Origin: Candidatus Cloacimonadales bacterium
GTDB taxonomy: Bacteria; Cloacimonadota; Cloacimonadia; Cloacimonadales; DAONDQ01
NCBI GenBank assembly: GCA_963662275.1
Contig: OY759316.1
Coordinates: forward strand, 2,080,001-2,144,000
DNA: 64,000 bases
Reading direction: 5' to 3'
Program-made: the position numbers and the translations under genes
The notes under the pieces: model-generated
Database searches by the model: none
Told to the model about the DNA's origin: nothing
What the model saw: the letters and a program-made list of their open reading frames with translations, nothing else
Shown: in pieces, positions 1-64,000 of the stretch
Position numbering within the stretch: position 1 is the stretch's first letter
How the letters are laid out: each line of letters opens with the position of its first letter

Positions 1-138
1 TGGAATAATGGGACTTATGTGTCCAGATTGTATCAACACCGCGATAGATCTAGTTGTAAACATGATTGATAAATATAGTGATCAAGAAAGTGCATAATTT
101 CCAGATTGTACTTATTCAAGTATGATGGAGGTCATATT

Positions 139-1308
139 ATGAAATTCAAAACTGGATTGAGATGTCTCATTGTGTCCTTAACCATTATACTTACGTCCTG
201 TTCTCTTTTTCCTAAAAAGCCGATATTACTTGGTGCCATTTATAATCTACATGGCAGCTTATCTTCTCTCGATATACCTTCATCAAATGGCTTGAAACTA
301 GCGATTGACGAAATCAATCGGGAAGGAGGAATAAATGGACGGCAAATCCAATTGTTACTCAAAGATGGATATACAAATCCTGATTCAATAAAGGCTGCCA
401 CACAATACCTGATTGATCGGAAAGTAGTAACAATCATTGGATTTAGTGATTCTGATCAAGTTCTTTATGCAGATAAGTTAATTGTAAAATCGAATATTCC
501 TTATATAACTTCCGGATCCACTGCTCCCATCCTGGTCAAAAATATTCCCAAAAATCTCTTTCTTGGTTGTTTTGGTGATAATGTACAGGCTGCTGCAGGA
601 GCAGAATTTGCTAAAACCAGACTTAACAGTAAGCATGTTTTTCTAATTACTAATCAGAATATGGAATATACCCGTTATTTAGCGCAGTACTTCAAGAATA
701 GTTGGTTAGTTCTAGGTGGATCTGTGATTGGTGATTTATGTTATCGGGGAAATGCATCTGATTCAATTACCATCATTCAATCCTTAAAACGGGAGAAAGC
801 GAATTACGAAGTTATTTATCTTGCTGCAGGTCCACCAGATGTGGGTCATTGGATCAGGTTGATCCGAAAAGCAGGAATCACACAACCAATTATTGGGGGT
901 GATGGTTATGATACACCTCTTTTACTTAAATATACAAATGATTATGCAGATAATATCTATTATTCAACACATGCATGGATGAGTCAAAATGGCAGCAACG
1001 TTAAGATGAAGGAATTTTACATTGCCTATCATAAGGAGTTTGGAGTAGATCCGGAAAACTCTTTTGCTGCTTTAGCGTATGATGCAGCGATGTTATTTGC
1101 CGATGCTGCAAGAAGAGCGAAGAAGATAAACCCTAAATATTTACTTCAAGCTATTGAGAAGACTTCTGATTTTACTGGAATTACTGGTAGATTGAATTAC
1201 TTGAATGGCTCACATATTCCAGTCAAAGAAGTGATGATCGTTGGTATAAAGAAACAAAAGTATGCTTTGGAAGCTGTGATCATGCCGGAATATGTTCCAA
1301 TTCCTTAA
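139..1308 (+). CDS. Branched-chain amino acid ABC transporter substrate-binding lipoprotein (LivJ/LivK-like)
   Basis: Lipobox-like LTSC; motifs LAIDEINREGGINGRQI and ALAYDAAML; GGAGG RBS before ATG 139. Confidence 0.85.
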   Translation: MKFKTGLRCLIVSLTIILTSCSLFPKKPILLGAIYNLHGSLSSLDIPSSNGLKLAIDEINREGGINGRQIQLLLKDGYTNPDSIKAATQYLIDRKVVTIIGFSDSDQVLYADKLIVKSNIPYITSGSTAPILVKNIPKNLFLGCFGDNVQAAAGAEFAKTRLNSKHVFLITNQNMEYTRYLAQYFKNSWLVLGGSVIGDLCYRGNASDSITIIQSLKREKANYEVIYLAAGPPDVGHWIRLIRKAGITQPIIGGDGYDTPLLLKYTNDYADNIYYSTHAWMSQNGSNVKMKEFYIAYHKEFGVDPENSFAALAYDAAMLFADAARRAKKINPKYLLQAIEKTSDFTGITGRLNYLNGSHIPVKEVMIVGIKKQKYALEAVIMPEYVPIP

Positions 1309-1332
1309 CACAGATCTTGGTGAAAAGGAGTG

Positions 1333-2163
1333 CTACTTAACTGGTGAAGGGTGAGTATTATTTGATAGATATTTTACTCTTCTCATTACTTTATTAACTC
1401 TGTCATTGGATACTGGTTTCCACCAGATTCCATCTTCTTTAAAATAGGAACCAATGATAAATCCATCTGCATAATCCCAATACTGATCCAGATTCTCAGC
1501 AGTAATCCCTGACCCAATTAGAATTGGAAGGGTCGTAACATTGCGAACATTCTTGACATCTGAAATATTCGCTTCCTTCCCGGTTGCGTTGCCAGTAATG
1601 ATAACACCATCACTGAGAAAGAATTCTGCAGCCTTAGCAGTTTCTTCGATCGAAACATCAGATGTGATAGCATGAGCAGAATGCTTCTTTTTGATATCTG
1701 TAAAAATCGAAATATGTTCTGCTCCGATTTGCCTACGATATCTAAGCAGTTCTCCAGCACAAGAGTCAATATAACCTTCATCAGCTACATGACCAAAAAC
1801 AAAGCCTTCCACACGAATAAAGTTGAAACCAGCAGCCAGTGAAGCGGCCAATGCTTCATTGTTAGCCGCTGCAAGTATCTGCATACCGCATGGAATGCTT
1901 ATCTCTTGTTTGATTCTATAACCAATGACGCTCATATAAGCGATGACTTCCGGTCCTACGCTTTTATTCAGATATGGGACATCATGCATATTTTCGATCA
2001 TAATGCAATCTAACAGCATATCTTCATATAATTTAGCTTCTTGTAATACGATGTCTAATATTTCATTCATCGAAAATTTGGACTGAGGCGTTCCTGGTAG
2101 AGCAGGAACGTGGATCATGCCAATAATTGCTTTCGTATCGGGAAATTGAGATTTCCAATTCAT
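1333..2163 (-). CDS. BtpA/SgcQ family TIM-barrel protein
   Basis: IIGMIHVPALPGTP, IENMHDVPY, DIKKKHS, DGVIITG motifs. Confidence 0.9.
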   Translation of the reverse strand: MNWKSQFPDTKAIIGMIHVPALPGTPQSKFSMNEILDIVLQEAKLYEDMLLDCIMIENMHDVPYLNKSVGPEVIAYMSVIGYRIKQEISIPCGMQILAAANNEALAASLAAGFNFIRVEGFVFGHVADEGYIDSCAGELLRYRRQIGAEHISIFTDIKKKHSAHAITSDVSIEETAKAAEFFLSDGVIITGNATGKEANISDVKNVRNVTTLPILIGSGITAENLDQYWDYADGFIIGSYFKEDGIWWKPVSNDRVNKVMRRVKYLSNNTHPSPVK

Positions 2164-2320
2164 AATTCACCTCATTCAGCTTAAGAATAAAACCTATATC
2201 AATAATGTCAATTATTGTTTTTTACAAACTACAGAATAAACAGATATGATGTGAAAAAGCATTGACAATAATTTGACCGAATTTATAGCATTAATCAAAT
2301 AATACTGAAGGGGTATCAAA

Positions 2321-2671
2321 ATGAAAGACATCATTTCGGTTTGCGGTTTAAAATGCAGTGAATGCAGTTGTTATCAGGCAACATTGCAGGATGATGACAA
2401 GAAAAGAGACGAAGTTGCTGTAGAATGGTCCAAGGCTTATGGGGCAAGTCTTAAAACTGAAGATATCAATTGTGATGGCTGCAATATGGGTTCTAATCGG
2501 GTCTTTGCACATTGCAAAGAGTGTAATATGCGTTTATGTGCTATTTCTAGAAACTATGAAACGTGTGCTGAATGCACTGATTATCCGTGCACGCAATTGG
2601 ATGAATTGCATAAAATGGTACCTTCAGCTCGAGATAACCTGGATGTCTTAAGAGATATCATCTTAAAATAG
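2321..2671 (+). CDS. Cys-rich DUF3795-like protein
   Basis: CGLKCSEC...CDGC...CKECNMRLCA...TCAECTDYPC pattern. Confidence 0.8.
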   Translation: MKDIISVCGLKCSECSCYQATLQDDDKKRDEVAVEWSKAYGASLKTEDINCDGCNMGSNRVFAHCKECNMRLCAISRNYETCAECTDYPCTQLDELHKMVPSARDNLDVLRDIILK

Positions 2672-2763
2672 AGGCAAATGATAGCATCGTCAATAGATAA
2701 AAAATGCTTTACAACATAACCTCCAATTTTAAAGGTGTATTGAATTACTGAAGGAGGCTATCA

Positions 2764-3033
2764 ATGGCATTGCAAAAAGAGGCCAAGACGGCTATCATGG
2801 CAGAGTTTAAACTCCATGAGACAGATACTGGATCTCCAGAAGTTCAAATCGCTTTATTGTCAACACGTATCAAGGAAATCACGGAACATCTGAAAGTACA
2901 TCCTAAGGATTTTTCAACCCGTCGTGGTTTATTGAAATTGATCGGACAGAGAAGAAGATTACTGAACTATCTCATGAAGAATGACATCACCAGATACCGT
3001 ACAATTATCAGCTCTCTTGGGCTGAGACGATAG
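2764..3033 (+). CDS. rpsO: 30S ribosomal protein S15
   Basis: [37 protein letters not shown]; upstream of pnp. Confidence 0.99.
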
Positions 3034-3041
3034 TATAGCTC

Positions 3042-3070
3042 GGGGGGATTTATATCCCCCCTTTTTATTT
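3042..3070 (+). terminator. Intrinsic terminator after rpsO
   Basis: GGGGGGAT-ttat-ATCCCCCC stem followed by a T tract. Confidence 0.75.
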
Positions 3071-3172
3071 AATCCACGAAACAGGCAAGGGAACATCGAG
3101 CAATACGCTAATTTCATATATCATGGAATTTGCCTATTGCTTCTGTCTCCTTTGCGATACAAGGAGATACAC

Positions 3173-5422
3173 ATGCACAATTTTCACATTATCCGTAAAT
3201 CCATGGAGTTTTGCGGTCGCACACTAACTCTCGAAACCGGTAAGATAGCCAAGCAGGCAAACGGTTCAGTACTTGTTACTTATGGTGAAACAATCGTTCT
3301 TGTTACTGCCGTTATCGGTGATTTACCCAACCAGGATACTGACTTCTTTCCATTAACCGTTGATTATATGGAGAAGATGTATGCCTCAGGTAAAGTACCC
3401 GGCGGATTTTTCAAGAGAGAAGCCAAACCAACTACTGATGCAACTCTCAATGCACGTCTCATTGACCGTACGATCCGTCCTTTGTTCCCGGAAGGCTTTC
3501 GTAATCCGGTTCATGTTGTCGTTACCATTCTATCCTATGATGAAGTGAATGATCCTGCTTATCTAGGTATGATAGGAGCTTCAGCGGCTCTATCGATTTC
3601 GGATATTCCTTTTAACGGACCAATTGCTGGTGCCACGGTCGGTTTTATTGATGATAAAATGATTGTGAATCCTTCTCTTTTAGATATGGGAAATTCCTTA
3701 CTTAATCTTTCTGTTGGTGGTTCAAAAGATTCCATTGTGATGATTGAAGGTGCTGCTTCAGAATTATCAGAAGAGCAGATGCTTGAAGCAGTCTATCTTG
3801 GTCATGAAGAAATCAGGAAGGTATGTGCTCTCCAGGAAGAATTTCTTGCAGAAGCTGGAAAACCTAAAATCGAGATCAAGCTCGATGTTATTCCAGATGA
3901 TATTAGGATGAAGATCGAAAAAGACTTTGAACAAAAAGTAATTGAAGCTTCAAATATACTTGGAAAGCAAGCCCGTAATGATGCTTTCGAACAACTGAAA
4001 GAACAATTCATCGGTAAATACACGGAAGAATTAGGTACAGAAGGATATACTGAAACTAAACACCATTATATGAATGGTTATGAAGAATTGATACGCAAAT
4101 GCGTACGCCATGCAATTCTCTTCAACAACCATCGCGTTGATGGCAGAACAATGGATGAGATTCGTGACATCACATGTGAAATAGATATTCTTCCACGCGT
4201 ACATGGTTCCGCTCTTTTCACCAGAGGCGAAACACAAGCGCTTGGAACAGTCACTCTCGGTGGTGGTTCTGATGCTCAGATTATTGATGGTCTAGCTGAA
4301 GAATATAAAAAGAACTTTTATCTTCAATACAACTTCCCACCTTATAGCGTCGGTGAAGTTGGAAGAATGGGTGCTCCAGGACGTCGTGAACTGGGACATG
4401 GTAACCTTGCTGAACGGGGACTTCAAGTTGTTATCCCCAGTATGGATGACTTTCCGTATTCCATGCGATTAGTATCGGATATCATGGAATCAAACGGTTC
4501 ATCCTCAATGGCTTCCGTCTGTGCAGGCTCATTAGCCCTAATGGCTGCAGGTGTTCCAATTAAAGCTCCAGTAGCCGGTATTGCGAATGGTCTGATCATG
4601 GAAGGTGATAAATTTGTTGTGCTGACAGATATCATGGGATTGGAAGATCATCTAGGGGATATGGATTTTAAGGTGACAGGTACACGTAAAGGGATCAGTG
4701 CCATTCAAATGGATATCAAGATCCAAGGCATTACTAAGGAAATCATGTCCATTGCCCTGGCAAAAGCATTAGTCGCCCGCAATCACATCCTCGATATTAT
4801 GAATGAAACTATTCCTGAAGTGAAGCAGGAACTATCTTCCTATGCTCCTAAAGTTGAATCCTTTAAGGTTCCAACGGACAGAATCGGGGAGATTATAGGA
4901 CCATCAGGCAAAATGATCAAATCAATTATCGAAGCAACCAAAGTTGCCATTAATATTGATGATTCAGGTACTGTTACATTGCTCTCCTCTGACCAGGCAT
5001 CACTTGACCTGGCGAGAGGAATGATCATGAATATCATCACAGATCTGGAAATGGGTCAGATATATGAAGGTGTTGTTTCCCGTATTGAACCTTTCGGGGC
5101 ATTTGTTAAGATTATGGGAAACAAGGAAGGATTAGTTCACATTTCCCAAATGCATACAGCCCGTCTTGCATCTCCTGAAGATATGGTTCATCTTGGTGAT
5201 ATCGTTAAAGTACGATTCATCGGATCAGAACGAGGTAAGATATCCTTAGCGATGAAAGATGTACCAGGTAATCCAGAACCGGATCCAAGTAAATTACAGG
5301 CACGTACACCTCGTCCTGAAGGTGAAGATAGACCTCGTGGTGACAGAGATCGCGGTGGTTATGGACGTTCTGATGATCGTCGTCCCTTTAATCGTGGTGG
5401 AAATGACAGAGGACGCAGATAA
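3173..5422 (+). CDS. pnp: Polyribonucleotide nucleotidyltransferase
   Basis: [40 protein letters not shown] and S1 domains; AGGAG RBS before ATG 3173. Confidence 0.98.
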
Positions 5423-5435
5423 TTTAGGAGAGGTC

Positions 5436-6842
5436 ATGAAATATAAGGTAGCTGATATTAATCTTGCTGACTATGGTCGCAAGGAAATCGAAATTGCAAA
5501 ACATGAAATGCCAGGGCTTATGGCTCTTGTAAAAAAATATGGCACAACCAAACCGCTGAAAGGTTCACATATCACAGGAAGCCTGCATATGACGATCCAA
5601 ACTGCTGTACTGATAGAAACTCTCGTTAATCTTGGTGCTTTTGTACGCTGGGCTAGTTGTAATATATTCTCCACACAAGACCATGCTGCTGCTGCTATCG
5701 CTGCTATGGATGTCCCGGTATTTGCCTGGAAAGGTGAAACGCTTGAGGAATATTGGTGGTGTACAAAGATGGCAATGACCTGGAACAATGCCGAAGGTCC
5801 TGATATGATCGTTGATGATGGGGGAGATGCAACTCTCCTGGTTCATGAAGGTTATAGATTGGAAGAGCTGTTTGCCTCTTCGCATAAGTTACCTGAGATA
5901 ACTACAGATAATAAGGAATTGGCAATTGTTCAGAGTATCATTATCGAAGACCTGGAAAAGGAACCGCAGAAATGGCATAAAATGGTGAAGAAGCTTCGTG
6001 GCGTCAGTGAAGAAACAACCACAGGTGTTCATCGTTTATACCAGATGCATGAAAGAAAGGAATTGCTTGTTCCGGCAATCAATGTCAACGATTCTGTGAC
6101 TAAATCCAAGTTCGATAATCTCTACGGCTGCCGTGAGTCCTTAGCTGATGGTATCAAGCGTGGAACAGATATCATGGTAGCAGGAAAAGTGGTTGTCGTT
6201 TGTGGTTATGGGGAAGTTGGCAAAGGCTGTGTTCAGTCTATGTCAGGGCTTGGTGCAAGAGTTATTGTTACTGAAATAGACCCCATCTGTGCCTTACAGG
6301 CAGCGATGGAAGGATATGAAGTTAATGTTCTTGAGGATGTGCTTGCAGAAGCAGATATCTTCGTTACTGCAACTGGTAATTGTGATGTCATTACCCTTGC
6401 TGATATGAAGAAGATGAAGAACCAGGCAATTGTCTGCAACATCGGACATTTTGATAATGAGATAGAAGTGGATGCTCTTATGGAATCACCTGGAATCAGA
6501 CGATTAAACATCAAACCGCAAGTGGATCAGTTCTTTTTCCCGGATGGTCATTCTATTATTCTGTTATCAGAAGGAAGATTGGTCAATTTAGGAAATGCAA
6601 CAGGACATCCATCATTTGTCATGAGCTGTTCCTTCACAAACCAGGTATTGGCTCAGATGGAACTTTGGCAGAAAGAATATGCACTCGGCGTTCATGTTCT
6701 TCCCAAATCTCTCGATGAAGAAGTAGCACGTTTGCACCTACCTAAACTAGGTGCAAAAATCACAAAACTAACTAAAAAACAATCGGAATATATTAATGTA
6801 TCGCAGAATGGTCCATTCAAACCGGATACATATCGATACTAA
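5436..6842 (+). CDS. ahcY: Adenosylhomocysteinase
   Basis: [55 protein letters not shown] before ATG 5436. Confidence 0.98.
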
Positions 6843-6864
6843 ATCATAGTGGAGGAATCTGTTT

Positions 6865-8163
6865 ATGAAGCTTCTCAGCAAAATTGATAACAAAACTGCA
6901 AAAGTTGGTGTTATTGGATTAGGTTATGTAGGTCTCCCCATGGCAGTTACAGCCGCGAAAAAAGGCTTTCAAGTGCTTGGATTCGATGTCAGTGAATATG
7001 CTGTCAAACATGTGAATGCCGGTGAAAATTACATTGGTGATGTCAAAGACGAAGAGCTTAAGGAGATGGTTGATGCTGGTCGATTATCTGCAACTCACGA
7101 CTATACTCTGATCAATACAGTTGAAATCATTCTCATCGCTGTTCCAACACCTCTTGATAAGTATCATCAGCCCGATACTACGTTTATTGATGCCGTCACT
7201 CGTTCCATGACACCCCATCTGGCGAAGGAAACCCTGATCGTTCTAGAAAGTACAACTTACCCCGGAACCACACGCGAGATCATCTTACCTGAATTAGTTA
7301 AAGCTGGCTTCGTCGTTGGTGATGATATCTATTTGGCTTTTTCACCCGAACGTGTTGATCCGGGTAATGACACATATAAGACCAATAATACACCCAAGGT
7401 CGTTGGCGGAATTACCCCGAATTGCAGTAAAGTTTCAAAGAAATTCTACGAATCTATCCTGGATGCATCTGTTCTGGCAGTGTCTTCCCCTGAAGTAGCT
7501 GAAATGGAGAAAATCTATGAAAATACATTCAGGAATATCAATATTGCCCTTGCTAATGAAATGGCTGTGCTCTGTCATAGAATGGGAATCAGTATTTGGG
7601 AAGTGATTGATGCTGCCAAAACAAAACCTTACGGTTTCATGGCTTTTTATCCTGGTCCTGGTGTTGGGGGACATTGTATTCCCATCGATCCATTCTATTT
7701 GACTTGGAAAGCCAGGGAATTCAATTTTCACACAAGACTCATAGAACTAGCGGGCGAAATCAACGTAGCAATGCCCGAACATGTGGTTAATCGTGCCATG
7801 AAGATGCTTAATCGCAAGGGAATAGCCATGTCGCGTGCGAAGATATTGATCCTCGGTGCAGCTTACAAAAAGGATATTCGCGATATGCGTGAGTCACCAG
7901 TCGAAGATGTTGTTATAGAGTTGGAAAAAAGAATGTCAGACTTTGAGATCAATGATCCTTATGTGGAAGAATTCCATAATGAAAAGAATGGTAAGATGTA
8001 TAAAACAGTTGCCCTTGGAAATCTTGATAAATATGATCTATTGCTTTTGGTTACAGATCATTCTTGTTATGACTACAAGTCTCTTTTACATAGCGGTCGT
8101 TTGATCCTTGATACAAGAAATGCTTTCAAGGGTTTATCTGGAGATAATCTCGAAGTACTCTAA
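6865..8163 (+). CDS. Nucleotide-sugar dehydrogenase (UDP-GlcNAc/ManNAc 6-dehydrogenase, WbpA/WecC-like)
   Basis: GLGYVGLP, ESTTYPGTT, FSPERVDPGN, GPGVGGHCIPIDP. Confidence 0.9.
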   Translation: MKLLSKIDNKTAKVGVIGLGYVGLPMAVTAAKKGFQVLGFDVSEYAVKHVNAGENYIGDVKDEELKEMVDAGRLSATHDYTLINTVEIILIAVPTPLDKYHQPDTTFIDAVTRSMTPHLAKETLIVLESTTYPGTTREIILPELVKAGFVVGDDIYLAFSPERVDPGNDTYKTNNTPKVVGGITPNCSKVSKKFYESILDASVLAVSSPEVAEMEKIYENTFRNINIALANEMAVLCHRMGISIWEVIDAAKTKPYGFMAFYPGPGVGGHCIPIDPFYLTWKAREFNFHTRLIELAGEINVAMPEHVVNRAMKMLNRKGIAMSRAKILILGAAYKKDIRDMRESPVEDVVIELEKRMSDFEINDPYVEEFHNEKNGKMYKTVALGNLDKYDLLLLVTDHSCYDYKSLLHSGRLILDTRNAFKGLSGDNLEVL

Positions 8164-8175
8164 AATATATGTAAT

Positions 8176-8212
8176 GAACCGGTTTCGGGTATCCGTACCG
8201 GTTCTTTTTTTT
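8176..8212 (+). terminator. Intrinsic terminator-like hairpin
   Basis: GAACCGGT...ACCGGTTC stem followed by a T8 tract. Confidence 0.7.
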
Positions 8213-8232
8213 ATCATCTCAAAGGACTTAAT

Positions 8233-9180
8233 ATGAAAATACTTGTAACCGGTGGTGCAGGATTCATTGGCTCACACATTGTCGATCAATACATTAGTGA
8301 AGGACATGATGTTGTAGTTGTCGATAATCTAAGCACAGGAGACAAACACCAGGTCAATCCCAATGCTCAGTTTTATCAGTGTGATATTAATTCAGGTGAT
8401 TTGGATACCATTTTCTCCAATGAAAAACCACAAATCGTGAATCACCATGCTGCCCAAATCTCTGTTCCATATTCAGTGGAAAACCCGCTCATTGATGCCA
8501 CGACAAATATCATGGGAATGCTGAATTTATTGGAATGCTGTCGAAAATATCATGTGCAGAAAGTGATATTTGCTTCCAGTGGTGGTGCAATTTATGGTGA
8601 AGCTGCAGAAATACCTACTCCTGAGACATGTACTCCCAATCCTCAATCCCCATATGCCATTCATAAATTGATTGGGGAGAATTACCTGGCTTTTTACAAA
8701 AAAACATACAATATTCAATATACTGTTCTCAGATATGCGAATGTCTATGGACCGAGGCAAATACCCAGCAGTGAAGCTGGTGTAATCTCAAAATTCATCA
8801 ATCAATTACTTCGCAGGGAACAGACAACCATCTTCTACTATGAAGGTGAACCTGAAGGAATGTCGCGAGACTATGCTAATGTGAAAGACATTGTGCAGGC
8901 AAATCTATTAGCACTGAATGGTGGTGATGGTGAGATATTGAATATTGGTACCCAAATCATGACGACCACCTCTCAATTATTGAATACAATTGCTGATCTC
9001 ATGCATCTGGAAGTTAAACCTTTACGCCAGCCACCTCGTCCGGGTGATATTCGTTATAATTGTTTGAATAATGAAAAAGCCAAGCATATCCTGGGTTGGA
9101 AACCAACCTTATCCTTAAAGGATGGATTGCTGGAAACAATTGAGTATTTTACTACTCGATTTGATGAGGAGAGATCATGA
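8233..9180 (+). CDS. NAD-dependent epimerase/dehydratase (GalE-like)
   Basis: TGGAGFIGSH, YAIHK (YxxxK), RYANVYGPRQ. Confidence 0.9.
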   Translation: MKILVTGGAGFIGSHIVDQYISEGHDVVVVDNLSTGDKHQVNPNAQFYQCDINSGDLDTIFSNEKPQIVNHHAAQISVPYSVENPLIDATTNIMGMLNLLECCRKYHVQKVIFASSGGAIYGEAAEIPTPETCTPNPQSPYAIHKLIGENYLAFYKKTYNIQYTVLRYANVYGPRQIPSSEAGVISKFINQLLRREQTTIFYYEGEPEGMSRDYANVKDIVQANLLALNGGDGEILNIGTQIMTTTSQLLNTIADLMHLEVKPLRQPPRPGDIRYNCLNNEKAKHILGWKPTLSLKDGLLETIEYFTTRFDEERS

Positions 9181-10499
9181 ACCTGGCAATAATAGGTACA
9201 GGCTATGTAGGACTTGTCACGGGTACATGTTTTGCAGAAATGGGTAATAATGTGATTTGCATCGATAATGATCCTCTGAAGATTCAAAAGCTGAAGAATG
9301 GTCAGATACCGATTTATGAACCTGGTCTTGAAGAAATGGTAAAACGCAATGCGGAAGAAGGAAGATTGTCGTTTAGCATGGATTTAGAGGCTGCAGTTCA
9401 ACAATCACTGATGCTTTTTATTGCTGTTGGAACTCCTCCTGATGAAGATGGTTCTGCTGATTTGAAATATGTTCTCCAGGTTGCACACGACATTGCTTCC
9501 TATATGGATGATTATAAGGTAATTGTAGATAAATCTACAGTACCGGTGGGGACTGCTGATAAAGTCAAGGAAACCATTAAAAAAGAACTGACAACGCGGA
9601 ATCTGAATATGGCTTTCGATGTAGTTTCCAATCCCGAATTCTTGAAAGAAGGGGATGCTATTGATGATTTTATGAAGCCTGATCGTATTATCATTGGGGT
9701 GGATAATCAGAATGTTGCAGAAATCATGAAACTACTTTATGCACCTTTCAACCTGACAAATAACAGGGTGATCCTCATGTCAATTCGATCAGCGGAACTG
9801 ACCAAATACGCAGCAAATTCTATGTTGGCAACCAAGATATCTTTCATGAATGAAGTAGCTCTTCTCTGTGAAAAAACCGGAGCAGATGTGAATGAAGTTC
9901 GTATTGGGATTGGCTCTGACACTCGTATTGGTTATAAATTCATATATCCTGGTGTTGGTTATGGAGGTAGCTGCTTTCCAAAAGATGTCAAGGCATTGAT
10001 ACAAATGTCAAAAAAACATGATCTTCCAGCTACCCTCATGTACGCTGTTGAAAAAGTAAATGAAAAACAGAAATCGATTCTAATCCATAAAGTCAAAACT
10101 CATTTTAGTGATGATCTTTCAAGCCTTACATTTGCAATTTGGGGCTTATCTTTCAAACCCCAGACAGATGACATGCGAGAAGCTTCATCATTGGTTATCA
10201 TCAAAGGATTATTAGAGGCTGGGGCGACAATTATTGCGTATGATCCAGTAGCTATGGAAGAAGCAAAAAAGAAGCTATCTGGATTACAAGGCATTACTTT
10301 TGGCAAAGATCAGTACCAGATTCTTGATGGAGCAGATGCGATGCTGTTAATCACTGAATGGCACCAATTCCGTTATCCTGATTTCAATAAAATCAAAAGT
10401 TTACTCAAACAACCTGTGATATTCGATGGAAGAAATCAATATGAACCTCACCAGTTAAGAGATTTGGGCTTTACTTATTACGGAATTGGAAGGTTGTAG
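9177..10499 (+). CDS. ugd: UDP-glucose 6-dehydrogenase
   Basis: GTGYVGLV, KSTVPVGT, SNPEFLKEG, GYGGSCFPKD; ATGA overlap with upstream gene. Confidence 0.93.
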   Translation: MNLAIIGTGYVGLVTGTCFAEMGNNVICIDNDPLKIQKLKNGQIPIYEPGLEEMVKRNAEEGRLSFSMDLEAAVQQSLMLFIAVGTPPDEDGSADLKYVLQVAHDIASYMDDYKVIVDKSTVPVGTADKVKETIKKELTTRNLNMAFDVVSNPEFLKEGDAIDDFMKPDRIIIGVDNQNVAEIMKLLYAPFNLTNNRVILMSIRSAELTKYAANSMLATKISFMNEVALLCEKTGADVNEVRIGIGSDTRIGYKFIYPGVGYGGSCFPKDVKALIQMSKKHDLPATLMYAVEKVNEKQKSILIHKVKTHFSDDLSSLTFAIWGLSFKPQTDDMREASSLVIIKGLLEAGATIIAYDPVAMEEAKKKLSGLQGITFGKDQYQILDGADAMLLITEWHQFRYPDFNKIKSLLKQPVIFDGRNQYEPHQLRDLGFTYYGIGRL

Positions 10500-10559
10500 C
10501 TCAGACAGCATTGTCAGTTTTAGTAAAGGTTGTCAAACCTCGAAACAACTGAAATATTC

Positions 10560-10607
10560 GGTTCATTGAGTGATTTCGACGAAGGAGAAATTGTATCGAA
10601 ATGAACC
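10560..10607. repeat. REP-like imperfect palindrome
   Basis: GGTTCATT...AATGAACC arms; related fragments at ~12907 and ~29077 (TTCGACTTCGCTCAATG). Confidence 0.5.
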
Positions 10608-10682
10608 AATGTGATCCTATAAGGTTGTGCAATGTCGTCTCCTCGATAAAAATAGATAAATCTGTTCTCTCGGAGAACTCAA

Positions 10683-10811
10683 CTTTCATCCTCGGAAGCG
10701 AAAACCTAAGAGTTTGGAGTTCAAATGCCCTAAACAAATTATCATTGAATTCCTAACTAAAAGGGCATTCGGACTTCAAACCGATCTTTCATCCTCGGAA
10801 GCTAAAACCTA
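10683..10811. repeat. Dispersed ~100-bp modular repeat, copy 1
   Basis: 10706-10802 matches the reverse complement of 50533-50631; CTTTCATCCTCGGAAGC occurs twice internally. Confidence 0.85.
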
Positions 10812-10919
10812 TTTTCATTGAAGTTTAACACCACGTGATCATATCAGTAGTAATTCCATTTGAAACTTCAAACATCCTTGTTATTTACAATAAACGTAAT
10901 ATGGTTGGATTACTATACT

Positions 10920-10953
10920 ATTACGGTACAAATACGGTTTTTTACCGTAATGC
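10920..10953. repeat. TACGG/CCGTA 11-bp-period palindromic repeat, partial copy
   Basis: ATTACGGTACAAATACGGTTTTTTACCGTAATGC equals the reverse complement of 33301-33334. Confidence 0.85.
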
Positions 10954-11113
10954 GATCTAGGGCGCTGCTTTGAATAGTGGGAATGAGGACAGGATTTGGA
11001 AAAGAAATAGGATAGTCATGATAAAAGATGTTGACTCGAAAGGCTGAATAATTTCTATCAAATATCTGAAAGGAATTGTATGAATTCTTTTAAATGACTT
11101 AAGAAGGGTTTTT

Positions 11114-11563
11114 ATGTTTGACAAAGATGAACACTATATGCGGATTGCCCTTGAACAGGCATCGATAGCGGTTGCTGAGGATGAAATACCGGTTGGTGCT
11201 ATCCTGGTGAAGAATGATGAAGTTGTTGCTTCGGAACATAATCGTACTAGGCAATTGCAGAATCCATTAGCTCATGCAGAGCACATTTTGCTGGATGCGA
11301 TGCAAGAGAAAGGTGAAAAGTACTTGTACGATTACACTTTGTATGTCACTGTGGAACCATGCAGTATGTGTGCCGGGATGTTGATTTGGAGCCGTATTGG
11401 CAGGATTGTTTTTGGATGTTATGATGAAAAAGCTGGTGCTGTGGGATCAATTTATCATATTCCCAGAAACAAAAACTTTAATCATCGTCCAGAAATTAGA
11501 TCAGGTGTTCTGGAAACTGAATGTCGTGAGATCATGATAGATTTTTTTCAAACCAAACGCTAA
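11114..11563 (+). CDS. tadA: tRNA adenosine(34) deaminase
   Basis: EIPVGA, HAE, TLYVTVEPCSMCAG. Confidence 0.92.
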   Translation: MFDKDEHYMRIALEQASIAVAEDEIPVGAILVKNDEVVASEHNRTRQLQNPLAHAEHILLDAMQEKGEKYLYDYTLYVTVEPCSMCAGMLIWSRIGRIVFGCYDEKAGAVGSIYHIPRNKNFNHRPEIRSGVLETECREIMIDFFQTKR

Positions 11564-11565
11564 GC

Positions 11566-11655
11566 GGAGAGTTGCCAGAGCGGTTGAATGGGACGGTCTC
11601 GAAAACCGTTGTCCTCTTACGGGGACCCAGGGTTCGAATCCCTGACTCTCCGCCA
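11566..11655 (+). tRNA. tRNA-Ser (CGA)
   Basis: GGAGAG...CTCTCC acceptor stem with encoded CCA; anticodon arm ACGGT-CTCGAAA-ACCGT; long variable arm; GGTTCGAATCC. Confidence 0.96.
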
Positions 11656-11802
11656 TAATTCTATTTATACTTATCCAGCTATTTTCAAACATCTTTATTG
11701 AATATAGGTGGTCATTCAGTAGTGATTTTTTCGGGCGCAGTATTGCATTATATTGTGTTTCAATTTTACCATTTTTTATGGAAAGAAATCACCACTTAAA
11801 AG

Positions 11803-11828
11803 AAAAAAGCCGTTCTTATGAACGGCTT
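11803..11828 (-). terminator. Terminator downstream of tRNA-Leu (possibly bidirectional)
   Basis: A tract followed by AAGCCGTTC-ttat-GAACGGCTT. Confidence 0.7.
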
Positions 11829-11834
11829 AATTTA

Positions 11835-11922
11835 TGGTGCCGGAGCGGGGACTCGAACCCCGATGAGCATATTGCTCACTAGAACCTGAATCTAGCGTGT
11901 CTACCAATTTCACCACTTCGGC
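11835..11922 (-). tRNA. tRNA-Leu (CAG)
   Basis: Reverse complement reads GCCGAAGTGGTGAAATTGGTAGACACG-CTAGA TTCAGGT TCTAG-...GGTTCGAGTCC...CGGCACCA. Confidence 0.96.
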
Positions 11923-12053
11923 AAGAAGTTGTTAAGCTATTTCTGTCTGGTTTCCCGTCAAGAAAAAAAACGTCTGTACTGCTTCTTGACAGTTTCTTTC
12001 GATACACGCTTTTGGTATTACGTCAGTATATAATGACCCCAAAGTGAGGTTCC

Positions 12054-12884
12054 ATGTTGACGCAACAATCTATTGGCATTTTTGATTCAGGTGTAGGCGG
12101 GTTGACTGTCTATCACGCTATAAGAAACGCTTTTCCACATGAAGATCTGGTCTATTTCGGTGATACTGCCAGAGTACCGTATGGTCCAAAATCAAAGAGA
12201 ACAGTGATCGACTATTCTATTCAAAATACACGTTTTCTATTGCAACAGCACGTAAAAATCATCGTAGTTGCGTGTAATACATCCTCTGCGGTCGCAATTG
12301 AAACTCTGAAAGAGATTACAGATATCCCTGTCATCGGTGTCATACTTCCCGGTGCTGAAGCAGCCGTAGCTGCAACACGTAATCACAGGATCGGTGTGAT
12401 TGGTACCTATGGTACGATTCGAAGCCAGGCTTATACCCAGGCAATTCTTAGCCTGATGCCTGAAGCCAAGGTCTTTTCACAGGCATGTCCGTTATTTGTT
12501 CCTCTTGCTGAAGAAGGATGGGAAGACCACATAGTAACGAAACAGATTGCTCAGGAGTATTTAAAAACTCTGCTAACAGAAGGGATTGACACACTAGTCC
12601 TGGGTTGTACGCATTATCCGATATTGAAGAGAGTCATACAGGATGTAGTTGGGACAAACATTATTCTTGTTGATAGCGCAGATGCCATTATTCCTCACCT
12701 TCTCCATGATTTGCCTGAACCAAGAACTGATGATATTGGAAAAGACACTTTTTTCGTAAGTGATAATGAGGCTCAATTCCTCAGCATAGCAAAACGGATA
12801 TTGGCAAATGAACCTAATTCTCTGCAAAAAGTTAGATTGGGTGAAAGCTGGTATATTGAGCAGAAGGTGACAGGTTCAGATTAG
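12054..12884 (+). CDS. murI: Glutamate racemase
   Basis: FDSGVGGL, PYGPKS, VACNTSS, LGCTHYP. Confidence 0.97.
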   Translation: MLTQQSIGIFDSGVGGLTVYHAIRNAFPHEDLVYFGDTARVPYGPKSKRTVIDYSIQNTRFLLQQHVKIIVVACNTSSAVAIETLKEITDIPVIGVILPGAEAAVAATRNHRIGVIGTYGTIRSQAYTQAILSLMPEAKVFSQACPLFVPLAEEGWEDHIVTKQIAQEYLKTLLTEGIDTLVLGCTHYPILKRVIQDVVGTNIILVDSADAIIPHLLHDLPEPRTDDIGKDTFFVSDNEAQFLSIAKRILANEPNSLQKVRLGESWYIEQKVTGSD

Positions 12885-13009
12885 GGAATAGGGAGTAGGG
12901 AGTAGGGTTCGTTGAGTGATAGTAGCACTGTTTTTAAACCATGGAAAAATTGTATAGAGATGAATTAACAGAAGGAGATAGGCTCATTGCAGAGGGATGA
13001 ACAGTCAGA

Positions 13010-13060
13010 TCTCCCTCCCTTTTGTAAGGGAGGGGTTGTGGGAGAGTTAGTTCTGCTCTG
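13010..13060. repeat. CCCTCCC-Nx-GGGAGGG REP-like palindrome, copy 1
   Basis: Close copies at 25150-25206 and 26448-26503. Confidence 0.8.
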
Positions 13061-13069
13061 AACCTTAAC

Positions 13070-13134
13070 CCTGTATGCTGTACGCTGTACCCTGTACGCT
13101 GTATCCTGTACGCTGTATGCTGTACGCTGTACCC
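13070..13134. repeat. Heptamer tandem array (CTGTAYS) x9
   Basis: ctgtatg ctgtacg ctgtacc ctgtacg ctgtatc ctgtacg ctgtatg ctgtacg ctgtacc. Confidence 0.95.
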
Positions 13135-13161
13135 TTCATAAATAACACAAAGGATTGATAA

Positions 13162-14754
13162 ATGGCTAAATACATCTTTGTTATGGGTGGTGTTCTTTCT
13201 TCTCTCGGGAAGGGGATTGCATCTGCTTCCATAGGCATGTTGCTGAAAAGAATGGGTTATACCGTAGGAATGCAGAAGTTAGATCCGTATTTAAATGTCG
13301 ATCCGGGAACAATGAGTCCATTTCAGCATGGTGAAGTATTTGTAACTGACGATGGGGCAGAGACGGACCTTGATTTAGGACATTACGAAAGATTCCTGGA
13401 CCAGTCGCTGGATAAATATTCCAGTTCATCAGCCGGACAAGTTTACGAAACTGTACTGATGAAGGAACGTCGAGGTGATTATCTTGGCAAGACTGTTCAG
13501 GTGATACCGCATGTGACAAATGAGATCAAGGAGAGAATCAAGAAATACGATGGACAATTTGATATTATCCTTACTGAAATAGGTGGAACGGTTGGTGATA
13601 TTGAGAGTCTTCCATTCTTGGAAGCTGTCCGTCAATTTCGTTTGGAAGCAGGAATCAAAAACTCCCTGTTCATTCTTTTGACATATGTCCCTTATATTAA
13701 AGCTGCCGGAGAATTGAAGACGAAACCTTCCCAGCATAGCGCTTATAAATTACGTGAAATCGGTATTCAGCCTGATATTTTGCTTTGCCGTTCTGAAAAG
13801 GCTTTTGATGAGGAAATTTATAATAAAATTGCTCTTTTCACAAACGTACCTAGAGACCATGTATTTAATGCAATTGATGTTAAATCCGTTTATGAAGTAC
13901 CTAATATGTTTCTTAAACAGGGCGTGCCAGGTATCATCTGCAAGCATTTCCATATTAAAAAAAGCAAACCTCTTCTTAAGGATTGGCTGCAGTTCAACTA
14001 TAATCAATCACATGCGAAGAAAGATATTACTATTGCTATATGCGGAAAATACGTTAAACACCAGGATGCTTATAAAAGCGTGGAAGAGTCCCTGATTCAT
14101 GCAGCAGCATTTCACAGTCTGAAACTCAAAATCAAGTGGGTTGATTCGGAAGATACTATTTCGTCTGCCAATATTGCTAAGGAATTAATGAATGTGGATG
14201 GAGTACTTATTCCCGGTGGATTTGGTATTCGTGGTATTGAAGGCAAAATCGCAATTGTTCAATATGCCAGGGAGAATGGCATTCCATTTTTTGGAATCTG
14301 CCTGGGTATGCAGGTTGCTGCCATTGAATTTGCCCGTAACATCTGTAATTTAGCAGGTGCAAATAGCACGGAATTCGATACTGAGACAAAACATCCTGTG
14401 ATAGCTCTAATGGAAGATCAACAGTATATTGAAAAAATGGGTGGGACAATGCGACTTGGTGCTTATCCATGTAAAATGGTGAAAGGCACTTTGGCTGAAA
14501 GAATCTATGGCAATCCGGAAATTAGTGAAAGACATCGCCATCGCTATGAAGTGAATAACCTATACAGAGATGCCTTGACGAAGAAGGGAATGGTGATCTG
14601 TGGAATTTCACCTGATGGTTTACTGGTAGAGATGATTGAGTTGCCAAATCATCCATTCTTTATTGGAGTTCAGTTTCATCCTGAATTCAAATCCAGACCT
14701 ACGAATCCACAACCTATCTTTGCTGCCTTTGTACAAGCTGCAAGTAAAGCATAA
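13162..14754 (+). CDS. pyrG: CTP synthase
   Basis: GGVLSSLGKG, DGAETDLDLGHYERF, GICLGMQ, QFHPEFKSRP. Confidence 0.99.
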   Translation: MAKYIFVMGGVLSSLGKGIASASIGMLLKRMGYTVGMQKLDPYLNVDPGTMSPFQHGEVFVTDDGAETDLDLGHYERFLDQSLDKYSSSSAGQVYETVLMKERRGDYLGKTVQVIPHVTNEIKERIKKYDGQFDIILTEIGGTVGDIESLPFLEAVRQFRLEAGIKNSLFILLTYVPYIKAAGELKTKPSQHSAYKLREIGIQPDILLCRSEKAFDEEIYNKIALFTNVPRDHVFNAIDVKSVYEVPNMFLKQGVPGIICKHFHIKKSKPLLKDWLQFNYNQSHAKKDITIAICGKYVKHQDAYKSVEESLIHAAAFHSLKLKIKWVDSEDTISSANIAKELMNVDGVLIPGGFGIRGIEGKIAIVQYARENGIPFFGICLGMQVAAIEFARNICNLAGANSTEFDTETKHPVIALMEDQQYIEKMGGTMRLGAYPCKMVKGTLAERIYGNPEISERHRHRYEVNNLYRDALTKKGMVICGISPDGLLVEMIELPNHPFFIGVQFHPEFKSRPTNPQPIFAAFVQAASKA

Positions 14755-14774
14755 CTCAGTTCCTGCTCTACTAA

Positions 14775-17030
14775 TTACCTTTTTCTTTGCTTATTTCCTC
14801 TATTTCCTGACTTAAAATTCTTATGCTTGCTCCTGGCTTTGAACTTATCCTTGGAGCGGAAGTTCTCATCGTTCACATTTCTGCCTGTATGTTCCGAATC
14901 ATGCTCTGTCATTACTTCTTTCAAAGCAAAATAGACATCATCTGTGACTTGGCTGACCTGCACCTTAACCCGATCAACTAATTGCAGGAAAACACCGGTA
15001 GAGTCGCCTAAAATGCGCAGGAATTGGTCATCTACATCAAAACTATCACCTTTCAAGGTTGCTGTAGGCAAGATACCATGAATAGGAAGCTGATCCAACT
15101 GGATGAAGATATTCGTATTGTTCAAGCCTGTAACGATGCCTGTGTATTCCTCTCCCACGTTCTTCTTCATATATTCAGTGATCATGAATCTCTCCACATC
15201 ACGTTCAGACTGATCTGCAATCAGTTCCTTATCAGAAGCGATAGTCGCCATCGTCTCCATTTCCTTTGTCGTGAAATCAACACGTTCTGTATGCAATATG
15301 ACTGTCTTTAACAAATGATGAATGACAAGATCGCATAAACGTCTAATCGGAGATGTAAAGTGGGTGTATGTTTCCATTGCCAGTCCGAAGTGGGGGAGAT
15401 GACTGGTAGAGTATTTCGCTTTTTTCATACTGCGTAAAACTATCTTATCAAATACTTTATGATAATCTTCGCTAGGCAGGGACAGCAGGAATTCCTGCAA
15501 GGTTTTATTCATCGTTTCTTGACGTTCAAAGGTCAGTCCATAATATTCTGATAAAGCTTCCAGTTTATCGATCTTTTCAGAATCAGGAAATTCATGAACA
15601 CGATACATTGTGGTTTTAGATTTCTCACTCAATTGCCAGGCTACATATTCATTGGCGATCAGCATAAAGTTCTCTATCAGCGTATGGGACTCTGTTTCAT
15701 AAGATAGATCCAGTCTACGAATCAGACCTTCATCATCATAGATGTATTCTGTTTCAGGAAGATCGAAGAACAAGTAACCCTGTTTTCTTCTCTTTTCTGA
15801 TAAAACCTTTGATAGGATACGCATTTCATGAAGAATATCTTGTACTGGTTGAGGAATGCTATTCTCCTGTCCGGCAAAGAGTTTATCCACTTCTTCATAA
15901 TTCAGACGAGAATCAGATTTAATGACGCTCTCACAGATTTCATGTTTGTAAATACGACCTTGCTTATCCATTTCCGCAATGACTGTCATGGTATATTTCT
16001 CTTCATCGGGACGCAGGCTGCACAGTTTGTTAGAAACCTGTTCAGGAAGCATGGGGATGACTTTCTTAGGAAAATAGTAGCTGTTCCCACGATTTAAGAC
16101 TTCCGTGAATAGGGGAGAGCCGGTTTTAACATAATGCGCCACATCTGCAATATGCACATAGAGTTTATAGCCCTGATCAGTTATCTCCAGAGAAATAGCG
16201 TCGTCGTAATCTTTTGCAGAGATGGGATCAATTGTGAAAGTCAATAAATTACGGAAATCGTGGCGTTTGGCAATCTCTTCCGCTGTAATCTCAACCGGTA
16301 ATGCATTGGCAGCATTGATCACTTCCACTGGAAATTCTAAGGGAAGGTCGTACTGTTTCATGATTCCCAACATCTCGATATCCGGATTACCGGCAGTTCC
16401 CAGGACTTCAATTACTTTACCTGCGGGAACCTTATTTGAAGCTCTGCTGCCCCAATTCGTGATAGCTATGATAACTTTATCTCCTACTCTTGCTGTTCCC
16501 TGGTCTGAAATCTCGAAATAGGTAGATATCCTTCGATTATCATTCACGAAAATGATCTTGCCTTGGTATTCAGTGATATTACCAACGAATTGATCACGAG
16601 CCCTTTTGAGGACATCTCTAATGATTCCGTACTGTTTGTTCTGCCTGCCATACTTGATTTCAACACGTACGATATCGTCATGAAAAGCATTGAGTGTATC
16701 TTCAGAGGAGACAAAATAATCACCATTCTCGGTGATCACAAAAGCATAGGATAGGTTCTTTGCTAAGGAAGTGGCGTCAAATCTGCCTTCAACGAACAAT
16801 TCTTTTTGTGTTGATTGCTCTTCAACAGGTTTTCCATCCGATAATCTATATTCACGATTCTTTAAGTGAATAGAACCATCTTTTATCATATCCTGTAAGG
16901 TTAACTTCAATATCTTTCCCTGGTGTCTTGGAAGCCTGACGTTTTCAGCAAGCTGCTCATAAGTAAAACCATATTCAGGTTTTGTGTTCATAAACTCTAG
17001 TATTTGGTATTTGTAAATCTTGTTGTCCAT
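14775..17030 (-). CDS. rnr: Ribonuclease R (RNB family)
   Basis: TIDPISAKDYDDAIS, HFGLA...YTHFTSPIRR, S1 domain and basic tail. Confidence 0.93.
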   Translation of the reverse strand: MDNKIYKYQILEFMNTKPEYGFTYEQLAENVRLPRHQGKILKLTLQDMIKDGSIHLKNREYRLSDGKPVEEQSTQKELFVEGRFDATSLAKNLSYAFVITENGDYFVSSEDTLNAFHDDIVRVEIKYGRQNKQYGIIRDVLKRARDQFVGNITEYQGKIIFVNDNRRISTYFEISDQGTARVGDKVIIAITNWGSRASNKVPAGKVIEVLGTAGNPDIEMLGIMKQYDLPLEFPVEVINAANALPVEITAEEIAKRHDFRNLLTFTIDPISAKDYDDAISLEITDQGYKLYVHIADVAHYVKTGSPLFTEVLNRGNSYYFPKKVIPMLPEQVSNKLCSLRPDEEKYTMTVIAEMDKQGRIYKHEICESVIKSDSRLNYEEVDKLFAGQENSIPQPVQDILHEMRILSKVLSEKRRKQGYLFFDLPETEYIYDDEGLIRRLDLSYETESHTLIENFMLIANEYVAWQLSEKSKTTMYRVHEFPDSEKIDKLEALSEYYGLTFERQETMNKTLQEFLLSLPSEDYHKVFDKIVLRSMKKAKYSTSHLPHFGLAMETYTHFTSPIRRLCDLVIHHLLKTVILHTERVDFTTKEMETMATIASDKELIADQSERDVERFMITEYMKKNVGEEYTGIVTGLNNTNIFIQLDQLPIHGILPTATLKGDSFDVDDQFLRILGDSTGVFLQLVDRVKVQVSQVTDDVYFALKEVMTEHDSEHTGRNVNDENFRSKDKFKARSKHKNFKSGNRGNKQRKR

Positions 17031-17032
17031 AA

Positions 17033-17470
17033 TTAGTACTTTTTTCCTATTTTTTCTTGTAGTAGTTCTGTTAATTCGGGTAATTCCGCTCGTGTCTTAG
17101 AAAATCTTAAAGACTGACCACGAAAGGGATCAAGACGACGAGGTATCTTGAATGTGCTTAACATGATACCATTCTTATCGGCATAAAAACATCCGAAATC
17201 AGAGTATTTTCGTTGAATCCTGATGAACCAGTAAAATACAATGAAATGGTCTTCAAAGAACAGATAACGTGTCACGATAAAATATGGCATCAGATTACCA
17301 ATAACCAGCCCCATACCAAAGTAATAAAAGAATGGTGTATTCCATCTTACAATCGCTGTTCGCCATAATATAATATTCAGTAAGAGAAGGAACAAGACCA
17401 ATAGGGAAGAGGTGACAGGTTTTTCTAAAAACGGGTGAGAGTGCCATTCTAATATGGGCTTACTCAACAT
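17033..17470 (-). CDS. Hypothetical membrane protein
   Basis: Two hydrophobic segments; tightly coupled between yicC-like gene and rnr. Confidence 0.7.
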   Translation of the reverse strand: MLSKPILEWHSHPFLEKPVTSSLLVLFLLLLNIILWRTAIVRWNTPFFYYFGMGLVIGNLMPYFIVTRYLFFEDHFIVFYWFIRIQRKYSDFGCFYADKNGIMLSTFKIPRRLDPFRGQSLRFSKTRAELPELTELLQEKIGKKY

Positions 17471-18341
17471 TCTGAACCATCTCCCTAATCTTCTCGATTT
17501 CTTCCTTTATGATGAGAACATCCTGGAATGAATCCGGTGTGCTGTACTTCGAACCAAGTGTATTCCCTTCTCGATGCATTTCCTGTATGATAAAATTCAA
17601 CGTCTTACCGGTTTCCTCTGAATTATTACTATTAAGAATTGCCTGGAATCTCTTAATGTGGTCTTCCAAGCGCATCAACTCTTCATGAATGTCTGCTTTA
17701 TCTATGTAGATTGCTGTTTCCATGAGCAACCTCTTCTCATTCTCTTCCGTCAAGTGCTCTTTCAGTAATTCCTGGATACGTGTTTTGTACTTTTCATATA
17801 ATGTGGATTTGTATGCTTCAAATGCAAGATTAACATTTTTTGAAGAAACCTGAATCTTTTCCAGTGAATCTGATAAAACAGCACACATACCTCTTCCTTC
17901 TGACAATGCCATCTCTTCCTGCTTCTGAATAGCTTCATTAAGGCATTTGATATAACCTGTCTTGAATTCCTGGTTATCTAGTGATTCTGTGTTGATGATT
18001 AGTACACCAGGCTCATCCAGAACTTTGTCAATGGATATTTCCTGTTCAGTTTTCAACATTACTTTAACCTTCTGGAATAGATCCCAATAGGTTTTAAGCT
18101 TGTTCTCATCCATTTCAATCTGAGGTATTCTCCTGTCACGCAGATTAACACGCACGTCTATAAAACCTCTTTTTATCGTCTCTCGAAGTGTATTCCTGGT
18201 AGTGATTTCCATAAAATTGAGTTCGCGGGGTAAATATAGCTTTAAATCGAAGAATCTAGAGTTAACAGATTTTAATTCTATATCCAAATCCATTTCTTGG
18301 ATAATTATACTTGATTTTCCATATCCCGTCATACTCTTCAT
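17460..18341 (-). CDS. YicC/YloC family endoribonuclease
   Basis: MKSMTGYG, ELKSVNSRFFD, QEMHREGNTLGSK, EKIREMVQNVE. Confidence 0.93.
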   Translation of the reverse strand: MKSMTGYGKSSIIIQEMDLDIELKSVNSRFFDLKLYLPRELNFMEITTRNTLRETIKRGFIDVRVNLRDRRIPQIEMDENKLKTYWDLFQKVKVMLKTEQEISIDKVLDEPGVLIINTESLDNQEFKTGYIKCLNEAIQKQEEMALSEGRGMCAVLSDSLEKIQVSSKNVNLAFEAYKSTLYEKYKTRIQELLKEHLTEENEKRLLMETAIYIDKADIHEELMRLEDHIKRFQAILNSNNSEETGKTLNFIIQEMHREGNTLGSKYSTPDSFQDVLIIKEEIEKIREMVQNVE

Positions 18342-18709
18342 TAGGATGATCTCCTTTGTCTAATTCAATTTGAAAAGAGGTATGATTGATTTTATTTTAC
18401 CTTGCTATACTGACAAGTTAATTCTTTCCACACAAAAACCAAAAGACTTTGTTTTTCAATTCACGAACTAACCAAAATACAATTTACAGAGTGTGCTCAA
18501 ATAAAAATTGTGGGAAGAGAAAAACGATAGGTGGTAGTAGGGAAGAACCAGGTAAGCATCTTAACTGCATAAAGTTAGACTGATTCATGCTAGTTTACAT
18601 AATGATGATTATATCGTGTATCGCAAAGGTCTTTGAAGAGAGGGATTGCAGCGTTTATTAAAAGAAACGAAATCACAGGACAAACTCATTTGTTAGGCTA
18701 CAGAGCAAA

Positions 18710-20107
18710 TTATCTTAGACTCTCAATTTCTTGCAAGAATAATTCTTCCTGTTTTTCAGATTGCCATTTCCAGAACACGTCACCTGAAATAACGGGGATG
18801 TTCTTCTTTCTGCAGAATCTGACAAGCGGTGTTTCGGTTTTTGAGTATGGAAGATCGATCACATTGTCAAAATGAAGATTTTGTAAAAGCGTGTTATCAG
18901 GAACACCTTTCATGCCTAAAGGGGTACAATTTATTAGCAAACTCCATTTTCCATCATTTAAAGCGTTTTTAGATACCTGGGATACATGATATACGTCTGA
19001 GAGTTCTTTTTGCCGCTTTTCATTCCTGCCATAGATACATATATTCGGGTAACCTGACATGATGGAAAGAGCCATTTCAGCCATTGCGCCTGTGCCAAAG
19101 ATCAATACTGATGCACCTTTGATGAAGTTTAGGAACAACAATGAACGTCTGAATGCTATTTCATCGTTATTAATTGCTCGATATTCATAATTTGCTTCAT
19201 TTTTCCCTGGTAAGAAACAATTGGCAATTTTGGTTTCAGAATTAATTGACTCGGTTATGCTTTTCTTCCATGGCATTGTAATTGAGAAGCCATAAAAGGA
19301 TATAAATTTGGATGAAGCTGTAAACCATTTCCAGAAATCATCCCAATCAGTAACTTGGAATGGCAGATATGCTGCAGGATAACTCTTTTGTCGAAAAACT
19401 TGACTATAGTAAGTTAGTCCTTTAGAATTCCAGACCTGTTCTCCACCAATAATACCACCTATATGATAAGCTGCATTGATGGATCTCAATCCAAAGATTT
19501 GGCTTTCTTCATAAGTTAATTGACCTAAAGCTGTTTCTTGACCTTGAATGCCAATATAAGTGCCCACCGAACCAAGATGTGTGTATAACATTCTTGCCAG
19601 CTTACCTAGTTTTCCCAGTCCTGCGAATAATACAGGTTTATTGGATAGACTTAATTCCGTATGCAAAATAGTCAACTGAGAATAAGTATTTACCTCAATA
19701 GCCAATTTCAAGTAATGTGCTGGAAGTCTGTTAGATAGCTCAACGATCTCATGTAATACTTGATATGCATTCTCATTATTTTTCGCATGCCAGGAAAGAA
19801 TTAATCTCTCGGGATTCAGTGAATGATCTTCTTTCAAATAATGGAAGATTTCATCATCTACAAGCGCTTCTGAGTATCGGAGTACATTCTTGTATAGTTG
19901 AAGCTTTTCCATTCGTGTAAAGCTATGAATACCACCTTCAGTTGAATCTCTAATGGTTACAATTGTTTTCGGAGTCAATGAAGAGACATCAAAGTCACCT
20001 AAATGTGTTCCATAATCAAGACGGTATTCGATAAAATCTGTATCTTTATTAATTGATTGAACTATTGGATCATCTTTTAATGAATAGGGAATAGACAGTA
20101 TGATCAT
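18710..20107 (-). CDS. Type I dehydroquinate dehydratase / shikimate dehydrogenase fusion (AroD-AroE-like)
   Basis: N-terminal IEYRLD, TIRDSTEGG, ILSWH, LKLA, TALGQ; C-terminal ITMPWK, GTGAMA, INCTPLGM, DLPY; ATG 20107 overlaps aroC stop. Confidence 0.8.
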   Translation of the reverse strand: MIILSIPYSLKDDPIVQSINKDTDFIEYRLDYGTHLGDFDVSSLTPKTIVTIRDSTEGGIHSFTRMEKLQLYKNVLRYSEALVDDEIFHYLKEDHSLNPERLILSWHAKNNENAYQVLHEIVELSNRLPAHYLKLAIEVNTYSQLTILHTELSLSNKPVLFAGLGKLGKLARMLYTHLGSVGTYIGIQGQETALGQLTYEESQIFGLRSINAAYHIGGIIGGEQVWNSKGLTYYSQVFRQKSYPAAYLPFQVTDWDDFWKWFTASSKFISFYGFSITMPWKKSITESINSETKIANCFLPGKNEANYEYRAINNDEIAFRRSLLFLNFIKGASVLIFGTGAMAEMALSIMSGYPNICIYGRNEKRQKELSDVYHVSQVSKNALNDGKWSLLINCTPLGMKGVPDNTLLQNLHFDNVIDLPYSKTETPLVRFCRKKNIPVISGDVFWKWQSEKQEELFLQEIESLR

Positions 20108-21402
20108 TCTTTCTTTCCCATGTTTATAATCTGGAACCAGATTGCGTCTATTTTTCCAGCCCCTATCCCCCACTCTTCACCAATTTTATGAAGCCTGCCT
20201 AAGAGGTCTCTTTCCCGATCTTTATCTTCAAGAGGAACATTACTGTGTAATTTATATTCTCTAATTTTCTTTACAATCTCAAAACGTCGAAACAAAGCTA
20301 ACAGGATATCTTCATCGATTTTATCGATAGCTTCTCTGTAATCCGATAAGGATTGTTTTTCCTGTTTGATAAGCTTTTGGAACGCTAGTGCATCAGCTAA
20401 AACGAGTTTGATCATCGCTTCTGCCACAGGGATAACACGTGGAGCGATACAGACATCAAATCTGCCTTCCATGCTGATCTTTGAAGATTTACCCAGATGA
20501 TTGACCGTTTCTTGAGGCATATGAATAGATGGAGTAGGTTTTACCGCATAACGCAATGTGATTTGCTGACCTGTAGAAATGCCACCGAGGATTCCACCCA
20601 TGTGATTACTGCTAAAACCATTCTCATTCATCATATCGTTGCTTTGATTACCTGTCATAGAGCAAAGAGCAAATCCATCACCGAATTCAATACCTTTCAC
20701 TCCTCCAATGGATAGAATCGCTTTTGCCAGATTAGCATCAAGTTTCTCAAATACAGGATCACCCAATCCGCATACCAGGTTATCAATTCTCACTTCAACA
20801 ACTGCCCCGACTGAATTGCCTTTCGCAAGTAATTGCTGCAAGTAGTTCTCAACTTCATGAAGTGAATTAGAATCAGCCCAATAGAATGGGTTGTCTTCGT
20901 AGATAGCGTTTGATGTAGCCATAAAATGCCCTATTTGAATCATTTTGGATGAGATTTGAATATTACCCAATATATCAGAAACCAATCCTGATGCAGTAAC
21001 ACGTGCTACAGTCTCACGACCGCTTGCTCTGCCACCACCACGATAATCAAAAATCTTGTACTTTTGAAAATATGTATAATCAGCGTGACCGGGACGGAAT
21101 AGCTCTTTTAGGATGGTATAATCTTCACTACGGGCATCAGTGTTGTAAACAACAAGACAGATCGGCATACCGGTGGTCTTACCTTCAAAAACACCGGATA
21201 AGATATGTATCTTATCTTCTTCCTTCCTAGCTGATGATGAGATGGATTGATTTGGTCTACGTTTATCAAGAAGAGCTTGAATTTCCTGCAAAGGAAAATC
21301 CATACCCGGTACAACATCTTCAATAACTACACCAACAGCAGGTCCATGACTCTCACCGAAAGTGGTTATACCAAAGAATTTACCAAATGAATTTCCGTTC
21401 AT
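20104..21402 (-). CDS. aroC: Chorismate synthase with C-terminal AroQ-type chorismate mutase domain
   Basis: GESHGP, RPGHAD, GGGRASGRET, GGILGGIS, KPTPSI; tail YREAIDKIDEDILLALFRR...K...DKDRE. Confidence 0.92.
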   Translation of the reverse strand: MNGNSFGKFFGITTFGESHGPAVGVVIEDVVPGMDFPLQEIQALLDKRRPNQSISSSARKEEDKIHILSGVFEGKTTGMPICLVVYNTDARSEDYTILKELFRPGHADYTYFQKYKIFDYRGGGRASGRETVARVTASGLVSDILGNIQISSKMIQIGHFMATSNAIYEDNPFYWADSNSLHEVENYLQQLLAKGNSVGAVVEVRIDNLVCGLGDPVFEKLDANLAKAILSIGGVKGIEFGDGFALCSMTGNQSNDMMNENGFSSNHMGGILGGISTGQQITLRYAVKPTPSIHMPQETVNHLGKSSKISMEGRFDVCIAPRVIPVAEAMIKLVLADALAFQKLIKQEKQSLSDYREAIDKIDEDILLALFRRFEIVKKIREYKLHSNVPLEDKDRERDLLGRLHKIGEEWGIGAGKIDAIWFQIINMGKKE

Positions 21403-22283
21403 GTAAATAAGCAGTTAAATGGAGCTAGTAGATTGTCCTCAAACAACTGGATATGCTCTTTGCTGGCATCTCTCAATTCCTGGAAATGCTTCACAAGATT
21501 CAATTCAGATTCAATGTGTTCAAGTCGAGTTTGTAATATCTCCCTGATGTCATCAAAGGGAAGCAGCTTTGACTCATGCCTTCCGATTAACATCAGGATA
21601 TGATATCCCATTGGAGAAGGAAAGGGATTGCTGATTTCGTTCAATTTCAAGCTAAAAGCCACATCATCCATTTCCTTCATTAGTTTATCACGATAGAAGA
21701 ATCCCAGGTCACCACATTTCTTAGAACTTGGGCAATCGGAATATTCCTTGGAAGCTTTAATAAAATCGTCTAGAGTATGTATGTTTTTTCGTATCATTTC
21801 AGCTTTCTCACGGGATTCTTCCGATACTCCCTCGATGAGAATATGTTTACAATCCACTTCTTCCTGGGTCATGAACAGTTCTTGGTTATCCAGGTAAAAC
21901 TGCTTCAGTTTGGATTCAGGAATTTCTACAGGTATTTGTTGAAATTTCTGAATATGCTTTCGCAGGAGAATTTTATTCCTAACAATTTCTCTCAGATCTT
22001 TTTCCAGGAAGCGATTTTTTAACAACATCGCATCAAAATCATCTTCAGTGTCGAATTCGTTGATGAAATCAAACAGCTCAGAATCATATTCCTCAGGTGT
22101 TATGACAATATTTTCATCGGCAGCTTCATGAAGAAGGAGATAGCGATCAATAACAACTTTGAGTGCTTTTTTCTGTAAGGTGCAGATCATGAAATTATCA
22201 ACGATTTTACTTAATTGGTCTAATTCACGCATAAATTCACTTCTGCGTATCTCATGTCCATAGACTTTGGCGACAACATCCAT
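21399..22283 (-). CDS. Parvulin-type peptidyl-prolyl isomerase (SurA/PrsA-like)
   Basis: KHILI, SDCPSSKKCGDLGFF, SPMGYHIL; GAGG RBS before ATG 22283. Confidence 0.88.
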   Translation of the reverse strand: MDVVAKVYGHEIRRSEFMRELDQLSKIVDNFMICTLQKKALKVVIDRYLLLHEAADENIVITPEEYDSELFDFINEFDTEDDFDAMLLKNRFLEKDLREIVRNKILLRKHIQKFQQIPVEIPESKLKQFYLDNQELFMTQEEVDCKHILIEGVSEESREKAEMIRKNIHTLDDFIKASKEYSDCPSSKKCGDLGFFYRDKLMKEMDDVAFSLKLNEISNPFPSPMGYHILMLIGRHESKLLPFDDIREILQTRLEHIESELNLVKHFQELRDASKEHIQLFEDNLLAPFNCLFT

Positions 22284-22318
22284 GCTAAACCTCAATTCTC
22301 AATTTGTATTTGTTGATC

Positions 22319-23239
22319 CTATAAGTCCACACAGAAATGCCCCACCACATCTATTAATTTTGATAAGGTAATCGCATCAGGCGAAATTGTCAAATCGAAA
22401 TTGCATTTATTATACCAAGTCCATTGGCGTTTAGCATAATTACGAGTATGCTGTTTCGCTTTGATTAAACAATTCTGCCACGAATCCAATTTAGTGAAAT
22501 AAGGTATAAACTCTCTGTAACCAACTGCATTCATCCCAGGATCTCGCCAATCATAACCATTATGCAGCAGGTCTTCTATTTCTCGTAAAATCCCTTTCTC
22601 AATCATAGTGTCAAGTCTTTTCTCGATTCTCTGGTACAATTCAGAACGATTAGGAGAAATGAATATTCTTAACGCCCTGAATGGTGAAGTATGCTCTTGG
22701 TGTTTCCAGTGTTCTGTAATGGGAGTACCTGTGAATTTCCATACCTCCAAAGCACGAAGGATACGCTGTTGATCATTTACACTTATCTTACTGGCAGCAA
22801 TAGGATCTATCTTTGAAAGATACTGATGAAGAAACTCCAAGCCATTCTTTTCCTGGAGTTCACGAAACTCCTGTTTCACTTCAATTGGAACTTGTGGTAT
22901 TGTGAATAGTCCATGTAATAGGGAACGAATATAGAGACCTGTTCCACCAGCAATAATTGGTATTTTCTTTTGTGACCACAATACAGCACAAATCTTTCCA
23001 GCCTGGTTTTTGAAATCCCCTGCTGTGTATGTTTCTTTAATATCAATGATATCAATGAGATGATGATGTACCATTTCCTGTTCTTCTTTTGAAGGTTTTG
23101 CCGTACCGATATCCAGTTTCTGGTACACTTGGCGTGAATCGGCAGAGATCAATTCAGTGCCTAATTCCAAGGCAAGCTGCATGGCAATGGCGCTTTTTCC
23201 TGAACCTGTAGGACCTTCTATTGTAATAATTGGAATCAT
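22319..23239 (-). CDS. miaA: tRNA dimethylallyltransferase
   Basis: GPTGSGKS, ISADSRQVY, GGTGLY, TRNYAKRQ. Confidence 0.97.
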   Translation of the reverse strand: MIPIITIEGPTGSGKSAIAMQLALELGTELISADSRQVYQKLDIGTAKPSKEEQEMVHHHLIDIIDIKETYTAGDFKNQAGKICAVLWSQKKIPIIAGGTGLYIRSLLHGLFTIPQVPIEVKQEFRELQEKNGLEFLHQYLSKIDPIAASKISVNDQQRILRALEVWKFTGTPITEHWKHQEHTSPFRALRIFISPNRSELYQRIEKRLDTMIEKGILREIEDLLHNGYDWRDPGMNAVGYREFIPYFTKLDSWQNCLIKAKQHTRNYAKRQWTWYNKCNFDLTISPDAITLSKLIDVVGHFCVDL

Positions 23240-25122
23240 ATTAGTCTTTTAAAACGCTTTTCCAACTCATTCAAAGACATTCGTATCATCAATGGTCTGC
23301 CATGTGGACAAAAATATGGAACTTGGCAAGCAAAGAGGTCATTGATGAGTACAAGCATTTCCTTACGACTCAGCTTCTTACCGGCTTTAATTGCAGCCTT
23401 GCAGGCAACGGATTTAGAAATACTGTCACGGAAATCCTCCGTGGTTTCATATTCTGATTCAAACTGCTTTAAGATCTCAATAAACAGCTCTCCCCCTTCC
23501 CAATCTTCAATTTCTATGGGGATTTCCTCAATCACAACCGAGTTACCGCTAAATGATTTAATGGAGAAACCTACTTTATAAAATGCTTCAAGATTTTGTT
23601 CTATCTGCTCCATTACCAATGAACTAATGTAAGGAGGAATATCCACAACGATGGGAAATAATAGTTTTTGAGTTTCTGCTGCCAAACCGTGCAGACGATG
23701 TATGATCTTTTCGTAGATTATTCTTTCATGGGCAGCATGTTGGTCAATAATCATTAAACCATCTTCCACCTGGATAAATATATAGGACTGATGCAGTTGC
23801 CACGGATTCACTAAATCTTCTTCCGACGGTAAAAAGAATGAAATATCCTGCTGGTCAGGAACAACTTTATGCGCCTCTTCCCCACCTTTTAACACTGGAC
23901 GCTGGGTAAATAAATCCGGCTGCTGATAAAGCTCTCCGAAAGGTTTCCGGTAGCTTGTAAATCTTGGTTCACTATTCCCGTTTGAATTTCGAAGTCCGAA
24001 GTTCGAAGTTCGAACATCGGAATCGTTTTCACTACGCAGTGGAATGTTATTTATAACATTTTCTGAATTCTTCTCTTCTCCGCTCGCACTTCGATTGAAT
24101 CGTTTCTCTTCATAATCCAGCAAAGCATTTGTGATCGTATTCGTCACAAATCCAAACACAAGCTGTGTATCTCTGAACCTGACTTCTGATTTTGCAGGAT
24201 GCACATTAATATCTATCAATTCGGGATTAATATTCAAAAACAAAATATACGGAGGCAGGTTCCCCTGGTTGTAAGAGCGGTTCTTTTTCAGGAATGGTTC
24301 ATACGCTGAACGAATACTATGCTGAACGATTTTATCAGTGATATAGCGTCCGTTAATGAACAGATAGCGATAGTCGGCATAACTGCTTTTCTCTTCTTCC
24401 AGTCCACCGATATAGCCTTCCATTTGAATCGCTGATTGCTGATGATTTATTCTGATCCAATCCGCATCCAGGAAAGGTGTACCGAAGACAGCCTGCATGC
24501 GTGCATCACGTGAATCTGTTTGCGGATAATGAAGCCGTTCCTTGCCATCTACGACAAAACGAAAAGCAATATTTGGGAATAATATCGCCTGATAATGTAG
24601 GTAGTTCATGATATGCTTGAGTTCAACCTGGTCAGTTTTAAGGAACTTTCGACGCGCCGGTACTTGGCTGAATATCTTACGAACCTGTATGGTAGTGCCA
24701 ACATTAGCTGCAGTTTTTGAGACATTATTGAGCTGTCCATCCCAGAAATCTACTTGAGAGGCAAGCTCTGAGTCAGCTTCCCGGGTAATGAGAGTCAGCT
24801 TACTGACAGAAGCAATGGAAGGCAATGCTTCACCCCGAAAACCGAGAGTGGAAATGGCTATGATGTCATCCACTGTACGAATCTTGGAAGTGCCATGGCG
24901 TTCAAAAGCAGTCAACGCATCATCGGGACTCATCCCGGAACCGTTATCAATGACCTGGATCAGGTCTTTACCACCATTCTCAACAGTAATGGAAATGGAA
25001 TCTGCACCGGCATCAATAGAATTCTCAACCAGTTCCTTCACTACTGAAGCCGGACGTTCTATAACTTCACCGGCAGCGATCCTGTTCGCAACTTCTTCTG
25101 CCAGTACTTTAATTTTATTCAT
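23236..25122 (-). CDS. mutL: DNA mismatch repair endonuclease MutL
   Basis: IAAGEVIERPASVVKELVENS, GFRGEAL, DQHAAHERIIYE, ACK, CPHGRP. Confidence 0.98.
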   Translation of the reverse strand: MNKIKVLAEEVANRIAAGEVIERPASVVKELVENSIDAGADSISITVENGGKDLIQVIDNGSGMSPDDALTAFERHGTSKIRTVDDIIAISTLGFRGEALPSIASVSKLTLITREADSELASQVDFWDGQLNNVSKTAANVGTTIQVRKIFSQVPARRKFLKTDQVELKHIMNYLHYQAILFPNIAFRFVVDGKERLHYPQTDSRDARMQAVFGTPFLDADWIRINHQQSAIQMEGYIGGLEEEKSSYADYRYLFINGRYITDKIVQHSIRSAYEPFLKKNRSYNQGNLPPYILFLNINPELIDINVHPAKSEVRFRDTQLVFGFVTNTITNALLDYEEKRFNRSASGEEKNSENVINNIPLRSENDSDVRTSNFGLRNSNGNSEPRFTSYRKPFGELYQQPDLFTQRPVLKGGEEAHKVVPDQQDISFFLPSEEDLVNPWQLHQSYIFIQVEDGLMIIDQHAAHERIIYEKIIHRLHGLAAETQKLLFPIVVDIPPYISSLVMEQIEQNLEAFYKVGFSIKSFSGNSVVIEEIPIEIEDWEGGELFIEILKQFESEYETTEDFRDSISKSVACKAAIKAGKKLSRKEMLVLINDLFACQVPYFCPHGRPLMIRMSLNELEKRFKRLI

Positions 25123-25149
25123 TCATTTCTCCAATAAGTTCTGCTCTGG

Positions 25150-25206
25150 TCTCCCTCCCATTTGTAAAGGGAGGGATTAAGGGAGAGCTAGTTCTGTTCT
25201 GCTCTG
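25150..25206. repeat. CCCTCCC-Nx-GGGAGGG REP-like palindrome, copy 2
   Basis: ctccctcccatttgtaaagggagggattaagggagagctagttctg. Confidence 0.8.
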
Positions 25207-25397
25207 CTCTTTTCTGCTCTGAGCTATTCCCTATTCCCAATTTACTATTCCCATCTGCTAAGTCTGACTTAGCCCCTTCTGCAACGTAAAATTGAAGAAG
25301 TAACTTTGATTGTCAATATAATTACCCCCCTACCTGAGGGGGGATTAAGGGGGGGCAACTTCTTCTCTGCCCATATTTCATTTCCCATTTCCCATTA

Positions 25398-25445
25398 TCC
25401 CAGAGGTTCCTCCTCTGGCTATCGGATTTCATACATCCGATATGT
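25398..25445. repeat. REP-like 48-bp repeat (CCAGAGG...CTGGCTATCGGATTTC family)
   Basis: 44/48 identical by eye to 59635-59682; related to the arms at 26601 and 26748. Confidence 0.85.
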
Positions 25446-25496
25446 TATGCCTCTGCCATTTTTTAATTTTTAACTTTTAATTCTCTTCCCTAATTC

Positions 25497-26363
25497 TTAA
25501 TTCTTAATTCCCTTGTATCCTCTCATGATAAACCCATACCCCACAAACAGTATCACTGCCAGTATCCCAAAGACGATAAGCTGAGGGAACTGAAATGTCG
25601 GATCATGCTTGAAGAACATCACCCAGCCCATGGCATTCACGGCAAGGATCTGAGTCAGAAAGAAACCATACAGCAGGTTTTGTATGGGAAAGGATGTCTC
25701 TCTCCGTGTCCAAAGCAGATACACACTGATGAATCCCAGGGGAATACAGAAGCCAAGATCAACCGCGCGGACAAGCCAGAAAGCTGTTGGAGCTTCCGCA
25801 TAACCATTTGAAGTACCAGTCTGCATCACTTCTATAATTCCTTTGATCCACATGGAAGCAAAGATCATTAGGAAAAGAGGAAACAAGACTGAATATACGA
25901 TCAAACCAGCCTTTTTGAAATGGCTGGAAACTTTCCCGGGAAACAATGAGAGCGAATAGAGTAGTAAGATCAAACCCGCAATGATGATATAGATGAAATG
26001 AAATGCAAATTTCTCACTATTCCCGGTATAGACTGCAGAACTCCACTCCCAGCCGATGCTATAGGATAACGCATAGTAGAATAGAAATAATGGTGATGCT
26101 GCCAGCAGATACTTGGCGATCTGTTTTCTCAGGAGCAGGCAGATACCGCCTATGATCAATATTGGACACATCACGACCAGGTTGATGATATCCTGCCCGA
26201 TCAATTGATTATTTACCGTGATGTGTGTTTTGTATTGTATGATATTCATATACAAGGGACCTAAGATTGCCAAATATGCCAGTAAAATACCCGTTACAAT
26301 TGCTAACAATGAAACGAAAATACGTTCAAAGGACGAACCAAAACCAGGTGATGCACTATCCAT
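25497..26363 (-). CDS. Hypothetical polytopic membrane protein
   Basis: About 8 hydrophobic segments; GAGG RBS upstream. Confidence 0.75.
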   Translation of the reverse strand: MDSASPGFGSSFERIFVSLLAIVTGILLAYLAILGPLYMNIIQYKTHITVNNQLIGQDIINLVVMCPILIIGGICLLLRKQIAKYLLAASPLFLFYYALSYSIGWEWSSAVYTGNSEKFAFHFIYIIIAGLILLLYSLSLFPGKVSSHFKKAGLIVYSVLFPLFLMIFASMWIKGIIEVMQTGTSNGYAEAPTAFWLVRAVDLGFCIPLGFISVYLLWTRRETSFPIQNLLYGFFLTQILAVNAMGWVMFFKHDPTFQFPQLIVFGILAVILFVGYGFIMRGYKGIKN

Positions 26364-26447
26364 ACAATACCTCTAAGCTAAAATTTCTTTATGCACAACA
26401 AATTATGAAAGTAATTATTTGAAGTCAATAAATTGATAAAATGTCTT

Positions 26448-26503
26448 TCCCTCCCATTTGCAAAGGGAGGGTGGCTTTAGCCGGGAGAGCTAGTTCTTCT
26501 CTG
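26448..26503. repeat. CCCTCCC-Nx-GGGAGGG REP-like palindrome, copy 3
   Basis: tccctcccatttgcaaagggaggg...gggagagctagttct. Confidence 0.8.
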
Positions 26504-26600
26504 CTCCGCTATGTTCTTCTCTACATCCGACTGGCATCTATTGATTAAAAAGAGCAGCCCCTAAGACCTGATAAACCAGGCTTTCATTCTCAATCTCATA

Positions 26601-26787
26601 GAGATGAAATCCAATAGCCAGTGGCGTAAGCCTCTGGGATCGATGGGAAATGAGACAATAATATCAATTACACCAAACCCCTCTTACCAATTTTGCGTGT
26701 TAAATTGGTATGAGGGGTTTGGTGGTTAAAAAACTCGTGATTTATCATACCTGAGGCTTACGCCACAGGCTATCGGATTTTACATCT
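26601..26787. mobile_element. MITE/REPIN-like element: ~38-bp terminal inverted arms with a central hairpin
   Basis: GAGATGAAATCCAATAGCCAGTGGCGTAAGCCTC pairs with GAGGCTTACGCCACAGGCTATCGGATTTTACATCTC; inner CACCAAACCCCTC...GAGGGGTTTGGTG. Confidence 0.65.
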
Positions 26788-27046
26788 CCGATGTTGTACA
26801 AGATTCCAAAATAATGAGCAGCCCACAAGACCTGCATATTTACAATATGCTTATGGCTATACCAAGGTTTCCTTAGGATTTACTTACTCACATCGTTAAA
26901 GTGAATCTTAGAAGTAAACTCTTGGGAACCACTTTGTCAGCTTGTTTGTTTATTGAGTTATTTTATATTATGTATAGATTTTATAGCGTGCTTATAGCTT
27001 CCACAGAAAGCTTAAAAAAAGCAAAAATCAAAAGCCAAACCCCAAA

Positions 27047-27907
27047 TCATTTAGACCTAAACAAACGGAACCCGAAGATAGTGCCCCCATAGTCGGGACT
27101 ACCGGAGTCGCAGTAGGAAACACGGCAACTGAGGGCGACGGTGTACCACGAACCACCCCGCAACAGTCGACACAAGCCAGCATCTGCACCCTTCGGATCG
27201 GAAACAGTTCTCTTTCTGTCACAGTTTAAACTATACCAGTCCCAACACCATTCCCAGACATTTCCACTCATATCATATAATCCAAGTTCATTCGCCTGCT
27301 TCTGACCAACCTGGTGAGTTGTGCTTGAGGAATTGTCAGCAAACCACGCAACACTGCCCAGATCATTGCTTCCAGCATATGTATACCCTTTGCTCTTGTT
27401 ACCACCTTTGGCAGCAAATTCCCATTCTGCTTCAGTAGGAAGTCTAAAACCATTTGCGCTCCAATCACAGGCGATGTTTTCACCGCATCCGCTATAACAG
27501 GGTGTCAACCCTTCTATTTGACTCAGCTTGTTGCAAAATTCCACACAGTCATGCCAAGATACGGTCTCTACTGGAAGGTTATCACCTTTGAAATAGGATG
27601 GGTTATTGTCCATCACTTCATGCCACTGCTTTTGAGTTACTTGGTATTTGCTGACATAAAAAGAAGAGAGAGTAACCTGATGAGTAGGCTTTTCACTGTA
27701 TGGTCCCCCACCGGTAGTATCGCCCATAGTGAAAGACCTGCCTTCAACAAAAACCATATTCTCATTCAACTTTTGCGATTGATCTAAATCTTCATTGCTA
27801 ATTATTTTTGGTGCAGTAGGATGCGGTTTATTCTTTTCTCGCTTTTTACCGCACTTTGTACATTTGTTTCCATTCCATTTATGACCAAAAAAGCATGAAA
27901 ATCCCAT
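27047..27907 (-). CDS. Formylglycine-generating enzyme (FGE/SUMF1) family CLec-fold protein; candidate DGR target
   Basis: FTMG, YQVTQ, PVETVSW, RLPTEAEWEFAA, GLYDMSGNVWEWC, RGGSW...GFR; N-terminal CxxxGHKW...CxxCG motif. Confidence 0.9.
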   Translation of the reverse strand: MGFSCFFGHKWNGNKCTKCGKKREKNKPHPTAPKIISNEDLDQSQKLNENMVFVEGRSFTMGDTTGGGPYSEKPTHQVTLSSFYVSKYQVTQKQWHEVMDNNPSYFKGDNLPVETVSWHDCVEFCNKLSQIEGLTPCYSGCGENIACDWSANGFRLPTEAEWEFAAKGGNKSKGYTYAGSNDLGSVAWFADNSSSTTHQVGQKQANELGLYDMSGNVWEWCWDWYSLNCDRKRTVSDPKGADAGLCRLLRGGSWYTVALSCRVSYCDSGSPDYGGTIFGFRLFRSK

Positions 27908-27925
27908 AATAATATATCCTTCTTA

Positions 27926-28998
27926 CTACAATTCTACATCTGTCTCTATCTTCAGCTCTTTATCACCTTCATATCCAGCAAACTTCATCATATTCTTACA
28001 ATGTCCAACAATCGCATCAGCAGAGCGATTGCCTTCAGTGAACCAACTATTGTCTAGTTTAATTGCTTCATGGAATTCATCTCTATCCTTCGAAACCCTG
28101 TAAACTCCTTCAATAGCCAAATTGGCTTTGATCTTGATCAAATGGTTATACGTGACAATCTTCACATCTCTCCAAGTATTTACATTATACCAGGTATCAA
28201 TTACAAAGACTCTTTTTGGCATATTACCGCGATATAATGATGGTTTGAGTATTGACGTAGTTTTCTTAACGGGTTTAGGATTGGGAGTATCAATCACAAT
28301 TACTGGTTCAATAGGTACGAGTTTCTTCTCCCACAATCTCTTTATCTCTTCTAATGAAATCTCATGCCCACGTTCTTTCAGAATGAATTGCACAAGCTGA
28401 TAGTTATTCAGTTCAGGAAACTCACTGGTTTTATCTTTGGCATCATGTTTGGCTATTTCAATTTCCTTACTGAGTTTGAGATCATTGAGCATCTTCTCAG
28501 CGGTATTCACAGCATCTTTGACAAACCGATTCTTTGAAAGCACCTCAGTAAGAATAGAAACGATGTAATCTATATTATCTTCAATCAAATCAAAGGTGCA
28601 GAAAAGCTTCTGAGCAAATGTACCGGTAGCAGATGATAGATAGAACCGCCAGATCTTTCCATCTGTTAGTATGGTGATGGAGGCTGTATTAAAGAAATTA
28701 TAATCCTGTAATTGATCTTCAGAACTTTCGATGTTGCCTCTCATTTTACCAACAGCTTTCACTTCAAAGAATACACCGGTGTTTTCTCTTTCATCAGACT
28801 ATGAAACAGAACGACATCCACACTCCCTTCTTTGGTTTTCAGCTTAATCGGATATTCGGTATAAAACTCTTCCGGATTCCAGATATCCCAACCCAATTCC
28901 TGGCAGATACGGGCAACGATTCCCAAACGGACATGTTCTTCTTTGGTGTAGGAGTGGTTTTCTAACTTCTTTTTAATATCTTCAATTACTTTAATCAT
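27926..28998 (-). pseudogene. Frameshifted HsdR_N-like PD-(D/E)xK restriction endonuclease-like gene
   Basis: ORF1 (LGWDIWNP, EY, VDVVL) ends at 28759; the shifted frame continues VFFEVKAVG...ILTDGKIWRFY; apparent 1-nt loss near 28778. Confidence 0.75.
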
Positions 28999-29057
28999 GA
29001 TAAACCTCTCAACCTTATTTATTGAATGTAATTTTCTTTGGCAAGGAAAAAGTCAGT

Positions 29058-29177
29058 GAATTAAGAATTAACAATTCGACTTCGCTCAATGAGAAATTAA
29101 AAAGTTAAGAATTATCAGAAAGAGATGTGCAGAATTTAAGATTTAAGATTTAAGATTGAAGATTGAAAAGATTGGAA
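29058..29177. repeat. Heptamer arrays (AATTAAG/ATTTAAG family)
   Basis: aattaag aattaac; atttaag x3 followed by attgaag-type units. Confidence 0.8.
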
Positions 29178-29577
29178 GAGCATAACTAAGGGAACGCCGA
29201 ATTGCTTTCGGTGGTTGTTGCATTGTTTGCAACGTCTTCTTTTTCATATTACTTTAGACTGCATGTTCATTTCCTATGGCTTAGTTCTGCAGTTATTTGT
29301 GGAACTATGTCTTATCGATTTCCATTTAAAAATGCATAGCCGTTTCAAAACAGCGTTCCGAGATTGCAACACGGTTTGTAACGCGTTATTCATAAGGTGT
29401 ACCGCTATATTTATATAGCATCGTGTCTGGTTCTGTGACATAAGATTGTATCTTGTTGAACGAAGCTGCAAGCAGCAGTACCGTTCGCAGTAAACTCGTG
29501 TTTCATGCATTTAAACTATTGATATACTGAACCCTCACTAAAAGCATACTTACCCCCAAAATTAACTGGAGGTAAGT

Positions 29578-30450
29578 ATGGAATCATACGAAGTTCGCTT
29601 TTTAGAGTGCCTTGATCTTCGAGGCGTGTCCCGAGAGACAAAATACAATTACATCAGACAAGTCACTTCTTTAGCATCATATTATGGTCAAGACCCCGGC
29701 ACACTATCTATTGAACAGGTAAGAACATATTTTGTCTACCTGCATAACGTCAAGAATTATAGTCCTCAGAGTTTAAAATCAGCCTATTATGGCATCAGAT
29801 TTTTTTTCATCCATGTTGTTGGTTTCAGGCAAGAGGATTTTACCTTTTTTAAGGCAAAGATTGAGCACAAACTTCCTGTGATTCTGACCACAGACGAAGT
29901 TAGAATGCTTATCTCCCGCATTCATACTTATGATTATCGACTCTTACTGACTCTTACCTATCAATGCGGATTAAGGATTTCGGAAGCAGTCAAGATTAAA
30001 ATAGCCGATATCAACCGGGAATTGATGACCATCACGGTAAGGCAATCCAAAGGCAACAAAGACAGGTCAATACCTCTGCCTGAAAAATTGTATCAGGAAC
30101 TCCGGGAATATTGGAAAACCCATCAGAACAGACAGCTTTTATTCCCGAGCAGAAGCACCAGACAGGCTGATATTAACAGAATGACAACCTCGAACCAGAT
30201 TTCTGTCCAAACTCTTCGGTCAGCTCTGAAGTCAGCCTTAAAGGAGACACGCATCCCTAAGCATGTAACCTGTCATACACTCAGACATTCTTATGCCACA
30301 CATTTATTGGAAGCAGGTGTCAGTATCATCATCATCAAAGACTTGCTCGGGCACGAAAGTCTTAGAGCGACCATGGTATACGTGCATTTGACTAACGTTT
30401 CCCGAGAGCAGTCATGTAAAATCATCAATGAACTGATGAATAAGATGTAA
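29578..30450 (+). CDS. Tyrosine recombinase/integrase with N-terminal SAM-like domain
   Basis: GLRISE, KGNKDR, HTLRHSYATHLLE, LLGH, TMVYVH; GGAGG RBS. Confidence 0.95.
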   Translation: MESYEVRFLECLDLRGVSRETKYNYIRQVTSLASYYGQDPGTLSIEQVRTYFVYLHNVKNYSPQSLKSAYYGIRFFFIHVVGFRQEDFTFFKAKIEHKLPVILTTDEVRMLISRIHTYDYRLLLTLTYQCGLRISEAVKIKIADINRELMTITVRQSKGNKDRSIPLPEKLYQELREYWKTHQNRQLLFPSRSTRQADINRMTTSNQISVQTLRSALKSALKETRIPKHVTCHTLRHSYATHLLEAGVSIIIIKDLLGHESLRATMVYVHLTNVSREQSCKIINELMNKM

Positions 30451-31593
30451 ATGGATTTTAGCAGGATTCTCAAAAACAACCTGTCCGAGTATCTGGAAAA
30501 ATATGGAAACCAGTCACCGGAAAGCCATTTAAGAGCGATCAGAGATATTCTCCTTTGCCGGACACCTGAACTGGGCGGAGAAGTCTATTTATGCCAGGAA
30601 TGTGCGGAACTGCATTATTCCTATCATTCCTGCAAAAACCGTCACTGCCCGAAGTGTGGCCGTAATGATTCAGCGAAATGGCTGGAAAAGCAGCTTGCCA
30701 AACTGCTGCCGGTTAAGTACTTCATGGTAACTTTCACCATACCCCGGGAACTGCACAAAACATGCCTGTCAAATCAGAAACTGCTTTATGATCTTCAGTT
30801 CAAAGCATCATCTGAAGCCTTAAAGACATTGCTTTCAGATCCCAAATATGCCGGTGGCGTTTCAGGCTTTACCGGGGTACTTCATACCTGGACAAGGCAG
30901 CTTGAATATCATCCTCATATTCATTATATAGTCCCCGGCGGAGCTTGGAATAAAGAACGAAAGGAATGGCAAAAAGCAGGCAATAAGTTCCTGATTCCGG
31001 TCAAAGCTCTTTCGGTGATTTACCGGGCAAAATTCCGTGATTTGCTTCGACTGGAAAATCAGCATCTGTTTGGTCGGATATCCCCGCTAGTCTGGCAGCA
31101 AAAAGAGTTTGTCACAGACTCCCGACCCGTCGGAAAAGGTCGGGAGGCTCTGACTTATTTGGCCAATTATGTGTATCGGACCGCCATCACCAACAATCGC
31201 ATCCTTTGGGAAAAGGACGGGCTGGTAACCTTTAAATACAAGCCGGCAGGTTCAGCTAAATTCGCCTTTAAAAGCGTCGACTCCGTGGAGTTTATCAATA
31301 AGTTCCTGATGCATGTTCTGCCGCAGGGATTTCAGAAAATCAGATACTACGGATTTCTCAGTCCGGCGGCAAAATCTGTCTGGGAGATGGTCAACAGCTT
31401 TTTCCCAGCAAAGTCCGATTCTAATGACAAGAATCAGACAGCTAAAACTTTTGTAATTCCCAAATTTGAAAAAGACCTCTGCCCTAATTGCAAATCAAAG
31501 ATGACACAGCATGCTTCAATTACCGGAAAACCAAGATCACCGCCTTGGTCGCTGTTGTTTTTGGCAAATTGCTTTGATGGCGGTAAACTGTAA
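30451..31593 (+). CDS. IS91-family (Y2 HUH) transposase with N-terminal zinc-binding domain
   Basis: CRT..LGG..CxxC..HSCKNRHCPKC; HTW..HPHIH (HUH); YLANY (YxxxY); HVLPQGFQKIRYYG. Confidence 0.93.
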   Translation: MDFSRILKNNLSEYLEKYGNQSPESHLRAIRDILLCRTPELGGEVYLCQECAELHYSYHSCKNRHCPKCGRNDSAKWLEKQLAKLLPVKYFMVTFTIPRELHKTCLSNQKLLYDLQFKASSEALKTLLSDPKYAGGVSGFTGVLHTWTRQLEYHPHIHYIVPGGAWNKERKEWQKAGNKFLIPVKALSVIYRAKFRDLLRLENQHLFGRISPLVWQQKEFVTDSRPVGKGREALTYLANYVYRTAITNNRILWEKDGLVTFKYKPAGSAKFAFKSVDSVEFINKFLMHVLPQGFQKIRYYGFLSPAAKSVWEMVNSFFPAKSDSNDKNQTAKTFVIPKFEKDLCPNCKSKMTQHASITGKPRSPPWSLLFLANCFDGGKL

Positions 31594-32132
31594 GTTAATT
31601 TTACCGACGGGATTGTCTTGCCTAAATTATAGAAACAACCGAAATATTACAGGCAATTTGCTAAAATACTTGAAAACAATATCAGCCCATACACAAAAAG
31701 TCTGATCTCAAAGTGATTTGATAACTTCTGAAAAGAAAATCATCTCTTCCATTGGTAAAAGACTCTGCTAAAATTGTAAAAATCCAATTCAACCCAAGAA
31801 ATCTTCAAAAAGCAATTTCCAAATACATATTCAAAATCACCCTGCTACTTGAGCTTGTTCAACAGCATATCCAATCATGCCTATGATGGGAAATGCTTAT
31901 TATGTTATATCCTTAAGTTTGCAACTTGAGGGTCTTTTTGTCAGAGTTGAATGGTTTCAAACCCAACAACATAACAATTCACAAAATTATGGTTCGATTG
32001 TGAAATCACTAAATGCCGTTTACGTGATTATATTCACGTAATATGCCATTTATTACAAGTTTATATTCTTGTAATCGGCAGATATTCCTTGCCAGCTTTT
32101 GTTAAACCGCTTTTATCGGTTCAGGAGTAATC

Positions 32133-33254
32133 ATGATAAAAAGATACATTCTTAGTGACATTATCAATATGTCTTTTAAGCATAAGGCGATTATTATCCA
32201 TGGACCTCGTCAGAGTGGAAAGACCACTCTATTAAAGCAATTAGTGACAGAGTTCAATACGACAACCACCTACCTCAATTGTGACGATGCCAGGGACCTC
32301 CTGTTTTTCGAAAGCCAATCCACAACAGCACTCAAAGCAAACCTAGGTAATTCGAAACTTCTCATCATTGATGAAGCGCAAAGGATAAGCAATATTGGAA
32401 TATCGATTAAACTTATGGTCGATAATTTACCTGATGTCCAGATCATAGCTTCAGGTTCATCCTCTTTTGAATTGTCAAATTCAATCAAAGAACCTCTTAC
32501 AGGAAGAAAATTTGAATATAATCTCTTTCCCATCTCCTTTGCTGAAATGGCTGATTACACCAGCCTTTGGGAAGAACAGAAATTCTTAGACCATAGATTA
32601 GTATATGGAATGTATCCGGAAATCTTAACAAGTCACGGGACAGAGGAAAGATTATTAACTAGCTTGGCTGGCAGTTATTTATTCAAAGATATTTTTACAT
32701 TCCAAGACTTAAGAAAGCCTGAACTATTAGATAAGTTGATTAGGGCACTTGCCTTGCAAATAGGTAACGAAGTCTCATATACAGAACTGGCACAGCTTAC
32801 CGGTTCTGACCATAATACTGTTCAAAGGTACATCCAGCTTTTAGAGAATGCATATATCATATTCAGACTACCTAATTATAGCAGTAATTTGAGAAATGAG
32901 ATCAAACGAAGTCGCAAGATATACTTTTTTGATAATGGTATTCGAAATGCACTACTTAACGATTTCAGATCCCTTGAATTACGTGATGATATAGGCAAAC
33001 TCTGGGAAAATTACTGCGTCTCTGAAAGAAGGAAACACTTATCGAACAATCTCCTATCTCGCAACAGCTATTTCTGGCGTAATACAAACCAAAGTGAAAT
33101 TGACTATATCGAAATCTATGAGAATAAAATCAATGCATACGAGTTTAAATGGAATCCAAAAGCTAAAATTAGGATTTCAGCTTTCCAAAAAGTCTATCCG
33201 CAGGCTGAAATTGATCTTATTACACCCAATAATTACAGTAAATTTCTGACATAA
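32133..33254 (+). CDS. AAA+ ATPase, AAA_14/DUF4143 family
   Basis: GPRQSGKTT, IIDEAQ, SGSS, LTGR, KIYFFDNG, EIDY..EFK. Confidence 0.9.
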   Translation: MIKRYILSDIINMSFKHKAIIIHGPRQSGKTTLLKQLVTEFNTTTTYLNCDDARDLLFFESQSTTALKANLGNSKLLIIDEAQRISNIGISIKLMVDNLPDVQIIASGSSSFELSNSIKEPLTGRKFEYNLFPISFAEMADYTSLWEEQKFLDHRLVYGMYPEILTSHGTEERLLTSLAGSYLFKDIFTFQDLRKPELLDKLIRALALQIGNEVSYTELAQLTGSDHNTVQRYIQLLENAYIIFRLPNYSSNLRNEIKRSRKIYFFDNGIRNALLNDFRSLELRDDIGKLWENYCVSERRKHLSNNLLSRNSYFWRNTNQSEIDYIEIYENKINAYEFKWNPKAKIRISAFQKVYPQAEIDLITPNNYSKFLT

Positions 33255-33260
33255 CATTGG

Positions 33261-33334
33261 CATATGAGCACTACGGTACCAATACGGTAGCAATACGGTA
33301 GCATTACGGTAAAAAACCGTATTTGTACCGTAAT
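33261..33334. repeat. TACGG/CCGTA 11-bp-period palindromic repeat, full copy
   Basis: TACGGTA x4 at 11-bp spacing then CCGTA x2; reverse complement of 60706-60780 with about 4 differences. Confidence 0.9.
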
Positions 33335-33410
33335 GGTAAAGCAATGGAACAATAGCTCGTATAGGAGGAGTACATGTGGTTTAGGGATTACCAGCTAATC
33401 TATCAAGTGG

Positions 33411-33430
33411 AGTAGGATTCCAATCCTACT
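33411..33430. repeat. GTAG-type REP palindrome
   Basis: AGTAGGATT-CC-AATCCTACT perfect inverted repeat. Confidence 0.65.
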
Positions 33431-33550
33431 GAAAAACTGACTGGCTGAATTAGATGATTCAATACTACCTCCTAAAGTAGGCGCTACAAGCAGGCGCTAC
33501 ATAGATTGACATTCTCTAATGATGTATAAAGATGAATTCACGAGGTAACA

Positions 33551-34258
33551 ATGGCAACATCCTGGACAACGAGACAAGGTACGGTAATAACACAGCTATT
33601 GAACAAAAGGTGTAATGTGTTTTTGGTATCCTGTGGAGATAAACATTTATTAGTCGATTCCAGCAGGAAGCCTGAACGTGAACTCCTGGTGCAGGGATTG
33701 AAAGCACTTGGCATTGATCATTTAGAGTTCCTTATCCTGACCCATACCCATTTTGACCATACAGAGAATGCTGCGTTTATCCAGAGAAATTATGGAGCAA
33801 AAGTAATCGTGCATGAGAAAGAAGCTGCTTTACTGGGAGCCGGCTATACACCAATTCCACCCGGGACAGTGCTCTTTACGAAATTCATTACTACTTTCAT
33901 TGCTCCCTTCCTGAAGAAGAAATTTGTCTATGAACCCTGTCAGGCTGATGTATTGGTTAAAGATGAGCTGGATCTATCTGATTACGGATTTACTGCGAGG
34001 ATAATTCATACTCCCGGTCATACGAAAGGTTCCATGAGCCTGATTATTGATAATGAGATCGCTTTGGTCGGTGATGCCATGTTTGGCATTCTACCGAATA
34101 AGATTTTTCCTCCCTATGGAGAAGATGTTCCTGGGATTATCAAGAGCTGGGAAAAACTGCTAGCCACCAGTTGTTATCTCTTTATTTCTTCTCACGGTAC
34201 GGAAAATACACGGGCATTGGTGCAGGATGGCTATGGGAAAGAAAAGGCTAGAGACTAA
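33551..34258 (+). CDS. MBL-fold metallo-hydrolase
   Basis: THTHFDH, HTPGHTKGS, GDA, H. Confidence 0.9.
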   Translation: MATSWTTRQGTVITQLLNKRCNVFLVSCGDKHLLVDSSRKPERELLVQGLKALGIDHLEFLILTHTHFDHTENAAFIQRNYGAKVIVHEKEAALLGAGYTPIPPGTVLFTKFITTFIAPFLKKKFVYEPCQADVLVKDELDLSDYGFTARIIHTPGHTKGSMSLIIDNEIALVGDAMFGILPNKIFPPYGEDVPGIIKSWEKLLATSCYLFISSHGTENTRALVQDGYGKEKARD

Positions 34259-34504
34259 TGGAAATAGGAAGAATTAAGAATTGCAGAGTAGATAAATAGC
34301 ACTAGCTATTTATTTAATGTTCCAGCATACTCACTTCCGGAATATTCATCGGTAACCCAGCTTAAATTTTGTAAAAGAAACTTCTCCTTCTAATTTGTGA
34401 CTTATGGTGAAATCATAATACTAAACAAAATCTTGACTATAATGATTAATAATTATTATTAAAATTCATCAGTAAATTTTATCGCTATACTAATTCATGA
34501 TATT

Positions 34505-35833
34505 TTGAAGAAGATAATTATGGAGTTAACAGATATGATTACTAGAGCAATGATTGATTTTTTTGGATTAGCAGGAGCTATTATTTCAATTATTACAGCG
34601 ATTGTATTAGTAACACTTTTTTTCGCAAAAATTCAAGCTAAAATTACGGAAAGTAAGCTAAAAGATGATAATGACAAATTGCAGCTCAAAATAGCAGAAA
34701 TAAATTCACGATTATCAGTATCAAATGATTTATTATCAGAAGCAAAGAAAGTAGGAACTCCAATTCTTTTATTAAAACTTGAATTAGACAAGACCCTTTC
34801 AATAGCAAAATCTTTTCTTTCTGCAACAGCAGCTTCTATTTTGGTAAAAAACCCTAGATCTGTAAGAGAGGAACTAATTTTTTTAGCAGTTGATTCTCCT
34901 AATGCTTTCAGTTTAATCAAACAGAGAATTCCTTGTGGAGAATCTGATAAAGGAATTGCTGCAACAGTTTTTAAAACTGGAAGAGCATATACTTCAGTTG
35001 ATACAAATGTAGATAAAATATTTAATCCTTCTATTGATAAACGCGTAGATTTCAAAACAGAAAATATACTTGCATTACCTCTAAAGATCGAAGGAAAAAC
35101 TATTGGAGTGATTGAATTTTTAAATAAGATGTCAGGTTCCTTTAATGAAGATGATTTGCGAAGAGCTAATAATTTGCTTAAATCTCTTTCTAATGAAGTT
35201 AATAGCTTTATAGAAAAACCTGAAAATTTTGAAATTTTGGGTATTGCTTCTGAAAAGGGATTAGCAAAAGGAACTGTTTTAATTATTGATTTATCTAACT
35301 CTTCTTCTCTATTAGAATTATATCCTGTACCTTTAGCTGTCGATCTGTTGAATGAATATATGGATGTTCTCGGAGAAGAGGGAACTAAATATGGAGCAAC
35401 AATTGATAAATTCACAGGGGATGGTTTCATTTTGCTTTTCAATGTACCAAAACCATTGAATAATTTCGAATTCAATGCAATAAAAACTGCATGTGATTTG
35501 CAAACAAAATTCATAGAAATGAAGAATAGGTGGGTTGATAGCGGTGTACCTGCCAAAGCCATATATCAGCGTATCAGTATTTCTACAGGTGACTTGGCAG
35601 AAGTTATAATTGGTCCTTATCAACACAAAGAGCAAACGGTACTAGGTATGCCTATGATGATAGCAAGCAATTTGTCATTGATTTCTATTCGAACAGATAA
35701 TTTGATTGTGATAGATAATGAAACTAATGAAGCAGTCAAAGAACTAATAAGTTCAACTGAGTTTTCAATACCAAAGAATTCAAAGTCCCATAAATTAACA
35801 CCTAAAGCATTTGAAGTATTGGAGATTAATTAA
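34505..35833 (+). CDS. TM-coiled coil-GAF-class III nucleotide cyclase-like protein (start uncertain)
   Basis: N-terminal TM; GAF (GIAATV, LALPL..IGVIEFLNK); cyclase motifs VLIID and DKFTGDG. Confidence 0.82.
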   Translation: MKKIIMELTDMITRAMIDFFGLAGAIISIITAIVLVTLFFAKIQAKITESKLKDDNDKLQLKIAEINSRLSVSNDLLSEAKKVGTPILLLKLELDKTLSIAKSFLSATAASILVKNPRSVREELIFLAVDSPNAFSLIKQRIPCGESDKGIAATVFKTGRAYTSVDTNVDKIFNPSIDKRVDFKTENILALPLKIEGKTIGVIEFLNKMSGSFNEDDLRRANNLLKSLSNEVNSFIEKPENFEILGIASEKGLAKGTVLIIDLSNSSSLLELYPVPLAVDLLNEYMDVLGEEGTKYGATIDKFTGDGFILLFNVPKPLNNFEFNAIKTACDLQTKFIEMKNRWVDSGVPAKAIYQRISISTGDLAEVIIGPYQHKEQTVLGMPMMIASNLSLISIRTDNLIVIDNETNEAVKELISSTEFSIPKNSKSHKLTPKAFEVLEIN

Positions 35834-36116
35834 TTTTTAAGGAAATTCTGATGTTCTCTCTTTTATGCACCTATTGATGAAATGATTGGTACATCTCAAA
35901 CCATTAGCAGAGACAATAGAAACTAGCTATCAGTTTTGGTTTAACATAACTTTTGTACTTTCTTGCTAGTTAAAACATTTATAAATAATATTCTTAGTCT
36001 AGAGGAAAATGCATAGCCGTTTGAAAACAGCGTTCAATATAATTTTCCTTGACCAATCAGGAGGATTCCAAAGGTTTGAATTTAATCACATTAAGAAATT
36101 ATGCAAGGAGTTATAA

Positions 36117-36281
36117 ATGGGAAAGAATCATCGTGGAAAAGGCATTGTCATGTTACCCGCACACGGCAGAGGTGTATGCCCCATATGCCATCGTACGGGA
36201 ATCAAATTACTGTTTGATATAAAGCAAGAAGACAAGACCATAAAAGTTTGCAAGGTATGTAATAAGATCTCTGCACGCTAA
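36117..36281 (+). CDS. Small basic zinc-ribbon protein (54 aa), absent from the ORF track
   Basis: AAGGAG RBS; MGKNHRGKGIVMLPAHGRGVCPICHRTGIKLLFDIKQEDKTIKVCKVCNKISAR; own terminator. Confidence 0.8.
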   Translation: MGKNHRGKGIVMLPAHGRGVCPICHRTGIKLLFDIKQEDKTIKVCKVCNKISAR

Positions 36282-36301
36282 TCATATTGCCTAAAGTTTT
36301 T

Positions 36302-36342
36302 AAACCTGATCCTGTTTGTGATGAATAGATCAGGTTTTTTTT
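36302..36342 (+). terminator. Intrinsic terminator
   Basis: AAACCTGATC...GATCAGGTTT followed by a T tract. Confidence 0.75.
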
Positions 36343-36517
36343 ATTTTATGTATGATCGGCATTATCTTTACAAGGAACCGTCTGAAGACAGCGCTACAAT
36401 AGGAATCACGCTCTACAGTTTTTTATTTACAAAAAGAAACATAAAATACATTAGGATTTAACTGGAATAAATTATAATATAAGTACATACAGTCTTAACA
36501 TCAAAAAAGAGCGAATT

Positions 36518-37681
36518 ATGTTGAAAGATAAGAAAGTACTTCTCGGTGTCACAGGTGGAATTGCTGCTTATAAAGCAATCGACCTGGCAAGTCATCTCAC
36601 GAAAGCCGGTGCCATTGTCAGAACGATCATGACTGATCATGCCAGTGAATTTGTGACTCCTATCAATTTTGCTGCCATCACGCACCAACCTGTTTACTGG
36701 AATCAATGGGATGTAGCAGAACCTATAGCTCATATCACATGCGCAGATTGGGCAGATATCGTTGTGATTGCTCCTGCGACAGCAAATATCATTGCCAAGG
36801 CTGCACATGGTATAGCAGACGATCTTCTATCTTCCACAATACTGGCAGTGACCTCTCCCCTATTATTTATACCAGCTATGAATATACATATGTTTGCAAA
36901 TCCTATTACCCAGGACAATATTCAAAGCCTGGCAAAGCGCGGTATTTTCTGTCTTGAACCTGATAAGGGCAGTCTTGCCTGCGGATATGAAGGGAAAGGA
37001 CGTTTTCCTGATACTAAGGAAATCATGTATGCAATAGATACCTATATGGAACACAGCAAAGATCTTCTGCATAAGAAGATTCTCATCACTGCCGGTGGTT
37101 CTGTGGAAAATATAGATCCCATGCGTGCCATTACAAATATGTCATCCGGTAAAATGGGTCTGGCATTGGCACGTGCAGCCTGGTTACGTGGGGCTGAGGT
37201 GACATTTATTCATAGTTCCATCTCAGAAAAAATACCCTACTACCTGGAACCAATTTGCGCCATGTCAGCAGACGAAATGTATAAAGCTGTTCATTCACAA
37301 GCTGATTTCCAGGATATCATTATCATGGCAGCAGCGGTTGCTGATTACACCATTCTAAAACCTGAATCGCAAAAGATCAAGAAAACTGGTGAGTTGAATA
37401 TTTCGCTTGTGAGGACAAAAGACATTTTAGAAGATTTAGGGAAAATACGGAAAAAGCATCTGAAACTAGTCGGTTTTGCAGCAGAAACTAAAGATCTGGA
37501 AAAGTATGCCCGTGAGAAATTAGTTAAGAAGCATCTTGATATGATTGTAGCTAACTACTTAAATGTTAGCGGGAAAGAGGACACGGAGGTTATCATTTTA
37601 TCCTCCAAGACGAACAAAACATTTAATGGCAGTAAGTTTCAAATAGCCCATAACATATTGGACCAGATCATCCATGAATAA
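36518..37681 (+). CDS. coaBC: Phosphopantothenoylcysteine decarboxylase/synthetase
   Basis: GVTGGIAAYK, APATAN, PAMN, NMSSGKMG, AAAVADY, GFAAET. Confidence 0.97.
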   Translation: MLKDKKVLLGVTGGIAAYKAIDLASHLTKAGAIVRTIMTDHASEFVTPINFAAITHQPVYWNQWDVAEPIAHITCADWADIVVIAPATANIIAKAAHGIADDLLSSTILAVTSPLLFIPAMNIHMFANPITQDNIQSLAKRGIFCLEPDKGSLACGYEGKGRFPDTKEIMYAIDTYMEHSKDLLHKKILITAGGSVENIDPMRAITNMSSGKMGLALARAAWLRGAEVTFIHSSISEKIPYYLEPICAMSADEMYKAVHSQADFQDIIIMAAAVADYTILKPESQKIKKTGELNISLVRTKDILEDLGKIRKKHLKLVGFAAETKDLEKYAREKLVKKHLDMIVANYLNVSGKEDTEVIILSSKTNKTFNGSKFQIAHNILDQIIHE

Positions 37682-38423
37682 GCATGTAGTTTTGATCACT
37701 GGAGCAAATAGCAATATTGGTTCAAAGCTTGCAGAAAGCTTCCTGGAAGATGGTTTTTCTGTTCTACTGCTTGTGCATAAAAACCAGGAAAAGATTCAGC
37801 ATTTAAAAAAGCATGTAAATAAAGTATTCATTACTGCCTGTGACCTTTCAAATTGGGAAGAAACAAATGCTGCCGTTCAGCAACTCATCATAGAATCAGA
37901 GTTGAAACCTTATGCGTTAATCCATACTGCAACGGTCAGGAGTAACGATTCATTATCGCTGGTGGAATCTGAATCCTTGAAATGGACTGATGTTCTGCAG
38001 ACGAATGTTGTTTCAGCGTACCATATTTTAAAAGCGGTTCTTCCCTATATGGTAGAACAACATGAGGGAAGAATTGTTTTATTCGGATCGGATGTCAGTC
38101 GCAGCGGATTGGCATACGGTACGGCATATAGTGCTTCCAAATCAGCGATTGCGAATTTAAGTAAAAGCCTGGCTTTGGAACTTGCTGATTCAGGAGTCCT
38201 GGTCAATACATTATCTCCTGGACCAGTACTGACAGATGATAGGCAATTCGACTTAGAATATCGAGAATTCAGAAGAGATTACTTCCAGAAGCAGCTCTCA
38301 AAGATTCCATTAAATCGGTATGTGAATATCTCGGATATTTATCACTTGTGTAAGTTCTTAGTTTCGGAATATAATTCATACTTAACAGGGGATGAAATAT
38401 TCCTGACCGGAGGAAAATCGTAA
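37674..38423 (+). CDS. SDR family oxidoreductase
   Basis: TGANSNIG, YSASK, VNTLSPG. Confidence 0.88.
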   Translation: MNKHVVLITGANSNIGSKLAESFLEDGFSVLLLVHKNQEKIQHLKKHVNKVFITACDLSNWEETNAAVQQLIIESELKPYALIHTATVRSNDSLSLVESESLKWTDVLQTNVVSAYHILKAVLPYMVEQHEGRIVLFGSDVSRSGLAYGTAYSASKSAIANLSKSLALELADSGVLVNTLSPGPVLTDDRQFDLEYREFRRDYFQKQLSKIPLNRYVNISDIYHLCKFLVSEYNSYLTGDEIFLTGGKS

Positions 38424-39184
38424 TGATGAGATCTTTAGTACTATTATTCATACTTTGCTTTGCTTTGTTTGCAACATCAGGATATGCTTTTATGTCAGGT
38501 GAAAAACTAACCTTTGTTGTCAGTTTTGGCAGCATTAAAGCAGCCGAAGCTACCATAGAAGTCAATGATATGCTTTACATGCGGAAGACACCTGCTTATC
38601 AGATAACTTCAACTGCCAGGACATATCCATTCTTTGATAACTTCTTCAAAGTTCGAGATTCTATAGAATCCATTTGGGATAAGGAAGACCAGGTATCGCT
38701 GCAATTCACCAAGAATTTAAATGAAGGTAAATATAGGCAGTATCGTATCATAAACTATAATCCTGCTAAGAATACCGCTGTTTACAGGAGATGGCAGTTT
38801 AAGGAAAATCTTTTCAAAGATAAGGAGATCTCTATTTTCCCAAAAACACAGGATATCTTCGCTGCTTTTTATCTAACCCGCATGCAGGATCTGCAAGTTG
38901 GTAAGGATTTCTATATCAAATGCTGTACGGAAGGTAAGAACTATACAACCTGCGTAGTCGTACATCGTATTGAAAAAATCAATACGATCTTTGGTCAGAT
39001 TGAGTGTCTAGTCATCGAGCCAAAACTTGCTGGGGAAGCAATCTTCAAACAGACAGGTCAAATTTACATTTGGGTAACAAATGATGCCTATAAAATTCCT
39101 GTTCAAATGGAAAGCAAGATATCCGTAGGCAAATTCAAAGCAAAATTAAGCGAAGCAGTGAATGTCCCTTACAAACAAAAGTAG
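38423..39184 (+). CDS. DUF3108-like exported protein
   Basis: Signal peptide; GEKLTF, FFKVRD, IWVTND..KIPV. Confidence 0.75.
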   Translation: MMRSLVLLFILCFALFATSGYAFMSGEKLTFVVSFGSIKAAEATIEVNDMLYMRKTPAYQITSTARTYPFFDNFFKVRDSIESIWDKEDQVSLQFTKNLNEGKYRQYRIINYNPAKNTAVYRRWQFKENLFKDKEISIFPKTQDIFAAFYLTRMQDLQVGKDFYIKCCTEGKNYTTCVVVHRIEKINTIFGQIECLVIEPKLAGEAIFKQTGQIYIWVTNDAYKIPVQMESKISVGKFKAKLSEAVNVPYKQK

Positions 39185-40193
39185 CTATTATTACGATCTT
39201 CCTCCTGAATTGATAGCCCAGTATCCTCTTACAAGCAGATCTGAATCACGATTGATGTATTTAGATAGAAAAACTGGTGAAGTTAATCACAAATCATTTA
39301 CACAGATCATCCAATTCTTTCAACCAGGCGATGTTTTGGTATTGAATTGTACTAAAGTTATCCCGGCAAGACTTATCGGTCATAAACCCAATGGCGGTAA
39401 AGCAGAAGTTTTTCTTCTTCATCAAATCAAAGATAATACCTGGAAAGCCCTGGTAAGACCTGGAAGACGTTGTCACATTGGAACGGAATTAGTATTCACA
39501 GATGGACTAACCGGTACAATTGTAGGTTATGAAGAAGAACAGACACGTATCATTGAATTCAGTTGGGAAGGAGATTTCTGGCAGGTATTGGAACATGCTG
39601 GTCAGGTTCCGCTACCCCCCTATATCCATCATATACCTGATGCTTTCGATAAAGAGCATTACCAGACAGTCTATGCCAAGGAAAAAGGTTCCGTTGCCGC
39701 TCCAACTGCAGGCTTACATTTTACACAGGAAATTCTTGATCTGTTAACAGAGAAGGGAGTTATTATCCAGGAAGTAATTCTTCATGTAGGTTTGGGTACA
39801 TTTCGCCCCGTCAAAACAGAGAATATACTCGAACATAAGATGCATAAGGAATACTGTCAGATACTACCGGAAACTGCAGCAATAATAAATCAAGCAAAAC
39901 GGGAAAAGCATCGGCTTATCGCAGTTGGAACCACCAGTGCCAGGACGCTTGAAAGTTTTACCAAAGACGGAGTATTGCAATCCGGAGAGCATTGGACAGA
40001 TCTCTTTATGTATCCTGGTAAATCATTTCAACTCATTGATGGATTAATCACCAATTTTCATATGCCGGAATCAACGCTGATGATGCTTGTGTCCGCATTA
40101 GCCGGTTACGAACATATTATGAACGCATATCAGATCGCTGTTCGGGAAAAGTATCGCTTTTTCAGTTATGGTGATGCCATGATTATCATTTAG
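39162..40193 (+). CDS. queA: S-adenosylmethionine:tRNA ribosyltransferase-isomerase
   Basis: LPPELIAQYP, PLPPYI, AAPTAGLHFT, TNFH, YRFFSYGDAM. Confidence 0.97.
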   Translation: MSLTNKSSYYYDLPPELIAQYPLTSRSESRLMYLDRKTGEVNHKSFTQIIQFFQPGDVLVLNCTKVIPARLIGHKPNGGKAEVFLLHQIKDNTWKALVRPGRRCHIGTELVFTDGLTGTIVGYEEEQTRIIEFSWEGDFWQVLEHAGQVPLPPYIHHIPDAFDKEHYQTVYAKEKGSVAAPTAGLHFTQEILDLLTEKGVIIQEVILHVGLGTFRPVKTENILEHKMHKEYCQILPETAAIINQAKREKHRLIAVGTTSARTLESFTKDGVLQSGEHWTDLFMYPGKSFQLIDGLITNFHMPESTLMMLVSALAGYEHIMNAYQIAVREKYRFFSYGDAMIII

Positions 40194-40207
40194 GAGTTAA
40201 GCAAATA

Positions 40208-40960
40208 ATGAAAGATTTCTCTCATCCACTTTTCGATGATTATTTCTGGTATCCGAAACTTGCAAGTACTTCAAATCAAGCTTTAAAACTGATTCAAGAT
40301 AGAAGTGTACACGGTCATTTCCTAGTAGTTGCGGATGTTCAGACAAATGGACGAGGTAGAAAAGGGGCTACCTGGTTTTCTCCTGGAGGTGGAATCTGGC
40401 TGACTACTGCTTTTTATGATCTACCGGAACAAAGTACTCTGACAATTCTAATCGGGAATTGCATCCACCAGGCATTAGTGGAAGTATTCCCTGAAATAGC
40501 TGATGATCTTTTACTGAAATGGCCTAATGATGTTATGCTGAGCGGTTTGAAGATCGCCGGTATACTGACGGAGCAGTTCCCTGCTTTGAATTATACATTA
40601 GTTGGTATTGGCATTGATAGCAATGTGCAAAACATTCCAAGCGAAATAGCAGTAATTTCTACCTCTCTTTCCATCTTTACTGGGAAAGAGGTGGATAATG
40701 TACAGATTCTAACTAAAGTATTTGAGACATTAGCCAGAAATTTACCCGGATATCTGGAGAATGGTATTAACGATAGCGTGAAATACCATAATCGGTTTTC
40801 TTTCTTGCGTGACAAACAGATTGAAATAATGACAGACTTTGGCAGCTATAGTGGATTTTGCCGGGGATTAAATCGGGAAGGAGCTATCATTCTGGAAATG
40901 GATTCCGGTTTAAGGCAGCCATTTTTTAGTGGGAGCATCAATATTCATTCAGCAGATTAA
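40208..40960 (+). CDS. birA: Biotin-protein ligase (no HTH domain)
   Basis: QTNGRGRKG, KWPNDV, KIAGILTE. Confidence 0.9.
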   Translation: MKDFSHPLFDDYFWYPKLASTSNQALKLIQDRSVHGHFLVVADVQTNGRGRKGATWFSPGGGIWLTTAFYDLPEQSTLTILIGNCIHQALVEVFPEIADDLLLKWPNDVMLSGLKIAGILTEQFPALNYTLVGIGIDSNVQNIPSEIAVISTSLSIFTGKEVDNVQILTKVFETLARNLPGYLENGINDSVKYHNRFSFLRDKQIEIMTDFGSYSGFCRGLNREGAIILEMDSGLRQPFFSGSINIHSAD

Positions 40961-41126
40961 CGAAATTCACCTGATTTTTAAGTTAGCGCAAGGAATAAAT
41001 TGACGTTTTTTTATCCTAAACAATTATATCTCGTTGACAATGAATTTCCACCCAATATTTGTGGTTTTACATGGAAATAGCGGTTATGAATAGTAAGTAT
41101 AGATCAAAAGATAAAAAACTGGAGGA

Positions 41127-42752
41127 ATGATGAGAAAGTTCTTTTTAGCGAGTGTTGTCTTATTTGTATTTTTTTCAACGCTGATGGCAACGACAAAAGT
41201 TGCAATTATGCCTTTTGAAAAAATGGATCGCAGTAGCGATTATATCGTAAAAATGCTAAATATTCGGGATATAGAACTAATATTTTCCAATAATAAACAA
41301 TTCGAAGTTATTGGAATCAAGCAATCCAAAGAAACTCTTGGGGCATTAAACGGCAAGAAGATCGATGAAATTGATCCTGAAGATATCTTAGCTGCCGGAA
41401 AAACGCTAGGTGTTGATATTGTCATTACAGGTACTGTGTCTACTGTTGATGCCAGAAATTTTCAAGTTCAAACCAAGATTTACAGCGAAATCACAGGTGA
41501 GGTTAATCCCATTTCCTTCAATGTGACAAAGAATAAATTTGAGCGTTGGGATGCTATGCAAAAGCAATTTATCCCTAAAATCGATGCCTTTGTAACGAAT
41601 GAAATTGCTAAGATGGTAACTCTTGCCACCCAACAATTTGACCAGGAAAATATCGATACTGCTGAAGAAGGATTCTTGAATGTACTGAAAGCAGATCCGA
41701 AGAATATTACGGCTTTTCTGTATCTCGGCAGCATCTATTATGAGAAAAAAGATTACCCAAAATCAGAATCCTATCTGACGCAAGGTTTAGTAATCGATCC
41801 GGCAAACGTAAAAATTCTGAATAGCTTGTTCACGACATATAAAGACCAAAATAAAACTGACTTGGCAATTCCGGTACTTAAGAAAATTGCCCAGGCATCA
41901 GATGATGCTGAGATGTGGTTAGCTTTAGCAAATATGCAAGCTGAAAGTGGTGATAACAAGTCTGCCATCTTCTCTCTTGATAAGTCATTGGAAATCAATC
42001 CGACATATAGCAAAGCCATCTATCGTTACGGTTTAATTTATTATGATCAAAAGAACTATGAAGATGCTATTCCTTATCTGGAAAAAGCCACTACTTCTTA
42101 TCCTGATGATACTGTACTGGCTAAGAAACTAGCTTTCGCATACCAGATTACCGGCAAGATCGATGAAGCGATACAGAAATTCGAACAAGTTGTCGCTGCA
42201 AATCCAACAAATGCCACTGCATTCTTCAATTTGGAAGGTATTTATCGTGCTGCTGCCGGTGATGCTGCTGAGAAGAAAAATACTGATTTAGAAGCTTCCT
42301 ATAATAAAAAAGCCTTAAACACTTTAAATCAATTGAAGATTTTTGCACCTGAAAGTGCACTTCTTTATTTACGCTATGCAGATGTGTATTTTGCAACTAA
42401 CAATATGAATGAAGCTGATAATAATGCTACGTTATCAATCCAGAATGATCCATCCAAATATCCGGCATATCTTATTCTTGCCCAGGTGAATCAAAAACGC
42501 GGTTCGGATAAATATAATCAGTTTGTAGATTTTGAAACCGCTGCTGCCAAAGCGATTGGTAAGAAGGCAGATGCATTAATAAAACAGCGTGATACTGCTA
42601 AGATCGATGCATACAGATTTTTCAAATTGTCTGAAGATCAGTTGAATGCTGCTAAAACAAGAACAGATGACCAGGCAGTCATCGCTGATATTAATTCTCG
42701 AATTGCAGCACTGCAACCATTACTCGCTCAAACTAAGAAAGGTTTCTTTTAA
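41127..42752 (+). CDS. Exported TPR-repeat protein
   Basis: Signal peptide, CsgG/TolB_N-like N-domain, multiple TPR-like repeats (YLGSIYY, YRYGLIYY). Confidence 0.8.
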   Translation: MMRKFFLASVVLFVFFSTLMATTKVAIMPFEKMDRSSDYIVKMLNIRDIELIFSNNKQFEVIGIKQSKETLGALNGKKIDEIDPEDILAAGKTLGVDIVITGTVSTVDARNFQVQTKIYSEITGEVNPISFNVTKNKFERWDAMQKQFIPKIDAFVTNEIAKMVTLATQQFDQENIDTAEEGFLNVLKADPKNITAFLYLGSIYYEKKDYPKSESYLTQGLVIDPANVKILNSLFTTYKDQNKTDLAIPVLKKIAQASDDAEMWLALANMQAESGDNKSAIFSLDKSLEINPTYSKAIYRYGLIYYDQKNYEDAIPYLEKATTSYPDDTVLAKKLAFAYQITGKIDEAIQKFEQVVAANPTNATAFFNLEGIYRAAAGDAAEKKNTDLEASYNKKALNTLNQLKIFAPESALLYLRYADVYFATNNMNEADNNATLSIQNDPSKYPAYLILAQVNQKRGSDKYNQFVDFETAAAKAIGKKADALIKQRDTAKIDAYRFFKLSEDQLNAAKTRTDDQAVIADINSRIAALQPLLAQTKKGFF

Positions 42753-42790
42753 AGAAAGAGACTTTGCTGAGTAAAGGGCAATAAATCTTG

Positions 42791-42825
42791 AACTTCCCGG
42801 GAAATCCGTTTTCTGGGAAGTTTTA
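42791..42825 (+). terminator. Intrinsic terminator
   Basis: AACTTCCC...GGGAAGTT followed by Ts. Confidence 0.65.
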
Positions 42826-43191
42826 TTAAATTGTAAAACATCAGCTATCTATTGAGAAAACTCCGAATATCATTTAGATTAAATTACAATTGTCCTGTTC
42901 CCCATGCAACGAGTAGCTTAGTTTTCATGTTCATCTGATCTTTCTGATCAATAAAAAATATCCTGCAATCTGAAACTCTAAACATAGCATGTTAAGCCAA
43001 CTATATTTGCTTTTGTTTCCTTTCAACACAGGCTCTTGGAAACTGCTAATTTCCGTTATTATCAAGCCTCTTAGGAAAGAATTGTGAGTATTCATTAATT
43101 TCAAAATAAAAGATTTGACATTTTATGAAGTTCTTTAGATTATAGTCGATTGCTTTATTGAAACAAAAACCAATATTCATGGAGGTATAAT

Positions 43192-45387
43192 ATGAAAAAA
43201 ATTCTATTCTTTAGTACTCTTATGATGCTAAGTATGGTTCTGTTTGCTTTTACTCCTACCATTGACGGTGTCAAAGATACCGGCTGGGGTACAACTCCCA
43301 CACATAGCACAACAACATTAAAACAGCCTATCGAATTCAATTTGGATGGTGGTTGTTATGTCACAGATGACGCAAATTACGTCTATATCGGAATTCCCAC
43401 AGATAATGATCCCTGGAGTGATGGAAAACCTGTACATTTTCATGTTGCTATTGATTTGAGAAATACGGTTACAGGTGGTTCAAGTGATGCATGGGGTAGT
43501 CAAATGTCTTATGGTCAGCCCTATAAACCAGAGTTCGATATTATCAGTCAGTGGAGCACAACAAGTGAACTTGTCGGATGGACAGGACTTCAAACTTGGA
43601 CTGGGTCTGCCTGGTCGGGATCTGAATTTCCTGGAACAAATATCAAAGGCGGTGGTGGAGCATTCACAGAAATAGCAATTCCACGTAGCGTATTAGGTAA
43701 TATTGAAATCTCTGAAGTAATCAATATCTCTGTTTGGGCGCGACCTGCTTATGATAAACCACGCGGAACAGTATGTTTACCAGCGGATACATCTTTCCCT
43801 GCTGATTGGGGTGATGGTGGAACCAGTACATTTACAACGCAATTTCCCTACATTTTAACAACACTCCTAGCAGATGCAATTCCTCCACAGGTTGTCAATG
43901 CTACTCAGCTCACGGATTCATCTTTCAATTTGACCTTTAATGAACCTATGAAAGAAGAGAACGCCACTGATACAAGTAATTATACTTTCGGTGGAGGTAT
44001 GACAATATCTTCGATTGATGTAGTCAGTTCAACAGTATTCACTTTCCATACAGTTTTAAAGCTTTCTGGTGGGACGACTTACTCAGTGATCGCCCATCCC
44101 GAAATCGTTGATATTGCAGGTAACCCTATTAATGCAACGAATGATAGTACATCATTTGTCGGATTGTATTATTCAAATGTGACTTTCCAAGTTAATATGA
44201 ATGTCCTGATTATTAGTGGTGGATTCGTTCCAGCAACTGACAATGTGGCAGTTCGTGGTAGTTTCAATGGCTGGGGAACTACAAGCTTATCAGACACAGA
44301 TACCGATGGGATATATACTCTTTCCCTTTCAGTACCTTATGGTACCGGTTCATCATTTAGTTACAAATATTGGAACAATCATCTAAGTGGTGATATCTGG
44401 GAAAGTGTTTCTCCAGATCGTTCTTTTACTATTGCTGGCGTTGATAATATCATCCCTGTCGTCTATTGGAATAATACTGAACCTACAGGCCTAACAACCC
44501 ATTATATCGATGTAACCTTCCAAGTAAATATGGCTTTACAAACAGTATCAGCGGATGTCTATGCCGCTGGTGCCTTCAATTCCTGGAGCGGAACGGCTAC
44601 ACCAATGGCACTCGATAGTTTAGCAATCTATTCTGTCACTCATAGGTTCCCTGCCTATTCGCTCAAGAGCCAGGAGTATAAATTTGTGAATGATACTGTT
44701 TGGGAATATATAGATAACAGGACATTTACTCTAAATGATTCCTTATCCTCTATGATTCTTCCCGTAGTTTATTTTAACAATTCCATTCCCACTGAATTAT
44801 CTGGAATTGCATTTCTTCAAAAGGCTTCATCGTCATTCACGAATTTTAACAACGATGATATACTTCCTGCTGGTGATAGCTTAAAATTTGAAGTCAGGAT
44901 GACTCCAGTTGATATTGCTGCAAATTCACAATACTCTGCTACGCTGCGTTACCGTATTCTGCCGTGGGTGGATTTTCTTTATAAGACCTTCACCTATAAT
45001 AACACATACGGAAGTGATTCTTATTGGCAAACCACTTTAGATAATGGTATTGAAGTCAGTGATGGAGATACAATAGAATTCTATGTAACCGCTACTGATT
45101 ACAATGGTCCAATTTTCACTGATGATAATAGCGGAGCATTTTATCGCGTAATCATCGGTGGTGGAAGCTTACCTTCTCCTGACAGTTTACTGATAAGCCT
45201 TTCCGGAGAAGACATTCATATCACTTGGGGTGCAGTTACAGGAGCATCATCTTATCGCGTTTACTACTTTAATGATCCTAGTAACCCTAGTTATCAAAAT
45301 TTTAGCGATGTTACAGACGCTGAAATTACCCTTTCAGGGCATGCCTTATTTGGTAGTGAATTCTACTGTGTAGAAGCACGACCATAA
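43192..45387 (+). CDS. Secreted multi-domain carbohydrate-binding protein (Ig-like plus two CBM20-like modules)
   Basis: Signal peptide; PTIDG domain; PPQVV..LTFNEP Ig; two VTFQVNM..G.FN.W..YK..WE..R modules; C-terminal FN3-like tail. Confidence 0.65.
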   Translation: MKKILFFSTLMMLSMVLFAFTPTIDGVKDTGWGTTPTHSTTTLKQPIEFNLDGGCYVTDDANYVYIGIPTDNDPWSDGKPVHFHVAIDLRNTVTGGSSDAWGSQMSYGQPYKPEFDIISQWSTTSELVGWTGLQTWTGSAWSGSEFPGTNIKGGGGAFTEIAIPRSVLGNIEISEVINISVWARPAYDKPRGTVCLPADTSFPADWGDGGTSTFTTQFPYILTTLLADAIPPQVVNATQLTDSSFNLTFNEPMKEENATDTSNYTFGGGMTISSIDVVSSTVFTFHTVLKLSGGTTYSVIAHPEIVDIAGNPINATNDSTSFVGLYYSNVTFQVNMNVLIISGGFVPATDNVAVRGSFNGWGTTSLSDTDTDGIYTLSLSVPYGTGSSFSYKYWNNHLSGDIWESVSPDRSFTIAGVDNIIPVVYWNNTEPTGLTTHYIDVTFQVNMALQTVSADVYAAGAFNSWSGTATPMALDSLAIYSVTHRFPAYSLKSQEYKFVNDTVWEYIDNRTFTLNDSLSSMILPVVYFNNSIPTELSGIAFLQKASSSFTNFNNDDILPAGDSLKFEVRMTPVDIAANSQYSATLRYRILPWVDFLYKTFTYNNTYGSDSYWQTTLDNGIEVSDGDTIEFYVTATDYNGPIFTDDNSGAFYRVIIGGGSLPSPDSLLISLSGEDIHITWGAVTGASSYRVYYFNDPSNPSYQNFSDVTDAEITLSGHALFGSEFYCVEARP

Positions 45388-45400
45388 TGAATATTTAGAG

Positions 45401-45430
45401 AACGGGTCTGCTGATATGGCAGACCCGTTT
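45401..45430 (+). terminator. Terminator-like hairpin
   Basis: AACGGGTCTGC...GCAGACCCGTT. Confidence 0.7.
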
Positions 45431-45587
45431 GATTTCTTTAATTTTATATAACTTATAATCGCAGGAATCAATGAAGAAGATTGACTTGCATGTGAAATAG
45501 AAAAATAAACTTCTATATTTGAAATTGCTTGAAGAAATAGCAGTAAATGATGTATAAATAAATCTAGGTAATTAAGAGGAGATTTCT

Positions 45588-47156
45588 ATGAAAACGTTAC
45601 GTTTAATTTTAGTTTTTGCAATGCTATTGATGATCTGTAATGCCATTGCGACCCCAAGAGTGGTAGGTTCTTTTGCACAGGCTGGATATACAGATTGGGA
45701 TCCAGGAAATGCCGCTTTGGAAATGACTTCAGTCGGCGGTACAATTTATTCAATAACGCTTAGCCTGCCTGCTGGAACCTATGCTTATAAAATCGTAGAT
45801 GGCACTGTGTGGCAGGATCCAAATTACCCGGGAAATAATCAGGGCTTTACTATAGCTTCTACGACTTCATGTACTTTTTTATGTAATAGGACTGCCCATT
45901 TAGTCATGCACACTGCTCCTATAATCGCAGGTAATTTTATCTCTGAGTTAGGTGGAACTGACTGGACTCCTTCAGATCCTATTGGTTTAATGACAATTCA
46001 GCCCTCACCTTTACAGTTCTATCAATGGGAAGGTATCGTTCCTGCTGGAACATACGAATTCAAGGTTACATTAAATGGTAATTGGGATCAGAGTACAACT
46101 TCAAATAACATTCCCTTTGTATCTGATGGTATCATATCGACAATAATTTCTTATAATTTCGATACAAACGTTGTATCTACAAGTGCAGGTGCTCCACCTT
46201 CAGCCTCCATCAAATTTACTGTTGATGATCGAGCATATCATACTCACACCGCTTTCTATCTCAAAGGTTCTTGGAACGGAGATGGTTATTATGATGTATC
46301 ATGGGGAGGTGGCATGGAACATATTGCTCTAACAGATGATGGATTGAATGGTGATGTAGCTGCTGGAGACCATATATTTACAGCAGTTCAGGACTTAGTG
46401 ACAGATGCCGGAAGCAACACTTGGTATTGGGGTTTGAATGATGAAAACCATAACTGGGTAGATGCTTCTTATGCCACTTTTACAAACCCGACTACTGATC
46501 CGCAAACAATGGGAATTCAATTAGGGGATATTGAACTCCCTGTTGAACTATCTTCCTTTACAGCTATTAATTATGATGAAACTACTGTATCAATTCAATG
46601 GGTTACTCAATCAGAAACTGAATTGCTCGGATACAATGTCTTACGTAATTCATCAGCAGACCTGAATACTGCTAATGTTCTCAATAATCATATCATTGGT
46701 GCAACTAACACTGCACAGACACAATCCTATTCTATCCAGGATAACGAACTGACCACTGATATGACATATTTCTACTGGTTGGAATCTGTAAATTTAGATG
46801 GAACGAATAAGCTCTTCGGGCCTGTAACATTATACTTCAATATTAACGATCCTATTACTCCAACTCCAAATATCTCAAAAACTACGCAGTTGTTCGCTGC
46901 TTATCCCAATCCGTTTAATCCGAATACAACGCTTAGTTTTCAATTGGAAACAGGTGCTAAAACGGATTTGAGTATATTCAATGTAAGAGGGGAATTGATC
47001 AAACACATCTTCAACGGTTCTCTTACATCTGGTGTATATCGTTGGAATTGGGATGGGACAGATACCCAGGGTAATAGTGTTAGTAGTGGTGTGTATTATT
47101 ACCGTTTAGATGCCGGAAAATACCACCAAACAAATAAAATGGTACTCATGAAATAA
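45588..47156 (+). CDS. Secreted protein with two pullulanase X25-like starch-binding modules and a FlgD-Ig/T9SS-like CTD
   Basis: Repeated G.F....DW.P...PAGTY.(Y/F)K; DDGLNGD..AGD; LPVELSSF; YPNPFNP..WDG..SSGVYYY. Confidence 0.7.
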   Translation: MKTLRLILVFAMLLMICNAIATPRVVGSFAQAGYTDWDPGNAALEMTSVGGTIYSITLSLPAGTYAYKIVDGTVWQDPNYPGNNQGFTIASTTSCTFLCNRTAHLVMHTAPIIAGNFISELGGTDWTPSDPIGLMTIQPSPLQFYQWEGIVPAGTYEFKVTLNGNWDQSTTSNNIPFVSDGIISTIISYNFDTNVVSTSAGAPPSASIKFTVDDRAYHTHTAFYLKGSWNGDGYYDVSWGGGMEHIALTDDGLNGDVAAGDHIFTAVQDLVTDAGSNTWYWGLNDENHNWVDASYATFTNPTTDPQTMGIQLGDIELPVELSSFTAINYDETTVSIQWVTQSETELLGYNVLRNSSADLNTANVLNNHIIGATNTAQTQSYSIQDNELTTDMTYFYWLESVNLDGTNKLFGPVTLYFNINDPITPTPNISKTTQLFAAYPNPFNPNTTLSFQLETGAKTDLSIFNVRGELIKHIFNGSLTSGVYRWNWDGTDTQGNSVSSGVYYYRLDAGKYHQTNKMVLMK

Positions 47157-47169
47157 ACATAGCTGTCAG

Positions 47170-47203
47170 AAAAAGGCGTCTTGTTCAGACGCCTTTTTCT
47201 TTT
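47170..47203 (+). terminator. Intrinsic terminator
   Basis: AAAAAGGCGTC...GACGCCTTTTT. Confidence 0.75.
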
Positions 47204-47318
47204 GTCGTAAAATGCTGTAAATAACCATTCACTATAACAAATCATTTGACACTATAACACGAATATTCAATGCTCATATTCTCATGAATCATCATGAATT
47301 ACTATATTGGGAGTTTAT

Positions 47319-49064
47319 ATGAGCTGGGTCTTTGCCGCAATCAGTCATAATCCAATTACCAGGGAAATTAAAAATAAATTCAAAGTAATACATCATTACC
47401 CTCAGTACCTCCAAGAATCAGCATATATATACATCGCGTCAGCAGGACCTGATCTAACTACATGCTGTCATTTGAATTATCATGAGGATAATTCAGGTTA
47501 TATCATACTAGGTAGTCCTTTATGGGCAATTGAAAACGGATATCATTTCCTGACCAAGAATGATTGGGATCACTTTTCATGGGAAGATGATGATATATGT
47601 AGATTGGAAGGTCATTATGCCTTATTGCGATGGCATGGTAATCATTTTGAATGCTGGACTGACCCTATCGGTTTACGTGATTTCCTGATCGTGAATACCG
47701 TGTGGGGTTATGTTATCACAACACGACTGGATTGGGCATCACGGATGATTGATGCCAGTTCTTTCAACCTCGAAGCATTGTCCACGCACATCATCGTTGG
47801 TGCTACTCTTGGTGAGGATATGATTATTAATGGCATCAGACGTGTTTATAGAGGTATGAAGGCAGAAATAACTGCGATAAGCTGCATTATACAGCAGATG
47901 CCTTGTAGCGAAATTAAACCCAGCATCCATACTCGTGATGAATTAAATTCAGATATGATGAAACGTGTCTTGCTGCCATTCAAGGAAAATAGAAGATTAT
48001 CAATGGCTCTATCTGGTGGACTTGATTCACGAACTGTCCTCAGTTACTTGTTGCTTCCTGAAGCCAAGCACTATCGTTCCCTATGGGATGCATATACTAT
48101 CGGCTCTGCAGGGGAATCTGATCTGAAAATAGCCAAGCGAATTAGCAATGAATTTCACATCAAACATAAAATTATAGAACCTGATCTTGCACCTGTGTCA
48201 GAACTATGGAATTATATGAAGGAAAATGTTCTTTCTATGAGAATGGATATGTTTCCCTCCATAACCAATCGGTATCAGTTTATGTTCGATATGGCTAAGT
48301 ATTATGATGGTATTATCGACGGTGGCTCAGGATGGTTACTGAAGTACCAGGTATCCCGGAAAACAGGTTTTAAGCATAGAAATGACATCATAACAGGGAA
48401 TTGGGATAATATAGTTCCTGATCTGATGCGAAATGACGCTTTCTTCTTCAGTAATGAAGCCAGGGAGCAGATGACATCAAAAATTCATACACGAACAATA
48501 GAACTGATGTCAAGGATTGAAAGTCCCAATACTTTGGGTTTCTATAATTGGCTGAATCAATTCTTCATAGATTCGCATCTGCCATTTAAATACAGCAGTC
48601 ATCAAATCTGGGTTGATAATATTCTCCAGGATTATATGCCTACAATGTCACATATCTTTATGAAAAATATTCTTCAAATACCAACTGAACAAAAAATAGA
48701 TAATCGTTTATGCTATTACTTTATTCGAAAGAATAAGGAAAAACTCATACATATACCACGTGTTGCTTATGGTTTGCAGCTTCCCTGTCGGACAAACACA
48801 CTGTATTTTGCCACATACGCAAAAATACATCATAAATTGTTTCCCGTTCAACCACAACATTCGAATATGAGGCTCTGGAATCATCTAAGAGAACCTGTAT
48901 TAGATCAATTGAATTCCAATACTGTCAGGCAATATGAAAGATATGACTGGATGAATCTGCGAAACCACGTGGAATCTTTTTATCAAGGAAAAACGGAGAA
49001 TGCTAACTGGATAGATCATTGGCTGCGTTTTGATTTCTGGCGAGAACTTGTGGAAGGAAAATAA
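47319..49064 (+). CDS. Asparagine synthetase-like protein
   Basis: LEGHYA, DPIGLR, LSGGLDSR PP-loop; no N-terminal catalytic Cys. Confidence 0.72.
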   Translation: MSWVFAAISHNPITREIKNKFKVIHHYPQYLQESAYIYIASAGPDLTTCCHLNYHEDNSGYIILGSPLWAIENGYHFLTKNDWDHFSWEDDDICRLEGHYALLRWHGNHFECWTDPIGLRDFLIVNTVWGYVITTRLDWASRMIDASSFNLEALSTHIIVGATLGEDMIINGIRRVYRGMKAEITAISCIIQQMPCSEIKPSIHTRDELNSDMMKRVLLPFKENRRLSMALSGGLDSRTVLSYLLLPEAKHYRSLWDAYTIGSAGESDLKIAKRISNEFHIKHKIIEPDLAPVSELWNYMKENVLSMRMDMFPSITNRYQFMFDMAKYYDGIIDGGSGWLLKYQVSRKTGFKHRNDIITGNWDNIVPDLMRNDAFFFSNEAREQMTSKIHTRTIELMSRIESPNTLGFYNWLNQFFIDSHLPFKYSSHQIWVDNILQDYMPTMSHIFMKNILQIPTEQKIDNRLCYYFIRKNKEKLIHIPRVAYGLQLPCRTNTLYFATYAKIHHKLFPVQPQHSNMRLWNHLREPVLDQLNSNTVRQYERYDWMNLRNHVESFYQGKTENANWIDHWLRFDFWRELVEGK

Positions 49065-49301
49065 GGATTTAGTTGAATGATAATCGGAATCTCATTATTC
49101 TTAATCTTCTCGCATACTTTTCTTTTTCCCAAATCGGCAAAGAGTTTCATCTTCTCTCGAGAGGAATTAAACCTCATTTTGTCAAAGACACATCTGTATG
49201 TTGATGATTTGTCTTTGTTGAAAAGAAACAGATAAACCTATATTCTATATGTTATTCAATATTCGCAAGATTCTTTAAAAAATTTCTAACTGGAGGTGTA
49301 T

Positions 49302-50018
49302 ATGAAATATGATTCTATCTATCAGGATGCTAAAAATCAGTTTGAGTTATGGGCAAACCCTGAAATCGTAAAGAAGTACTCCCGCTACTTTAAGGAAGGA
49401 TATAATGCTTATGGGTTAGGAGAAGGGCAGTTGGTTTCCTACATCCGGACTGTACTTGAGCAATATCCATCAATTACAGTTGATGAAATCCTGGAATTAG
49501 GTGACATCCTTTTTGCTGATGGAAAATACGAAATAGGCAGTATGGCAGTTTTTTAACTGAAAGAAAGAAAGTCTGAGTTTAACAAATCAACTCTTATTGG
49601 AGTTAAAAAGTGGTTTGATAATGGAGTCAATAACTGGGGTCACAGCGATGTTCTATGTTCTCTCATTACACCGGTTTTCTTCCATGAGAATATTGCCACA
49701 TACATTGATATGAAAGACTGGCGGGTCTCCCCCAGCCGTTGGACGAGGAGAGCTGTTCCTGTATCATTACTTGCCTTGATCAAAACTGTTGAACCGAGTT
49801 TACTGCTTGAATTTGTTGAGCCAATGATGCTTGACCAGGAACGAGTTGTACACCAGGGACTAGGCTGGTTCCTTCGTGAATTATGGAAAAAACATCCCAC
49901 TGAAGTAGAAGAACTTTTATTGAAATACAAGAATATATCTGCCCGACTGATCTTTCAATACGCAACAGAGAAAATGACAAAAGAACAGAAACTGAGATTT
50001 TCTAAAGATAAGAAGTGA
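49302..50018 (+). pseudogene. DNA alkylation repair (AlkD-like) gene interrupted by an in-frame TAA at 49554-49556
   Basis: Both ORFs are in the same frame and the sequence is open between them (NNWGHSD); RWTRRA, VHQGLGWFLRE, YATEKM. Confidence 0.8.
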
Positions 50019-50038
50019 CTATCATGTAGAGCATGATA

Positions 50039-50196
50039 CCGTTCCTGCTGAATTATAACTCCGCATTAACGCGGTTGTCGAGTAGTACTCCGTTCCAGCT
50101 GATTTGTAACTCCGCATTTACGCGGTTGTCGAGTAGTACTCCGTTCCAGCTGATTTGTAACTCCGCATTTACGCGGTTGTCGAGTAGTACTCCGTT
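50039..50196. repeat. 51-bp tandem repeat x3
   Basis: Unit CCGTTCCAGCTGATTTGTAACTCCGCATTTACGCGGTTGTCGAGTAGTACT; copies 2 and 3 identical. Confidence 0.95.
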
Positions 50197-50235
50197 TTCT
50201 GTAAATCCCCATACGATCTTCAAAGATTATACCAA

Positions 50236-50305
50236 TTTCAATCCAATTTCATACCTGTTTCAATCCTGTTTCAATCCTGTTTCATACCAATCTCATTCCT
50301 GTTTC
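50236..50305. repeat. 11-bp tandem array (TTTCAATCCTG-like) x6
   Basis: tttcaatccaa tttcatacctg tttcaatcctg tttcaatcctg tttcataccaa tctcattcctg. Confidence 0.85.
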
Positions 50306-50532
50306 GAGAAATAGGTATGAATTAAGTATGAAGTTAGATTCATGTTGCTTTGGAATAGGTATAATCTATGGGCAACATAGGTGCTTTTATTGTACCATAC
50401 TACCGGAGTTTGATATCGTAGATGCTTTTTCATGAAGGTAATTAATGAATGAATATAGAAGAAGAGGTTAGACACGCTAGTCAATCCCGGCATCGTGCTC
50501 TGGAATTATGAACTTCCCAGAAAAGGATTTTC

Positions 50533-50728
50533 GCTACCGAGGATGAAAGGTCGTATCATGAAGTCCACTTGCCCTTTTAGTCAGGTATTCAATGATAACT
50601 TGTTTAGGGCATTTGAACTCCAAACTCTTAGCTTTCATGTAAAGTCCATTTTCCCTTTTAGCCTGGTGGTAATTGATAGTTTTGCTTGGGAAATTGAACT
50701 CCAGATACTTAGCTTTCATGTAAAGTCC
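50533..50728. repeat. Dispersed ~100-bp modular repeat, copy 2 (inverted relative to copy 1)
   Basis: Reverse complement of 10706-10802; TGAACTCCA...CTTAGCTTTCATGTAAAGTCC occurs twice internally. Confidence 0.85.
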
Positions 50729-50868
50729 GCAACGCCTTTAAGCATCAAAAAAACTTCAATCTCGAAGGCGTTTTGGACTCCAGGGATGAGTAGGTACACA
50801 TATTTCTTTACAATTCATCCAGTTTTATGCGTTGTATTTCATGAATACATTAACTTCTGGAGAATATT

Positions 50869-53800
50869 ATGAAAAGAATGGGATTCATTATTATATTATC
50901 GTGTTTTTTAATCAGTATCTCGGCAAATGTACATACATCCTATCTCTGGCATTTAGACCAGCCTATTTATTGGGCTGACAAGAGTACCTGGAATACATAT
51001 CAGTATCAGAAGGTATGGGAATCAGATTATAAAAAGAACCACGGCGGTAATATCTATTCCGATGGTCAGGCACATCCGTTGAATAACCTGCCCGATATCT
51101 TTGGGAATGCAGACCGTGTGGCAGCATATCAATACAGAATGCGGGATGCTATCAGTTCTATAGGCTCCCTGCCCGAAGCTGGAGCTCAGGTCAGTATATC
51201 CGGGTGTTTGATGGAGAATATCAATGATCTCGCAACGGCAGGACAATGGGGCTATTATAGCGGTTGGAACAATAGCTATGCACAAGCACGAGGCTGGACT
51301 ACAACCGGTGGAAAGCCGCGTATGGATGTTCTTGCCTTTACTATGGATCATGCCCTCTCCCCTCTCGTGGACGAAAGTTGTCTGAAGAAACAGATTGAAG
51401 CTCATAAATACTTATATACCCAATTATTCGGTTCTACACCTGTTTACTCAAAAGGCTATTGGCCTGCTGAATGTGCTTTTTCAGAACGTATTATTAAAGT
51501 ACTTGTCCAGGAAGGAATACAATGGTCTGTGATTGCCAATAGCCACCTGGCACGAACACTCAACGACTATCCTGTTAATTATGGCACTTCAGGCTGTAAC
51601 ATCGATCCACCAAATAAAGCAGATAAAGTGGCTACCAACGGAACACACTGGTGGAATGGACAGATCGATGGAAGAGGTGGTACATTCGCAGCTCCTTATT
51701 GCTACCAGGTACATAAAGCTAAATACGTAGATCCTGATAATGGACAGGAATATAAAATATCTGTTGTACCTATGGACGATCTGCTCAGTTATCAGAACGG
51801 ATATTCTTCTATGGGTACAGGAGACATCGATACTAAAATTGCACCATATGACAATCCGGCACAACCTTCCATCGTTCTCATGGCTCACGACGGAGATAAC
51901 GCCTGGGGTGGTGGATACAGTTATTATGGGGAATCTGTTCCAGGCTTTGCCAATGCTGCTGCTGCCCAGGGCTATACACCTTCGACAGTGGAACAATTCA
52001 TTTTGAATCATCCTACACCCGATACTGATATTGTTCATGTGGAAGACGGTGCATGGGTCAATGCTGCCAATGACTGGGGGCATCCGCAATTCATCAACTG
52101 GATATGGCCTATGTACAATGCATCCAAAGTATTTGACCCGACCGGCTGGACGGAAGATGCAAGAAACTGGGCTGTTCTAACCGCTGCTCAAAATCGTGTG
52201 GATATGGCTGAACAATTGACAGGTACTTTGAATATAGCAAAGATAGTAAGCCCCGATGCTGCTGCCAATAATGCAGAACGTGCCTGGCATTATTTCCTTC
52301 CGGCATTCAACAGCGGTTATATGTACTATGGGACTGCCATAGATATGGAAGTGAAACCTACTCTTGCTGCCAATAATGCTACAGAATATGCGAATTATGT
52401 TATCAATGCTCATCCAGGTGTGGATAATACTCCACCAACTGTCTTTATCCCACAACGCTTTCCTTATAACCCGGGAGGGAAAGGTTTCGGTCCTATCTAT
52501 GGATACCAGGAACACCAGAATTCATCTGACTTTCATGTTTGGACGTTTGCCTATGATGCCTCAGGACTGCAAACCATTACTTTGAAATATCGTACTGACT
52601 CAGATGGTTCCAATCCGGAGTCAGATAATGCCAATGATACATATGCAGGCGGAGCTGGTGTAGGTGGATGGACATCACTGCCAATGACTGAAAGGGTCTT
52701 CCCCACAGGCAATGTGACTAATAATTCAGAGATCAATTTCTTCATATTGCCAACCTATATTGCGAATGAATATTATGCTCAGATTACTGGATTGACGGAT
52801 GTCTTAGTCGATTACTACGTTGAAGCAACAGATACACATGGAAATATTCGCAAATCCCCAATCCAGCATGTATATGTGGGAACAGGTGGAGGAACAACAC
52901 CAACCACTTCTGTTACTTATACACCAACGAATCCGGTTGCCGGACAATCCATGACCGTTACCTATGGAAATGCAGGAACTCTGTATAGTGCTGCTCAATT
53001 GAAGATTCACCTGGGTCAGAATACCTGGCAGGGTGTCACTGATTACAACATGACCCTCTTCCCCGCTGAGAACTGCTGGAAATACACATTTACCGTGCCT
53101 ACAGATGCCACACAGGTTGATTTTGTGTTCACTGATGGATTGAATCATTGGGATAACAATAGCGGTGCTGATTGGCATATCACAGTCACAGGTGCGGTAA
53201 CAGGTTATGTTATAGATGGCACGCTCGATGCTTCAGCACAACTAGTAGGACAAAGCGGAACGCTGAAGCTGTATACGGCTAAACAGGGCAATATCTTGTA
53301 TGTGGCAACAACTCCGGCTGCCAGCACAACTGATGTCTTTATGTTTATCTGTAAGAGTAAAACAACGATGGTTGCTTCACCCTGGGCGAAAGCCGGACAA
53401 GTCAATCAATGGGAGCTGTTTACTGCCAATGAAGGCACCAATGGTTATAACACTTGGACTGATCAAAATGGCTCAGCAACGCTAGCCCGTGGAACAGTCC
53501 TGGAAGGCAAATTTAATGTACTTACCGAATGTGGCTCTGTTGATACGCTATACCTCGCAGTTGGAGAATATGGTACTTCGGATACCGGAACATTGATCAG
53601 GCAAGTTCCTCTTGGTAATGGAGATGGCAACATCAATTTCAATGAATACTTTACATGGGCGTTGAATCCAATTCCCAATCCACCAACAAACCTGATGATC
53701 TCGAAAGCCGGAAATGATATCCAGTTAAGTTGGAGTGCTACCAATTTACCGGATTATGCGTATAAAATTCTATATGCCGATGCTCCTTATACACCAATAG

Positions 53801-53937
53801 CTTCATATCATTATTTGGCTACAACATCTGCTACTACATACATTCATACAAATGGAGTAAATTGGTCTGACCGTTTATTTTATAGAGTAATTGCAGTACC
53901 GATTACTAGAAATACAATGAAACATTACAATAGATAA
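50869..53937 (+). CDS. Secreted GH57-like alpha-glucan hydrolase with starch-binding module
   Basis: Signal peptide; WHLDQP, GYWPAE (nucleophile region), AHDGDN (acid/base region); CBM25/53-like IHLG..W..VFTDG..WDNN..DW. Confidence 0.72.
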   Translation: MKRMGFIIILSCFLISISANVHTSYLWHLDQPIYWADKSTWNTYQYQKVWESDYKKNHGGNIYSDGQAHPLNNLPDIFGNADRVAAYQYRMRDAISSIGSLPEAGAQVSISGCLMENINDLATAGQWGYYSGWNNSYAQARGWTTTGGKPRMDVLAFTMDHALSPLVDESCLKKQIEAHKYLYTQLFGSTPVYSKGYWPAECAFSERIIKVLVQEGIQWSVIANSHLARTLNDYPVNYGTSGCNIDPPNKADKVATNGTHWWNGQIDGRGGTFAAPYCYQVHKAKYVDPDNGQEYKISVVPMDDLLSYQNGYSSMGTGDIDTKIAPYDNPAQPSIVLMAHDGDNAWGGGYSYYGESVPGFANAAAAQGYTPSTVEQFILNHPTPDTDIVHVEDGAWVNAANDWGHPQFINWIWPMYNASKVFDPTGWTEDARNWAVLTAAQNRVDMAEQLTGTLNIAKIVSPDAAANNAERAWHYFLPAFNSGYMYYGTAIDMEVKPTLAANNATEYANYVINAHPGVDNTPPTVFIPQRFPYNPGGKGFGPIYGYQEHQNSSDFHVWTFAYDASGLQTITLKYRTDSDGSNPESDNANDTYAGGAGVGGWTSLPMTERVFPTGNVTNNSEINFFILPTYIANEYYAQITGLTDVLVDYYVEATDTHGNIRKSPIQHVYVGTGGGTTPTTSVTYTPTNPVAGQSMTVTYGNAGTLYSAAQLKIHLGQNTWQGVTDYNMTLFPAENCWKYTFTVPTDATQVDFVFTDGLNHWDNNSGADWHITVTGAVTGYVIDGTLDASAQLVGQSGTLKLYTAKQGNILYVATTPAASTTDVFMFICKSKTTMVASPWAKAGQVNQWELFTANEGTNGYNTWTDQNGSATLARGTVLEGKFNVLTECGSVDTLYLAVGEYGTSDTGTLIRQVPLGNGDGNINFNEYFTWALNPIPNPPTNLMISKAGNDIQLSWSATNLPDYAYKILYADAPYTPIASYHYLATTSATTYIHTNGVNWSDRLFYRVIAVPITRNTMKHYNR

Positions 53938-54281
53938 TAAGAAAGATATTTCCCTAATATCATGAGTATCAAATATATGTACTATTAAAATTCCAAGGCT
54001 TATTATACTTTGGAAATATAAATCTTGTTACAAAAACCTTCATTTTTAATGAATAATCTATTAAAAAACAACACTCTTTACTATATTTGTTAAAAAAAAC
54101 TTGACTGTATGTACAGATACTTCAATTATACACATGAGTGCATCTTAGGAGCAGGAATGTATTCGGAATTATGTATTATGCTCTTATTAATTATGTTATC
54201 TGAAAACTAGATAGGCGATAATCCAAAAAATGCTATGGATGTATCGAAAACAAAACAATGATGTTAATTAGGAGGTTCAAA

Positions 54282-55589
54282 ATGCAACGTTACGCAATAG
54301 TTCTTATCATTTTACTTATCCCCTTGTTAGCTTTCGCAACCGTCATACCCAACCTTTTCGGTAGTCACTTTGGGAGCACACAAATTCTGAATAATCATGA
54401 AAGATCATGGAGATTAAACTACAATCTGGAAGAAATGTATCAAGATAATCTTTGGGCAAATAGTGCTAAAAACGTCTATTATTACAATTCCGTTCATCCA
54501 ACTGCAATTGATAGTATTGTTACATACAGCTATGAAGAACAAACTATGACGTGGAATATTCAATCTGCAACGATATTTACATACGATGCCACCTATGAAT
54601 ATGTGATTGAGGGAGATGTGTATATGATCAATCTCAATCCACCGATTCGAATGCTTTTTATGCGTGAATACATAGATTACAATGAAAACAATTATTTGAA
54701 AGATGTTACTATTCAGTTTTTGGACTCTTTTACAAGAACTTTAGCTGATGTTTCCAGGTTGCACTTGACTTATGCAAACAACAATGTCTCTTCCTCAATC
54801 ACTTGGTATGCAGAAGATTTACATGCTCCGCAACACCTCGAGAAAACAACTTTTGCTTTTGATTTTCGAGGGAGAATCATCCAGGAATTTATGATGACTT
54901 CTGCCGATTCATCCAACTGGGTTAATTCTGAACAAACTGACAGAACCTATCATCAAAACGATATTACGACAAGTGCTATATTCCTCAATAATGTAGCACA
55001 TATGTGGGGATTAGATGCGATGACTGGAGGTTCAATGATGTTCGGTATGGTTAGCACGGAAATTATCCAGACATGGTTGGGCGATGCCTGGATTAATAGT
55101 AGCAGTGCAACCTATACGTATAACGCTTCGAACAAATTGATACAAGTACTTAATCAAGAGTGGGATGGAACTTCTGCTTGGGTCAATTTAGAAAACAATA
55201 TCTATACGTATGATGCTAACAACAATATGGATCAGTATGTCAACCAGGAATGGACAGATCCAAATTGGGTAAATAAATCACGTATGACATACTTTTGGAA
55301 TAATTCAACTGCCAATGATGATCCAATTGTAGTAGCACCTGGCAACTTATCGATGGTTGCTTCTCCCAATCCTTTCCAATCAAATTTGGACATGAAGGTA
55401 AATGCAAAATCTAATCAACCAGTACAGATCGAAGTGTTCAACATCAAAGGACAATCAGTTTATCAAACCAAAACAATGCCTAACACCGAGATTTCCATCA
55501 ATGGAAAAGAATTCAGTTCCGGTATCTATTTCGTGAAGGCAAAGCAGGGAAATCAAACCATAACTCATAAAATATTGAAGCTAAAATAG
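54282..55589 (+). CDS. Secreted protein with T9SS-like CTD (paralog A)
   Basis: Signal peptide; W.N...YTYD repeats; PNPF..FNIKGQ..SSGIYFVK; GGAGG RBS before 54282. Confidence 0.75.
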   Translation: MQRYAIVLIILLIPLLAFATVIPNLFGSHFGSTQILNNHERSWRLNYNLEEMYQDNLWANSAKNVYYYNSVHPTAIDSIVTYSYEEQTMTWNIQSATIFTYDATYEYVIEGDVYMINLNPPIRMLFMREYIDYNENNYLKDVTIQFLDSFTRTLADVSRLHLTYANNNVSSSITWYAEDLHAPQHLEKTTFAFDFRGRIIQEFMMTSADSSNWVNSEQTDRTYHQNDITTSAIFLNNVAHMWGLDAMTGGSMMFGMVSTEIIQTWLGDAWINSSSATYTYNASNKLIQVLNQEWDGTSAWVNLENNIYTYDANNNMDQYVNQEWTDPNWVNKSRMTYFWNNSTANDDPIVVAPGNLSMVASPNPFQSNLDMKVNAKSNQPVQIEVFNIKGQSVYQTKTMPNTEISINGKEFSSGIYFVKAKQGNQTITHKILKLK

Positions 55590-55606
55590 AAAAGCAATAA
55601 CCAATG

Positions 55607-55640
55607 AAAAAAGGGACGACTTGAAAGCCGTCCTTTTTTT
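55607..55640 (+). terminator. Intrinsic terminator
   Basis: AAAAAAGGGACG...CGTCCTTTTTTT. Confidence 0.7.
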
Positions 55641-55720
55641 ATTAATATAATTTATGAGAAATGCTTGACATTCAATGAATATTCATCACACAATGTCTCT
55701 ATCAAAAGGAGGTATTCACT

Positions 55721-57013
55721 ATGCGACGTTATTTAATCGTTCTTATCTTTCTTTTAATAAATATATCAGCTAGGGCAGCAGATATTTTTTTTAATCCTGT
55801 CGATACACGACCTGGAAATGGTCCAGTGATGAACAATCCGGAACGTGGTTGGTATTTAATTCAAAAAATCCAGTCTTCCTACTCGGATAGTCTCTGGGTT
55901 GATAATATAAAAAGATTATATTATTATCATCCTGAGCAGCCAAGTTTCATTGATAGTGTAGAAATCTTCCAATATGACCAGGTTTCTACGACATGGATCT
56001 TAAGAAATACCATTGTTGCTACATATGACCCTGTTTCTGAAAATATCTCCGAAATCATTTGGTATTCATTTTATGGTACTGATATTAGAGTACCTGGTCA
56101 GCGGATACTCTTAGAATACAATGACAACCATTATCTCTTAAATTGGGCTTTCCAGCATAAGGATACTCTAACAGGAAACTGGATTGTTGGACAGAGAATG
56201 CACTTTGTGTACGTAAATAACAATGTATCTGCTCTTGTAACTTGGTATGATGGAGTTCCAACTCCCTATGATCAGAAGATTTTTAATACTGATCTGCAAG
56301 GACGAATCATACAGGAAACTTGGCAGACTTCTTCCGATTCAACGAATTGGACAGATTATAAGCAAGTATTTAGAACATTTCATCCTTTGGATACATCGAC
56401 GGGAACCTCTTTCATGACTAGTTATGCTCAACTGGGATATGTGATAATTACCGATAGCCCTATGGATTTGGGTATGTGGAGTGAAGAACTGACAAAATCG
56501 TGGATTAATGATATTATGGATAATGAATCGAAAGCTACTTATGATTATGATATCTCAAATAAGCTGGTTAGCGAGCTTTATCAGAAATGGATTAATTTTT
56601 CATGGAATAATGAATCGAAATTTACTTATGATTATGATAATAACGGAAATCTAATTCATGAAATATACCAGCGTTGGAACACGATGAACTGGGATTACTC
56701 TAGTAGGGATACCAATACCTGGGAATATACAACAGCCAATGATGACCACACTACTCCAGCGATTAATGGATTATCCCTTTTATCCTATCCCAATCCCTTC
56801 CATTCTAATTTGGATATGAAGGTAAATGCAAAATCTAATCAACCTGTACAGATCGAAGTGTTCAATATCAAAGGACAATCAGTATATCAAACAAATGCCA
56901 TGCCTAATACTCAGATCATGATGGATGGAATGAAGTTCAGTTCCGGTATTTATTTTGTGAAAGCAATGCAGGGGACGGAAACCAGTGTACGGAAAGTCGT
57001 GAAGCTGAAATGA
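55721..57013 (+). CDS. Secreted protein with T9SS-like CTD (paralog B)
   Basis: Same architecture as paralog A; 30-aa identical stretch in the CTD. Confidence 0.75.
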   Translation: MRRYLIVLIFLLINISARAADIFFNPVDTRPGNGPVMNNPERGWYLIQKIQSSYSDSLWVDNIKRLYYYHPEQPSFIDSVEIFQYDQVSTTWILRNTIVATYDPVSENISEIIWYSFYGTDIRVPGQRILLEYNDNHYLLNWAFQHKDTLTGNWIVGQRMHFVYVNNNVSALVTWYDGVPTPYDQKIFNTDLQGRIIQETWQTSSDSTNWTDYKQVFRTFHPLDTSTGTSFMTSYAQLGYVIITDSPMDLGMWSEELTKSWINDIMDNESKATYDYDISNKLVSELYQKWINFSWNNESKFTYDYDNNGNLIHEIYQRWNTMNWDYSSRDTNTWEYTTANDDHTTPAINGLSLLSYPNPFHSNLDMKVNAKSNQPVQIEVFNIKGQSVYQTNAMPNTQIMMDGMKFSSGIYFVKAMQGTETSVRKVVKLK

Positions 57014-57119
57014 GAAGTAGGTAAACTGAATTGTCTTGACAATAATCCAATTAGTTAATTAATATTAGTATTAAATGTTTTCGTGATGATTCAAATAGAA
57101 ATCTGGTTATCTAGTTAAT

Positions 57120-59378
57120 ATGGGAGTAAGAATGACAAGTGAGCTTTCCAAAGAAATAATTCAAGAATTGGATTTGCAGTCTGAACTCAATCCCCTTGAT
57201 GTAATTCAGCGAATTAAAGTCTATCCTCTCAATGGTCTTTCACCCCATGCTATGAATCAGCTTAAGTATTTCGAGGCAAAATCGCATGTAACCATGCGAC
57301 ATTTCCAAGAAGCGGAACAAATTGCGATTGAGTGTTTAAGCTTGGCTATCCCTGAAAGAGACTATTTTATTTTAGTAAAATGCAATGTCATGCAAGGTTT
57401 ATGTTATCTGCACATGGGCATCGAATTATCGATAAGACCTTGTTTGGAGTTGGCAATAGAATTTGCCATCCAATCCGGTGATTTTGAACTTCTGATTTAT
57501 GCCAGTTCAAACTATCTCATTTATCTTAGGACTCGAACACAATTTAGTTCAGCATTAGAGGAGGAGAAACGAATCGTTGATCTTGTTAAACGCACACCGC
57601 CCTCTTTTACTTCAATGAATGCTTTAATGAATGTAGCAAAATTGTATCTCGACCTGAATAAATTAGATAAAACCATCAGGTTTCTTCGTCAGGCTTTAGC
57701 TTATGCCCAAGTACTGGAGATACCTACTTATCAACTTACGATCATTAATAATCTTGCTTCTGGATATATTAGAATTGAAGATTACCGAAAAGCAGAAGAA
57801 ATTCTTTTAAATGGACTACGAGTAGCCCAGGATCTTTCTCAAATTCAGCAGATAGCACATATGCTGTTCAATCTGGGAAACCTGATGAATCAGCAAAAAA
57901 GATATTCGGAATCAATTGAATACTACGATAAGTGTTATGCAAAAGTGACTGAATGTAATTTTATGTCTCCTATGTTTTTGATTGATCTGTATAATAATTA
58001 TTCGATGTGTTATTGGTACTTGAATAATCCTGAAGAATCGATAAAATATATTGATAAAGCCATTGAAATAGCAACTGAGAATGGTTTTGAAAATGACAAA
58101 ATCCAGATGGAAGAGAGCAAGACGAATATTATGATTGGTTTGGGTGAATACAAAGCCGCTAAAACCATTTTGAATAATTCCATCAAATATTACAAAAAGG
58201 GGAAACAATATACTCATCTTCTGAGGGCAAGCCGTTCCCTGGCATACCTATATTCAAAGCTAAATGATTATAAAAAAAGCTATGAGATTTGTCGAAAAGT
58301 TGATGAAATTACTGACGAATACATCAGCCAGATTCTAAATAAACAGACAGTTGATGATTCTGGCAATCTTAGCTTGGCAGATCTTAACTTTGATTCCATA
58401 TCATCCGCTTCACCTCTCCAGCACAAGATTGATCATTCACACGGTTTTATCGGTCGGAGTAAAGCGCATCAAAAGGTACTGAATGCTGCATTATTGGCAG
58501 CTCAGCATAATAATACCAATGTCCTGATTATGGGAGAATCCGGTACCGGAAAAGAAGTGATAGCTCAAATCATACACAAAAACAGTATTCGCAGGAACAA
58601 TCCATTTATCCCTGTAAATATTGGTGCTTTATCTGCGACTCTCCTCGAGAGTGAACTCTTCGGACACACCAAGGGAGCATTTACAGGGGCAGATACGCAA
58701 ACGAAGGGATATTTCCTACAGGCAGATAAAGGTTCCATATTCCTGGATGAAATAGCTGAAATGCCCTATGAACTGCAAAGCAAATTATTAAGAGTCATTG
58801 AAACCCGCAAGGTGTCTTCGGTGGGCAGCAGCAAAGAAACCACCTTTGATTGTCGCATTATATGTGCTACAAATCAGGATCTGCGGGAAAAGATGTTTGA
58901 ACAGAAATTTCGTCTCGATCTATTTCATAGGCTGAATACGATTGAAATCATTATACCACCGTTACGTGAAAGACGGGAAGATATTGAACCTATTATCCAG
59001 TATTATGTGGAAAACTATTCTTATGAGCTTAAGAAGCCAAAACCCTTTCTTGATCGCTCTTTCATCGATATGATGCTGCAATATTCCTTTCCTGGAAACG
59101 TTCGGGAACTGAAAAATATCATCGAACGCATGTTCATTTTGAGCAAAAACCTGCACTGGGATGACAAGCTTGTAAGCAGTATAAATCCTTTCAACTTTGG
59201 TATTGAGGAGAAAAGTCATCTTCAACAATCAGATGAAGAAGATATGATCTTGAAAGCTCTCATCAAAGCCAAAGGAAAACAAAAAGAAGCTGCAATCTTA
59301 CTTAATATGTCCGAAGCCACCCTCTATCGCAGAATTGTAAAATACAACTTACAAAAACATACCCGCAAAGGAAGTTGA
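57120..59378 (+). CDS. TPR-containing sigma54-dependent transcriptional activator
   Basis: TPR repeats; GESGTGKE, ESELFGHTKGAFTGA, FLDEI, FPGNVREL; Fis-type HTH. Confidence 0.92.
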   Translation: MGVRMTSELSKEIIQELDLQSELNPLDVIQRIKVYPLNGLSPHAMNQLKYFEAKSHVTMRHFQEAEQIAIECLSLAIPERDYFILVKCNVMQGLCYLHMGIELSIRPCLELAIEFAIQSGDFELLIYASSNYLIYLRTRTQFSSALEEEKRIVDLVKRTPPSFTSMNALMNVAKLYLDLNKLDKTIRFLRQALAYAQVLEIPTYQLTIINNLASGYIRIEDYRKAEEILLNGLRVAQDLSQIQQIAHMLFNLGNLMNQQKRYSESIEYYDKCYAKVTECNFMSPMFLIDLYNNYSMCYWYLNNPEESIKYIDKAIEIATENGFENDKIQMEESKTNIMIGLGEYKAAKTILNNSIKYYKKGKQYTHLLRASRSLAYLYSKLNDYKKSYEICRKVDEITDEYISQILNKQTVDDSGNLSLADLNFDSISSASPLQHKIDHSHGFIGRSKAHQKVLNAALLAAQHNNTNVLIMGESGTGKEVIAQIIHKNSIRRNNPFIPVNIGALSATLLESELFGHTKGAFTGADTQTKGYFLQADKGSIFLDEIAEMPYELQSKLLRVIETRKVSSVGSSKETTFDCRIICATNQDLREKMFEQKFRLDLFHRLNTIEIIIPPLRERREDIEPIIQYYVENYSYELKKPKPFLDRSFIDMMLQYSFPGNVRELKNIIERMFILSKNLHWDDKLVSSINPFNFGIEEKSHLQQSDEEDMILKALIKAKGKQKEAAILLNMSEATLYRRIVKYNLQKHTRKGS

Positions 59379-59457
59379 ATAATTACACTGCCAGAAAACC
59401 ACTTTAAATGCTTCTCTGAACCTGGGGTACAGGATTTATTAAAGACTAGCTTCGCTC

Positions 59458-59987
59458 AAAGAATTAAGAATTAAGAATTAAAAATCAAGAACTGGCGGAA
59501 CAGAGAAGCATCGTAGCAACGAATTTATTCGTTGGATCAACTGCTTCAGCCGTTTAGAGGTTTCAACCTCTCAGAGAAGACGGGTCTACTTCCGTGGACC
59601 CCTACGTGGCATTTCAGACCTCGCACTTCCATTCTCCCAGAGGTTCCACCACTGGCTATCGGATTTCATATCTCCGATATGTGAAGGAATCTTCCCTTAT
59701 CAATTCTTCAATCTCTTCTCTGAAAAATCTTCAATTCTGCTCTCTCCTCCATTTTTTTAACCACTAAACACACTAAACACACAAAAAAGAAGATCTTAAG
59801 TCTTTGAACTATTAGCTAACATCAGACTCATTGTTTTCACTTAATCTTTCATAAATAGCCAGATAAATGATACAAATAATATCTTCTCTGCTTTTCGTGT
59901 TGTTCGTGTTTTTCGTGGTTTCTTTCTTCTTCCCATTCTTCAATCTTAAATCTCCCCTCTGCCAATTCTTAATTTTTAATTCTTAAT
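59458..59987. repeat. Composite repeat cluster (inverted heptamer arrays, GTAG REPs, 9-bp-period inverted pair)
   Basis: AAGAATT array at 59458 vs AATTCTT array at 59964; GTAG palindromes at 59513 and 59580; 48-bp REP at 59635; AACCACTAAACAC... vs ...TTCGTGGTT. Confidence 0.8.
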
Positions 59988-60395
59988 TTATATGACCTCC
60001 TTCCATCTCTCGTATCCCGTAACTTTGGGCAGCAGCTCCGCATCAATGGCAGCTTTCAGCGAGATGCAGGGAAGGTTCTGCTCAAATATCTGTTCCCTGG
60101 TGATGGTGGAAAGGTTAACTTTATCCGGCATGGCAGTCTGCATTGCCCACATCAGCTTATTATAGACGTGGCACCAGGTGAAGATCGGGAATCCTGCGTT
60201 TTGAGGAAGATTGTTGTAGGATAGACAGTAGTCTTTCAGGTTATACTTGTAGTATTGACTTGGTTCGAGGGTGTATATCTGCTTTTGTGCTGATTTGAAC
60301 GGTTTCTGACCGGGATGGTTCTTGAATGTGAATGATGTCCTGGCTCGTGGCTTACCCGTAAATCCGTGGATCATGTGTTTGAAGTATGGTTTCAT
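59988..60395 (-). CDS. Hypothetical protein
   Basis: AGGAGA RBS before ATG 60395; the upstream ORF extension is translated repeat DNA. Confidence 0.6.
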   Translation of the reverse strand: MKPYFKHMIHGFTGKPRARTSFTFKNHPGQKPFKSAQKQIYTLEPSQYYKYNLKDYCLSYNNLPQNAGFPIFTWCHVYNKLMWAMQTAMPDKVNLSTITREQIFEQNLPCISLKAAIDAELLPKVTGYERWKEVI

Positions 60396-60705
60396 TTTAT
60401 CTCCTATTTTTCTTTTCTTCTCCCTCCCATTTCTTCTCGTTCGAACTTCGCACTTCGGACTTCGCACTTCGAGATGGGAGAGCTCGTTCTGTTCTTGCAC
60501 TGCTCTGAACTAGCACCTAACACCTAAAACCTAGAACCTTCTGCAAAAACACCTCTCATATATATATAGGGGGGAGCATTTTGCCTAAATCGAGGGAGCA
60601 TTTGAAAATAATTCGATTTTTATTGATTTTTCTTTCTTATTCCAATTCTTCATTCTTCATTTTAATTTTTAATTCTTAATTGAACTACTGTTTCATTTCT
60701 ATACG

Positions 60706-60780
60706 ATTACGGTACTAATACGGTTTTTTTACCGTAATGATACCGTATTGCTACCGTATTGGTACCGTAATGCTCATATG
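60706..60780. repeat. TACGG/CCGTA 11-bp-period palindromic repeat, full copy
   Basis: Inverted near-identical copy of 33261-33334. Confidence 0.9.
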
Positions 60781-60854
60781 TGTACTTTGATTGTAATGCA
60801 AGACGCCGTTCTTGCTGTCTGCTCTGTTCTGAACAATAAGCTACAAGCAATCAG

Positions 60855-61364
60855 CTATAAGCTTCTTCCTGGATTGTTTGCTCTGGACTGTAAGCTGTCC
60901 GCTGTACGCTGTAAGCTTCTGCAATGCGTGAAATAAGCGACAGGATCTTCCACTTTATCGTATTTTTCTTTTAAGAATTCGGATAAAACATCTACTGTTT
61001 TGGAAATACTCGGTTTCTCGATGGTGAAGAACGAATGTATTTCGAATCCCCGCAGGATTGGATTACCGTCTTTGATAACATATTTTGCTTTTCCGTTCAG
61101 TCTCAAGAGATCATAATATAATGATGGTGCTAGTTTATGTGCTGTTTCCATATCTGCAATATCACAAGTCACCATCTTTCCACTGAGATTCAGAATATGT
61201 GCTTTTGCTTCATTCTTACCGCCAATGAATTGCAGGTAGCCATATATCTCAGTAAAATCTGAAAAAGTACACTTATTTTCTTCAATCAAATCCACAATAT
61301 CGATATCAGAAGGTCTGGTATCTGTACCAGGGATGTCTATGTAACAATTGAAATCTTCGTTCAT
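60855..61364 (-). CDS. Hypothetical protein; 3' end runs into heptamer repeats
   Basis: AAGGAGG RBS; C-terminal SLQRTADSLQS is encoded by the CTGTAAG-type array. Confidence 0.6.
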   Translation of the reverse strand: MNEDFNCYIDIPGTDTRPSDIDIVDLIEENKCTFSDFTEIYGYLQFIGGKNEAKAHILNLSGKMVTCDIADMETAHKLAPSLYYDLLRLNGKAKYVIKDGNPILRGFEIHSFFTIEKPSISKTVDVLSEFLKEKYDKVEDPVAYFTHCRSLQRTADSLQSRANNPGRSL

Positions 61365-61618
61365 CCCTACCTCCTTCTATGCGTTTTGTATCTTCATATT
61401 GTATAAAATAACAGAGAATCCGATTTAAGAAAATAGTCAATGCTTTTTAGGAGAAAGAAAGGAAGTTCTATTTTTTCTTGAAATTGATAGGGCATTTGTC
61501 TGAATGAAGATGAACTGAAAATGAGAAATAAAGAGATTGATTACAAAGGAAAATCAATTTCTAATATGAATCTTGACATATTATTACACATTCATTTGAT
61601 GATAAAGAAGGGGTTTGA

Positions 61619-62065
61619 ATGTCTGATTATGTAAGAGACAAAAGGTCGCCATGGCCCAAGAATGAAAATACATCAAAGGTGATGAGTGCCAATAAAGCAA
61701 AAAATACAAAACCTGAATTGAAATTACGACATGCTCTCTGGTCTAATGGGATAAAAGGATATCGAATTCATTATAAAAAAGTTCCTGGAAATCCTGATAT
61801 CTGTTTTGTTGGGAAAAGAATAGCTATATTTGTTAATGGATGCTTTTGGCATCATTGTCCTGAATGTCAGCATGATTACCCAAAAAATAATAGACAATTT
61901 TGGATTGATAAATTAAATAGAAATAAATTACGTGATATTAGAAAAATTGAAGAGCTCGAAATTATAGGTTGGAAAGCAATAGTAATTTGGGAATGTCAAA
62001 TTCAGTCCGATATAAATTTATGTGTCGATTTAATCAGATTAAATGTGGAGTTATCAATTGGATGA
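61619..62065 (+). CDS. vsr: Very short patch repair endonuclease
   Basis: MS..KNTKPE, PGNPDI, FVNGCFWH, FW..K..RN..RD, IWEC. Confidence 0.93.
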   Translation: MSDYVRDKRSPWPKNENTSKVMSANKAKNTKPELKLRHALWSNGIKGYRIHYKKVPGNPDICFVGKRIAIFVNGCFWHHCPECQHDYPKNNRQFWIDKLNRNKLRDIRKIEELEIIGWKAIVIWECQIQSDINLCVDLIRLNVELSIG

Positions 62066-63758
62066 ATCATTAACTGTCATTGATTTCTTTTGTGGTGCTG
62101 GTGGCTTTTCTGAAGGCTTCAGACAAAATGGATTTAAAATTATTCGCGGCATCGATAATTGGAAGCCAGCAATCGATACTTATAATTTTAATTTTGAATT
62201 AAATTGTTCCGTTAAAAATGTTCTTGATTTTGAAAAATCAATTGAAGAAATTGAACAAATTGAAAACTCCGATGTTATTCTTGGTAGTCCTCCTTGTGTC
62301 TCTTTCTCGAATTCGAATAAATCTGGTAAAGCTGATAAAGCTCTTGGTGTTAAGCTTGTAGAAGTATTTTTAAGAATTGTAGCAATAAAAAAATATATGA
62401 AAGATTCCATTCTCAAAGCTTGGTATATGGAAAATGTGCCTAATTCTCAAAAGCACTTGAAGGATAAATATTCATTCGTTGATCTTGGCTTGTCTGATTG
62501 GGCAGAAACAAATGGAATAGATGCTGAATCAATTGCAATAGATATTACTGATAGCAAATTTGTAGTTGATGCTGCAAATTATGGAACACCACAGCATAGA
62601 AAAAGACTAATCACTGGTGAGATTGTAAATCTTAAAAAGTTGCCCTTACCTTCATATACTCATGGGCAAGAATCAATTTTTGAAAAGGACTTTATTACTC
62701 TTTCTCTTATAAAAAATCATTTACCATGCCCAACTTGTCACAATCAAAATAGATTGGTTGTTGATCCGAACTATCCCAATTTAGAAATATCTTCAGAACT
62801 TCTTTCAGATCATTTTTACGATACTGGCATTTATGAATCAGAATGGAAAGATTCTTTATTTTTAAAACAAAATCATCCATATATGGGTAAAATGTCTTTT
62901 CCTGAGAATGAGACTAAACCAAGTAGGACAGTAACAGCCACAAATATTGCAGCTTCAAGAGAAGCTTTAATTTATCGATCAGAAATCTATCGAAAAGGAA
63001 ATGGGGAATATAGAAAACCCACAATAAGAGAAACTGGTTGTTTAATGGGATTCCCGATAACTTATCAGTTCATTGGATCTGAACATACTAAAGCCAGATT
63101 GGTTGGAAATGCCGTATGCCCTCCATTAAGTTCACACCTTGCCAAAAATCTATTAGAAATCCTTGAATTGCCAATCTTGGAAATACCTATTTTCACGAAT
63201 ATTGTAGTTCCAAATCCTACGAATCTTAATGTGGATACACTTAAATTATTTAATAATCCCCCTCAAAGGAAACCAGGTTCAAGGTTTAGAAGACATCCAT
63301 TGAAAGAAAATAACATAACTGTAAGTTTATCAAATTATCAGATTAAGGAATCAGAACCAAAGAGAAACGGATGGTATTGTTCAATCCAGAAGGGAACAGG
63401 AATAGATTTTATTACGATAGAAATTCCAAATGGCTATTGTTTTACCATAGAAGATAGAATTATGATACTTGAAAAGGGTGAGGAATTTTTAACAACTTAT
63501 TATCAACATATTGGAAATAAAATTGCTAAGTCTGAAACGCTACAAAAAATGTATGAAGAAAAAATGAACTTTAATGAGTATTTAGAACCGTCAACTTTAA
63601 TTGCTCTTCTTGGTGAGAAAATTGCAGAGTTTAAAATCGATAATAACAAAATATCGACCCTTAATTTTCCTTATATTGATAGACTTGAATACTTCACAGT
63701 TAGACAATTGTTTGCCTTATACGCGGTAAGCCATATTACTACTATAGCCAATAATTAG
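62058..63758 (+). CDS. DNA (cytosine-5) methyltransferase with C-terminal extension
   Basis: DFFCGAGG (I), GSPPC (IV), ENV (VI), QHRKR (VIII), TIRE (IX), VGNAV (X); probable TTG start overlapping vsr. Confidence 0.92.
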   Translation: MDESLTVIDFFCGAGGFSEGFRQNGFKIIRGIDNWKPAIDTYNFNFELNCSVKNVLDFEKSIEEIEQIENSDVILGSPPCVSFSNSNKSGKADKALGVKLVEVFLRIVAIKKYMKDSILKAWYMENVPNSQKHLKDKYSFVDLGLSDWAETNGIDAESIAIDITDSKFVVDAANYGTPQHRKRLITGEIVNLKKLPLPSYTHGQESIFEKDFITLSLIKNHLPCPTCHNQNRLVVDPNYPNLEISSELLSDHFYDTGIYESEWKDSLFLKQNHPYMGKMSFPENETKPSRTVTATNIAASREALIYRSEIYRKGNGEYRKPTIRETGCLMGFPITYQFIGSEHTKARLVGNAVCPPLSSHLAKNLLEILELPILEIPIFTNIVVPNPTNLNVDTLKLFNNPPQRKPGSRFRRHPLKENNITVSLSNYQIKESEPKRNGWYCSIQKGTGIDFITIEIPNGYCFTIEDRIMILEKGEEFLTTYYQHIGNKIAKSETLQKMYEEKMNFNEYLEPSTLIALLGEKIAEFKIDNNKISTLNFPYIDRLEYFTVRQLFALYAVSHITTIANN

Positions 63759-63766
63759 GAGGAAAC

Positions 63767-64000
63767 ATGGAACAAAAGCATCGGGAAGAATATTTGAAAA
63801 AATTGTTGCTTGAAGGAACACCATATTCTGCTAAAGATATTTCGTATAAAGCAAGTACGAAAACGATGAAGGTATATGAAATTAACATAGATTATCTAGT
63901 ATATAATCCATACAATGGTAGAATTGCAAGTTTAGTTAAATCTTTTGAGCGTCAAAGAGGAAATCAGCTCAACCCAGAAAGTACTGAAGATATGCAGTTT
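63767..64000 (+). CDS. Partial ORF, possibly a ParB-like domain protein (truncated by window end)
   Basis: AGGAGG RBS; open to the edge: MEQKHREEYL...VYEINIDYLVYNPYNGRIASLVKSFE. Confidence 0.6.
   Translation, partial: MEQKHREEYLKKLLLEGTPYSAKDISYKASTKTMKVYEINIDYLVYNPYNGRIASLVKSFERQRGNQLNPESTEDMQF

What the first reader, a model, noticed from the sequence alone, without database searches (positions are those of the whole stretch)
27047..27185. Orphan DGR-like variable region at the 3' end of an FGE/CLec-fold gene
Seen: over 27061-27180 the coding strand has only 11 A in 120 nt and about 59% GC (hand count), unlike the A-rich rest of the gene. Between RGGSW and GFR the codons are almost all NNC/NNT (tac acc gtc gcc ctc agt tgc cgt gtt tcc tac tgc gac tcc ggt agt ccc gac tat ggg ggc act atc ttc). 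Ten of the 11 A's sit at codon positions 1-2. Known: DGR adenine mutagenesis turns AAC/AAT template codons into NNC/NNT, and FGE-type CLec folds are classic DGR targets. Inference: replacing variable positions with A nearly rebuilds a WNNNANNCRVSN.NNNNPDNRNNNIGFR-type template. No template repeat, RT or avd is in the window, so this would be a remote or orphaned target. Its N-terminus is a small CxxxGHKW-CxxC zinc-like module rather than a signal peptide.
Basis: partly seen in the sequence, partly recalled or inferred. Interest (0 to 1): 0.78.

Follow-up and report, generated by a model that had tools for sequence, protein, structure and literature searches.

The report
Fossil DGR variable region, retroelement gone
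The end of this lectin-like gene still carries the codon pattern left by a diversity-generating retroelement, but the genome no longer holds the reverse transcriptase or template, so the once hypervariable binding site now appears frozen.

Summary
Window 27061-27180 (coding strand) has 11 A in 120 nt and 59.2% GC, and 10 of the 11 A are at codon positions 1-2.

The gene (27047-27907, minus strand, 286 aa) is an FGE-sulfatase/C-type-lectin-fold protein. Its closest solved relative is the Treponema DGR variable protein TvpA.

In the 25 codons between RGGSW and GFR, 16 end in C. Genome codon usage predicts 5.5 for the same residues (p about 1e-5).

The block aligns without gaps to 20 real template repeats from DGR cassettes of the same order. 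All 15 template AAY codons are NNY here, and the template-A sites look randomised.

The single-contig genome (99.97% complete) has no DGR reverse transcriptase and no template repeat.

Best reading: an orphaned, no longer diversified DGR variable region. It is one of nine equally clean tails among 46 paralogues. Two other tails differ from a relative's template at only 3-4 non-adenine sites.

The kind is known; the DGR-less state is moderately interesting.

The parts
27047..27907 (-). Gene for a 286-aa FGE-sulfatase / C-type-lectin-fold protein of the TvpA-like (DGR variable protein) kind. The ORF is intact.
   Evidence: ORF. PF03781 over residues 48-283, E 6e-52. The best solved relative is 2Y3C, Treponema denticola variable protein, E 1e-41; catalytic FGEs score about 1e-17. 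A GAAGGA Shine-Dalgarno-like motif lies about 10 nt before the ATG.
27065..27166 (-). A 102-nt block (residues 248-281, LLRGGSW...GFR) that aligns without gaps to DGR template repeats of the same order. This is the fossil variable region.
   Evidence: At 31 sites that are A in at least 80% of 20 templates, the target keeps A at 9 (T 9, A 9, G 9, C 4). At 61 non-A sites, 42 equal the template consensus. The best single template is L120, with 14 non-A and 26 A-site mismatches.
27074..27148 (-). Variable core of 25 codons (W YTVALS CRVS Y C DSGS PD YGGTIF). It is rich in NNC/NNT codons and poor in A.
   Evidence: Sixteen of 25 codons end in C against 5.5 expected, p about 1e-5; none ends in A. 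At the 15 template AAY codons, 15 of 15 end in a pyrimidine (10 C, 5 T), none encodes K/E/Q/M/W and none encodes Asn.
27042..27073 (-). The 3' end (GFRLFRSK, stop, and a few bases beyond). It is nearly identical to that of the closest paralogue, although the gene bodies are only about 80% identical. It is a possible remnant of the homing end (IMH-like), but this was not shown.
   Evidence: Alignments. GGGTTCCGTTTGTTTAGGkCTAAATGATTkGG is shared with G000:1212100-1212135.
26996..27012 (-). Weak 6-bp hairpin about 35 nt after the stop codon, at the place where active DGR loci of relatives carry a G+C-rich hairpin. Inconclusive.
   Evidence: The 116-nt fold scores -9.1 kcal/mol, z -1.1, and 29 of 200 shuffles fold as well. 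The relatives' loci L092 and L090 show 6-bp G+C-rich stems in the same call.
27848..27895 (-). N-terminal Cys/His motif (C5, H9, C16, C19: CFFGHKWNGNKCTKCG), followed by a lysine-rich linker. It stands where relatives have a signal or lipoprotein peptide.
   Evidence: Sequence. The motif occurs in this genome only at this gene plus one chance hit. This DNA is unique in the genome. There is no Pfam match at E up to 10, and the atlas best score is 0.79, a lead only. The paralogue and 5 of the 8 homologues read start with hydrophobic signal-like peptides.

Best explanation
The last roughly 100 nt of this TvpA-like lectin-fold gene are a former DGR variable region.

Inferred history: a DGR once copied an AAC-rich template repeat into this position through an adenine-error-prone reverse transcriptase. 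That turned template AAY codons into NNY codons and created a ligand-binding surface.

Shown here: the reverse transcriptase and the template are not in this chromosome now. The region is therefore no longer rewritten and evolves as ordinary DNA.

Inferred present function: the protein is a frozen-specificity binding protein. It has also lost the export signal that its relatives carry, and it sits in a small islet of mobile-element genes. It may be on the way to decay, like its frameshifted closest paralogue.

It is one of at least nine such clean fossil tails in a family of 46 FGE-domain tails in this genome.

It is not resolved whether the diversification happened in an ancestor of this lineage or in a donor before the gene was transferred.
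For: 1. Codon signature independent of amino acids: 16 of 25 C-ending codons against 5.5 expected (p about 1e-5), and no A-ending codon. The body of the same gene shows no excess (40 of 185 against 33.4 expected, p 0.11).

2. The bias is to C and T, not to G: 2 of 25 codons end in G. This fits AAC/AAT templates and does not fit a general G+C enrichment.

3. Real DGRs exist in the same order.
   - A template-like query hits 48 of 203 genomes.
   - Seventeen of 20 fetched template loci have a DGR-type reverse transcriptase ORF beside the template.
   - Four loci show target, accessory gene, reverse transcriptase and template cassettes.
   - All 20 templates align to the target block without gaps.

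4. At template-A sites the target is randomised (A kept at 9 of 31). At non-A sites 42 of 61 agree with the template consensus. All 15 of 15 template AAY codons are NNY, with no residue that NNY cannot encode.

5. Against the closest paralogue, tail differences fall at codon positions 1/2/3 as 32/29/24%. In the body they fall as 13/13/38% (Fisher p 0.003).

6. No DGR machinery is in the genome.
   - PF00078 finds 18 reverse transcriptase loci.
   - One representative of each of the four length classes that make up 17 of them has a group II intron maturase domain. The 18th is a Cas6-RT-Cas1 fusion.
   - A profile of four relatives' DGR reverse transcriptases finds the same 18 loci and nothing else at E up to 1.
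   - Adenine-tolerant scans of both strands, for the target and for all 46 tails, find only other tails.
   - The 20 relatives' templates hit only gene tails with 10-24% A.

7. Calibration of the mismatch measure.
   - Active loci L090 and L091 have 0 non-A mismatches between variable region and their own template.
   - An RT-less locus (L086) has 3.
   - Two paralogue tails of this genome have 3 and 4 against that same template type.
   So DGR-made tails without a DGR do exist in this genome.

8. Contigs of runs X1 and X3 cover the region with 0 differences. A contig of X4 covers it with no difference listed inside it.
Against: No template matching this particular variable region was found. 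The best of 58 relatives' loci has 14 non-A mismatches in 102. A pattern scan of public genomes, metagenomes and viral contigs gave only unrelated lineages.

A-poor, C3-rich tails form a continuum across the 46 paralogues. Even the least biased tails have 9-13 of 15 pyrimidine-ending codons at these positions, with one at 5 of 15. Part of the signal may therefore be a family property.

The template consensus comes from other families of the order. The only same-genus genome has no template and no reverse transcriptase either, so a DGR in this lineage's own past is not shown.

The assembly is one chromosome. A plasmid or phage of the same cell would not be in it. Contigs drop rare variants, and run X5 does not cover the region.

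The downstream hairpin is not significant.
Confidence: 0.75

Rival explanations
1. The region is still an active DGR target. It would be served in trans by a reverse transcriptase and template carried on an extrachromosomal element (plasmid or phage) that is not part of this one-contig assembly.
For: DGRs can act on targets more than 100 kb away, and avd, TR and brt work in trans from a plasmid (passages of PMC5758913 read). Nine tails in this genome are clean, and two lie within 3-4 non-A mismatches of a template type that is identical in genomes of two other genera (L083 and L086). The assembly holds only the chromosome.
Against: There is no template and no DGR reverse transcriptase in the 99.97%-complete chromosome. 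The region is identical in contigs of three runs from two studies. The target is 14 or more non-A mismatches from every template sampled, whereas active pairs show 0. Its closest paralogue, with the same kind of tail, is frameshifted. According to the passages read, remote targets are reported for chromosomal DGRs, not phage-borne ones.
Confidence: 0.08
2. No DGR was ever involved. The A-poor, C-ending codons would reflect a property of this domain family, such as selection on the binding loop, gene conversion among paralogues, G+C-biased repair, or a patch acquired from a G+C-rich donor.
For: The signal is graded across 46 paralogues and is not unique to this gene. Tails of most paralogues are richer in G+C than their bodies. 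Residues such as Y, S, G, D, N and T, which are common in binding sites, have pyrimidine-ending codons. No cognate template was found for this gene.
Against: The excess is synonymous-level, tested with the amino acids held fixed. It is specific to C/T, with only 2 of 25 G-ending codons; G+C-biased processes or a G+C-rich donor would raise G as well. It coincides codon for codon with the AAY codons of real templates of the same order. Sister tails in the same genome match a real template to within 3-4 non-A sites while differing at 16-22 A sites. The more strongly conserved WEWCWDWY region upstream shows no such bias.
Confidence: 0.1
3. The gene is a fossil, but it was diversified elsewhere. 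It would have been rewritten by a DGR in another organism and arrived here by horizontal transfer without the cassette, so this lineage never lost a DGR.
For: The gene lies in a small islet with a phage-type integrase, an IS91-family Y2 transposase, a DUF4143 ATPase and a split HsdR_N-like gene, between housekeeping genes. No orthologue above 63% identity exists in 5.8 billion proteins, and the best same-genus match is 46%. The same-genus genome has no template or reverse transcriptase.
Against: The closest relative of the gene is a paralogue in the same genome: about 80% nucleotide identity in the body and 75% amino-acid identity over residues 50-215. That argues for duplication within the lineage. 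The genome holds 48 FGE-domain matches at all stages of decay, which fits long residence. This is a variant of the best explanation rather than a contradiction of it.
Confidence: 0.25

Closest known systems
TvpA, Treponema denticola variable protein (PDB 2Y3C), the FGE-type C-type-lectin-fold DGR target
   Same: It is the best solved relative by sequence, E 1e-41 over two stretches that include the C-terminal RGGSW...GFRL block. Both have the FGE-sulfatase domain with the variable residues in the last 30 or so residues before a short C-terminal stub.
   Different: TvpA belongs to a genome with a DGR that serves several remote targets (passage of PMC5758913). Here no reverse transcriptase or template exists in the genome. 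The target also lacks a signal peptide. No usable structure model was obtained (pLDDT under 50 over residues 175-277, series).
Canonical DGR cassettes of the same order (loci L089-L092: target, accessory gene, reverse transcriptase, template repeat)
   Same: Same target domain, same 102-nt register of the variable block, same short C-terminal stub after GFR, and the same NNY pattern at template AAY codons.
   Different: Those loci have a 344-361-aa reverse transcriptase with YxDD, an accessory gene (HRDC-like in L092) and a template with 0 non-A mismatches to the variable region where it can be compared without gaps (L090, L091). The window's gene has none of these partners.
Remote (non-adjacent) DGR targets as described by Wu et al. 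2018 (PMC5758913, passages read)
   Same: The gene is a stand-alone short FGE-sulfatase-only target, far from any cassette.
   Different: Remote targets are defined by differing from a template in the same genome only at adenines. Here there is no template in the genome, so that definition is not met.
RT-less DGR remnant in a relative (L086, genome G118)
   Same: It is another example, in the same order, of a DGR-made tail that has lost its reverse transcriptase and begun to drift (3 non-A mismatches). No DGR-type reverse transcriptase is found in that genome.
   Different: L086 still keeps the template and the accessory gene next to the target. The window's gene keeps neither.

Membership tests
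DGR variable region (current target of a diversity-generating retroelement) | A cognate template repeat in the same genome (or element) that differs from the variable region only at template adenines. | tested here: not met
   Adenine-tolerant scan of both strands of the 4.38-Mb genome. For the target, the best hit other than itself has 34 non-A mismatches in 137. For all 46 tails, only other tails are found. BLAST of 20 relatives' templates hits only gene tails.
DGR variable region (current target of a diversity-generating retroelement) | A DGR-type reverse transcriptase encoded in the genome. | tested here: not met
   PF00078 finds 18 loci. Seventeen fall into four length classes, and one representative of each class carries the GIIM maturase domain. 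One is Cas6-RT-Cas1. A profile of four relatives' DGR reverse transcriptases finds the same 18 loci and no other at E up to 1.
DGR variable region (current target of a diversity-generating retroelement) | An accessory gene (Avd or HRDC type) associated with the cassette. | tested here: not met
   PF05635 gives four full matches, at G000 1265377, 1305744, 4057914 and 4195650. None is near a reverse transcriptase locus or near the target. The family also has many non-DGR members (recalled).
DGR variable region (current target of a diversity-generating retroelement) | Variation within the population confined to template-adenine sites. | tested here: inconclusive
   Contigs of X1 and X3 are identical over the region. 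X4 shows no difference listed inside it. X5 does not cover it. Contigs cannot show rare variants, and no raw reads were available.
DGR variable region (current target of a diversity-generating retroelement) | Homing end (IMH) and a G+C-rich hairpin just downstream of the variable region. | tested here: inconclusive
   The 3' end is conserved with the paralogue, but without a template an IMH cannot be defined. Only a weak 6-bp hairpin is present, z -1.1.
Product of DGR mutagenic homing (past) | NNY codons at the positions that are AAY in templates, randomised bases at template-A sites, and a conserved scaffold at non-A sites. | tested here: met
   All 15 of 15 codons are NNY, with none encoding K/E/Q/M/W. 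A is kept at 9 of 31 A sites, against 42 of 61 matches at non-A sites. Sixteen of 25 codons end in C against 5.5 expected.
FGE-sulfatase / TvpA-like C-type-lectin fold (Pfam PF03781) | Domain match above the curated threshold, with the variable block at the C-terminal end of the domain. | tested here: met
   PF03781 scores 177 bits against a cut-off of 23.3, over residues 48-283. 2Y3C scores E 1e-41.
Catalytic formylglycine-generating enzyme | Equivalog-level similarity to characterised FGEs and their active-site cysteines. | tested here: not met
   No NCBIfam equivalog reaches its cut-off; the best is GldK at 91 bits against 350. Solved FGEs score only about 1e-17, below TvpA. Active-site residues were not examined individually.

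The most novel reading that the evidence does not exclude
The chromosome's many clean variable tails (nine of 46, two within 3-4 non-adenine sites of a template type that is identical in genomes of other genera) are not fossils. They would be serviced from outside, by a mobile DGR (template plus reverse transcriptase on a phage or plasmid moving among genera of this order) that rewrites chromosomal lectin genes in trans and is absent from chromosome assemblies. That would make the diversifier a shared, transmissible tool rather than a resident of each genome.
Probability: 0.08. Interest if true: 0.85.

Novelty: new member of a known kind. Interest (0 to 1): 0.45.

Why it matters
DGR surveys start from the reverse transcriptase, so they cannot see targets that have outlived their retroelement.

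This case shows that such fossils can be recognised from sequence alone. The marks are a synonymous excess of NNC/NNT codons in register with template AAY codons, and divergence at codon positions 1-2 against a body that diverges at position 3.

It also shows that one genome can carry a whole series of them at different stages of decay. That series could be used to date DGR loss. It could also test the expectation that DGRs are lost when environments stop changing (bioRxiv 10.64898/2026.02.18.706561, passages read), and to study what happens to a hypervariable binding protein once its specificity is frozen.

For annotation, these genes should not be called formylglycine-generating enzymes.

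Tried and rejected
1. A pattern built from the adenine-free scaffold (TGCCGTRTTTCC...CCCGAC...GGNTTCCG) was scanned over three public collections.
   - Genome contigs: 5 loci. One is template-like (L052), two are Bacteroidales gene tails and two are chance matches.
   - Metagenome contigs: 5 loci, all DGR-style variable tails of other lineages.
   - Viral contigs: 0 loci.
   - None of the loci contained a matching template within the DNA held, and none belongs to the target's lineage.

2. A BLAST of the target's last 201 nt over 203 genomes of the order found only the paralogue in the target's own genome, plus short T-rich matches.

3. Protein searches found no orthologue above 63% identity in 5.8 billion proteins or in 40 relatives. 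An orthologue-level comparison was therefore impossible, and the in-genome paralogue was used instead.

4. Sequencing runs are held only as contigs. Run X5 has no cover over 26700-27216. This is no evidence either way.

5. An AlphaFold2 model built from a 41-sequence alignment has mean pLDDT 60.6, and under 50 over 175-202, 214-220, 224-236 and 243-277, which covers the whole variable block. It was not used, and no fold search was run.

6. The N-terminal 48-51 residues gave no Pfam match at E up to 10. The atlas best score was 0.79, below the level where a hit means anything.

7. An Rfam scan of 24000-32000 gave only sub-threshold matches in the intergenic repeat.

8. The earlier-findings look-up returned nothing.

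9. One literature search was badly framed and returned irrelevant papers. Searches, with passages read, found remote targets, 'inactive' DGRs and predicted DGR loss. They did not find a description of DGR-less fossil variable regions recognised by codon signature. That is not proof that none is in print. Supplements were not read.

10. One search failed because a whole locus was given for translation. The ORF coordinates were then obtained with the ORF listing.

Full report
**What is there**

The finding lies at the 3' end of a 286-aa ORF on the minus strand (window 27047-27907). The protein has one Pfam domain, FGE-sulfatase (PF03781), over residues 48-283 at E 6e-52. By sequence, its closest solved relative is the Treponema denticola variable protein TvpA (2Y3C, E 1e-41). 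Catalytic formylglycine-generating enzymes follow at about 1e-17. No NCBIfam equivalog comes near its cut-off.

The window is part of a single-contig genome of 4.38 Mb, 39% G+C, rated 99.97% complete. Sources name the protein's database relatives mostly as Cloacimonadota/Cloacimonetes MAG proteins. I did not establish the organism further.

**The observation**

- Window 27061-27180 on the coding strand has 11 A of 120 and 59.2% G+C.
- Ten of the 11 A are at codon positions 1-2.
- The rest of the gene is 31.6% A and 42.2% G+C (profile).
- Only about 0.02% of 120-nt windows of the genome are this A-poor.

The decisive check is at the synonymous level. For the same 25 amino acids between RGGSW and GFR, genome codon usage predicts 5.5 +/- 2.0 C-ending codons. 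Sixteen are seen (p about 1e-5), seven end in T, two in G and none in A. The body of the gene shows no such excess (40 of 185 against 33.4 expected, p 0.11). Genome-wide, 25-codon windows with 16 or more C-ending codons are 1.1e-4 of 1.17 million. Seven of the 17 frames that contain one are FGE-domain tails.

**Is there a DGR in this genome? No**

Reverse transcriptase:
- PF00078 finds 18 reverse transcriptase loci.
- Seventeen of them fall into four length classes. One representative of each class carries the group II intron maturase domain.
- The 18th is a Cas6-RT-Cas1 fusion next to Cas2 and a RAMP protein.
- A profile built from four DGR reverse transcriptases of relatives finds the same 18 loci and nothing more at E up to 1.

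Template repeat:
- An ungapped scan of both strands that forgives any mismatch where the genome has A finds no template for the target or for any of the 46 FGE-domain tails.
- BLAST of 20 relatives' templates against the genome hits only gene tails with 10-24% A.

Accessory gene:
- Four Avd-family (PF05635) genes exist. None is near a reverse transcriptase locus or near the target.

**Are there DGRs of this type nearby in evolution? Yes**

A scaffold pattern scan of public genomes returned a template-like sequence (L052). Used as a query, it hits 48 of 203 genomes of the same order. It does not hit this genome or the single other genome of its genus.

Four fetched loci show the canonical order of target with FGE tail, accessory gene, 344-361-aa reverse transcriptase with YxDD, and template. 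Seventeen of 20 template loci have a DGR-type reverse transcriptase ORF directly beside the template. Two of the other three are cut by a contig end, and one (L086) lacks it.

All 20 templates align to the target's block 27065-27166 without a gap.

**Fit of the target to these templates**

- At the 31 sites that are A in at least 80% of templates, the target keeps A at 9. The bases there are T 9, A 9, G 9 and C 4, close to random.
- At the 61 sites that are almost never A, 42 agree with the consensus.
- At the 15 template AAY codons, the target has 15 pyrimidine-ending codons (10 C, 5 T). It has no Asn and no residue that NNY cannot encode.
- Against its closest paralogue (G000:1211337-1212185, about 80% nucleotide identity), body differences fall 13/13/38% on codon positions 1/2/3. 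In the 34-codon tail they fall 32/29/24% (Fisher p 0.003). The last 30 or so nucleotides, including the stop, are nearly identical.

**Limits of that fit**

No sampled template is the target's own. The best of 58 relatives' loci has 14 non-adenine mismatches in 102. Pattern and BLAST searches for the lineage found nothing closer.

The measure was calibrated as follows.
- Active loci L090 and L091 have 0 non-A mismatches between variable region and their own template.
- L086, which has lost its reverse transcriptase, has 3. Its genome shows no DGR-type enzyme.

So the target either derives from an unsampled template type or has drifted for a considerable time.

**The wider picture in this genome**

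The genome has 48 FGE-domain matches. Their tails form a gradient.
- Nine of 46 have 15 of 15 NNY codons and no incompatible residue. Others range down to 5 of 15.
- The number of C-ending codons falls as incompatible residues rise (Spearman -0.57).
- About 15 tails have a significant C3 excess.
- Two tails (G000:3951858-3952577 and 3646020-3646742) differ from a template type found in other genera (L083, identical in L086) at only 3 and 4 non-A sites, but at 22 and 16 A sites. A third has 8 non-A mismatches.

These are DGR products beyond reasonable doubt, in a genome without a DGR. That makes the same reading of the target credible even though its own template is missing. The target is thus an older or differently templated member of a series of fossils.

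**State of the gene**

- The ORF is intact and has a plausible ribosome-binding site.
- It lacks the signal peptide that its paralogue and most homologues carry. It starts instead with a Cys/His motif (CFFGHKWNGNKCTKCG) and a lysine-rich linker. These are unique in the genome and match no family.
- It sits with a split HsdR_N-like gene, a phage-type integrase, an IS91-family transposase and a DUF4143 ATPase, between housekeeping genes.
- Its closest paralogue has a 1-nt deletion that breaks the frame. The deletion is also present in contigs of three runs (table 4).
- Contigs of runs X1 and X3 reproduce the target's tail exactly. A contig of X4 covers it with no listed difference inside it.

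**Mechanism**

Shown:
- the codon and site pattern;
- its register with real templates;
- the absence of template and reverse transcriptase in this chromosome;
- the existence of near-perfect DGR products elsewhere in the same genome.

Inferred:
- the tail was written by mutagenic retrohoming from an AAC-rich template;
- writing stopped when the cassette was lost, or was never transferred with the gene;
- the protein now has a fixed binding surface;
- it may be decaying, since it has no export signal and lies in a mobile-element neighbourhood.

I put 0.75 on this reading. The rivals are 0.08 on continued diversification from an unassembled element and 0.10 on a non-DGR origin of the bias. The remainder is left open. 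Whether the diversification took place in this lineage or in a donor is unresolved; I give about 0.25 to the donor version.

**Comparison and novelty**

The gene is a TvpA-like DGR variable protein by domain and signature. It fails the tests for a current DGR target: no template, no reverse transcriptase and no accessory gene in context.

The literature I could search describes remote targets, inactive DGRs and predicted loss. These came from passages of PMC5758913, PMC8144416, PMC3575424 and bioRxiv 10.64898/2026.02.18.706561. I found no description of DGR-less fossil tails identified by codon signature in searches. That does not show none exists.

I rate it a new member of a known kind, with moderate interest (0.45).

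Noticed in passing
G000:C1:3951858-3952577 (-), 3646020-3646742 (-), 4325712-4326434 (+); outside the window: Three other FGE-domain gene tails of this genome match a template repeat seen in other genera (L083, identical in L086). They have only 3, 4 and 8 non-adenine mismatches in 102 nt but 22, 16 and 20 adenine-site mismatches. They are near-fresh DGR products in a genome without a DGR.
   Followed up: partly
G000:C1:1211337-1212185 (L051:8338-9186): The closest paralogue of the target has a signal peptide, a similar NNC-rich tail with one extra codon, and a 1-nt deletion after IYDM that breaks the frame. The deletion is also seen in contigs of three runs. It is a likely pseudogene.
   Followed up: yes
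L086 (G118:C7:82552-85650): A relative's DGR locus has target, accessory gene and template, but no reverse transcriptase between accessory gene and template. No DGR-type enzyme is found in that genome, and its variable region has 3 non-adenine mismatches. It is an intermediate stage of DGR decay.
   Followed up: partly
G000:C1:3092721-3095408 (L063:4719-7400, -): An 893-aa Cas6-RT-Cas1 fusion lies next to Cas2 and a RAMP-family protein. This is a reverse-transcriptase-linked CRISPR adaptation module.
   Followed up: partly
G000, 17 loci listed (none in the window): Seventeen group II intron-type reverse transcriptase/maturase genes fall into four length classes. Several are identical copies, which indicates active or recently active introns.
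   Followed up: partly
window 25140-25210 and 26445-26525: A repeat of about 55-75 nt with a G+C-rich hairpin (CCCTCCC...GGGAGGG) occurs in the intergenic regions flanking the membrane-protein gene. It has dozens of copies across the genome (72 and 24 BLAST hits for the two spacers).
   Followed up: partly
window 26592-26795: A long inverted repeat lies around a central hairpin. It gives weak, sub-threshold Rfam matches (Acido-Lenti-1 on both strands, 27-30 bits against a gathering score of 37). Contig depth is raised at 26747-26793, which suggests a repeated element.
   Followed up: no
window 27926-28998 (-), 29578-31593 (+), 32133-33254 (+): An islet of accessory genes sits next to the target. 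It holds two overlapping ORFs that look like one split gene with a weak HsdR_N-like start, a phage-type integrase directly followed by an IS91-family Y2 transposase with a zinc-binding domain, and an AAA/DUF4143 ATPase. Housekeeping genes flank it (mutL and miaA on one side, coaBC and queA on the other).
   Followed up: partly
G000:C1:2908068-2917550: One open frame of 3333 aa contains at least ten FGE-sulfatase domains in tandem. Most have decayed tails, but one (2913855-2914574) has a very A-poor tail.
   Followed up: no
L099:7950-8010, L101:8450-8520, L051:9290-9340: A conserved palindromic element (…CATTGGTAATGTGTTGTAAC…) follows the stop codon of several FGE-domain genes at different places in the genome.
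   Followed up: no
L092:5069-5641 (+): The accessory gene of one relative's DGR cassette matches the HRDC end of RecQ/RNase D rather than Avd.
   Followed up: no
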